Translations under genes and position numbers: made by a program
The notes under the pieces: generated by a model
The model's database searches: none
Seen by the model: only the letters and a program-made list of their open reading frames with translations
Told to the model about the DNA's origin: nothing
Shown here: in pieces, positions 1 through 64,000 of the stretch
Layout: each line of letters begins with the position of its first letter
Position numbering within the stretch: position 1 is the stretch's first letter
From: Chlorokybus atmophyticus
Taxonomy: Eukaryota; Plantae; Mesostigma and Chlorokybus algae
Assembly (NCBI GenBank): GCA_009103225.1
Contig: RHPI01001616.1
Span: forward strand, 18,778-82,777
DNA length: 64,000 nucleotides
Direction of reading: 5' to 3'

Positions 1-80
1 CGCGCGTGCGTGCTTGTGCGGGGGTGCGTGCGTGTGTACACAAGATGCAACGGGGATGTCATGCATGCAAGGCAACCATA

Positions 81-124
<44 letters not shown>

Positions 125-439
125 CACTCGTGTGTGAGCACGACTGTGCACGAACGCACACTCACGAGCGCGTGTGAGACTGTGCGTGATTGCCGTGCGC
201 ATGCACGTGCGTTGGCGCAGGTGTGGCCATGTGTGGGTGTATGGGCATATGGGTGTATGTAATGAGTGTGATGTGGTTAAGGGGTTAAGGGCCAAAGATT
301 CATCATGCGCATGCGCACACGTTCACGTATGTATATGTCTTTGTGTGCGAGCTTGCACATGTGCACGTGCGTGCGCTCCGTCACGCATGATCATGCACGA
401 TTGACTCAACCCCACACCGACTTCTCGTCTCCTCCCCAG

Positions 440-3400
440 GTGACAGTGCGTCTCTACGGTACAAAGGGCAGCTGCGCCCCGCGGGTGGTGTCCGGATCGA
501 GCAGGGCGAACGGTCGCGGCGGCGCGCTGGCGGTGAAGGCGATGATGAGCGGGGCGGGGGCTATCGTGTTCGAGCACTACGTGGAGGTGAGTGTGAGGGG
601 GGATGATGATGGGATGGGAAGAAACGAGCACACAGGCAGAATGCACACGTGCGCAGGGAGACGTGTGCCAGTGTGCATGTGATGTGCATGTACACAGGCA
701 ATCAAAGACGTGCGTGCGTGCGCACACATATGCACGCGTGTGCTTCATCTGATATTGAAACATATGCTTGCACTCCCTGCTCTGGCAAAGCTAATCAACA
801 CAGATGCATGCGTACGCTTACGGGCATAAGCACACACTCACACACGCATATACATGTTCAAACGCACACGTGTGTACACAGATACGCACACGCACACGCA
901 CATGCGTGCACACACACGCACGTGCAAACACGCGCACACATATGCACGCACTCACACGCACACATGCACGTGGGCCGTGCGCAAAACATCTGACAATACA
1001 AACACGCACTCACACATCTGCGCACGCACACACACACACACACACACTTCAACTCCACTAGGCAGAGGAGGAGCTCGGCGACCTCTGCGCCGTGGAGCTC
1101 CGTTACCACGCCATTCCTCAACCCAACACCTCTCCCACTCCACCCACAAACCCTCCCCTACCCACCCCAACTATAACCCCCTCCCCCTCCCACTGGCACG
1201 TCCTCAAGGTCCTCGTCACCCACACCGTCCACAACGGCCTCGCGTGCCGCATCCCAACAACACAGTATAGTGATGAGGAGCAGCTGAGGGACTATGCGCA
1301 CGGGGCGTGGGAGTTCCCGTGCCACGCGCACGTGGCGGAAGGGACCGCGAGGGTGTTCTTTGAGAGCGCGGGGACGCTGGCGCATAAGGTGAGGAGGGGG
1401 AGGGCAGGAGGGTGTCTTTGTTGTGTGTGTGAGAGATTGTCATACCTGATACACAATGACGAGGAGAGGGACATGATCCCCTGAGAATACAACACGTGCG
1501 TGTGCACATATACACAATCGCACGCAGAGGCACCAGAAGCACACACAAGCGCCCGCGCACACGCAGATGCACGTGCATGCGCATGCTCGCACACACATGC
1601 GCACGCGCATGCGCGCATGCACTTGCGAAGACGCGCACACTCATTTACGCGCACATATGAGCGCTCAAGTGCATAGCCACGCGCGCACACACTTTGCACC
1701 TGGCAACTACAACACATTTACTCCGCCTCCTTTGTGCGCCCAGGTCCCTCCTTGGGTCCAGCGCATGCGCGGTGAGGAGCTCCGCCTCGCACGCAAGACG
1801 TACCAATGGCGCAAGTTCCCGGGACTACCCACAGGCATAAAGGTAGTCCGATGAGATGTGTGTGTGTGTGTGTATGTGTGTTCTCATCATCATGTCATTG
1901 ATGTAGGCGGATAGGGTGAGGGACCTGCCCAGAGAGGAGTGGTATGGATGGGAGGGGGAGGGGGAGGTTGAAGACGCCGCAACAAGATATGCCGAAGCTA
2001 CAGTAAGAACAACCAGATGCAGTCTGTGTTTGATCATGATGCAACACACAGACGCATGCAGGCACGCACATGCGCAAGTGTGTCGGATCCACCCACACAC
2101 GCACGCGTGCGCGCAAGAACGCACAGAGGCGTCCGCACACATGTACAGGTGCATGTACGCACATGCACACACTGACTGCAGGGCCTCTCCTCATCCCCCG
2201 ATCAAGAATGGACCAGCCTAAGCGAGATCCGCGCCGCCCTCAAGAAGGCAAAAATCAAAGACCCCGAACCACCCAACACGTGAGCACACATCACCCCCCC
2301 ACCCCCACCCCCACCCCCACCCACCCAACCCAACCCAACACGACAGGTTCCTCTCCGACGCGTGGTTCGTGCGGCACGTGTTGAGTGGTTGTGTTGACCT
2401 CAAGCGTTGCCGAGAGGCGCCTGTCGGTTGGGTTGGGGGAAGTGGAGGTGGAGGCGAGGGTGGCGGTGTGGGTATGTTGTTGTTGGGTTCGCCAACGGGG
2501 GGCAGGGTGAAAGGGGGGAGCTTTAGAGTGAAGGAGGGGGAGGGGGAGAAGGGTGGGGGGAATGAGGAGGAGCAGAGGTTGGAGGAGCTGGTGAGGAAAG
2601 GAAGGCTGTTTGAGATTGACCTCAGGTGAGTAGCAGGAGGTTGCGTGTTTGTTGTGTCTGCGCGTGCATGTTCATGATGCGGTATGCAATTGTGTATAGG
2701 CGTGTGCTTGCGCGTGTCTAGGCAAGTGTCCGCACACGCGTGCACACATGTGTTGTTCCATGCAGTTCTCTTGTGCTGAGTGTGACCGCCAAGTCGCGCA
2801 CTTCTGACCTTCCTTAGTCGCACATACACGTCGGCGCATGGCGTTGCGCGCAATGCCGTGTGTGCGTGCGTGTGCGTACATGCGTAGTTGTGCTCGTGTC
2901 CCTGTGCGCATGCATGCATGGGTGTGGCTGTGTGTGAGTGGGTGCGTGAGTTGGTGCGTACGCATGCGAGGTGCGCGCGTGCTTTGCGTGTGTGCATGTG
3001 CATGTGTTCGCACATACATGGTTGCATGTGCGCGCGAGCGTATGTGTATACAGCATGTGTCTGCATACATGTGAACAAAAGGGGTATGCTGCTATGCCGG
3101 CGAGCGTGCGCGTATGCATACGAATGTCTGTCATGTACCCGCGGTTGCATGCGTATATGCAGGCGTGCATGCATGTATAACTGATGGCAGTCTGTGAGTA
3201 TAAGTTTTGCGTGTGCCCAGTCACCCTTGAAGTTGCTGTATGGATGCATGCATGCGTGCGTGGGTGGATATCTGCACATCCATGTGTGTGTGTGTGTGTA
3301 CAAGGAACGTCGACAGAATGTGTGTGTGTGTTCTGCGTACACGCTTTTCAAATGCGTGTATGTACGCATGATTGTGTGCGTGTTGATCCTCCCCTCCCCC

Positions 3401-5722
3401 CCAAGATGCATGGAGACGATGCAGCCCGGTCCCTCCTCTCCCTCCCGTCCCCCCGGCCGCCACACCGCCCCCGCGGCAGCCTGCCTGCTACGCGCCGATC
3501 GGCGGGGAGGCGGACTGACGCCGATCGCTGTCAGGTTGGATGCGAACGACTTGGGGGGGAGGGTGTATACGCCGCAGGACGAGAAGTGGTGAGCACACGC
3601 GCACACGCACAAACATAGCTATATCCCACATGACCCAATTGGAACACACACATGCGCACACATGCACGCGCACGCGCACGCAATCACCCTCCCCGCACAA
3701 GCACGCAGATGTGCGCACGCGCGCTCACACATACATCCCCCCCCCCCCTCTTAGGGCCTGGTGTACCGCCAAGTCGTACCTCCTCTCCTCCTCCTCCCAG
3801 CACCACCTCCTTGTCTCCCTGTACCTCAAGTCCCTCCTCGTCCTGGAGCCCTTCGCCGTGTCCTCCTCGCGCAACCTCAGCGGCGCGCACCCCGTGGGGA
3901 GGTTGATGAGGGCGTTGGGACCGGGCAGGGGAGTGATGGCGAGGTGCGTGGCAATGAGGGAGTGGGCGACCGCGAGGGGAGGGGAGGTTGAAGGAATTGT
4001 GGGGATTGGGGAAGAGAGCGTCACGGGTCTTGTGGTGCAGGTGCGTGCGTGTGTGCGTGCGTGTGCGTGTGCGTGTGAGTGAGTCCACGGCCATACCTAC
4101 AACTGTCTCCTCCTCTCCGTCCAGGAATATGCCGAGTGGGGTTTTTGGGACCTGTCTTTGCCCGAAGTCTTGTCTTCTCGCGGCCTGGTGGCCGATGCTT
4201 CCTCCGCTCCCGGCCGGCAGCATGTCCCGCTCGCAGACTACCCGTACCGCGACGATGGGATGCTGCTGTGGAACGCCATTCTCAGATTCGTGGAGGCGTA
4301 CCTCGGTAAGGGGAGCGGGTTTCATGCTGGTGCAAGTCAGGGCTTCAGGAGGAGCTAGCTTGTCACAGATGCGCACACACATGCATGCGCGCGCGCACGC
4401 ACACGCACGCAAGGTCACCTGTCTGATCCCATCACTGACTCCTTCACAGCGGTGTACTACAAGTCTTCCGAGGACTACGCCATGGACGCCGAGCTACAGA
4501 GTTGGTACTGGGAGGCTGCTGAGACGGGTCACAAGGGTCGTCCTTTCCCCACTGCACAAGACAACAACAAGGAAAAGGACAAGGACGACAAAGAGGACGG
4601 TGAGGATACCGTCACGATCAAGCCGAGGCAGGTGGCAGCGGCGTCACTCACGCGAAGGCTAGAAAGGAGAGGCAGCCTCACGGCTGCGCTCACGGACCCG
4701 GCCATGGCGGGGCTCGTGCTCACATCACTCATCTGGACGTCTACCTGCCAGGCGAGTGCGCGTTGGTGGGCGTGCGTTCGTACATGCGTATCTGCGTGCA
4801 CACATGTCTGAGCGGGCGTGCATGCGCGCTCTCGTGTGCGGTCGTGTGAGTCCACGCCCAGAGTGCGCAAGTTTGCATTTACGCATGCGCGCGTGCGTGG
4901 GTGCTCACGTGCGTGCATGTGCATGTGTGCGTGCGCGCATGTGCATGCGCGACAGCATCTGTCCATGTGTCTGCATGCACACGTGAGCGAGAGGTTATGA
5001 TGCGAGACAGTGAGCATGTGCGGATGCGTGCGGATGCGTGCGTTTGGATGCGTGCGTGCGTGCGTGTGCGTGTCTCCGCGTGTGCACACACACCCCTGGC
5101 TTGACACCCAACCTCCCTCGCATTTGACCTACCCTCCCTCTCCTTCTTGCAGTTTCCGGCATTGGGTCTCCACAGCCGCGACCACTTTGGCGCCTTCGCT
5201 TGGCGTCCGCTATCGATGCGTGTGCCGGCACCTACGGACAAAAGCGGTGTCTTTGATGAAAGAAGCTTCGTCGCCGCGCTGCCGGCGCCACATGAGGCTG
5301 CACGCGCCATTGGGATAGCATCGGTGCTGGGAGATATGGCTGCGCAGGTGATGCTGAGCTTTGACACGCGTGCACAGACGCAGATACAGACACGCACGCA
5401 CGCTTAATGCTCCGTGTCAAAACTGCACTTGTCATGCATGCACATCACATCGTATAGTTCCACCACTGCTCAATTCCAACATTGCCACCCCCAACCCAAC
5501 CAACTCCTCTCCCCCTCACTCCCCTCTCCTCTTCTCCAGTCCACCATCCTGGGTGCCCGTCTCCGTGACTCCTGGCTCTCCGACCCCCGCATCTCCACAC
5601 TATACGACCGACTGAGGGCGGACTTGCGCGCCGCCGCTGGGGAGATTGGAGGTCGCAATGCCGGACGGGCGACAGCATACTCGGGGATGGTGGCAGCGGT
5701 GGCGATCGATAAGGAGGCGTAG
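440..5722 (+). CDS. PLAT-domain lipoxygenase-fold protein, 5' end outside the window, all Fe ligands substituted (probable pseudo-lipoxygenase)
   Basis: About 12 exons splice in frame. Approximate spans and motifs: 440-586 (VTVRLYGTKGS), ~1061-1388 (EELGDLCAVEL...WHVLKVLV...FPCH, PLAT), 1744-1840 (EELRLARKTYQW..GLP), ~1907-2000, ~2181-2279, ~2348-2626 (SDAWFVRHVLSG...GRLFEIDL), ~3406-3588 (LTPIAVRL..VYTPQD), ~3755-4039 (WCTAKSY..EPFAVSSSRNLSGAHPV), ~4124-4305 (DYPYRDDGMLLWNAI), 4452-4751 (DAELQSW..LIWTS, GC donor), 5153-5348, and 5540-5722 (RNAGR..Y, stop). Confidence 0.9.
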
Positions 5723-6328
5723 AGGGTGTGCGCGCGCGTTTGAGTGTGTGGAAGGAGGGAGTGAAGCTATAAACTCTGTAGCAGAATTGGACCATAAAGC
5801 CAGCTCTTGGACGTGAGACAGTGTGATTGCACGCGTGCGCGCACATGCACACGATTGAATGCGCACACGCACGCAGAGTTTGATGGCGTGCTGTGGAACT
5901 CAAGCTGCGGCTGTGAAAGGTAGTGTCACGAGACCAGCATGAGTTGATGCTTTGAAACCCACTTGCAGCACGCAGAAGGCAAAAACACAAACACTGCCCG
6001 ACTTTCACTTTCCCAGCATTGCTTGCATGAGGTTCATGAACTTCACAGGACTCCATGACCCGTGCATTGTGGTGGAGGTTGGGTGTAAACAACACGCGAA
6101 TCATTATCAACCAATGCAGATACGAACTGAGTCCCAAGCCATCAATGCAGTGTGGCAACTGTATGGCAATGCACAAGGGTGGTTCAGAAGGGCAGGCTTC
6201 CCAATTGATGCCGAGCTTCCAATGTGGAATCGACCACCACATACACAATGTACCACAATCTCCTAGTGTCAACAGCTTTCTACGCTTTCTAAGACATACC
6301 AGCCAGATATCCATCTCGAGGTGGAGTG

Positions 6329-9190
6329 TTACTCGTCATTAAACTTGATCTTCTTGCCCTTCCCGCCCGCCGCCATCGCCTCCGCCAGCTTCCTCTTCGC
6401 TGCCCACGACGGGTGCAGTTCTTCTTCGCTCTCATTACGCTTATCTGGCATCGTCGGTGCCGATACGCCGGCCTGCGGCTTCCTTTGAACTGCCGCAGTG
6501 TTGGTTTTGGTGTTGTGTGTCTCCTGCTTCGTTGGATTGGGTGGGGCTGAAGCCACCGCGCGGCAAGGCGGCTGTACTGCCTTGGATGGCTGAGCTTGTA
6601 TGTGGCGAGCAGCTGGCCCATACTGCAACTCAGCAAGCCTGTATGGCAAGAACAATGATGTTATTCGTCATGCACGATCACAACTAATTGCAGACAAGAA
6701 TTGTTCCGGCCCAACATTGCATACCTTCGCCTGGCTCGCTGCCCGAGCCGCTTCTTGACCTTAGGCTTAACCTTGGGCTTGGCTTTGCTATCTCCTTTGG
6801 ACTTGCTGCCATTTGCTTCTGTATTCAAAGTCTTTGCAACTTGACCAGGCTCGCCCTCTTCTTGAGTAACATCACTACCTTCTTGTCCTTCCTCCTCATC
6901 GTCGTCGCTCCTCTCTAGAGTCAACTCATCCTCTCCATCTTCATCGTCTGATGAACCGCACATTGGGTAATCGATACCCTCTTCTTCATCAGACTCTGAA
7001 GCTGATGCTAATACAGAATCATCTTCACTCAACGTAGTGGGTTTCTGGTCTAGTCTGGTCTTTTTGCTCTTAGCTGCAAGCAGCTTGGACAGAGCTCGAG
7101 CTGAAGCCGCCTTTGTCTCAATATCAACATCATCCACAGCATTATCATGGGTTTGTTGTTTTGCCATTGTTCTGTGCGGCTGCTTGTTGGCCGTGACTGT
7201 TGTGTGGGTATGTGTACTGTTGGTCTTGCTGTGTGTATCAACCAACTGTTGGAGTAGCACGCGCACGCACTTCGCGCCAAGCAGCCGCGCAGCCGCGTCA
7301 TTGTCTTCTTTCGCTTGCGCCCGCGTGCTTGGCACAGATTCATCGTTGGTCGAGTCTGAAGCTGCGAGAGCACCTGTTTCACTCGCCAGCTGGCGCAAAC
7401 CAACCTTGTCGAGAGCCCTCGATACCAATGCAGTAAGATCAGCGGCCTGTTGAGGTAAAATAAATAACCACTACTTGGTCACAATATCAACTGCTGTTCT
7501 GAACAACATACAGTAAATGTGTTGCTAGTGCTGTAATGTATCACATGTACAATCATAGATATGGTACTATGACAGTGAGACAGTATGCTCATAGTGAACA
7601 ACAGTATGCTAACAGCATGATAGTATGATAGTATTCTTACCTTGATGGCGGCGACTTGGCGCTGGTACTTGTCCACCTCACTGGTGTCGGCACCCTCGTG
7701 CTTGGCGCGCTCGCCAGTCCACTTGCGGATGGCCTTGCGGAGCTCCAGCTGCTTGGCCTTCTTCAGGGTCTACGCAAGCACAGCGCATCACCATGTGTAA
7801 CGAGCACGTTGGCATCGGTTGTAGCATATAGTCCAATAAGCGATCAAAGAGCTTGTCAGCCGTAATACCAGCTACTCCTTCTGAGCTTTGTCCTCGCAAA
7901 GCGTGTCACATCTTACTGCATGCCATCCAAGCATTGCACACATGCTTGTGTGTGCCTAAAGAATGTCGCGAAACGCATGCAAACAAGAACAACTGTACAT
8001 GCCATACTGCGTTACACGGTCAGAATTCATCAAGGTACCTGTCTCAGTGTTCGCACGTCATGAAACAATCGCCGCTTCTGCGCCTCTCTCTTTAACTCCC
8101 CCAGTCGCCTCTCCTTTATCTCATCGCTCTCAACCAGAGTCTGTGCCGGTTGCTGGCTGTGGTTGAGCGCCTTGACGGCGGCTTGGCCCTTTGAGGCGCC
8201 GGCAGCGGGGACAGAAGGCTGAGTCGACTTGGCTTTCGTTAGACGTGCCTTCTTGCGACTGCAGGCAGAAAGATGAGTTATTGATTAGATGATCTGCCAA
8301 CAAAAAGTACATAACGAGTAACAAGACATGTAAAACGCAAAAGGACCAATAGGTCACATACAGACACGATTGCTATGTTATGGAATTTGTGCATTGGACG
8401 TCATCAATGAAGAGAATTTGGACAAGATAAAGATAACGATAATGCCAAAAGGGAAACAAAGTGTCACTTGTGGTAGTAGTAATGAATGGCTTCAAGAATG
8501 TCAATTAAGCAACCAGATGAAACTAAGCAACCTATCCACAGGCAATAGAAAACAAGAAAACAAAATGCCAGATTTTCATTCTGGGCGCTGCTTGCAGCAA
8601 ATTGATTGCAAGATAACACATTGCTCATTAATGCTGAGTATGTTCACAAGTTGATGCTGTCCAATGTGTGGCGGGACAGCATTAAAGCTAGTGCGAGTAA
8701 GAGTTTGCCAGCAAACGTTTGGTGTTACCTTAATGCTGGGGATCACCAGAAGAGGAATTTGAAAGACAAATCACAGAGCTTGGCATACAACAAAGAAGGT
8801 AGCAACAGCGTTACATACATACTCACACTTCATTACAAAAGACAGTCTAAGGGAAATCATAGGTAAACATAAGGTAAAGTCAGACTTGAATTCCGTATGC
8901 AAACAATTTGCTGAAAGTTTCACACTTGGAGTAGTGCAGAGAGACCAACACTGCAAACATGCATCAACTTTGATTGCCAGCAAAGTTGCAAAGCCTTGCA
9001 ATAAGCGAATTGGTCAAGTACTCTACAACAACACCATCAACGACAGCTGTAAAACTCACCTGCGCCACAGATCAAACTTGTGCTTGGGCCCCCGCCCCTC
9101 GGCCGCCTCAGCCCTGACCCTCCTCAGCTCCCGCCTGGGATCCACCTGCTTCTTCTTGGCGGCACCGACCTTCTTCACCTCCGGCGCCAT
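6329..9190 (-). CDS. BUD22: BUD22/SRFBP1-family ribosome biogenesis protein
   Basis: ATG at 9190 (MAPEVKKVG..). Exons at ~8040-8250, ~7640-7770 (TLKKAKQLELRKAIRK) and ~6724-7450 (acidic, KKRLGQRARR). Last exon 6329-~6637 encodes LAELQYG..ARH...LHPSWAAKRK...GKKIKFNDE, the hallmark Bud22 C-terminal motifs. Confidence 0.85.
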
Positions 9191-10312
9191 CCTCTAGTGC
9201 TTTATCCCTCCGACCTCCTCACCGGTCGCCGCCGCCGCCGCCACCGCCCGCAAAGACGACCAACACTTTCCGCTAGCCAACAGCTATGCAGTAGGCGGCG
9301 GCGGCGGCGGCGGCGGTGGAGGACGACAAGTCGCTGCGGTTGCTGCTGAATACGGAACAACACCTGCTTTGCCTAGCTGCTGAGGAGAAGTCAGGTGAGC
9401 AGATGGCGTGCACGCTGGCCGCAATCATGCATTCAACAGGTTGCATGCTGGGAACACACCTACACTGCTACTACTGCTGCTAGTGCTGGACTGCGATGGT
9501 TTGGGGCTCCCACCCATCTATGCGGCTGCATAGCATGATTGAGCTGGGACGCTAGTCGTGGTGGAATTGGTGAGCATCATGTTTCGGTCGTCAAGTAAGT
9601 AGTACTTCAGTCGTAGCTGTCCACAAGTATCTCAATCTCACTCTGATTCTCCCCTCGTCATGGCTCATTTCCTGCTGGCCAGTAGCACTTACGAGACAAG
9701 CTCCCTGTTGTCTGATCATACACAAAAGTCACACTTTAAACAGCATTCACGCTGCTTGCATTTACCATTGCAGCTGTGGCTGTATAGCGAGACAGATGTT
9801 TGTGCCTTGAGTTGTTTTGGGGAGCAACATGGTATGCCTCAGTCATTCACAATGTCTATGCATGCCATGAGTTGCGATCATGCTCAAGGCGACTGGGCAA
9901 TCCCCAAGTACCATTTGTGTGACACTGACTGCAGCTTGCGCCCGTGCATGTATGTGTATATAAGGTGTATGGTGCGGTGGTGTGCGTCCCAGTGCAGCTC
10001 TTTCTTTGTCACACTACTCTGCACACTTGTGTGCACTGAACTGATGTGCTACGTTAATTTGCAAACATACACGCATGTGCACGCATGCACACCCAACCTA
10101 TTCTCCTTTGTGTGCTTCCATGCCAGCAGAAAGTCACAGCACTCAAGAAGCCACCACCAACCCTGTTCGAACACCGCCAACACCCAACGCGTCCACTCTC
10201 AGTTAGACTCCACAACCCCACACCTCCAACCCATCACCACGAAGAGGAGAAGAAGAGACAGAGAGTGAGAGTGAGAGACAGAGAGCCAGTGTGTGTGTAA
10301 GAGAAGTTGGCC

Positions 10313-10486
10313 ATGGCCAAGCAGAAGGCGGCGACGATGCTCGTGCGTCTCGTCTCAGCGGCGGGGACGGGTTTCACCTACGTGGCGCGTCGCAACCCGC
10401 GGAAGCTGCCCGGCAAGCTGTCGTTCAGAAAGTACGACCCGGTTGTGCGCAAACACGTGCTGTTCACGGAAGCCAAGATGAGATGA
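10313..10486 (+). CDS. RPL33: Organellar (probably mitochondrial) ribosomal protein L33, 57 aa, no intron in the CDS; missed by the ORF track
   Basis: [57 protein letters not shown]; matches the bL33 signature (VRLVSxAGTGF...[14 protein letters not shown]). Confidence 0.93.
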
Positions 10487-11369
10487 GGAAAGGAGTAGTA
10501 GTTGTGCGGTGGTGTGGGCGTTGTAGGGAGAGACATTGCCAGTTGGGTGAGAAGTGAGTTGACGTTGTCGGTTGTTTGGACATTGGCTATGTGAGGGCAG
10601 GGTGGAGCTTGCAGGGGCAGTCGAGCAGGTTATTTTGGGTGGCAGATTGGTTTGCGCGCAGCATGCATACACTATTGTTTTTCCATGTACCACAAGCCTA
10701 ACAGCAACGATTATTAAGCAATAGCCGAGTTTATGCGTTGTCAAACCACCTTTGTGGGAAAAGACTCTCTCTGCTGTGGCTATCAGATGCATGCAATGTA
10801 CCTGCGCGTGCACGCATCACCACGCACATTCTCCAGCTTTCGCAATACACGGCTTGCTTCCAATAACCATACTGCTGACCAGCCTTTCACCCACCCGTTG
10901 TGTGGTGTGGTGGTGGTGGTGGTGGTGGTGGTGGTGGTGTGTTGATGTGGTCAATGTTGCCTGTATGGTAGAGAACATGCACACAAACAGCAGCACTCCA
11001 AGGCACAAACTGGCAGAAATGTTACTGCGTTGCGAGACATGCGTCCCGCAAAAGTTGCCACGACTTGGGCGCGTCCATGCCTTGGTTATATACAAGCAGG
11101 ACGGGGAGGGGGAGACGAAGGCGGAGGAGGAGGAGGAGGAGGAGGAGACGCCGCCATTGTGTGTGCGTGCATGCAGACAAGGTACCACACAAGGTATCGC
11201 CAAAGTTGAATAAAGGCCACATGGCTGCATGGGCATTCCACATTTTTGCGTGGTGCGGCGACTGTGGCGGCGGCGGCGTTGACAAGGAGGAAGCCACGAG
11301 GAAGGCGAGGAGAGCTGAGCTTTTGGACTCTGTGTGAGAGAGGAGTGAAGGCAACAAGCGCTCCAGTCA

Positions 11370-14450
<3,081 letters not shown>

Positions 14451-15227
14451 AACAATATGAATTATTGTTTGGAAGCCTGTGCTTGTTGCGGTGGACTCTG
14501 ACACTTACACTTGGAGTCACTATGCGCGCAAGCACGTGTGTAGCTGCCACAGTATAACATTGTGGCAGCTCAACACACAATGGTTGTCCACCAAGTGTTG
14601 CTGCACGAGTGGTTTGCAATTGTTGAAAGAATTTGCATGGCGAAGGAGACTCCTGCTGCCATGCATGTATTACAAGAGTAATGCTATGGTAGCGACCACT
14701 ATGTTGTAAAGGACACGCTTGGCTGCAGTTACTTGTAGTTGATGCATGAAGGGCCGTCAATGTTAACATCTAGTAAACCATGCCCCAGCCAACTCTGCTA
14801 CTCTCCATCAAGTAAAGCGACAAGAAAATTGCATTGATAGTTTATTTAGTATATTCAGTTTATGTTAGAATCTCAACCCTCGCAGATGCTGCGTTGCAAA
14901 TTTCGCCACCACACTCGCATGAACTATTGCAGTTGTTTGCAGCAGCGCAGATGTACCATCAGTGACATCAATTACATGCAGCTAAAAGACGCACGAGGCA
15001 CCAAGCATGCGCGGCATCGGGCTATGTCAAAGTGGCCTGGATTATCATTGGTGTGAACTCCTACTCAATTGGCACGCAATGTGTCAATTGCTGTGGCTGC
15101 ACGCTGATTGACATGCTCGTGGCTATGTCATGAGCACATTTGCGCGCATGACTGCACACACACATTTTTGCTACTATGCACCACCGCCTCCGATGATACA
15201 CATTCACAACTATTCAAGCAGGTGATG

Positions 15228-17823
15228 CTATGAGGGAGCCTCCGCATGTTGACCACTACTTCCAGAACTACTGACAGTACCACCATCAGTACTATGCAAC
15301 ACAGGAGCTGCTTCCTTCCCGTGTTGGCTGTCATCACCAACATGAGCCCGTTGCTCGCCGCTCTGCACAGACACCACTTGCTGTGCCACATCACCATCAC
15401 CATCAACATCACCATTTCCCTTTTCCCAATCCGAAGCGCTAGTTGCTGAGCTCGCCTCCTGCGTCCCAACCACCAGCAACTCTTGTTGTTGTTGGTGGTG
15501 GTGGTCCTGCGAAGGCGCGCTAGCAGGCCTCTGCTTGCTAGCTGAAGATGATGAGACAGACGTGAAGTCCACAGCTTTAGTTACTCTCTCCTTTATTGAC
15601 AAAGAGCCCAGCCAGTCTCCAAAACTGGCGGCCCGAGACTCAATCCACTCGCTTGCTGGTGATAGAAGTGGTAAAGTTGACTGTGGAGGCATTGTATTGA
15701 ACACGCCGGGAGGCTCTGAGTAACTCCTTGACAGCGGCTGTCTTGTGCTGATTGAACTGGTATCTTGCATTGTTGTTGGTAGTGGTAGTGGCGAAGTTGT
15801 TGATGGTGTTGGCAGGTAGCGGTTGGACTTTGTGCGAGAGAGTAGAATGTCATTGACTGTATCAGTCTCAGCTTCGGCTTCAGCTTCGGCTTCGGCTTCA
15901 GCTTCGGCTTTGGCTTCATCTAGATCAATGTTCAATTGAGGGTGGGAGGGTTGTTGTTGTTCTTGTTGCTGCTGTTGTGTGGATGTTGAGGGCTGTTCTT
16001 TAGCAGCACTGAACGGGTGCGAGTCCAATGTTGCCGCTGATTGTGCGCCGGGTTTCAAACGCTTCAGGCGATCAAGAAAGGGCGAGAGGAGGGCGCTCAT
16101 CATCGGCTCTTGTTGTAATGATGATGCGGGCTTTTTGTTCTTTGGCGAGTCCGTTGATGGAACCGGCAACACTGGAAAGGCATGATTGTATTGTATCAGT
16201 CAGTGTATACAACACAGCACAGCATTGTGTACATACATATTTGCAATACTCAGTGGACATGGCACAACACAATGCGATGCCACACACCACACATTATAGC
16301 ACAACATAACACACCAGCATACAACACCACAGAAACCTGGTGCATACCGCTCCGAGACAAGTCATGTAGTCGCTCCAGTCGCTTCTGAACACACACAAGC
16401 AACAGCACTTGTCACAGTCAGTGTCTGAGCGAGAAACTATTGTCGAGCACACAAATGCAAGTGTGAAGATTATCCCACCTGTACTTGAATAAGTGTTGAT
16501 GTCATATTGCGAACGCGCTGCTGCAGCCGCGCGAGCCTGGCCGCGTGCTCGGTGACAACCATCTCGGGAACTGCCGACAGCATGTGATCCAACTCTGTAA
16601 CATAATGATGATTAGACTCTCGTTTCATTAGACACAGACACAAGCAACATGTGTACGACATGCAACGTGCTGACTAGACCTTACGCCTGATTGAGTGCGC
16701 TCGTGCGTGCGCACACGCAGAGCAGAACGTGGTGGAAGCTATATGCCACACAATTAATGCAGTGCACGCATACACACAAATGCCGACGCGTGTGTGCCCG
16801 CACAAAATTGCGGTATTGTGCACACGGCGCGCACACACGCACACACACACGCACACGCACACGCACAGGCACACGCACACGCACACGCACACGCACACGC
16901 ACACGCACACGCACACGCACACGCACACGCACCGTTGATGAGACGCGCGATGGCGTCGCCAATGCGCGCCTGGCTCCCTCCAACCTCCATCACCCTCATC
17001 TCGCACTCTGTGACGGCGGGACCCCACAGGCTCAGCAGGCCCTCTGCCATCGCGGCCGCCGCCACGCGCTGAGCAGCGTCCGCACCATCCTTCTGCGCAC
17101 CTGCTCCATGATGTTGGACAAAGTAGCTTCACTAGTAATAGTTGTGGTGTGTGTCTACGCAATCAGCTGAGCTGTTTTCCTTTTTGTTGGCGTGCAAGCT
17201 GCAAGTCAGTGGCGTTGTCTGCGTGCATGTGTGCGTGCGGGCGGGCGTGTGTGCACATCCGTATGTGAGTGAGCGGGGATACGCACACGTACGCGTGCAT
17301 GTGTTTGCTTGTGCATATATGCGTACATGTTTGCAGTAGTGCCAATGCTGTCGAGATATCACGCTGATAGTAGCCTGATAGAGTGTTGCTGCTTCAATAA
17401 TTTTGTACCAACAAGCACCAAACCACCACCAAGCACAGATTTATAGTACGCATTACATCAACAGACACGTAGGCTGCACATAGCGTCTGCTTCTAACACA
17501 AACTGTGAACAGACATGACATGACAACCTTGGCTGGATGCTAGCATGCTGTTCAAGAACAACCAATGGCCATATTCTCCTGAGCCACAACCATGCTTAAG
17601 CTTGCAAATATATCTGATTACGCAACCTTTTACATACACAACCAAGCACAAACTCCAACACAACAGGTTGCCCTAACCCAAGCTGACCTGGCCCAGCTGC
17701 TCCCAGTGGCGACCCAGCATGCTGCTGCTCGGCCACGATGGCCTCGTCGTCGCGCACTTGCCCAGAAGATGCCTCGCCAGCCATGCCTCCTAAGACGACA
17801 CCGTCTCGGTGCCTGACATCCAT
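15228..17823 (-). CDS. SNAPIN: SNAPIN/BLOC-1 subunit 7-like protein with a ~315-aa disordered C-terminal extension
   Basis: Exon 17823-17688, then ~17100-16932 (MAEGLLSLWGPAVTECE...SQARIGDAIARLIN), ~16594-16480 (ELDHMLSAVP..EHAARLARLQQRVRNMTSTLIQVQ) and ~16387-16347 (KRLERLHDLSRS). The last of these splices in phase 1 into the 314-aa ORF 16172-15228. The helical core resembles plant SNAPIN. Confidence 0.75.
16847..16931 (-). repeat. (GTGCGT)n hexamer microsatellite beginning exactly at a SNAPIN 5' splice site
   Basis: About 14 near-perfect GCACAC units on the plus strand. Confidence 0.9.
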
Positions 17824-18109
17824 GATGCCGACGACGACGACGACGACGACGACACCAGCAAAAATACCCAAACACTCTGCTTTGCAGCAACCAAAGGAAT
17901 GAAAGCTGGTGTCGCGCACTGTGGCGCCTATAGCTGTGGCACAGCCGGGCAGCGCTGTGAAGCAGCAACCAAAAGCATACAGGCAAAATAGCTTAGGCTT
18001 GACGGCTTGCTTGCGGCGGCGGCGGTGTTGTGGTCGTCTTCGTCGTGGTTGTCGTCGTCGTTGGAATCGTTGTTGTGGTAGAATTGTGGTTGTTGTGGCT
18101 AGGGAGCGC
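17824..18109. promoter_or_regulatory. Putative bidirectional promoter (SNAPIN/CUSTOS)
   Basis: Start codons only 287 bp apart, head to head. Confidence 0.5.
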
Positions 18110-20138
18110 ATGACGGAGGGCAGTGGAAGTGCCAGCAGCAGCAGTGAGGACGAGGACGATCAGGTCTCAGCCAGAGTTGCGGCTGCGGCGGTGTCTGGCG
18201 AGGCGCTGCAGGCTGCCGCCGCCGCCGCTGGAGGCAGGAGCAGAGGTCGCCGCCTGACGGCGAAGGGGAAGGACGAGGAGGGCAATGCGGACAACGAGGA
18301 CAAGGAGGAGGATGACAGAGACTATGCGCCGCAGCCGCTGAAGGCTTATCAAATCAAGGCAAGTGGACTGCATGCAAAGTAGTTATTTGCAGTGACTCTG
18401 ATTTAAACCAATTTCGTGGGCAAGAAACACACACAATGCCGGACTCAGTGTACTCAGTGCACAACAAGTTGAAGTCATTTGTGTATTGGTACGCAACGCA
18501 TTGGCGTACGCGCAAATGTTAGCTACAGTGGTAACGCCGTTTGCTGCAAGGCAGTTGAACTTCAAAATTAGAGTTACAAGCTTCAGAGTATGGTTTGTCG
18601 ATATGTTTACCTTCCATACAGCTGTAATATCACATGCACATTTTAGTCACAAGCATTGCCGTGGTTGGGGCATGAACAATGCAATCTTCTGTCCTGGGTT
18701 GCAGCTTGCTGTGGCATGAACAATGCTGTGTTTGTGCAATCAACTTGGCTTTACACATGCCACCAACTTGTCCAAGTGACGCACGCTCGCTTGCATGTGA
18801 GCATGCTCGCACACGTGTGCACATAGTTAGGCGCACATGTGCACAGGCACGTGAACATGAACACGGACACGCTTGCACACACATATATACGCAAGCGCAC
18901 GTGCGCAGTCACACAACTGCCCATGTTCATATGCAACAGCAAACATTGACCCCTTCACCTCTCTTTGTCCAGGGGCAAGATGCCTTGCACAGGTTTCTCG
19001 ACCGCACCTTCGCGCCAAGTCTGGTCGCACTCGCTGAAGACATCACCGATGATGCTTCACACAAGAAGAAGAGGCAGAAGCACAAGAAAGACAAAGTTTC
19101 CATCAAGGAGGTGAAGCAAGACTTGCCAGTAGATGCGAATGAAAGTGGCGACGATGATGGCTTCAAGTTCTTCTCATGCGTGCCTTCGGGCGTGCCAGCG
19201 TTGCTATGCAGCCCTGCCCCTTCTGGCCCACCGCAAACCCACAGTGCGTTACATGCTTATGAGTGCCTACTTGTACTATTTGCTTTTGTGCATTTCAATA
19301 GGCTGATTGTACTATTGCAATGAGGCTGGCTGCTGTATCACAACATACAAGTTGCTGCATTGTCCTCTGCAGAGCATTGCTATCTGTCACTGTTGCATTG
19401 TAACTCAACCGCCCAACAGGTGCTGTTAAGAACAGAAGGCGCCGACCCATATTCAATGACAATATTGGCTCAAAACAGGTATGGCTGCAGGTCAGCTAGC
19501 CCCAAGCCATTGCATGATGTCTTGACAGATTGCTGTTAATGCTTTGGTGTCTCTCATCTTGACAGGAGCGCATTGAAGCTGCGGTAGTCGACGCCAATCA
19601 AATCACTCACTTCGCCGCCATTGCGGCCATCAAAGCCGAAGCACACATCATCAACCCCGCAACAGTTGAACCAGATTGCGACCCCCCCGCGCGCAGGCCC
19701 AAAGTTGTCACGCAGGTCCTGAGACGCATCGGCCGACACGCGAAAGCGTGCAACCGCGTCGTGCGCTTCGCACCTGTGGAAAAAGAAGAAGAAACTGCAA
19801 AGCAGGCCAAAAAAGGGATTAAGAGAGAGGTCAGCAAAGCGGTCAAGAAAGAGATGAGAAAAGAGGTCAGACAAGAGGCTAACAAAGAGGTTGAGAATGG
19901 AGTGATGCACACAGGCCTGAGTGTTAGTAATGACACACCCGAGCATAGAAAGCGGAAGGATAGGTTAGATGGTGAAGAACACCAGCAAACGGGCGGTACC
20001 ACAGTCGACTCGCAGCCTATTGATGGTGAGGTAAATGATCTTGCGGAAGAAACACCGAAGACTAAGAGGAAGAGCCAGCGGGCGCGGCAGAAGGCGAAGA
20101 AGCGGACGCTCAAGGAGCAGACAATACAAGGCACATAA
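18110..20138 (+). CDS. CUSTOS: CUSTOS (C12orf43)-like nucleolar-type protein
   Basis: N-terminal SSSSEDEDD..AAAVS; AYQIK|GQDALHRFLDR across a GC-AG intron (18359-18972); DDDGFKFFSCVPSG; ERIEAAVVDA; Lys-rich C-terminus ending at 20138. Confidence 0.62.
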
Positions 20139-20649
20139 GTTGTAGGGGATGTATACTGAATAGGTAGAACTATTGCTTTGGCGCTACGCATTGCTTGTGT
20201 TTGCATGAAGCAAGCCATATTGATTGCGGCAAGGTTCTGCAATTGTGGTTTGGACTGGTACAGCAGTATATGCGACAACTTGCACAGCCCTTGTGCGAAG
20301 CACAATGCGAAAACAAGACGTATACATGTGTCCTAAGAATGCGCATTCATCAGTGTACAACTGTCGCTTGTCTGGTTACTTTTGCTATCTATCTCACAGT
20401 GCGAGGCAGCTTCTTATGCGTTCTATTCTGTATCCTTGATGTATACTTTCTAACTTGTAGCACTTACAAACTGTCTCTTTTATGGTACATGATGTATGTA
20501 CACAGACCCACGCACTCCCCGTCTCTTAGTGCTTGACACTAACACTAAACCAAACAACACTACCCTAACAAGCAAGCGCACAGACACAATACACCCAAGA
20601 GAACTGAAAGTACCACTGTGACTGCCATTGACACCTTGCAAATGTTCCA

Positions 20650-22496
20650 TCATTGTGTGCGCCTGGCTGCTCCCTCTCCCGCCAGCGCAGCGTAGTGCGC
20701 CTCGCTCGGTCGCAGACGCAGCAGGCGCATGGTCGCCGTCGTGGACGGTCTGGTTACCGGCCTGAGAGAGTGAGTTGGTTGAACGGTGCGGGACTTGACT
20801 TGATAGTGAGAGATGTGTGTGTGCGTCAACACGGGAATGTGTGAATCTGCACTTGTACGCGCGTGCACGCACGTGTGTACACACATTCTCGTACACGCAT
20901 GTGTACAGCGTGCATGTGCAGGCATGTCTGCGCGCGCACGCGTGTGTGTGTGCGCGTGCGTACGCATGTGCGTGGGCGTGTGCGTGCGTGTCCATGTGTG
21001 TGCGCGCATGCGCTCACGTGTGCATGCGTGCTTGCGAGAGTGCACGAGCACGTATGCAGGCGAATATATGCACAGGCGCGTGCGCGTGTATGCGTGCATG
21101 TGTGTGCGCACGTGCACACATACGTAACAAGGTCGTACCTGCTGGGAGCATTTGGATGCATTGCACCGGTAAAGTTCTGCCTCGTCTGCGAGTGCTGCAG
21201 GTGCTTCTTATGATCCGCCAGCAGCTTATCCCAACTGATTGACGCCGACGGCTTTACTTTCTACAACATACCAATGTACTTTAACTCTAGCCGTTCACAT
21301 GTTGCTATACTTCTGTCTCTCTGGTTTTATGCTTAATACTCACCTGCAAGCGTTGATACAATGCCTCGTTCTGGAGCGCAATCTTCTCCGCGGCTTTCCT
21401 CCTATTCTTTGCATTTGACGTAGCCATCATGTTCTATATATGACAGTAGCTGTAACTTATCTACATCAAGTCGAGACATGATACACATGTTACACAGTTC
21501 AGACCCAACTTGAAGCCCACTCACACCTTGAACTTCTCAACCTTGCCGTCACCCCCGCTCATCACGCTCCCCTCACGCAAGTGTATCTGACCCAACCTCT
21601 CCGCCAGCCTCGCATTCGCCCGCGTGATAGCCTCCACCTGAAGAATATTTGTTAAGATATTTTTACCAAACTTGTTTATTCAACCATCTACTACAACATT
21701 GCATCCCAACCTGGCCTTCGTTGAATGTTGGGTGCGGGGGTGGAGCGCGTACGGGGGGTCTCACTGGAGGCTGGAAACAGGAAAGATTAGCTTTTGATTT
21801 TATTCAGGAGAGTGGTGTTTGTGCAAGACATTGTGTTTGTGTGTCAAACACGCTCACTGCTGAGAAGGTGAGCTTCTTGGGCTTGGCTGGCCTTGTTGGC
21901 TGCGCTGCTGTCATCGCACGCTGGTAAACCAGTGCATCAGTACAACAAAGAAGCATAGTCAGTAAGTACATGAGCATCAGAGTAACAGTAAACAATTGTA
22001 ATAGCATAAAGAGAAGTAGAGAAGTAACATATCACTGAAACATGCAGCAACAGCATATGGAAACGACTTATAGCCAATCAGCATCTTAAACATGTGACTA
22101 AGCGTTGCGCACTAACAAGCATGCAAGCCTAGGCTGTAAAGTTTCTATTTCATACTGCACTGGAAACAGTAAGTCAGTACGTTATATTCAGGGTGAATAG
22201 CCAGCCACTAATGCAATCGTGTTTTCTCATTAGCAGTAGTAGCAGCAAAGACTAATATACCACTTCAGCAGTATTCATTCCACCACCACTTTAAGTACCA
22301 TGTTCGGCCACTCTTCCAGCGTCGCCAGCGTGCTCTTTGCTAATGGCAGCCCCGCCACCGCCTCCTTCAGCTGCTGGTTCAGCCGCAGGGCCGCCTCCAG
22401 CTCGGCGTCATGGACGCCCTGTCTCTGCTCAGCCTCGTCCTCGTCCTTGAACACTGGGGCTGGTGGAGTCCTGCGGGACCCCGCTGCCGCCACCAT
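20650..22496 (-). CDS. CFAP97/Hemingway (KIAA1430)-domain protein, cilia/flagella-associated
   Basis: Small exons give KKLTFS...VEAITRANARLAERLGQI...TSNAKNRRKAAEKIALQNEALYQRLQ|.VKPSASISWDKLLADH, fitting the CFAP97 pattern (I.R.N..L..L...NR....I..EN..L..RLQ.VKP). The last exon and stop are tentative. Confidence 0.65.
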
Positions 22497-22699
22497 GTTG
22501 CAGGACGGCGACTGTGAGGATGACGCTGATGGCAACAACGACAGCGGCAGCGGCGGCAGCAGTGATGGTGGTGGTGTCACCACCAGCGGCAATCTGTGTG
22601 TCTGGCTTGCCGGGGGTAGGTCTCTACCTATTTGAGGAGGTCACGTGATTATGGGGTAAGCGTTGGTCAATGCATCCCAGTGGAGGTGCAGGTACGATG

Positions 22700-25600
22700 A
22701 CGTGTCGCGAAGAACAGGGTATCATGTACCCTTGTTATAGTGCCCACAGATGCGTTGAGACACTTTGTCAGTACCGTAGTGACCAGAACTTACGTACAGT
22801 TAAACCACGATAAGTGCATGACGTTGGTGCCCTTAGAAAAACCCATTGAGACACATGCACTTAGCGTGGATGCGACTAACGAGTGGCTGTTGCCCGTGGT
22901 TTGGCCTTCGGTGTTAGTGAACTTAATGCACTAATCGCATTTTAACGATAATATTTGCTACTGTATGCGCTTAGCGAATATGCACTTAAAGCGGCTAGAC
23001 TGTATTGATATTGGTTCTTCACCGTTCCCGTCCGTGAATTTATCAGAACGCATTAGCAGTTTAACGAAGTGCCGCGCGCCTCGCGCACCGCTTAGTCCAC
23101 GCATTGATTTGCCGGTAAAAAGTGTGAAAAGTCGCGCTTCGCGCAAATATTGTAACATCCGAAACAACCTGTGGGACGGCGTACGCAGTGAAAACCAATA
23201 GGAAAATGACGAAAAGTTCTGGTCTCTACGTTATACAGAAGGGTCATTCCTCTAATGTAGTGACGGACGGTCACTACAACGCATTCATCCTATGCAGTGA
23301 CACTCTGTCACTGCAACGATGGTCTTATGATAATACATCAATGACATGTTCTGCGAACAGTCCATTGACCAAAAGCCGGACGTCTCTATGCAATAACAAT
23401 TGATTACCCAATCGGAATTTGTATGCCAATTCATGTCGTGACAACTGCTCACTACAGGGAGGTTTAAAATTCTTTTTGGGGAATATGTATATCAATTGGC
23501 TACAGATGTAAATCCGATGATATGTGACAATGCCTCAGGCTAATGCCCTCGCTACAGTAACGCTTATCATTATCATCGATTGCTCATATATAGAGGGTGA
23601 TAGTCACTAATAAGGTGAGAATTTGCCTCATGTAAGCCGGTTAAATAGTCATTTATCACTTTTGAGATGGTGTCGTAAGAATACAGCATAAGTAGACTGT
23701 ATTGACTCTGTACTGCCGATTTAAGTTGAATCGTCACCGGATGACCTTGTACGTATCAAGCAACAGAGGTCTAAATTACTCGCCATAACGTGAACATGCA
23801 AAATATAATTTGTGTATTAAGATACAATTTGTGTATTAATTTGCACTTCGTTGCTATTACCATTCTGTTCCGTTCCAACTTACACTTACATATTACATAA
23901 AATTGTAAGTGATGCTGTATTAGCTATTATGCAATCTTCTTTTATGACAATGGAAGGGTGCTATTGTAATATATAATTAAGCACTCGTATACGTACAATG
24001 TATCGTAGTACGTATGTATGCACACCTTTGATAGAAGCTCTCATTATTATCCGTAATCCTCCACCATGATCTCCGACCCTCATTTCATATGCAAACATTA
24101 GGATGCACAGTTAGTTTGAGCTGAAAAAAGTTGTGATCGTGCTTTTTAATAACTATATATCATTTTTATATATTATTAGTTCTCTCTAACTTGTTGCGAC
24201 AAGAGAGGTGTATCGCAATGTATTATAGTCATGCTGCCGGTTTGCAATACGAGTGAGCTCCACACACTGCATATTTAAGAAAGAATTCCACTGTATACTT
24301 TACACATTGTACTTCACGTTTGCGAATGTGAGATACAATACGCAGCGCAGTGTGCGTTCGTGTCATTTAAAACATTATCACATTGTTAGATTACGATAAT
24401 GTATCAATAGGTTCGGCATAGTATAAGTATTGCCGCAGCACCATTCTGTTTTATTCAAAACATTCCAAATAAGCATTGCATATACATGTGACACATGTCA
24501 TGTTTATTAGAAAACAACTTTTATAAAATAAAAGTTAAAGCATAATTTTCTCAACCTTCTATCGCATGAGTTGTAAGCTGTGAGCAATGTCACACATAGC
24601 TATTGTGACTTAACATGTGTTGTTCCAACATATGTGTATCGTTGCTTAACATGCGAGATTAAGAGTGTGCAATACATCGACGCAAGCATCTTACATATGC
24701 ATAAAATGCATTAAAAAGATGATTGCGACTATTGAATTCTTGTAGTATAAACATGTGATGTACTCAACGTATTGCCAATCGGATTGCAATATTAAGTGGC
24801 TGGTGGTAAGAAGTTGTGACAAATCTTAATTCATGGCTGGCCGATAATTGTACTGCATTTACTGTTGTGTTTTAAGCCACTTGAGTAATATGCTGCTATA
24901 GATATACACCTCCGCAAATCAAACCCTCTTCAAGAAGGTTCTCAAGTTGAGAAGGCTTTCCTTATGACATAAATGTTTAAGGAAACTCATTTTTTAGCCC
25001 GATTGGCACACGAGCATGGCCTGACAACTCCAACCATGCTTGTAAGTATGCAGCCTGCGGCCGCGAAACGTGCTATAATGTTATTGGTTCAACAACATCC
25101 CAAAATTGGTAATGTGGATGCAAGTGAATATAAGATGTGTTTGCTAGCACGTATTAATAATGTTGCAAGGTTAGTATTCATGATATGCTTGATGGAGCAT
25201 AAGTTATTCCATAACCCACTTGGTCATGCTGTGCTGCAGATTCAAGATGACTTTAAAGATTTGAGTGTGCTACACCATAAACCAATAAATCTCAATGCTG
25301 ATTTTCTTGGGTAGGCCTTTCAATTCCGTTTTAACCAAATCTGGCACGACCATAGACCAAAACAACATAGTTTGCTCGGCGGCCCAAAAAGTTCAAACTT
25401 CATCACAATGCATATTACAAGTACTACAAATAGTACAGTAGCCATCTCAATACATTTGACATACATAATTGCATTTATCGACAATTTCCTTAGTTGTATT
25501 CAAACATATATATTCGGCTACATACCATACGTAGTATGGTTACCATGGGCATGGTACCTGCAATAACAAATTGTCTCGAGCAATCTGACTGATACGTCGA

Positions 25601-26098
25601 GCATTTCCACTAGGCCATGTAAGTAAAAGGCGCTTACATGTTGATGTTTTCTTGGGATGCATGTTATTTACGCCCCTTTCAGGGGGCTACTGCAACACTC
25701 ACCCACGTAGGTATGCCTTGATGACTTGACGGCGACATACAGCTACAAGCGCAGCAGATCTGACTGAAAAAGGTTGCGTCATGTTGCGGAACAGCCTTCC
25801 AAAATCGCATCACTATAGGCGCATGCGCATCGACCCTAGCAGGCAAATATGGCAATATGGCAATGGCATAACAATTTACATCACAGTAACATCCACAATG
25901 TGCGCTTCTCGACGCATGTATAACTCTCTCCCGCAAGGTGCATGTGGTGCAATGACAGCACTACAACATGTCAACAGCCAGCTAGCTACAACAGTCATGA
26001 GAGGGCAGTATGCTTTACATCTGTGCATACCCCAAGCTACACAGCTATACAGACGCAAGGATACTTGCGTACAAGTGTGTGTGCCCACCCGCCCGCCC
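22700..26098. other. AT-rich, gene-poor interval left of the TE nest; probably decayed repeat or foreign DNA
   Basis: Abrupt drop in GC relative to the genic DNA; no ORF of 60 aa or more is listed between 23403 and 24973; no recognisable motif. Confidence 0.5.
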
Positions 26099-26285
26099 GC
26101 ACATGTAACAAGTGGGCTCCGACCACTAGGCTATGGTAGCAAAAGACTCTACCATGAGTGAGGTCTGTCACAATTTATCCCAAACCGTGACATTCCTCTC
26201 AAATTAAACCCACGGGTTCCTCAGTATCAAATAAAACACTTACTAGCCCACGTCGCTATGGTCACGGCCGTACCACGACCGGTCT

Positions 26286-26947
26286 TGTGACGGTGCTCGT
26301 GCCTTGTCACCTATGAGTTGGTCCAATCAATAACCCTCGTACCAAGATACGGTATTCACAGTGGAACCTTGCCCCCTCTGCCAAGCACACACGCGCCCCC
26401 CGCCACTCGCGCCACGCACGCACATGCGCTCGATGCTACACACCGACTTGTGTAGCGCCTTGGTCACACAAGCAAGCACACACCAGTGGACACATGCTAG
26501 CAACCCCTGCTAACCACCACCAGGCTTGCACACAAGATACTAGGGAGCTAAAGGTTGTACTGCACAAAGTGAAATGTCCTTTTCATACCTACCAGTCCGC
26601 ACATGCTACTGTTTAGACGTTTCTCGAGCTAGACGGAATCTGAAGCTAAGATATTCTTGTAGAACCTTTTAGTACACTTCTAGACCTTTCCTTCGCACCA
26701 AGGAACTCCAAAAGATGCCCATATGGCAAAGTTATACTATTTGGCGCTAGGCCCTTCCAGAATTCTGGTCGAGTCCTTCTCGACTGGCCCTCCGTTTTCT
26801 GACGTCTTCCAGACCAGACCTGGGGCCGGTCGATATCTGCGCAGACTCACAACTCGCCGATATTCGCCACAAGTCATGAAAACGTGGTGCTCGATAAATG
26901 GGCCAAGAAAGGTCCTAAGATCATGAAACTTGGCCTCGACTGTTACA
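26286..26947 (-). repeat. 3' LTR of the gypsy element (662 bp)
   Basis: On the minus strand it begins TGTAACA immediately after the PPT and ends CCGTCACA at the TSD. Confidence 0.8.
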
Positions 26948-27618
26948 CTCCTCCCTCCCTAGGTGAGCTTCGTCCTCGAAGCTCGCAAGGTTGTCCTAAT
27001 TGTCGTTGCAGATACGCTTGCACAACTTGTTGTGCATTCGCCAGGTGCTCCTCCGGTTCTCAAGTGGCCTCATGCATAGGGTAGCCCTTCCACTTCACTA
27101 AGTATTTGCGCACGTTGCGCACCAGATTCTCCCCCACAATGTCCTCCACTTCATATTCCACACGTTGTAGCAAACTCATGGGGATGCAATGGTGGTTCTC
27201 CTCGATATGGTTTCAGCAGGGATATATAAAAGACAGGGTGCCACCAGTAGATGTGCGTAGTCTCAGGTAGTTGCAACTTGTATGCGACGTCCGAGATCAC
27301 TTTGATGACTTTAAATGGTCCAAGCCAGCATTTACTTAACTTGCAAACTCTAGCACGTACCTGCAAGTTCGCAGAAAGCAATACCATGTCACCTTTGGTT
27401 AATGTAATGTGCCGGTGATGTGCGTCTGCGTACTGCTTCTGCCTGTTTTGCGCCACTAACAAAGCTTCTGTAGCCGCTTTGGTGATGTCAGCACATGTCT
27501 TCGAGAAGTCACCCGCCGCCTTAACATGCACATCTTCGTGTGGTACTCATGCTGTCAACGGCGTCAGTGAATGCTGACCGCAATCCATCAGGAAAGGGGT
27601 AGCGCCGGTCTTTGCATT

Positions 27619-29139
27619 CGTCGCAGATTTTACACGGTGACTAACAAGGGACTGAGGGACTGACCCTGCCTGACCCTGCCTGACCCTACCTAACGTAACG
27701 GATTGGTCCATAAAGGGACTTTTTAGGACGGCCGTTACTATCAAGCAACATATACCGACGGCAAGCGGTCGACCGATAAGTACAATCGACGGCGGCCTGC
27801 CTGTGACGGCAACACCGCACTATACGGTGACGGCCGATTGTCGGTCGTCCCATTTGCGCGATGGCGACCTATCTGTATAGCAGATAAGTCACGTGTTGGT
27901 CACATACAGTGACGGCCGTTGAAAAGTATGCACGACGGCCTGCCTACTTTGGCAAGCCAGTCACCGTTAGTCCCTATCAGGTGACTTACCGCGTTTATTA
28001 AGTGACGGCCGATCGCTGGTCGTGCACTTAACGCGGCGGGGACCTACTTATTGTGTGTCAAGAATGATAAGCAAGTAACCGCCGGTCCCTAAAGGTCGGC
28101 AAGTCGGGACGGTGGTACAATGCAGCCGCCGTACTATGTCAAGTGCCATTGTCGCAATGGCACTATCGTACCATACTAATGGTACGATAGTGCCATTGCG
28201 ACAATGGTACTTGCGTACCATAATAATAATACGATAATGCCGTTGCGAGTCACATTTCGACAACGCGTTTGAATAACTTGGGCTGCCCAAGTTGTTCAAA
28301 CGCTCAACGGCTTCAAGTTGAACAGAGCGTTGTGGGCGGCAGCGGCGGCGGCGGCAACGGCTAACAGTAGGTGAGCTTGGTTGCTGTGTGACGTTGTACT
28401 ACGCGCAACACCGCATGCCATCTAACCACCCTCCTTGCCTTAGGGCGGCCAGGCCAGGCCAGGCTAGGCCAAACCGGGCCAGGCTAGGCCAGATCAGGCT
28501 AGGCGGCAGCAGCGGCGGCGGAGAAGGAACGGCGGCGGCGGAGCTGGAGCGGGCGATGCAGGAGCCGCAGCTCAATACAAGGGTAGTACTAGCAGTAGTA
28601 CCTAAGGTCATAGTAGCAGTAGTGGTAGTGGTAGCAGTAGTGGTAGTCTAGTTGTACTAGTCGTAGTAGCAGTAGCTCAGTATATTACATTGTAATTTAT
28701 TTATTCGTTTTTTATTTATGTCACGCATTCTTGCAGAGCTGATGACGACAATCACGTGTGACACCTAATCATGACTGAGCGGTACCAGCAGACACCTTTG
28801 AAGGTACACATCATTAACGGTAGGTACCTTAAGATACCTAACAATTTCGCTCAGTTAGCGTACAGTCGCCGGTAACTGACCTAACTGATAGGTACCGGTC
28901 AGTTACCTGTTAGTTAGGTCAAGTCCCCTTTGCTTAACTGTTGAGTACCTGACAGGTGCCTATTAAATAGGGTCAGTCCCTTTATGCAGATGGCCGCCAA
29001 CTAATGGTGACGGCCGTTATGCTCAGGTCCCTGTATCGAGATCGCCGGTAGACTGAAGGTTGACAGTCAAAGTGAGTATCCTCAGGTGCACGGCCGTTGC
29101 CAATACTCAGCCGGCCGGCAGGGGAAACATTTTGCGACG
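27619..29139. mobile_element. Non-autonomous TIR DNA transposon (1,521 bp) inserted in the integrase
   Basis: Ends CGTCGCAGAT... and ...TTTTGCGACG; 2-bp TSD TT. Removing the element plus one TT restores the integrase frame (INNYK-N-AKTGATPF). About 10 subterminal GACGGC(C) repeats; no ORF of note. Confidence 0.8.
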
Positions 29140-30014
29140 TTCTTGTAATTGTTTATTGCGAATTTTGCCACTTCGAGTAACTCCGCCCAATTATATTGTC
29201 GTTTACGTAGCATCGCAGCATGTCTTCAATCACGTGATTTGCGCGCTCCGTTTGGCCATCCGCTTGCGGATGGAATGACGTGCTGAACTTCAATGTGGTG
29301 CCCAACGCACTGTGCGGCGCCTCCCGAAAGCTACTTGTAAATCTAGGGTGCGATTCGTCACGATACTCCTTGGTAAGCCATGTGAGCGAAAGACATGCTT
29401 TAAAAACGATCGTGCTGCCTCCGGTGCAGTGCAACCCTCGCGACATGGAGCTAAGCGCACCATTTTACTTTACTTGTTTTATCCACGAACACCAGTATTG
29501 CGTCATACCCGGCACGTGTTTTTGGTAGTCCAACATTGAAGTTCATGACTTGCTCCCACTTGGATAATGGTATTGACAACGGTTGAAGTAGCCCACCTGG
29601 CTTCTGGTTACTGGCCTTCACTCTTTGACAAGTGCGCACAAGGCTATATATTCGCGCACGTCTCTATGCATCTCCCGCCAATAAAAACGATGCTTCAAGC
29701 TTGCTAGTGTCCTCTCTAGCCCTTGGTGTCTAGCAATAGGGACATTATGCGCTTCCTCCATCAAACGTACCCTCATCTGTTGGATGCTAGGGATGTACAT
29801 GCACCCGTGGTGCCAAAGAAGTCCGTCCTTCAATGCCCAGTGATCGCTTGCATCGGACCCTTTTCGTTTATAACTCTTGCACCTTGCTTCTTCCACATCT
29901 TCACGTAACATGTCCCGTATCTGGTCTACCCACTCACGCTGCATTTGCGCGAGGACCTCCATTGCATTCACCCGACTCAATGCATGCATCGGCCACATTG
30001 TTGGACGTACCGGG

Positions 30015-31034
30015 TGTAACGATACCACTCACTTACTTGCTGGACGGCTTGGCAAACTTATGCACAAGCACAAGGACTTACTTCCGGAAGCCCGACCAGC
30101 AACACACGGTGCAGTACCTTGAAGGGGAAGTCACAGCACCGCACCAAGGAAGGAGAGGATGCCACCAACCTCTCTACTCAGCTCCCACACACATGCACAC
30201 TCAAGCACACCCCACACACATGTGCAGAGCTGCCACAAGCATCACACCCCACATGGGATGAGAGGGAGAGCCCCTTGAACAACTAAACTAGGCACCCCAC
30301 ACACAAGAGTCGAGTATGCACATGCTGAGCCCCCTTCAACACTTGTTGAGGCCGTTCATATACCCCCTCTTTGCTGCTCTCTGACCTAGAACATCCAAGT
30401 CCAAGGCTACTTGCCTTGTCATGGCTGCGTTGACCACAACTCATGTCTAGGGCTGCCACATCAGCCCTTGGACCTCTTGTTTAATGTCCAAAACTGATCA
30501 CACATCAGCCTCGGACATTGTGAAGGTCCTTGGCTGGTCACATCAGCCTTGAACATCACAAACATCACCCTTGGGCAATATGAACATCCTTGGCTGGTCA
30601 TATCAGCCTAGGACATCACACACATGCATACATATGCATCCCTATGCATACATATGCGCGCATATGCACACATGCATACATATGCATCCCTATGCATACA
30701 TATGCGCATGCATGCATACACATGCATACATCTAGTACGTACCTCATATCCTCATATATGCACTTATATGCGGACATATGCACACACAAACATATGCACA
30801 CACATGCGGACACATGGCCATGTCTCAATGGTACCGACTAGCTCTGTGCTTGCTGATATGCAATACGTTGTGTAGTTTATCTCACTCAAGGCCTCATAGG
30901 CTCAAGAGCAGACCACGTGAGAGCCACGCCACAAGCACTACACATGCTTATGACATGGAAAACGCACCCGGTCTTAACTTACATACATATGTAAGGAATA
31001 GAGAATGATTTTAGCCAGCCTTATAGGCGTGACA
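30015..31034. mobile_element. Solo LTR (1,020 bp) of another family, inserted at the RNaseH-integrase linker
   Basis: TGTAAC...GTGACA with perfect TSD CCGGG (30010-30014 and 31035-31039). Excision rejoins IKYKPG to TSNNVADA. Internal CACATCAGCC/CTTGGCTGGTCA repeats. Confidence 0.88.
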
Positions 31035-33196
31035 CCGGGCTTGTACTTGATGTCAAAGTCGAAAAGCTGAAAGAACTCCAACCATCGTGCTTGTCTCCAA
31101 CTTATATGAGGCTGTGTTTGTAAGTACCTCAGTGGTCAATGATCCATCTCAAAGCACGAACTTCTTGCCTTTTGGGAAACAACGCTATTGTCGTAGTGCC
31201 ATTACTTGCGCCAAGAGCTCCTTCTCGTGCACGGGGTAGTTCAGCTCCACATCACTCAATGTCTTGCTAAAGAACGCCACTGGTTGAAGGCCGTTGCCGT
31301 GGTCTTGCTGCAAAAGAGCCCCTATAGTTGTGTCAGACGCGTCGCAAGCAAAAACGAAGGGCTTTTGCATGTCACGGTGAACCCAGACTGGTGCCTTCGT
31401 TAATGCCTGCTTTAACGTCAAAAATGTACGCTCTTCGCTTGCAGGCCAGCTCCAAGGCTTTCCTTTCTTGAGAGAGGTGGTTAAAGGTGCCGCGACATCC
31501 GAAAGTCTCATAATGAACTTGCGATAAAAGCCGGCAAGGCCAAAAAATGAAATCACCTCCTTTACATTGGTCGGGGCTGGCCAGTCACGCTCCGCTGAAT
31601 CCTGCTTGGGTCGGGTTTTTATTCCCTCACGCGATACAGTATGGCCAAGGTACTCCACCTCCTCAAGCAAGAACTTGCACTTCTCCAGCTGAGCATTCAA
31701 CTTATGCTCCTTTAAACGCTGCAACACGCACGTTAAAAGTCGTATGTGCTTCTGTTTATCTACGAATACACCAAAATGTGATTGAGGTAGATGAGCACTC
31801 CCTTGCCAATCAAGTCAGCAAAGACTCCGTTCATCAGGCCTTTAAAAGTTGCCGTGCGTTTGGTAAGGCCAAAAGACATCACCACCCACTCGTAGTGACC
31901 GTAACGTGAACTAAAAGTAGTCTTCTCCACGTCTTCCTGCGCAACGCGGATCTGGTGATACCCCCCCGCAAGATTCGGTGTCGTAAAGTATTACGCACCT
32001 TGTAGCTGCTCCAGCACCTCATCAATTCGCGGTAGTGAAAAGCGATTCTTTTTCGTAATGTTGTTGAGAGCGCGATAGTCCACACACATGCGCAGTCCAC
32101 CGTTCTTCCTCACGGACAAGATAGGCGCACCATTTGAAGACTTACTGGGTTGAATGTAGCCGCGCTTGAGCAAGTCCGCTACTTGTCGCTCCGCCTCTTC
32201 AAGCTCCAAAGGTGACAACTTGTATACGGGCCGGTAAGGTGGCTTGTGTACGCCCTCAACGAGCTCTATTACATGGTCTAAATTGCTTAGAGGTGGTAGA
32301 CCGGGTGGTAGCCCGTCCACCATGATGTCCTTGAATTCCTTCAACAGTTCACGCACCTTGGGGTCTGTTGTAGCCTTCGCTTTGCTGGCGATCTGATGTG
32401 CTGTCTTGATCGCTTGCTCGCGCACCACGCACAACCATGCACCTTTCGACTTTCGTGGGGATGGCAATTTCCTTAACTCCGCGTACAACACCTGAGGAAT
32501 TGCAGACATACCGGATTGTTTACCTCTTCCGGAGTCCACTCCCGCAATGCTTGCATTTTTCTTTGCCGTGATCGCCCCGCGTTGACCCGACGCAGCTGCA
32601 CAACCGCCCATGCCATCGTCGCTGGGGTGGTCTTCAGCTTTAATGGGGCAATTGAGTAAGCCATGTATGGTCTCTCCACGAATGATGAGCACGTGTCGCT
32701 TTCAATCGATGCTTGGTTTGTGTTTATGTAGCCACGGTAGACCCAAAAATCCATCGAACCCGTTCCTCAATGTGATGCAGCAAAATTGCATATGCTCACT
32801 CACTTGATCAATGCAGATTTGCAGCTCTTTGGTCATGAATGACGTTCCGAAGAACTGAGTCAGCCTCGAAAGGTTCTCTTCCATCAGCGCGCTTGACTTC
32901 TCCTCCACGCAGCGGCGAGAGCCATTCGATTCGCCGTGCAACAACTTCCGCCATGAGATTGCTATTTGCTCCACTATCAATTATCAACTTGCACTCTCTC
33001 CATCTTCCTCCACAGTCTCAAATGCGTGCTCGGACTCCTAAGTACTTTCGTGCTTCTTCACTAGCATAACTCACCACCATATGAGTATACATCGGTACCA
33101 TGCCTCCGTGGTCATGAGTCTCCTCGCTTGAGCAATGTGTTGGACTGTCCGGGCATGCTTGCGGCTTCTTCCCATCCTCAGTAGTAGCCTCTGCAC

Positions 33197-34225
33197 CTAT
33201 TGAGGGCAGCCGTTTCCCTGCCGCACGCCGTTTTGCTCCATTGCGTTCACAATGTTGCGACGCATGTCTCGAATTGGCGCATCTCCTCGCGCTCTCCTTG
33301 GACAGTTGAAGGCCAGATTTTCGGTCGAGTCACACACGTAACACTTACGCACAGCACCAGCTGGACGCCGCTCAGTAGTCCTTCTCATACCCTTTCGCGC
33401 ATCGATCGCACCCAGCTCCATTGGTGTGCGTCCCGAGCTAGCCCCATGCTGATGTGTGGGTGTAAAAGCCGACTCTCTGCCCCTCCAAGCACGCACAAAG
33501 CCTTCTCCTGCCTGGTTGCTTGGCCTGCGTTGATGGTCACGCCTCCACTTGAAATTTGATGTCGTTGTCCTGAAATATAATGCATCCATGCGCTCCGCAA
33601 TGCGTATCGCCTCGGCTACCGTTTTTTTGTCATAGAGCTCCACTTCCTTACGACCAAGAAGCTTTAAACCACGGTGTACCTCCAGCTGCTCCTCCTCGGT
33701 CAGGTTGGGAATGGACATCACCAAACGCTGAAACGCAGCTGTGTACGCCATTGCCGACTTGGTTTGCACAAGCGTCGCAAGTTGATTGCGCGCGGCCTTC
33801 ACGCTCTCCACGGGAACAGATTGATGCCTGACCTCTGCTGCCAACTCTTTCATTGTAGACAATGGTGCCTCCAACCCACTTGCAACACGCATACACCAAT
33901 GCCTCCACCATACATGCGCAGCTCCTTCCAGCAACGTTGCCCCCACCTCTGCATGTTAAGGCGCTGGCACCTCTGTAAGCTTCAGCCAAGAAGACACTTG
34001 AAAGACCCACTCATCTACTGCATCTCCATCTCGATGACCCTTGAATGGCTTTGGCTATTGCACCTTCGCATGCACGCGCGAGCTCGACACCATGGGAACT
34101 TGTGCGTGCGCCGTTGCACGCTCGTGCGCCTCGCGTTGTGCTTGTGCAGCCGCTTGCATGTGATGAAGCTCTTCTCGCAATGCTAGGATTGCACCTTGAA
34201 GCTCCTCAACACGGACATCCTCCAT
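33197..34225 (-). pseudogene. Retrotransposon gag with degenerate zinc knuckle and two in-frame stops
   Basis: MEDVRVEELQG...PKPFKG..DEWVFQV...ATLLEGAAHVWW...ARNQLATLVQTKSAMAYTAAFQRL...CYVCDSTENLAFNC. Confidence 0.85.
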
Positions 34226-34316
34226 CTCCACAAATACACTACACTCCGCTTACAAAGTAAAAGTGTAAACGCTCACACTTCCTCTCTCACCTTCGTAAAC
34301 CGAGCTCCGATACCAG

Positions 34317-34669
34317 TATTCACGGTGCTCGTGCCTTGTCACCTGTGAGTTGGTCCAATCAACAACCCTCACACCAAAAGACACGGTATTCACACCGGAA
34401 TCTTTAGCTCCCTAGTTTCTTGTGTGCAAGCCTGGTGGTGGTTAGCAGGGGTTGCTAGCGTGTGTCCACTGGTGTGTGCTTGCTTGTGTGACGATCCAAG
34501 GCGCTACACGAGTCGGTGTGTAGCTTCGAGCGCATGCGCGTGCGTACGTGAGTGGGGGGCGCGTGTGTGCTTGGCAGAGGGGGCAAGGTTCCGGTGTGAA
34601 TACTGTGTCTTGGGGAGAGGGTTGTTGATTGGATCAACTCACAGGTGACAAGGCACGAGCACCGTCACA
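34317..34669 (-). repeat. Rearranged 5' terminus of the gypsy element: inverted U5-side copy plus an ~80-bp direct U5 copy before the PBS
   Basis: 34399-34669 is the reverse complement of 26286-26556. 34321-34400 is a direct copy of ~26290-26368. The U3-side 26557-26947 has no counterpart here. Confidence 0.85.
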
Positions 34670-37487
34670 GGTCCGCCCGCGACCTTTTGGATCCGGCCAT
34701 CCTCACCGTGCGACCTGCCATTGCGGCGCGACCGCTCATGCGATCATAGGTTGAACTGGCTAGGCGCGTTGCGAACCTGCGCCCAGCCTAGGGCAAGCCG
34801 CCTCAGATGTTTTTTGCCCTTGGATCTGCCTCAGTCCCCTACGAGACTTGAACCTGAGACGTCAAGCTCCGTTACCATTGTAACAAGTGGGCTCCAACCA
34901 CTAGGCTATGGTCGCAAAAGACGATACCATGAGTGAGGTCTGTCGCAATTTATCCCAAAATGTGCCAGCACACATGCACGCAAAAGTACACGCACGCATG
35001 CCGTGCGTGCGTGCGTGCGTGTACCTTGCTGCTAAAGAAGTTGAGTACGTGCACATACTCAGCTTCTTAAGCATCTACACAAACATTTTACGCTTAAAAC
35101 ATCAACAATAGCATTTAAGAAAAGTGTGAGTATCAAATAAAGAGAATAAACTATGAAGGCGACGGTGGGCGAGGGCGACAGCCATGGCGACGGCGTCAGC
35201 GAAGGCACCCCCGAGTGCTTATGGACATACGCCACTCCGCTCGACGTGTTCTCATAGTAATGCTTTTTAAATTCTTGGATTGCTGCGTCGTTATCTATGC
35301 GCAACTGTGAAATATTTTACCGTGCTTTTGCTACGACCTTGTGTGCATCGTAGAGGCTTAATTGCAAAGCAAATTTTGAAAGCAAAAATACAAACAATGC
35401 CGACCTTTGATCTACTTACGGTCGCGGCATACCCGGCAGTGCGGTGACTGGCATGACGTTGACGAACTGGATCAACCTTTGCAGATAAAAACTGGTCTTT
35501 TGTGCTGTTGACTGTTTCAGGGACTGTGCGCGCTTAGCCTCCCGCTGGTCGCTCGCCCCAACCTGGTTATACTACTACTCGCCAAGGGCGGACGAGCTTG
35601 CAGCAGCCTGCATTGTTGGCCCCGTGAGCGCCATGCCAATTGCAAGCGTGGTCATCGCTGCGGCTGCAGCGGTGGCGGCGGAGGCGGCCGCGAGGAGAAC
35701 CTTAGGAGGGACCCCGAAACCGGCCTTCACCCATCCACCCGGCCATCTACCCTAAGTTCGTTGACGCCAACGCCACCGACCACCCAGGCGGCCACGGCGC
35801 AGACCCTAACTGAAACAATCCCCCCCCCCAAAGATGAGATGGGCGCTAAACAGGGTTTCGTACGATAGTTCGCAACCAAATAAAAGTGCCGCCGCCGCCT
35901 GCAAGCTCACGCCATTGCCGTTACGTTAAAGAGCTTGCGCACTGCTAGCGGATATGTGTGACAGTAGTAAAGCACGTTGCATTTTTGAAGCTAGCATGGT
36001 ATTAGATATGTATACGCATAACATTGCCGGTGTCATAATACATACATATATACTATATTGACAAGACATGTGTGAAAAACTTGAGATCCAAAGCCTATCG
36101 TGCTTTGTAATGGTGGGGTTTGAGGGGAATTTATTAAGAAAGAGAGATAAGCGGAAGCAATCAACAAATGTGATTTAAATAGGAGGCTTACTTGCGAGCA
36201 TATTAATGATCTAATGCAATATGGCAGCGTGTTGAAACATATGCCTTAATTATGGGTTGCTAAATCAGAGGCGCAAAAACTCATTTCACTTATAACTAGT
36301 TGCGACGCGTTGCTGGCATGGCAATATGCATGTTATTCCTACTCCTGTGCATCATATACAAACAACTTCAAATGTCAATAGAACCTTGTGTGTTGTTGCT
36401 AAACTCCTATCCCTGGCCTGGTTCGGAAGGGAGTTTAATGCAGACTCGGACAGATTGATGATGTGGTTATGTAAGTAGTTATAAGTTATGATATGATCAA
36501 CCGTAGTTCCACCGTAAAATATGTAATTACATCAAGAAACCCACATTGCATCAGATCATATTAATGATACAGATTATTGCCCTTCTTCCTTAAGGGGCCT
36601 CTGCTTTTTACAATCTCAAAGCAACGTATCGAGCCATAATAAAGGTAGTAATCATAAACCCAACGCATTTGAAAAGAATCGTGTACTTTAAGCCTGATGA
36701 CAATCGGACTAAACGGTTTGTTTGAGGTTGTAGGCTAGGATTTGCAAATGTACGCTTGTGGCTACTTTTAAGTTCATTTGCAGCTGCAGATTTACAATGG
36801 TTACTTTGCAAAGATATATTGTGATGTCCTTGACAAGCAATGCTCGTATGATGTCCATTGGAATATGCATAACAAGAGATGTGGTGATTGATGCACTTTA
36901 TTGTGACGAGCCCCGCTGATGTTTTTAACCCCAATCATGGGTCATGCATTAAATTGATGCGCATGCGCATCAATTTAATGCATGACCCATGATACGCACA
37001 CATCATCTTCCGTTCAATTTGTGTCGACATAAGGAAAGGATCATGTTTTCTGCCTCTTTGTAGAGTTCGCACTCGCATTGACCATGGCCCTCCTACATAC
37101 GGGTAAGGTGTACAATTGTTGGATGCTACCATGCATGCTTCTACATAGGGTGTCAACAGTAATAAACCAAGCGGTGTTAACTGCCGTACTTCTCCACGAT
37201 ACGCTTCATAGTTGAAAACCACAGCATATATATGTAAATATGTACACAGACAGCTCTGGTCACTGAAGGAAGGCAAGAATGAGCAATGAAAACTGGTTCA
37301 TGTCCTCCACGTTGGCACACACCTTTGGGGTCATGGACTACACGACCAACAAACGCGCATGCCAGCCAACAACCACGTGAATTTGCACAGCCAACATTGC
37401 TGCACTCCAACACAGATGAGCCCATCTCACCATAACTGAATGGTATCAGCTGACAGCCAATTACTCCAACGTGTACGACAACGTACG

Positions 37488-39407
37488 TCAGTCTTGCATT
37501 GGTTCAGGCTCATCTTCAACAACAGGCCCATCAGCAGGCGGAACCTCAGGCTCGGCTCCCTGGGCACCCGGAACGTCTGGTGCATCAGCAGCTGGCATCT
37601 CAGCATCAGGTGCTGGCGGTGGTGCACCGCCAGCAGCAGCATCGGCATTCAACTTCTCAATGTACGGCTTGATGTCCTCTCCCTCAATGATCTTGAATGG
37701 CTGATCCTTACCTGTGCGTGTTGTGCAAAGTCAGAACGGGCCACAAGTGTTACATCACAACATCACAACATGCGTGCCTGCCTGCATGCACGCGTGTTGG
37801 GGGTGGGTGGATGGGTGGGGATGGAAGGATGTGGGTGGGTGCGTGCATGTGTGCCTGTGTGTGCGTGCGCATGCACGGGCATGCTTGCTTGTCTATTCAT
37901 GTGTGTAATCGTGCCTGTGCAGGCGAGCATAGGTCGTGAGCATATGCATGTGTGCAAGCAGCATATGACAACATGTGTTCGGTGTTCAGGTACTTACCAA
38001 CGATTGCAATGGTAGAGTTGCCTGTGGTGAGTTTGCCATCTGCTACTGACTCCTTGAGGGCGCGCAGTCCGTGCATGATTAACTCCTCTAGCGTACACTC
38101 CTTGAACGTCTCAAACTTCCGTTCCAAGTAGGTTTTTGACGCCTGCGATCTGCTCCCGATCGCCATAGCCAAGCACTCAAAATAGTTGCCTGATGGACAG
38201 GTCTGAAACAAATGTGGGCCTGTCTTATCGTGACCAGCAACTAGAAGGCCAACCCCATACGGCCGCTTTGATGCTCGCTGCGTTGATACCTGCAGTGCGA
38301 CAACAACAACTTACTTACTGTAGTCACTTAGTCACAGAACATAATAATGCAATGCTAAAGCAAATGCGTCCCGCTGAGCAACGAATGGCACAATATGCAC
38401 TCCATGAAGAGCTAACAAGCAAGCCTTGCACATGGCAGGAAAGTTACATACTCCTAAATGCTAAAGGTTACCTGGGACCTGTCTGCGAGTTGAAGCACTA
38501 ACCGCCCAACAGGGAAGGGCGATTCGTACACAAACTTGTGGTTTATGCACTCGTTGCGCATGTACTGAGAAAGCACGCGTCCATCTGCATTCAAACCCGC
38601 GATGGCTATCCCCAGATGAGTGTCGATCTGCCAAGCAAGCACTGTTTACGAAAACCGCTGGTTGGGCAAGGGTTTCACAACTGGGCTACTAGCATGCAAA
38701 CCCTGATGTAATGGCTTTGGATTGAGAAGCACGCCAGAATTTGCATCATTTGCAATGACTGTGCGGTGGAGAAAATGCACACAGCTGCTTTGTCATGAAT
38801 ACAACTACCAGTGGACAAAGACACAGTGAAGCAGCTTTGAGCAAAAGAACATGGCGTTGAAATCAATCAATAAAGTGTTTGCTGCCGCTACACAGCCTGC
38901 CTTTGGACACCACCGTGCACCTTGACTATGCATACTGAAAGGAGCTGATAGTAGCAAGAGTGACTTTGCAGGAGAAGCCATCATGTTGATTTCTTTCTTT
39001 GACTCACTGCATATTGCAAGCGCCAATCTATATCCCAAAATGACGCAAGCACGCCGAATAAAGCGACACTGATAGGAACTGATAGCCAAAAATATGCTTA
39101 CTATTACCGGCATTGCCGACGCCGACATGCACGTAATTCTGCTGCTTTTGTCTTGAGAAGTTCAGACTAGGCACAGAAAGAGTGGAGGTAATGAACTCAG
39201 GAATGCTTCTACCTCAACGAGCTTGCGCTGATAGGACGACATCTCCCCGGCGTCACGTTTGATTGAAGTGAGGACGATGTGGTCCTTTCCCTGCAGGCCC
39301 ACGGCGCAGCTGCCCTGCTTCACCGCCTCCATGGCGTACTCTATCTGGTGCAGCCGCCCCGCTGGCGACCATGTGGTGACGTCCGTGTCATACTGGTTGC
39401 GGAACAT
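37488..39407 (-). CDS. PSMA1: 20S proteasome subunit alpha type-1 (alpha6, plant PAF)
   Basis: [33 protein letters not shown]...[20 protein letters not shown]...[11 protein letters not shown]...CPSGNY...[14 protein letters not shown]; acidic tail ending at 37488. Confidence 0.96.
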
Positions 39408-39869
39408 GGTTGCTGTGCCTTGATGCTACTGCTGCTCCTCCTGCTCCTACTCCTACACGACCTGCTGCTTCTGCTCCTGCTCCTGCTCGCTAACCTCCTC
39501 CAGCCCCAGCATCCAGCTTCGCCGCCAGCGCTACGGACCAGTCAAATGGAAAGCGATTTCAACGCTACGGCGGCGACACCACCACCACCGCCGCCGCCAA
39601 CGACGCCAACAACCACGACGACAGCAGCTTGCTGCATGCAGTTGAGACTAACCCTAACCTAACAACCTTGAAAACATAACCGGCCAAACCCCGAAAACAG
39701 TTCTCTGATCTTCCCTCCTTGCAGCTGACAATCCCACCAGCCAACGCGAGTGATCCGCAGCGTATTCGAGGACTGCAAAGCCTCCACAATTTCCCGCAAC
39801 GTCCTCGAAAATTTTGATGGTGCCAAAGTGTGCTGTGCGCTCAGCTGAGCATAGGTAGCTGACGTGGGC
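39408..39869. promoter_or_regulatory. Putative bidirectional promoter (PSMA1/COQ5) with telo-box-like motifs
   Basis: Start codons 463 bp apart on opposite strands; CTAACCCTAACCTAAC at ~39647-39662 and AAACCCCGAAAAC nearby. Confidence 0.55.
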
Positions 39870-41788
<1,919 letters not shown>

Positions 41789-42490
41789 CCGACATTGTGC
41801 TAGTTGCACTGTTACTACATGGGTCTGGTTGCTGTATGATGTGTACATGAGCGTGAGTTTTGTCTTTACTTAAATGTGATTTGGTGAGGTGTCTCTGTGT
41901 GGGATGCTCATGACGATCCCACTGCAAGCGGTACATGCATAAGCTGAACACCGACTGGGTGTCATCAAATTTTGTTGCTCACAATTGCGTAGTTTTGCTA
42001 GCTTTTGATCTGCTATGTGCGCATGGGAGAAAGGCTTCAGCATATCTCGTCCCATCATCCGTCTGTTGGTAGAGAGAAGCAATAAGTGGACCGCCTCTCC
42101 CGCAGATGAGTCATGGTGTTGTGATTGTAAACAAGGAAAACCATTGCAAAAGAGACCATTTTCCACGACTGTTGATCAAGTCTGCAGCTGCACAAATCGG
42201 TGCACAACTCATACCTGTCTCAATAGTTTATGACTTGCGATGCTTGAGCAGACTGCCTGCCTACAGTCTGTCCTTGTGTCTGCGATGCAAACTGTGTTAG
42301 AGAGGCTTTTGCAAAGTTGGGGGATGGCATACTCAAGAGCATATGTAAATAGCAGCATAACTTACCGTAAGCGGCTTACGTGGTTTGTTAGTTGAGTTGT
42401 GCTTCAGCAGTTTGGATGCCAACATCAATCGTCACCCGTACGAGGCTATGCAAAATGCTGTGCCCAGATCAGCGGATAAAGTGTCTCCCC

Positions 42491-45400
42491 TCATGTAGTC
42501 AACTCCACAAGCGAGTCCATACTCATGGCGCCTGCAGGCGCTTCACCAACCACATCCAGCTGGATCGGCTTCGCTTGCAACACAGCACTTGTTGGCTCAT
42601 ACCCAGTCTGCTCATCTGCAATGCCGTTCACGAGTGCATGCAAAGCCTCCTCGACTGCATGTACTAGCATGTCATCTTCCGTGCCAACTTCTACAGCAGG
42701 CTCCAGCAATGAAGCATCTGACTCGTAGGGCACAGTCTGTTGTATGCTAACAAGTTCTGCAGGAAGTGCTAATTGTTGGAGTTGCGGTGCCTGGTCATGG
42801 CCTTCAAGCTCAGTGCCATCTGACTCATTGACAGCAACAGAAGAAGTATGCGCTGGTAGGGCAGCATCAGATGATGGGGATACCTCTTGCTCGGTCTCAG
42901 GCGCTTCGTATAGAGGTTGCAAAGGTGGTAGTGCAGTTGCGTCCTCAGCAACAACAGTGTCGTGCGTGTCATTGACGTGGGCTTGATCGGATAATGACGC
43001 CTCAGGTGCTGTCTCCTGTGCCATAGCCGCCTGCTCGGGTGCACCCACTCGGCGCGCGTCCTCAATCAGCGCGTTAAGCACTTCATCGGCAGCAGCTGCA
43101 TCATCAAGCGATGGCTCCTCATCTCTTGCATCTTCCGGCCTCATGTCCTCAGGTGCTGGCTCAGAGGCTTCTTCTTCAGTTGCAGGTCTGCTTGCATCTC
43201 CAGATGCGCCCTCGTGCTTGGAACCGGTGACTTTCCGAGCCAAGTGTTGTGGCACCTCAGGGAAGGAAGCCTCCGATGGCAGTGTCTCAGCCTCGATGGC
43301 ACTATCAGACTCCACCTCCGGTGCTGGCGTCTCAGTTTCAACCTTGGGTTCTGCGGTTGGTTCAGAATGGGTCTGACCAAGCTGAGACATGGTCTCAGCT
43401 TCAACCACAGGCGCAAGATCGGCTACTGGCTCAGCCATGGCCTCAGAAGCTGGCTGTGATTGGGTTGCAGGCTCAGCCTCAGGGTTTTCGGCCCCATCCT
43501 CAAGGGCTAGTGCGGGCCGGGACTCTACCACAACCTCTTCGGCTGCCACATCAGGCGCGGGCGCAGACAGGCTCTCAAACTCAGGTAGGGTCTCATGCTC
43601 CCGCTTGTTATCATCAGCTTGAGCAATGTCAGCCTTGGGCGTCTGGTATACAGTCTTGCGCGCATCCTTGAGCTCTGCATCCAATTCTGATGGGAACTGA
43701 GTTTCTTGCACAGGCTCCGTCTCAGCGCCCACCTCTGGGTCTGACACTGGATCGCGCTCAGACTCAGGCGGGTCAACAGCAGTTTCAAACGTAGGCCCCG
43801 TCTCCATGCCACCATCCGCATGCATTTCAACCTCAATGTCAAGATCATCCTCGTGCTCACTTTCCGGCTGTGGTTCCGCCTCAGATTGGGACTCAACCTG
43901 GTGCACAACTGTGACCTCTGAATGCGCATCCACCTTGGTCACCTGCTCACCAGCCTCAGCCGCAACGCTGGGCTGATCCTCCAACTCGGGTGTGCCATCG
44001 CCCTCAGGGTTGCGCGTGAGCTCCTCCTCACCCTCCACCTCTGCCTCCACCTCCACCTCTCTCTCTCCCTCGGCCTCAGCCTCTGTTTGGGACTCGCTTG
44101 CAAGCTTGGGTGACGCATCCTCCAGCAGGTTACGCTCGGGTTCCTTTGCACCGGCAGCCTCATCAGGCTCCGCCTCTACCCCAGGTTCAACTTCTGCTTC
44201 TGCTTCTGCCTGTGGATGAAGCTTTGAGTTGCTCAGAGGGTCCGGTGTCATGTCAACCTCAAGGTCAGCGTTAAGCTCCTTCCTTGCCGCGGGCTCCTCA
44301 GTCTCAAGCTCCCCATCGTCGTGCGCATTGGGCTCGGGCTCCTCAGCCTCCGCTGGGAATCCCGGCACAAGTTCTGGCGTGACCTCAGCGTTGGCAAACT
44401 CATCTGCTGGCCGAGTGTGCAAGTCCACCTCCCCCTCCACTTCAACCTGTGCTTCAACCTCTGCATCAAGCTGAACCTCGGGTTCCATCTCAACCGCATG
44501 CTCCGCCTCCACCATTGTCTCCATGTCGACCTCGCCAAGGTGATCCACCTCAGTCTCAGGCTGATGCTTCGGGTCCACCTCAGCCTCCATCTCTGCCTCT
44601 GCCTCGGGCGCAAGATTAAACTCAGGAGTGAATTGGGCTTCAAGGTGCTGTTCCTGCTCAAGCTCTACTTGCCCATCCCTGAGCTCAATTGGAGACTCAA
44701 CCTCAGGCTTGAGCTCAGCCTCAGGCTCAACCTCTGGCTCTTGCTCAAACTCAGGCTCTGGCTCGGACTCCACATCGTCAACAGCCTCAGCCTGGAGATT
44801 GATAACAGCCTCGTGCTCGAGTTGTGGCTTTGCCTCGGCCTCAGTGTCTGCAAACTCCGCATCCGCCATGTCGGGCTCGGGCGTTGTTGCCTCCGCCTGC
44901 TCCTCGGATGCGGGCTCAGCTTGTAGAACAGGGTCATAACCTGCATCAACCTCGGCCTCGGACTCAAGTTCTGTCTCAGGCTCAGGCTCCAGTTCCAAGT
45001 CCGCCAACATGGACTCTGGTTCGGACCCTGCCTCGGTCTCGGGCTCGGGCTCCACCTCAACCTCGGTTGTGACATCGGCCCCGCCCTCGAGTTGTGGCTG
45101 CACCTCGGCCTTAGCATTGAACTCAGCCTCTAAGTCCGCCTCAAACTCAGGCTCAGGCTGTGTTTGTAGCTCAGTCTCAGGCTCAGTCTCAGACTCAGCC
45201 TCATGCTGCTCCTCGAGCTCGGGTTCAAGCTGGGGATCAAGTGCCTCAACCTCAAGGTCGAGTGGTGTTTTTGATGCTGATGGTGACGGTGTCTGCTCCC
45301 TGTCTCGTTCAGAGTGCTCTGGCAGGTCCTCCTCATTGTCTTCTGCGTTCGTGTTTGCAGCCAAGTGAGCTTCAGGTGAGTCCACATCGCCTTCAACAGC

Positions 45401-48400
45401 TTTGGCAGGCAACTCACTCGCTGTCACAGGATGTGTTGGCGACGATGCTTCCAAGCCTGAGGTCAGGTGTTGAGACCTGTCATTCTCATCTTCTTCCTGC
45501 AGCTCGGAGTTAGGTTCCCCTTCCTCGGCCGCATCCGCATCCGCATCCGCATCCGCATCCGCATCCGCATCCGCATCCGCATCCGCATCCGCATCCGCTT
45601 GCGCTTGCGCTTCAGTGGCTAAAATAGAATTGGCTTTCTGTCGAGTGGCCTCTGCTTTGTAGCCCAAGTCTTCACCTTCCTCTTCCTCTTCCGCCCCTTC
45701 TTCTGCTTCACCTTCATCTTCTTCGTCTTCTGCCCATTCTTTTTCACCCTGTTCTCTCTCCGATTCAGCTTGCGCATCCGACTCTGCTATGTGCGGGTCC
45801 GCCAATACCGACATATCCTGCGAAGGGGCAAAGCCCTCGCTTTCCCTTCCATCATTCAAGTCTGTGGCTTCAATGCTCCCTGCAATGTCAGCTTCAAGCT
45901 GACTGTCCCCAAAGTCTTCCCCTTGTCTTTCTGATTTACTTCCAGCTTGTTCTGCGTCACCACCTTGATCTACGGCTTCAACAGGTGCTTCGGCTTCGGC
46001 TTCGGCTTCGGCTTCGGCTTCGGCTTCGGCTTCGGCTTCGGCTTCGGCTTTGGCCTTTGCTTCGGCTTCTATGCTTCCGCTGAGTGAAACTCTGTGTGTG
46101 TCTGTTTCCAGCTGAGCCGTTAAGATAGTGAAAGAGCCACCTTTGCTGCTGCTCGATCTACGCTGCTGCACATGTTGCATGCCGTTATTGGCATCACCAG
46201 CATCCTCATAGTCACGCGCAATATGGCCTGAGCCCTCGACCACATGTTGCGCAACAGCCAACAAGTGCTCGTCATGTTGGGACTGAACTGACAATGAGTT
46301 CCTTGCCTCCACAACCGTGCGCATGTGAACATCCTCCTCTCCCTCCTCCTTCTCCATGTTACGCTCAAAGGGTGTCGGCACTCTGTTGGCAACCTCGCAA
46401 TGCGAGTCAAAGTTAGGGTCTGGTCCTGGTTGAGTCCCGAGCTCCCGCTCTCGAGTGGGTTCGGGACGCTGCTTGCGTCTGGTCCTGGGACTAGGGTCGC
46501 CTGCAATCCTGACCCTGCGGGAGTCCTGGGGAGCATCCGGGACCGCGACGGGGATGGGATCAGAGGGGTGCTCCTGCACGACATGATACAGCCAAGTGTC
46601 AGCCAGCATAAACATAAGTACCTATGTATGTATCAGAGGTGTGCATCAGTACGTAGCACACGTGGACGTATGCGTGCGTGCACGCGCGCATGTGTGTACG
46701 CGTGTGCACACAAGCGCGTGCGTGTGTGCTTGTGCACGGTAATCTGTCCTACGATGCAGTAAGTGGTAATATGGACCCGATTGCGTACATTCTTGGCAGT
46801 AAGGTCGATTCGTGTTGGGGCCTTCAGAACCCTACACACAAAGACATGCGTAAGTACATGTAAATACCCCAGCCACTTTGCAAAACTATGCAACTTTACA
46901 CAACAACAACCCAACATACTTGTTCTCTGTGCCCTTCCCCTCGCGTTCCAGTGTCCTTTTAGCCGCTCTGACTCTCAGCGCATCAGCAGGTCCCAGCTGC
47001 AGCCCTGGCGCGAGACTCTGCTGTCCCAGCAACAGGTCCTGGGACCGGCCGAGGCCCCGCGTGTGGGACCAAAGCTGGGACTGAGAGTGGAGATGGGACT
47101 GTGGTTGGGTGAGGAGGGATGATGTGGTTGGGACTGAAGGCGTGAAGAAAGGGTCGAAAGGAGGTGTTGAGTTGAGGGCGAAAGCCGCCACTATTGCAGT
47201 GTTCTGTGAAGACAACAGGAGTTAACACGTCAGCAACAGCCAGCGGGTGCAACAGTGTGATGTGCGTGCGTGCGCGTGCGTGCATGCGTGTGTGTGTAAG
47301 TGCGCGCTCGCGTGTATCTGCGTGTACATGTCTAAAATGATCATGTATCGTACCTCGTAGATGAAGGCAATATCGTTGCCCATCCGTAGCAGACAGTTCT
47401 CGCCGTCATAAACAAACTCCCGCTGGCGTCCCATCTGTTTCTGCTCACACAGCAACAAGCAGTCAGTCAATTGCGTCACTCATACCACAATATATATGCA
47501 ACTGTTTGTTGGATTCACCCTTACCCTCCAACCCGTGACGGCTTCCACCACTTGCAAGGTGGCCTCCACCGCTGTCAGCAACAACGCCTTGGTCTCTGCT
47601 TTGACACTAGGATCCCTACAAGGCAGTTCGGGTAAATGTAAATGTGCATGCATGCGTGCACCCATGTGCGTACACGCGTACATGCACACGCACACGCACG
47701 CACACTGATGTGCATGCATGCACACGCAGGTGTGGGTAGGTGCGTGCAGGCGCGCGCACATACACACACACACAACTGCATATCAATTAACATCGCACCA
47801 GCTTACATGTCATCTGAGGGTGGAATCGAGCTCGCGTGCAACCGTAGCTTGTCCACCACGGCATCACGCATCCTTACGGCCTTCACCACCTGCATCTCCC
47901 TGTCGACGTCCTTCACAACAGGCCCCACGGGCACTTTACGTCTGCAAACACACATGAGTTGGTTCAATTCCACAGTAATGATAATACTCGAGCACAAAAA
48001 ACAATGTAGTGTGCTTACGTGCGAGTGACAACTTCGGCCTTTTTATCCTCTTCTTGTGTGTGCTTCTCACTGCTCCTCTCTACACTGGTCCTGGACCCAG
48101 CCCTAAAGCTGCCACTCATGTCCCTGGGTGAGCTCTCGCTCAGCGGGTCCCTCTCAGCCTCATGATTCCGGTCCCGAACCCGCTCCTGCTCCAGATCCCT
48201 ACTGACCCTTTTCTCATATTTCTTCATCAGCCTCTCTGCCTTCTCTATCACGGCCTTCGGGTCCTTTACACTTGAGTCTCGAATCCCTCTCATGTCCTTC
48301 AAGTCCTTTGAGTCTTTTATTCTAATCCTTTGCTCCTGCTGATTGTAATGAGCCCTAAGGTCCTCTTTGCTAGGAGGGTCCCGGGTTACTTTTCTAATGT

Positions 48401-48585
48401 CCAGCTGGAGAGTTGGACTCAGGCTGGGTTCGGGATAGGAATGGTCCCGGGCTGAATCGAGGGGAGGGGGAGAGGGTAAGGACCCGATCGGGACCAGCCG
48501 GGTCGGGATGGGAACGGGACTGAGGGACTGTATGAGGGACTCCGCTGCACCTGGTTGGGCCTGAGACAAAACACATGTGGGGACA

Positions 48586-48636
<51 letters not shown>

Positions 48637-51600
48637 ACCTTCTCCTTACCATAATGTTGGCGAAGCTGGACTCGAGGGCAGCCACGGTGCTTTTGAGGAC
48701 CTCCGCCTTGAGGCGCTTTACCTGCTCTGCCACCGCATCACCTCCATACCTGATACATCCAACGTTGTGTCATTACTTTGTTATTGGGTACCATACCATC
48801 AGCACTGTCTATATGTATCTTGCATTGGTGTCATGATGTGTCTGCGTATGGAACTCACCTGCGCTGTGTTGCAAACACATCTGGGCCGCTATGTCCATTG
48901 TCCACGCTGTCGTTGTTGTTGCTTATTGCGGCGGCGGCAGTGGCGTTGGGTATGGCTGGGAGAGCTTTGCTTCTGTCAATAAGACACATGGGTGAAAGCT
49001 GTCAGCATTCAAACGTTGTCATTTGCATCAGAGGATTATTACAAGCAGTTGTGTACTCACTCGGCTGCGGCCTGCTTGGCTCGCTCGCTCTCAGGCAGTA
49101 TGCCGAACCTACAATTCAGGCAGTGTGTCAACATGACGAGTATGTGGCATGCTGACACAACACTTAATCAGTAGATGAGACAGTTGAGTATATGCCTGCG
49201 GTAAAGGAAGAGCTCGCGCTGCCGGCGGCGCTTCTCCTGCCACTCTTTCAGAGCTTTGCTTGCATCCTACACGAGACAAGAAACATTCTCACCATTCGTG
49301 AAAATGTACACACGCACATATATGCACATCTGTGTGTGCGAGGGCGTGCGCGTGCAGGTTGATATGTGTGCACGCACACGCGTGCGCGCACATGCGCACA
49401 CGTCCCAGTATCTACCAACCACAGATGCAGGCACACACATGCAAACATACCGCGTCCAACGATCGACTGTTGTTCACTTACTCTGTTCTCCAGTCGAGTC
49501 TTTATCTCATTCAACATCGCGCGTTGTTTCGCCTCCTACCAAACATAGCAAGCCACTTATCACAGTCCAGAAAAGTTCAAACCACTTGGCCATCATTCTG
49601 ACTTCAGCACGTGAAGCCTCACCTTTTCTTCTGCTGTGGGCTCCCTCGGCTTCACTTTCCTCTGCACAGAAAAACAATGCATCAACTTCCGACTTCAATT
49701 TGCGTCAAGAGCACTGTGCTACACTGTACATGCATACAAGTACAGAAAAATAAGACATCACAGCCAACATCAACCACTTACCCTTTTCTTGCGCTTCTTC
49801 TTGACTGGCAACCGCTCTTCGTCAAAGAAGCCTTGCGGCTGAAAGGCGTATATACAAGAATCACTTATGCGTGCGTGCGTGCGTGCGCGTGAATGTGCGC
49901 ATGCGCCTATGTGCACAAGTGTAGATGTGCGTAGATGTACATGTGCGTTGCTGTGTGCATGCGCGCGCATACATGCGCTTACTTGTGTGTCTGTGTGTGT
50001 CTGAGTGCGTGGCTGCGTATGTTTGCATGTGTGCACATATGTGCATGTGTGCACATATGTGTTTGCATGCACATGCGTTCGTGCTTGCATACGTGTGTGT
50101 TTCTACGTGTGTGTGTGCGTGCGCGCGCGCACGCACTTAGAAGCACACACTGGTGGCGCGTGCGTAATGAGAGTGCTCTGTCCACCATCTCACTGATTGT
50201 CCCTTACCTCAGGTTTTAAAAAGGCTTTGCTTCTGTCAACAACATTCCTGTCGTCGGCCCGCGCAGGAAGCGCCAGCCTATCCGGCTTCACCTCCGGTCG
50301 CCGCAACTGATCAACAAAGCAATGGATGTGCTGCGTTATATTTGTTGTTGTTGTTGTTGTGCCAATGTTTTGCCACACACCTTTGGGAGTGAGATCGCAC
50401 TGTTGCTGTTGTTGTGGTTGTTGGTGCGTGGTGTGGCGTGCGGATGGCTGCGGGCACTCGCGACGCTGCCGTTGTTGCTGCTGCTAGCTGGTGCAACCTG
50501 CGTTGTATATGACATGGGTGTCATAAGAGCAGGATGAATTAGCAACAAGCTTCTTCTCAACAACCACGCCAAGCCAACACCCATACCCGCACCCCTTCTC
50601 ACCCCCCCCCACCCCCCCACCCCACCACACACACACACACACCCCATACCACACAACAACAACAACAACAACAACATTGACCCCGATGAGCATCACCACC
50701 ACCACCACAACAACAACGACAGCGTCAGCCTCACCTTACTCCTACTCCTCTCCTTGACCCCACCCTTCCCCTTCTCCTCCCTCCTCCCCTCCTTCTCCCT
50801 CTCCCTCTCCCTCTCCCTCTCCTCCTTCTCCTTCTCCCCCTCCTCCCCCCAACCCCCGACCGCCGCCGTCGGGGAGCGCGGGGACGAGGGGGCCGAGAGG
50901 GGCGGGGTGGACAGCGCGCGAAGACGGGCCTGGGAGGGGGAGGGAGAGTGAGTGGGAGTGTGTGTGTGTGTGGGTGGGTGGGTGAGTGGGGGAGGGGGGG
51001 GAGGATCGTGTGCTCATGGACGTGTGCTTGCAAGCTATTGTGCGTTTGCGTGCCAATGCACGCGTGCGTGTACATGAGCATGTGTGCGTGCGTGCTCACT
51101 TGTGTGGAAGTGTGTCTGCATGTGAATGTGGGTGTGCGCGCAGTGGTGAACAAGGATTCTGTGCGCATATGCAAATGTGTTGTCTATGCGAGCGGGCTCC
51201 CTCCCTCGCGTATGTGTGTTCTTGTGCACGTGTGCTTATATGCACGTGTGCGTGTACGCATGCGTGTGTGTGCGGGTACCTTGTGTCAATGTGTGCGTGC
51301 GTGTGTGGGTGTCTGTTTGTGCGTGCGTACGTTTATGAAGGAGCACTCTGTGCCCGTGTGTGCATATGTACTGTACAACACACACGCACACACGCGCGCA
51401 TACGCGAGCGAGGGCACCTGTGCATGCACACGATGCTCGTCACAAAGTTACTGATACGTCAACAACCTTTCATGTGTTTCCAGTCGACAACTACTGTAGT
51501 GCTTATCAGCAAGTTCCATTTAAACGTCTCTTCATCAGTTTCGTCACTGATAAATCCCTATCACTAGATTTATTCGCCAATCACCCACCATTGTTCTCAT

Positions 51601-52198
51601 GTCAATCATCCGCTGTCTCGTTCAATTGGCAGCGAAAGTGAAGTTACGTCTTACTGAAAACTTCTTGCTAGACAGTTTCTAGTGCAGCTTAGGTTTTGCA
51701 CAGCGGTTAAGAGGAAACGCAGTTCATGCTGTGAATGTGTGAGTCGCCTTGAGTCATTCTGATTGTGTACTTGTGCAATTCTCCAATTAAGCACCCATCA
51801 CACCACCTCACCTTGATGGCTTCATCATCCTCGTCGGCATATTTGTTAGAATCCACAACAGCCTCGACGTCGCCGCCAAATCCGTCAGCATCATCTCTCT
51901 TGTGTGGATTGTCCGCATCCCCCTCCACCCCCTCCCCTCTACCGCTCGTCTCCGCCGCCTCCTGCTCCTGCTCCTGCTCCCCATCTCCGCCGCCATCATC
52001 CCAGTCATCCTGGGAGTACACCTCCTCCTGCGCCTCATCCTGTCCCTCCTTGTCCTCCTCGTGGCCTGGTCCATCTCCGGCCTGGTCCGACGAGGCGGCT
52101 GCGGCGGCGACAGAGTGGTTTAACTCCTCCACGTCCTCCGCCCAGTCGTCATCTGCGGCGTAGCTCTCCTCCTCCTCGCCGTCGTCGCCGCCATCCAT
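42491..52198 (-). CDS. Very large (~2,300 aa) uncharacterised protein: acidic N-terminus, charged/coiled middle, one short conserved-looking domain, and a ~1,360-aa Glu/Ala/Pro-rich terminal exon
   Basis: About 14 exons chained by hand, junction phases only partly checked: 52198-~51812, ~50920-50715, ~50270-50210, ~49840-49783, ... 48550-48020, 47945-47805, 47620-47520, 47445-47355 (REFVYDGENCLLRMGNDIAFIYE), 47205-46920, and a terminal 4.1-kb open exon ~46575-42491. Confidence 0.72.
45535..45600 (-). repeat. Coding (GCGGAT)n repeat encoding (Ala-Asp)n
   Basis: About 11 GCATCC units inside the terminal exon of the giant protein. Confidence 0.9.
45985..46050 (-). repeat. Coding (GCCGAA)n repeat encoding (Ala-Glu)n
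   Basis: About 10 GGCTTC units; a similar AE run occurs in the SNAPIN tail at ~15866-15915. Confidence 0.9.
48587..48634. repeat. (TG)n intronic microsatellite; similar tracts at 84-122, 1023-1047 and 13780-13822
   Basis: Directly visible perfect dinucleotide runs. Confidence 0.92.
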
Positions 52199-52775
52199 CG
52201 CAGTCGACGTTGATTTGGTAAGGGCGCTAGCTTGGCCTGGCCCGGCCTGGCGCCCTCCGGCCTGGCCTGGCGTGGCCTGGGTATGGTACGATCACGGCCT
52301 GGTCCGGCCTCAGTCTGGCATGGCCCTAACGCTCGCAGCAATAATTTTGAAACAGTGAACTAAAACGCCAAAGTGAATCACAGCAACTGGACGTGATTGA
52401 CGGTGAATCAGGGTCATCGACTGTGATTCATACGGAGGGCTAAGCGCGTATCTCCGCATCACGTGCGCACAACAACTTTGCATTTCAGCTGCCTTTAATA
52501 GCCCGCGTAGATATCAGGCAGCTCTCAGCTACATCAACAACACACCGATATGCATACAAGCAGGGATATCAATACCGATAGCGTTTCTCGCCGCGGCGTA
52601 CAACGTGATTCGTCGCTGTGCCTATCCAATTCAAAAGTGCTGAGCTCAGCTTTGGCGGGCAGGACAGATAAGCTTGAAGCGGCGGCGAGGAGGGCGGCGG
52701 CGGCGGCAGGAAGGTTGTTGTTGTCGCAGGCGGCAAGGGTGACATCCGGGAGGGGTTTTGGGTTGCTCAAGCAAA
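52199..52775. promoter_or_regulatory. Putative bidirectional promoter (giant acidic protein/APX3)
   Basis: Start codons 578 bp apart; GGCCT/CCTGG pentamer run at ~52232-52320 and CCCTAA at ~52324. Confidence 0.5.
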
Positions 52776-54687
52776 ATGGCGGGGCCGGTTGTCGACGCGG
52801 CGTACTTGAAGGTGAGCACCGCGCTGTGCCTGGGGCTGTTGTCGAATTTGCCATGCTTAGTAGGGTTCTGGAGGAAAGTGGCGTGGATTCGGGGTGGCGT
52901 GGTGTGCGGGACTGGTGTGAAGCGGTGATGTCTTGGCGAAATCTGTACTGAGTGTGATTATGGATGAGTGTCGTAGCACGCGTGCAGCCGCTGCTACGAC
53001 AGTTCGCTGTTGACGGTGAAAGCATGTTGGGGCTACCCTATGCATGTGGCACAGACATCGCATAGCACACACCTGGTGTTCAATTGTGATTGGATGAGAT
53101 TCGCGCTCGTTCGGATTTGGACACCAGCTATGTCATGCTGCGGTCAACCTACCATGTGCGTTTTTGCTCTTGTCATCATTGTTACACACTTTGTAAGCCT
53201 TCAGCCGACGTCAGTTTACACTTGCCGCAATTGACCAAAGATTCAGTTATGTACCTTATTGTCTTATCACACAGAGCATAGAAAATGCAAGGCGCGATAT
53301 TCGTGCTCTCATCGTCAACAAGCAATGCGCTCCCATTCTCGTGCGGCTCGCTTGGCATGATGCCGGCACTTTTGATGTCCGATCCAAGACGGGCGGACCC
53401 AATGGCTCCATCCGTAACGAAAAGGTACGCCAAATGCATAGCGACAACATCTGACAGTCATGAAGCGCAAACAATCACTGTTGACAATTACAGCCCTGTT
53501 TTACACCAACATATTGCTTGGTACCTGAGACTCTCGTCTATGCACAAAGCAAACTTTCTGTGTACAAGTGTGTTTTGGCTTAACGCAAGCTTGAAGCAAG
53601 CATGTCTGTTGCAGGAGCTCGCGCACGCAGCAAACCGCGGCTTGCACATAGCTGTGCAGCTGCTGGAGCCGATCAAAGCAAAGTATCCCAACTTGACGTA
53701 CGCGGATCTCTATCAGCTCGGGGGTGTAGTTGCAGTTGAGGCCACTGGCGGTCCCACTGTTGATTACGTGCCAGGCCGTAGAGACTCCAAGGTTGATTGT
53801 TGGTACAAAACACTTATTGACAGGATGCAGTGCATGGAGTGTCGTCTAATTTCAGCTCTCTTTGCGGCTTGTCTTGGCAGGTGTCACCACCAGAGGGTCG
53901 ACTTCCAGATGCGAAGAAGGGTCCAATGCACCTTCGGGATGTGTTTGGAACCATGGGCTTGTCCGATAGGGATATCGTTGCACTTTCGGGTGCCCACACT
54001 TTGGTACGTGTGTGCTGTATGGTCATTTACGTGGCATTGCAGGCACGGTAGCTGACTTGAATTGTGGATCGATAGGGCCGAGCGCACAAGGATCGCTCTG
54101 ATTTTGAAGGCCCTTGGACTCCGGAGCCCTTGAAGTTTGACAACTCTTACTTTAAGTGCGTGGGTGTCATTCTTGTCAGCCGGTTTTTGGTATGATGAAC
54201 AGTGCGTGCAGTGTGTTGACTTGTTTCATGGCTGCATTGTTCAACAGGGAACTTCTGAGAGGCAACCGAGCGGATTTGCTCAAGCTGCCATCGGATCTAT
54301 GCTTGCTGGAAGACCCAATTTTCAGGCCGCTTGTGGAGCTTTATGCTGCGGTACCCTGCCAGTCTGTGCTGATTGCATATGTGTGATACTACCCTTGCTA
54401 ATTGAGGATGTTTAATGAGCTTGTCGTGGCAGGATGAGGAGGCCTTCTTTAGGGATTATGCGGCAGCGCACAAGCGCTTATCAGAATTGGGCTGCACTCT
54501 GCCAAAGAACGTCCACACGACGCCAACCGGCACCTCTATGGACGGCTCTATGCTTTCTCTCAACAATCCCGACACGGTGATCCTCGTCCAGGCCGGCTTT
54601 GGCATTGCCGTCGCTGTTGGCGTGGCCGTCCTCGCGTATACGTATGAGACAAGGCGGCGTTTGAAGAGTCTTGTCAAGAAAGCTTGA
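52776..54687 (+). CDS. APX3: Peroxisomal membrane-bound ascorbate peroxidase
   Basis: [12 protein letters not shown]|[97 protein letters not shown]-terminal TM helix followed by a basic tail (YETRRRLK). Confidence 0.96.
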
Positions 54688-56423
54688 CGAGCAAGTGAAA
54701 ACTGGTGAAGTGCTTTGTCGTGTCAAACTTGGTTGTGATGAGACTTGTGCTGTAGCGAGACGACTCGCTGGCTTCGCTGTCTGTATGTAGCCCTTTCCCC
54801 ATTGTATAGAGCCGTGTATGTACCAATAGCTGCGTGTATGAAGCGTGCATTGTGTCCTGTGGATGGGTTTTGCAAGTCTGCATTGCGCATGGTGCTGCCT
54901 GCATGCTTCACTGATCAGCCATAACCAGATTGAATGGTATCGCCAAGGACCATTCTGCTCGTTGTCCTGTTTAACCATCTTGTGCTGAGGTTGTGGTGTG
55001 ATCTTGAGGGCACGGGCATGCGGTGGTGCCACACAGCTGCATGTGTAATACCTCTACTGGCATGACAGTATAATATAAGTATGCATGCATATGGACAGTC
55101 CGTAGGCACATGCCACTGTACAGACCCGATGCATATCATGCAGGGACATGTTGCAAACATGAGCACGCCCTCATGCACAATATGCATGTTGCATGTGCCA
55201 TTGCACCCGTCGATGGCTGGCTGCAGCCTGAACAGTGATGCAACACAAGCCACAAGCACATTAAGATCTGCTTGTGTGTGATATTGTCCTGCTGAATTTA
55301 GGATACAGTTCCAGGGTATACTAAGCAGAAGGGCTCCACACCCTGCCAGCAGTATCTCCGAGACTGCCAAGCACGGGGTGGTGACCTCACAATGCATTCG
55401 TTTTGTGAGGCTGTCCACGTACAGGGCACACTTCTTGCAGGATATGGTGACTCTGTTGACAGAGATGTGCCAGGAAGGGTACGATAAGATTGCACTACTC
55501 TCAGTGTTGTGCAGATGGTGTGCGAGGCAACATGGACTGGTGCTTGACGGAACATACAACCATCTATTCCACTTGGTGAAGAGAAGGATGGACACGTAAA
55601 CCACGAGCAACAGGTAAGTACAGGTGAGTGCGAGGTGAGCCTTTGCGGGGAGCAGGATTCCTGCCCGCATTCAAGTCATGGTCCACTCTATGCATGCTGG
55701 TGTGCTGGTGTGCTTGAGTGCTCGAGTGATGGCGTGCTTGTCATGCTGGTGCATAGTTGGCTAGACTGTGACTTAGCTGACTCAGGTATCAATGGCTGCA
55801 CTAACGGCTCTATCGTACTAACTGCATGGCCTGCAGCCATTCCTAAGTGTCGCGCAGGTTGAAGTCAAGCAAGCGCGGCATTCAGACTGCGGGGCCCAGT
55901 CAGTCAACGTCGTCGTCGTCGTCTTCTCCTGCCCAGCCAGCTCCTGACACCTACGCCTCTGCTGCGCAGGTGGTGATCACTATCAACCTTGCCCTGCTCT
56001 GCCCTGCCCTGCTGGTCGCTCTACTGATCAGTCTAGTGTCGTATTAGTGTAGCGCTGCTCTGGGCCCCTGTTAAGTGTTTGTCTTCTTGTGTTGTGAGTT
56101 GGCGTGGGCTTGGTGTGTGGCACATTGCATTGCACATTGCATCTTAAGCTTTATATACTTCCAGTTTGCTGTGGCTGGTCAAAGCAATTGTGAACTTGCA
56201 CACAAATATACGTCCCAACAACAATCTTTGCACGCCCCCCACCCCCACCCCCCCCCCCACCCCCCCCCCCCACCCCCGCGCGCGCGCGCGAAACAAATGC
56301 GAAGGCGCTGAATGCGTCTGTACAAGTGCTGAACCAACCATTTGCTCTGTGGTCATGAACACTCAAGTGTAGCGTTCTTTGCTCCTGCAACACCCCCCTG
56401 TCTAGCAGCCTTGCCCTGGGATG

Positions 56424-56756
56424 CTACCCGGGATGCGCCTGCGTGATGCCACCTTGCCTCTGAAAGCCGCCTTGCTGCACACGCGCCTGCATAACAGGTC
56501 GCATGATGCAAGTTGAGTACCAACTGAATAAACGGTCCAACCTTTTCCCACCTTCTGTAGGAAGCGCTCTGAATGTATAAAGCTGTGTTTACTGACCTGT
56601 GCCTGCTGCATCTTCTGCCTCACGTACTCCGGGCCTTTCTCCGCCTCATCACAGATCAACTCCTCTCTGTGTAGCAAACTCACAACAGTCAGAGGCGTTG
56701 AGACTGCAACAGCGCTAGGTATTGATTGATTGACCAAGCCAACCATGCGGACACAT

Positions 56757-56790
<34 letters not shown>

Positions 56791-57834
56791 CATGCGTACG
56801 TGGATGTGTCTCGCGCAAGAGTGCTGCCCCTCACAATGACGATAACAACCATATACTCACAACACTCAACAAAACAACGCAACAAACACTCTAACTTACA
56901 TGGCAACGAACTGCATGAACTTGGTCAGCAGCTCGCGGTCGTCTTTGTAGACTGTCGTGACACGCGCCAGACACGCCAACCCAAACCTCCCATCTGTCAT
57001 GAGAGACACGAATGACCAATGTGTGACCTTTTTGACATCGTGTTTACGTTGGTCAACATATGATTATGTGTCTGTCTTCGAAAACCGCACAGGCTTTCAC
57101 CAAGAACCTTGATGTAGTTGCAGGAGAAGAGCTGCACTCACCAACTCCAATGGATTCAAAGAGCTTGGTTTGAAGCTTGTTGACCTGGTCTTCAACCACC
57201 TGGGAAACACACGCATGCACGCAAGCACGAAGACAGACACACACATTCAACACCTGGCTTGCTGTTTGTTGGACAACCATTGATCACCTCTCATTTCAAC
57301 TAATTCTCAAAGTGACACAAAACAGACATCGAACTTGCAAGGCATTGACTCAACCCAAAGTCTACCAAGCAAGCTAATCCTGTGTCCAAGCCCACCTTGC
57401 CGGTTTTTGCAGCTTCAGCCAGCTTGCTTTTCACCTCTGTTGGTTGCAATTCACAAAAAGGTTGTTAACGCCTTGGTGTTGTGAGTACTGGTCTCCATGA
57501 AATCCACCAGCTTCCAAACAGTTGTGTGTAGTACATTACAACCTTGTATTTATAACAAAGCAGGGGGAGCATGCCACCAGAACTCCAAACGTGTAACGAC
57601 GTGTTGTGAGCGAACGATACAGCCACTCTCTCACCTGGATTGGAGTACAACTTCACGCATGCCTCCATGAACTCCATCAGCTTCTCTCTGACAGACACAC
57701 ATGTGATAAGGTTATAAGCAAGTACAGTCACACATGCTTACACTCTTCACACATAAGAATCGCACACAAATTTAAACCACAAGGCAGTAAGTCGACACGC
57801 TGCACGCCATCACACTTACTCACTTGCTGAGCAT
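56424..57834 (-). CDS. Small conserved plant protein, At5g16060-like family; 3' end uncertain
   Basis: Spliced: MLSK|EKLMEFMEACVKLYSNP|EVKSKLAEAAKTGK|VVEDQVNKLQTKLFESIGV|DGRFGLACLARVTTVYKDDRELLTKFMQFVAI|EELICDEAEKGPEYVRQKMQQAQ|..., with consistent phases. The family assignment is from memory of plant sequences. Confidence 0.7.
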
Positions 57835-58323
57835 GCCATCTCGCTGAAGAGCAGGCGCGTCAGCCTGACCCTCTCCCGCACCTCCACCCAAACCCACCGC
57901 CTGCTGAAGCCAACCAAGCCAAGACGACTCTGCCGCCATCGCCGCCAACAATTACAACGACAACAATAACATCCGCAACAACCAGAACAGCAACTAACAC
58001 TTGGAGCAGAGCAGGCGAGTTGGGTTCTGGGTCTAAACTTAGGGCTCTAATTGAGGTTCGGGACCTTGGGTCCTGAACCCAACCCTAAAGCCGAACCCTA
58101 ACGCAGAAAAAACGGGAAAAAGGGCAATTCAGCTGCTGACACCTCCGCCGCCTCCGCTGACAACAGCGAGCTGGGAGAGGAGGACAAGGAGAAGGAGGAG
58201 GAGGAGGAGTGGGCTTGTGCGTGCCTTCTACCTTTGTCAACCGTGCTTGCTGTGTTTCACCGTTGTGTGGTTTTGGGTGCTGTGTGAGTTCAAAAGTCAG
58301 GCAAGACGGAGGGCCTGGTGAAG
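57835..58323. promoter_or_regulatory. Putative bidirectional promoter (At5g16060-like/DCN1) with CCCTAA motifs and a hairpin
   Basis: Start codons 490 bp apart; TTAGGG at 58039, CCCTAA at 58083 and ~58097, and GGTTCGGGACC/GGTCCTGAACC inverted arms between them. Confidence 0.55.
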
Positions 58324-60600
58324 ATGATGCGGCGGTCCTCCAGGAAGGCGCCGGCCACAAGCACCGCCGCCGCCCCCTCAGGTCACACACACCTTACCTC
58401 TGCATGCGTACGCGCATGTGACGGGACACACTGTTTGCTTACCCAACAGAAGTAGTGAGTGAGACAGCTTCTCTGTCTGTGCGCTTGCTATCTATGTGTG
58501 TGCGCAAAGTACAGCTGCTTGTGCTTGGGTCCTTTGTTGCGATGTGATACTAGTGCACATGTGCTGTGTTGGTAGAACTTGCAAGCTTGAAGTGCTGTCT
58601 CCTCAAGCCAGGCATGTATAGTTTGTTGATCCGTGTCTAGCAGGAGGGAGCAGGGCGGCGAAGGAGTTGGAGAAGATCGATGGTGTTTTCGCCAAGTATA
58701 CTGACCCAAACGATCCCGAATCAATTGGGTAAGCAGCAGTAGTAGTAACCTATCAGATCAGCCAAGCAATCCACTAGGTAGAGATTGGGAGGCGTTAGCT
58801 GAAAGCAGTCAGCAGTAAGCACCAAATAGTAAGCACTGAAGCAAGCAGTAAGCACTATTCAGTTGGTGAGCAGTAAGCAACAGCTGTAAGCTCTATGCTG
58901 TACGCAGTTTGCAGTATGCAGAAAGGCGTAAGCAGCAGGAAGTTCGTGTTGTACGCACTGAATGTAAGCCGTCAGGAGTAAGCCGTGTCCAATGCTTACT
59001 TCAGTCAGCAGTAATCAACAGTCATGGCAGTAGTAAGCACTGCGCCAACCATGCAGTAAGAAGCATTGTCATGCCATGGGCTTGCTGTCTCAACTGTTTT
59101 GGGGCCAGCACTGCAGTCTAGAACTACACATCACACAGAGCTTGTGGTGCGTAGTGAGTGATGAGACCTTGACTGAATCTTATGTCCTGCGTGCATGCGT
59201 GTTACCATTGCAGGCCTGATGGGGTGGAGGCGCTGTGCAGCGATCTTGGGGTGTCGCCGGGGGACCTGTCGGTGCTGCTATTTGCATGGTGAGCATACGC
59301 AGCTTTGCATGTTCCGTTCTGTACATGCCAGCTACACTCCTGATATCACATGCAGTCAGCAGTTGCATGTGCGTGATCAGGAGAGTAGATGGCATGCGCA
59401 TGAGTATGATGGTGTCAGAAACAGAGTGCATTCCATGCACACGGTCACGTCTACTGTCAGCATTGTGCCTGCCCTGTGTTAACTCACTGCTTCAACTGTA
59501 CTTTCTTTAACGTATTTTGCGAATCTGTTGCGCATCGATGTCTCCCTTTGATTTGGATTCATTGTGTACGTATGTTTGTGTGTCTCAGGAAATTGGGGGC
59601 AGAGCGCATGGGTTACTTCTCACTGGTACAGTGCAACCTCCCTCCCGTTGATGTTGGCAAGCCTGTTGTGCGGTGTCATTGTGCTCATGTGGTCAATCTC
59701 AGGAAGAGTGGAGGAGAGGTTTGAGGGCCATGCGAGTAGATAGTTTGGACAAGTTGAAAAAGGCGCTCCCGTCCTTAGAAAGCGAGGTGACAAGTTGTTC
59801 CAATTTGTTCTTAACACTATTCTCTTCACAGCCAGTTGCACTTACCCTATTATGCTGCCGCAGGTTCGATACTCCAGCGCATATCAAGACTTCTACACAT
59901 TTGCTTTCCAGTACTGTTTGACAGGTACACTGTGCAAGTCGATTGTGGACATTAGCCTTTTCAGTGACAGCTTTATGGCACTTCAATCTCACCTGTGAGG
60001 GAGAGTTTGTCCACAAAGCAAATGGGCCCAATGCACACGCGCGCCAGCGCTCACACTTACACACATGCACGCATGCGCTCGCACCCAAAAGCAAAAGGAC
60101 CCAAAGCGCGATTGTTTCAATGCACTGTTTTGCTGCAGAGCCGCGACAAAAGACGCTGGATCTGGACACGGCGTCCCAGATGTTGTCGCTGGTCATGAAA
60201 GGCAGGCCGCATCTCGAGGACTTTGTTCAGTTCCTTCACACGCAGTCAGAGTACAAGGCCATGAATCAGGACCAGTGGCTTGGGTTCCTACGGTTGTCTG
60301 ATGAGGTAACCCTTTGTTGTGTTCTCTCTGCAGCTTGATATGTTGTGTGAGTTACTACACTGTGCTATGTTTATATACAGTGGCATATAGCGACTATATA
60401 TATGTAGTTACTACAGTATACCTGAGTGGTTATACTGGAAATACGATTATGGCTGATGAGGTATGACAGTGTGTTGAGGTACCTTTGTTCATGCTGTGCA
60501 GGTGAAGACGGATTTTTCAAACTATGATGAGAACCAAGCATGGCCGTTGTTAATGGACAACTACGTTGACTGGGGAAGGGATCGGCGACAGCGCTCATAG
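58324..60600 (+). CDS. DCN1: DCN1-like cullin neddylation factor, type lacking the UBA domain (DCUN1D4/5-like)
   Basis: MRRSSRK..|KELEKIDGVFAKY..IG|PDGVEALCSDLGV..LLFAW|KLGAERMGYF|EEWRRGL..LDKLKKAL|FYTFAFQYCLT|E.QKTLDLDTA...NQDQW..F|NYDENQAWPLLMDNYVDW; 8 exons. Confidence 0.94.
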
Positions 60601-60699
60601 CCCGCGCTGTGTAGTTGTGCTTTACTTGTTGTAGGTGCGTAGATTAGGGCCAATTCTTTCTGTACTCTGCACGCGAACTGTCAGCAGCAACAAGCTTTT

Positions 60700-63600
60700 G
60701 TAAGTGTATGTCGTTGATCAATGTTGGCCATTCATCACACTGTAAAACTGCAATTGGGTTGTATGTATCTTGGGGGGCGGGGGGGGCGGACACGTTGTCT
60801 TAATTTGGGCGGGGGCAAATTACATGTACAAAAGCTGCACCCACCCTCGTATGATACATAAACATGATGTGCATTCGTGACAGCCGCAAGATGTATTTAA
60901 TTGCTCATGTTGCACGGATACGATGTTGCATGTGTCACTTCACATCAACATTTTTTGCTAACATGCGCGTTTGTCTCAATGGATGCAGCTTGTTATGTGT
61001 TAGACTAGTAATGTGACATAACTATTTGACAACAATATGTGTGGTGGCGCCGACATCAAGCATATCATTGTTGCACATTTATACATGTATATTGTATGTC
61101 ATGCGGGTCTTTCATGGTACTCGCATTGTTCGCATACTGTAGACGAAGTCCTCAAAGACCAATATGTTTCATTACAATGCACACCATAAGCGCCTTTTTG
61201 ATAAAGCATTTCTTTATATACACACCTGCATGGGTGCGTGTAGCGCGTGATGATATTCAACGTCGCGCACAGTTTCTGACATGCACGTCAACTGCCACGA
61301 ATAGGCAGAAGGAGTGGCAATAATCATTGCTGATGTGTATGCAATCATTACTATTACAACATCCAGGATGTCGTAATGGATCAAAGAATGTACCATATAA
61401 TAAGTAATTATATATATGATATATATGTGTGAGTTGTATTGTATGCAATATGTATGACCACAATGTTATGGACTATAACTTATGGTGTTATGCTTCATGC
61501 TTACACATACACGTATAGGTATGTCACTGCCATGGTCGTCAATGTTCAACAGTGATGTAGGTCTAACTCTACATCCAGACGTGTTTTTAGGTTGGGTGAG
61601 GCAATTGCTACTGTCGATGCTTTGCATATAGGTTGAATAGTTGCAATCAGAAGTAATTACCAGTACATCGCCGAGGCCGTTGGCCATCTCCTGTAGATCT
61701 TGCGCGGGCCAACCGTCTCGTGCATGCGGCACGCCAACACGCCAATTGCTTCACTACACCTTCACTATGATCAATGAGCTTGAGCTTACCTTTGGTGGAT
61801 GCATGTTACCATACAACCGGAGAGCTCCTGCTTCAACGATGATAATAAGGTCGTCTCTATTGATCAAGCAAAAGGCTGCTTTAACTTGCGCCTGCATCAT
61901 ACTATAATGCAGGCAAGGTATGACCGTGCATGCGTGCATGCGTGCGTGCGTGTGTGTGTGTGTGTGTATGCCTTCCTTGTTGGGTTCCCAAACCACGTGT
62001 CATATGGTATGATATGTGTTGTTTGCTGTCACATAAATAAGCAATACATATAAACTTGCAAGATCGTTGTACACAATGTATCAAACATGTTGAAACACGC
62101 GCCATATGGTGTTTATGACGATATCTTTATAAACACATATGTGTACATATGTATTACACGATAATGTCATGTATTAATTTACACATACAAGCATCGTCAC
62201 AGTTCAGCCCTTTCTGATGCATACGCAATTAACAAAATGGTATAATATTCGCCCGGGACAAATATGTGACCTACAGCATGCGACTTTTCAAGCAGTATGA
62301 GCAGAAACTGAGGGAAAATACTCGAGGCCATTAATTAAATGATGGTTTCATTAAGGAAACAAGACATGTTATTGACATTAATATCCCACTGTTCATCTCA
62401 AGATTTTAAAGTTTGCAAAATACACTTTGATCCCTTATCTCGCACCCCAACTTTGAATGTTTTGGAATAGCCTTTTTGTCTTCATGTGTTTGTCATAGTG
62501 AACATGCAAATGATACCATAATACCATAATATTGCTTTCATTCCTTTTGTCAACACGCACGCATGCGCGGTGCTGGCAAGCTAAAAATTCTCTGCCTTCG
62601 TTTATGCTTGCCCCTTCCCTCCTTAAGCATGCTCCCTTGCCGCACAAAGAGAGCGGCTCTCTAGGTGGTCTGGGCTGGTGCACTTAGCCTAGCATAATGG
62701 CCCCCCACCCATCTTGCTAGCTCGCTTGCCGTTTCATGCCAAATTATGTATCCACACCGTGTAGATGTGACATGTGTGTGGCTCACACACATGTGTGGAG
62801 GCTCGGAGCCAGTGGCTCGGAGCCAGTGGCTCAGAGCCACTGTTAGATGGCTTGATTACCAACCAAGTAGTAGTACTGCAAAGAAAGTGGCTACCAGCCC
62901 TTTGTGGTTGACCATAGCGTCGGGCGATTGTGGGCATGTGTGCATGGTGTGAGCAATTGGTGTGCGTTTTCTACACCATGTGCCATTGTAATGCCATTTA
63001 TGTGGTCTTGTATCTCTGCGAGGCCCGCGCTGTGCTACCGTAGCACAGCTGTGACAGCCATCCGTTGCACCGCTATGTCATAGGCAGTGCACACACACAC
63101 ACACACCGCTAGTGTGCTGACACTGCGTGCGGGAGTGACATAGGTGCTCGTTTTCACATCTAGCATGCCAGTGCAATCAACCTCTTCTATACGCGCGTGC
63201 GCATGCACAAGTAACGACGCATTATTTGTTGTTAACAACTTATTACTGGTGCATACAATGTTTTAAACATTACGCACATATGGGTACGTTGAAGTAGCAA
63301 AGTTACATATGAAGTGCAGTTGTACATGCAAATCATTAGGGTAAAAGCATTATATTGCAAGCAAATGTGGTAAACAAGCAAAGATTAAAGCGGCAGGGGT
63401 AGTACTTGACATTCGCAAATCTTTTCAAATTGAAAAAGTATAGCTTAAGCTCACCATGTGCATAGGCAAGACCGACTGCTAGACCCAACTCAGACCAAAG
63501 CAATGCGTGCATGTGTGCATGCAATTCCTTGCATATCATAGCGAGGTACAGGTGGTAGAGCGAGTAAGGTATGACAAATAACCTGCAAAGAGGAAAGGCG

Positions 63601-64000
63601 AGTGGAACTTTCGCAGCAAATGACTTCAGCGCTTTGAGGGGGTGACGGCAGTGTCTTGGTGTGCAATATGAACACATACGGTATATTCATAATCATCTAT
63701 ACTCTGTCAACGTGTCGTTCATAAATGTGAACACACATTGTAGTGAATGTAACCATGTATCATTACACCACATGTATAACGAGTCATAAAAAGTCATTCA
63801 CATCACAATAATAAACATACAATGCACATGAGAATGCATACAAGCTACATATAATCACATTGTTTATCAATAGTAATGTAATACCATGTTTGGTTCTATT
63901 CACAGTGTGAGGTTGTAGTGTAAATGTATCATAAACGTTTCTTCCGCTTGTATTGTGGCAATTGATGCAGCAAAACCAACATCAGGATTTTTACATGCCA
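60700..64000. other. AT-richer, gene-poor segment with scattered exon-like pieces on the minus strand; unassigned
   Basis: AG/GT-bounded stop-free pieces occur at e.g. ~61905-61800 (AQVKAAFCLINRDDLIIIVEAGALRLYGNMHPPK) and ~61310-61225, but no recognisable motif or coherent phase chain was found. Confidence 0.3.

Follow-up and report, generated by a model that had tools for sequence, protein, structure and literature searches.

A gene with the lipoxygenase fold that lacks the residues needed to hold iron raises the question of what its product does, as the iron site is the defining feature of lipoxygenases, a family of enzymes that has been studied intensively. To address this question, we analyzed a candidate gene of this kind within a stretch of 64,000 nucleotides from Chlorokybus atmophyticus (hereafter, the window), combining conceptual splicing, profile searches, alignments with lipoxygenases of solved structure and phylogenetic trees. 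Our analysis suggests that the gene probably belongs, as a very divergent member, to an old, selectively maintained family of iron-site-deficient pseudoenzymes with a lipoxygenase fold.

Structure and integrity of the gene

The gene occupies positions 440-5722 of the + strand, with its 5' end beyond the window edge, and the first exon included in the window opens at an acceptor, indicating that earlier exons lie upstream (Table 1). Splicing in frame without stops, as proposed in a preliminary description of this DNA, was borne out: the spliced model comprises 12 exons and 791 codons in a single open frame, and the 22 splice-site dinucleotides of its 11 introns (ten GT-AG and one GC-AG) are intact. 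Exon 4 is an addition to the first gene model. It was placed by tblastn through the similarity of ADRVRDLPREE to ASRLEDLPRDE of the Tetraselmis protein P0003 (E = 0.001), which carries the LPRDE motif of the relatives, and its in-frame inclusion improved the N-terminal match to P0003 from E = 3.7e-8 to E = 1.8e-11. Judged against P0003, the part of the protein encoded upstream of the window amounts to about 46 residues. Alignment with the relatives covers the model from one end to the other, with no segment missing.

The sequence strings quoted in the preliminary description were all recovered, including the core from H427 to F443 (HLLVSLYLKSLLVLEPF) at 3804-3854, the exon junction IWTSTCQ/FPALGLHS at 4751/5153 and the end AVAIDKEA, followed by a stop codon at 5720-5722. 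The structural motifs WxxAK, EPF, HP, DYPYRDDG, ELQxW and RN likewise survive. Codon-position periodicity is kept in this lipoxygenase-like gene (GC3 > GC1 > GC2, with a GC3 of 0.75 vs an intron GC of 0.56), and the predicted protein retains 73% of the family-conserved columns (64-95% in other members) and carries several low-complexity inserts.

Pfam PF00305 matched exon 8 (33.5 bits, E = 2.3e-8), exon 9 (38.5 bits, E = 7e-10) and exon 10 (17 bits), the first two being above the cut-off of 23.6 bits, and lipoxygenases in the PDB matched exon 8 (E = 4e-7 and weaker) and exon 9 (E = 4e-8). On the basis of these sequence matches, we assign the window gene to the lipoxygenase family. Among ten long ORFs from other parts of the window, Pfam matched a peroxidase only, and none proved to be an informative neighbour gene.

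Table 1. Features of the lipoxygenase-fold gene (positions in the window)
Feature	Position	Strand	Description
Exon 1 of the in-window part	440..586	+	49 codons; putative N-terminal beta domain; aligns with P0003 from residue ~47 onward
Exon 2	1062..1388	+	Putative N-terminal beta (PLAT-like) domain; Pro/Thr-rich insert; W..V.V ... FPC motif
Exon 3	1744..1842	+	VPPWVQ...TGIK
Exon 4 (added)	1907..2002	+	32 codons; phase 0/0; DLPREE motif; AG acceptor, GTAAGA donor
Exon 5	2182..2279	+	
Exon 6	2347..2625	+	Start of catalytic-domain homology; Gly/Glu-rich insert
Exon 7	3406..3588	+	
Exon 8	3755..4040	+	WxxAK; first ligand helix (iron ligands 1 and 2 of active enzymes); EPF; HP
Ligand His 1 site (soybean LOX-1 His499)	3819..3821	+	CTG, Leu432
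Ligand His 2 site (soybean His504)	3834..3836	+	CTC, Leu437
Exon 9	4125..4305	+	DYPYRDDG
Exon 10	4450..4751	+	ELQSW; acidic/basic insert; ...LIWTSTCQ
Intron 10	4752..5152	+	Sole GC-AG intron; donor GCGAGT at 4752
Exon 11	5153..5347	+	Second ligand helix (ligands 3 and 4 of active enzymes)
Ligand His 3 site (soybean His690)	5153..5155	+	TTT, Phe667
Ligand Asn/His 4 site (soybean Asn694)	5165..5167	+	GGT, Gly671
Exon 12	5540..5722	+	RN and C-terminal tail; Ala791 then TAG; no terminal Ile

Domain organization

The preliminary description had also proposed a PLAT membrane domain, a claim that is weakly supported. The Pfam search of single exons gave no PLAT match, and an hhalign comparison with an amphioxus PLAT domain (probability 55%, E = 1e-4) covered the last strands only. 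For the nearest relative, P0003, AF2 predicts a beta domain, with nine strands at residues 26-159, and a lipoxygenase domain. The whole of this model superposes on the full-length structures of 5-LOX, 15-LOX-2 and coral LOX (E = 1e-34). An N-myristoylation motif (MGxxxS) occurs in the proteins P0003, P0017 and P0005. We consider it probable that the window protein shares this two-domain layout, with an N-terminal beta domain joined to a helical domain of the catalytic type.

Loss of the iron ligands

Loss of all four ligand side chains, the central claim made for this gene, was upheld in alignments with lipoxygenases of solved structure and with canonical ones. In PDB alignments with soybean LOX-3, a seed LOX and coral 11R-LOX, both His sites of the first ligand helix lie opposite Leu; the match to soybean LOX-1 spans chain residues 479-529. 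Exon 11 aligned with coral 8R-LOX free of gaps, with AVNF opposite ALGL, which places Gly at the Asn site and Phe at the His site. Two independent multiple alignments, which took in rice, Chara, bacterial and amphioxus lipoxygenases, gave the same reading (L,L,F,G vs H,H,H,N).

The C-terminus had been described as a terminal Ile followed by the additional residues DKEA. The non-Ile end stands, and the extension is doubtful: the tail after the RN motif measures 22 residues in the window protein and 23 in the relatives and the coral enzyme, and is therefore better read as a tail of near-canonical length that ends in Ala. In place of the three His, the Asn or His and the C-terminal Ile carboxylate that make up the iron site, the protein thus has Leu432, Leu437, Phe667, Gly671 and Ala791, with which a canonical non-haem iron site is impossible. 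Canonical oxygenase activity is not expected from such a sequence. The replacements may leave a metal site that is filled and hydrophobic, as the preliminary description proposed.

A green-algal clade that lacks iron ligands

Our trees grouped the window protein with Tetraselmis striata TSEL_013272 (P0003), Pedinophyceae sp. YPF-701 CAG9463833 (P0014) and proteins from marine metagenomes and metatranscriptomes (P0001, P0007 and L004-L009), with the canonical lipoxygenases of Oryza and Chara outside. Support for this grouping was 94/94 in a 17-row tree and 91/94 in a 24-row tree, and the node is not starred. Ligand positions 1 and 4 are missing in 14 of 14 clade rows, window included, in a sample that is biased, as the query used to retrieve the relatives was itself devoid of the His residues. 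Both losses are shared by Tetraselmis and a pedinophyte, which makes at least two named lineages of green algae, and by uncultured marine forms. At positions 2 and 3, His is kept only sporadically among the relatives, and at no position does the clade conserve a replacement set of metal-binding residues. A Chara braunii match (P0054) from the protein searches proved to be a canonical lipoxygenase.

Within this clade, the window protein is highly divergent. At 1.6 changes per site, its terminal branch exceeds all others in the tree, its amino-acid composition is deviant and it is no more than 30% identical to any other member. The protein shares 7 of 16 clade-specific conserved columns and lacks two of three invariant charged clade residues, two counts in which local misalignment may play a part. 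When 1.84 billion representatives were scanned exhaustively by HMMER with exon 8 as the query, no match exceeded ~46% identity, so that the window protein and close orthologues are absent from that library. Word-indexed searches of proteins, for which P0003, an alignment and P0001 served as queries, added few extra members.

That the gene had been kept after ligand loss was likewise part of the preliminary description, and this is supported indirectly by the relatives, in which ligands 1 and 4 have likewise been lost. Purifying selection is clear in some of them, namely the marine subgroup, with dN/dS values of 0.15, 0.13 and 0.14 among members L007, L009 and L008. Marine loci were used for these values, as the Tetraselmis-like L001, L002 and L003 are all but identical, with a difference of 1 nucleotide. 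A Tetraselmis-like member is transcribed and spliced, as the intron-free transcript contig L001 corresponds to the multi-exon genomic locus L003.

Proposed history and alternative explanations

Taken together, these data are best accommodated by a scenario in which the common ancestor of the green-algal clade would have lost ligands 1 and 4, after which positions 2 and 3 would have gone piecemeal across the clade while the fold remained under purifying selection. The window protein would then be made in Chlorokybus atmophyticus and work without dioxygenase chemistry. Its most likely mode of action would be to bind membranes, or polyunsaturated lipids or oxylipins, through a putative retained beta domain and a hydrophobic channel, and it may be a pseudoenzyme with a role in binding, sensing or scaffolding; lipid binding is something that we purely infer. 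A bolder version is possible, and we put it forward tentatively: the family may be an ancient one, common to chlorophytes and a streptophyte alga, whose iron-free members would have persisted for hundreds of millions of years, serving as regulators or sensors that bind lipids or oxylipins and not as oxygenases.

We regard it as rather unlikely that the gene is instead a silent or recently inactivated relic of the ligand-deficient clade in which stops and frameshifts have yet to accumulate. Such a relic could explain the absence of the window protein from the protein libraries searched, its long branch and odd composition, the loss of several clade-specific conserved residues and the low-complexity inserts. 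However, a neutral branch of this length would be expected to bear disabling lesions, and the intact codons and splice sites, the GC periodicity set against the intron background and the share of family-conserved columns retained all argue against decay. It is still less probable that the protein remains an enzyme, with a relocated or different metal site or with metal-free lipid-hydroperoxide chemistry. The residues that come to mind for such a site are His673 and His677, located past the lost ligands by one and a half to two and a half turns, since phmmer was able to place HSRDH (5171-5185) on HSSNH, the ligand motif of pig 12-LOX; the fold and the motifs lining the channel also survive, and some clade members keep one or two His. 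We rejected this placement of HSRDH, as it costs a compensating 6-residue gap and has no support in the family alignment, whereas the ungapped alignment of exon 11 matches the family spacing exactly. In addition, His673 and His677 are conserved in no relative, the clade lacks any conserved alternative metal-binding set and ligand sites 1 and 2 are Leu in either alignment.

An artefact of the gene model, in which the true mRNA would use other exons and encode a normal lipoxygenase, is hardly credible. The model is computational, exon 4 was initially missed and the GC donor of intron 10 is non-canonical, all of which could favour this explanation. Nevertheless, Leu432 and Leu437 fall well inside exon 8, flanked by WxxAK and EPF, and are therefore beyond the reach of any splicing choice. 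The GC-AG intron, singled out earlier as the junction most in need of confirmation, withstood a computational check, being the only in-frame donor/acceptor pair with the canonical W-to-P spacing (24 residues), and none of 17 alternative in-frame junctions at intron 10 restores H-x3-N/H. A hidden HAAVN exon within this intron was ruled out, as all its frames read as low-complexity strings of Cys, Val, Ala and Arg, and the end-to-end alignment with relatives shows no missing segment. We therefore retain the maintained, iron-site-deficient family as the probable explanation.

Comparison with known lipoxygenases

The window gene shares PF00305 with the canonical iron lipoxygenases (soybean LOX-1, 1YGE/1F8N; coral 8R-LOX, 3FG1; human 5-LOX, 3O8Y), and its product has the same order of motifs, from WxxAK through EPF, HP, DYPYRDDG and ELQxW to RN, and equal spacing around both ligand helices; their two-domain layout is matched by the model of P0003. 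The window protein differs from them in the residues at the four ligand sites, in its C-terminal Ala, in a tail one residue shorter and in its large low-complexity inserts. With the Tetraselmis, pedinophyte and marine relatives it has in common Leu-Tyr-Leu at the first ligand helix, a similar length and, probably, the N-terminal beta domain, but it has lost all four ligands, whereas a His remains at position 2 or 3 in several of them.

Degenerate ligands are also found in two amphioxus proteins resembling allene oxide synthase-lipoxygenases, P0008 and P0010 (N,Q,Y,N and L,H,N,T), in contrast to their intact paralogue P0011 (H,H,H,N). These paralogues form a separate animal clade (100/98) with a catalase-type domain fusion, and their ligand loss is independent of that in the window gene. 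Toxoplasma gondii TgLOXL1 is a protist "lipoxygenase-like" protein whose biological role has been studied without a demonstrated classical product, and it is handled as an enzyme with a catalytic core (PMC10653942). We found no statement in that paper that TgLOXL1 lacks iron ligands.

Our literature search found no paper on lipoxygenase family members without an iron site, nor a published description of the iron-site-deficient green-algal relatives. A conserved, selected and expressed clade without this site would, if confirmed, represent a second, non-oxygenase use of the lipoxygenase fold, and iron-free lipid or oxylipin regulators or sensors would constitute a new functional class within the family. 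Research on algal oxylipins would thereby gain a specific protein to consider as a lipid-binding or regulatory partner. In practical terms, a tally of "lipoxygenase genes" from the genomes of algae or amphioxus includes proteins that are predicted to be incapable of oxygenase activity. The Tetraselmis or marine members, which are better behaved, may be easier subjects than the divergent copy in the window.

Gene Model and Domain Content

Across the three forward frames of positions 1-6600, coding-looking blocks alternate with TG/CA-rich low-complexity sequence, and we placed the exon joins of the lipoxygenase-like gene at AG/GT boundaries. Without the block at 1907-2002, the model comprises 11 exons and 759 stop-free codons. 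A low-stringency tblastn search of relatives against the region revealed that 1907-1939 encodes ADRVRDLPREE, matching ASRLEDLPRDE of Tetraselmis striata TSEL_013272 (P0003). This block is flanked by an AG acceptor and a GTAAGA donor, both ends being in phase 0; including it keeps the frame and strengthens the N-terminal match to P0003 (E = 3.7e-8 before, E = 1.8e-11 after). The final model of 12 exons (791 codons plus TAG) has ten GT-AG introns and one GC-AG intron, with every splice site intact; the frame is thus open, as the preliminary description had it, once amended by one exon. Since exon 1 opens at an acceptor and intron-like sequence lies upstream, the 5' end is placed beyond the window, and about 46 N-terminal residues appear to be missing as judged against P0003.

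Exons of the lipoxygenase-like gene in the window
Exon	Position	Strand	Remark
1	440-586	+	begins at acceptor
2	1062-1388	+	
3	1744-1842	+	
4	1907-2002	+	added after tblastn match to P0003
5	2182-2279	+	
6	2347-2625	+	
7	3406-3588	+	
8	3755-4040	+	Pfam PF00305, E = 2.3e-8; ligand positions 1 and 2
9	4125-4305	+	Pfam PF00305, E = 7e-10
10	4450-4751	+	Pfam PF00305, below cut-off
11	5153-5347	+	ligand positions 3 and 4
12	5540-5722	+	TAG stop

A (TG)n microsatellite lies at the window start (85-122). The introns (e.g., 600-1060, 2640-3400, and 4760-5100) are largely TG/CA-rich, GCGTGC-like low-complexity sequence, which translates to Cys/Val/Ala/Arg strings and draws spurious protein matches (P0002 and the C-terminus of the amphioxus protein P0011).

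With phmmer, the only PDB sequences matched by exon 8 were lipoxygenases (E = 4e-7 for coral 11R-LOX, about 1e-5 for the soybean enzymes), as were those matched by exon 9 (E = 4e-8). The preliminary description had also proposed a PLAT domain. Pfam finds none in the N-terminal exons, and a profile-profile alignment with amphioxus PLAT domains covers the last strands only (W-V-x-V ... FPC; probability 55%, E = 1e-4); the N-terminal region has two inserts. However, an AlphaFold2 model of P0003 (mean pLDDT 68, built from 15 sequences) shows nine strands at residues 26-159, followed by a disordered linker and a helical domain, and superposes on full-length 5-LOX, 15-LOX-2, and coral LOXs (Foldseek; about 760 columns, E about 1e-34). 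The strands and the superposition make a PLAT-like domain likely in the window protein, whose own sequence indicates it weakly.

Loss of the Iron Ligands

The Fe(II)/Fe(III) site of canonical lipoxygenases needs His, His, His, and Asn (ligands 1-4). In the printed phmmer alignment against PDB sequences, LLVSLYLKSLLVLEPF of exon 8 stands opposite QLVSHWLNTHAVMEPF of soybean seed LOX, with Leu at both helix His positions (codons 3819-3821 and 3834-3836). As these codons lie mid-exon, between the WxxAK and EPF motifs, alternative splicing cannot alter them. The alignment of exon 11 with coral 8R-LOX has no gaps; ALGL faces AVNF, which puts Phe667 (5153-5155) at ligand 3 and Gly671 (5165-5167) at ligand 4. 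The phmmer top match instead pairs HSRDH with HSSNH of pig 12-LOX; we rejected this alignment because it opens a 6-residue gap further on, whereas the ungapped one fits the family spacing: in canonical proteins 24 residues lead from the conserved Trp to a likewise conserved Pro, precisely the number in the model using the GC-AG junction. None of the 17 in-frame combinations of GT/GC donors (4700-4830) and AG acceptors (5090-5230) for intron 10 yields H-x3-N/H at the correct place, and every junction other than that of the model inserts or removes residues. A hidden exon inside this intron was ruled out, its three frames reading as Cys/Val/Ala/Arg low-complexity strings.

Multiple alignments with rice, Chara, bacterial, and amphioxus lipoxygenases agree with the PDB alignments, so the claimed replacement of all four ligand side chains holds. 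By contrast, the proposed terminal Ile followed by DKEA gives way to another reading: the protein ends at Ala791, and its tail past the conserved RN has 22 residues versus 23 in relatives, which points to a tail of near-normal length with an Ala end, not an Ile plus a four-residue extension.

A Clade of Ligand-Deficient Relatives

When exon 8 was scanned exhaustively with HMMER against 1.84 billion representative proteins, only 16 matches came back at E up to 0.001, all at most ~46% identical; neither the window protein nor a close orthologue was among them. The nearest full-length proteins include P0003 and the JGI protein P0017 (77% identical to P0003), P0014 of Pedinophyceae sp. YPF-701, unnamed proteins from ENA, JGI, and Logan assemblies (P0001, P0005, P0007, and P0016), and amphioxus AOS-LOX-like proteins. 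In addition, a metagenome scan contributed intron-free marine loci (L004-L009; GC 0.60-0.72). In multiple alignments, nearly all relatives are without the full ligand set.

Residues at ligand positions 1-4
Protein or locus	1	2	3	4
Canonical LOXs	H	H	H	N
Window gene	L	L	F	G
P0001, L007, L009	L	F	R	M
L008	L	Y	R	L
L004	L	H	V	R
P0007	L	I	Q	L
L005	L	V	Q	L
P0003	L	Y	H	S
P0017	L	Y	H	A
P0005	F	H	H	R
P0014	W	V	H	T
P0016	W	V	S	L

Maximum likelihood trees (LG+C20+F+G4) place the window protein in one clade with the Tetraselmis, pedinophyte, unnamed, and marine relatives, with support under the "starred" level (94/94 with 17 rows, 91/94 with 24 rows), apart from Oryza plus Chara (100/98), the amphioxus proteins (100/98), and bacterial proteins. 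No branch is longer than that of the window protein (1.6 changes per site), whose amino-acid composition is deviant, and sampling of the clade was seeded by a query itself without the His residues. Given that ligands 1 and 4 are gone in all members and 2 and 3 are retained only sporadically, the simplest reading is that the metal site was lost once, long ago, and that the leftover, useless ligand positions then drifted. The clade would cover both green lineages if the window organism is a streptophyte alga.

P0016 represents a cluster of eight members (2291-2303 aa) on JGI/ENA metagenome contigs of 10-16 kb. Its sole Pfam match is the ligand-less lipoxygenase domain (residues ~750-1080), the other ~1900 residues being unannotated; its sister P0014 (1430 aa) likewise has long unannotated parts. 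P0003, P0017, and P0005 begin with MGGGLS or MGAGAS, which we take to fit the N-myristoylation consensus; this modification would fit a membrane-associated role. Among the amphioxus (Branchiostoma) allene-oxide-synthase-lipoxygenase-like paralogues, P0008 reads N,Q,Y,N and P0010 reads L,H,N,T, both degenerate, versus H,H,H,N in the intact P0011; in animals, too, annotated lipoxygenases have lost ligands independently.

Proposed Maintenance and Role

Nei-Gojobori dN/dS values for the marine members are 0.15 for L007/L009 (90% identical), 0.13 for L007/L008, and 0.14 for L009/L008, and these proteins, with none of the four ligands, are clearly under purifying selection. The Tetraselmis-like protein P0017 is encoded on an uninterrupted 2.8-kb contig (L001) and on a Logan contig (L002). 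On the genomic contig L003 its gene consists of many exons, which shows L001 to be a spliced transcript and the gene to be expressed. The P0001 group comprises clusters of 46 and 79 member sequences.

Without its four ligands the canonical site cannot form, and what is established about the family would exclude hydrogen abstraction and dioxygenation of the kind that known lipoxygenases carry out. A metal site relocated to His673 and His677 of the window protein is unlikely, as neither residue is conserved in any relative. The beta domain of active lipoxygenases binds membranes. The conserved fold remains, and its retained beta domain and helical domain with a hydrophobic channel lead us to favor a non-catalytic role: the protein would serve as a sensor, carrier, or scaffold by binding oxylipins, polyunsaturated lipids, or membranes.

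For this particular copy, a silent relic is a real, if clearly lesser, possibility. Of the 16 columns conserved specifically in the clade, the window gene shares only 7; its protein did not turn up in the libraries searched, and a search for sequencing runs listed no RNA run. Against a relic, it keeps 73% of family-conserved columns (64-95% in other members), and its GC3 of 0.75 versus an intron GC of 0.56, with GC3>GC1>GC2, adds to the open frame and splice sites as the intrinsic evidence suggesting maintenance. Thus, the observation of the preliminary description is confirmed, and its interpretation as a maintained non-catalytic lipoxygenase is partly supported.

In the literature on lipoxygenase pseudoenzymes, inactive or iron/PLAT lipoxygenase-like proteins, and green-algal lipoxygenases, we found no ligand-less homologues described; Toxoplasma LOXL1 (PMC10653942) is treated as a presumed or proven enzyme, and the Lobosphaera LiLOX paper also concerns one. 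The result of note is the surrounding clade as well as the window gene.

Other Features of the Window

Coding-looking minus-strand sequence at ~6330-7430, convergent with the 3' end of the lipoxygenase-like gene, probably represents the last exon(s) of a neighboring gene; it includes an ORF of 255 codons (6661-7428) without a Pfam match. An uninterrupted minus-strand ORF of 1374 codons with an ATG start (42491-46615) matches no Pfam family at E 0.001, and the gene collection contains no record identical to it. Finally, a plus-strand ORF at 53285-54055 matches haem peroxidase (PF00141, E = 3.5e-12, residues 109-170) and probably belongs, as one exon, to a plant-type peroxidase gene.
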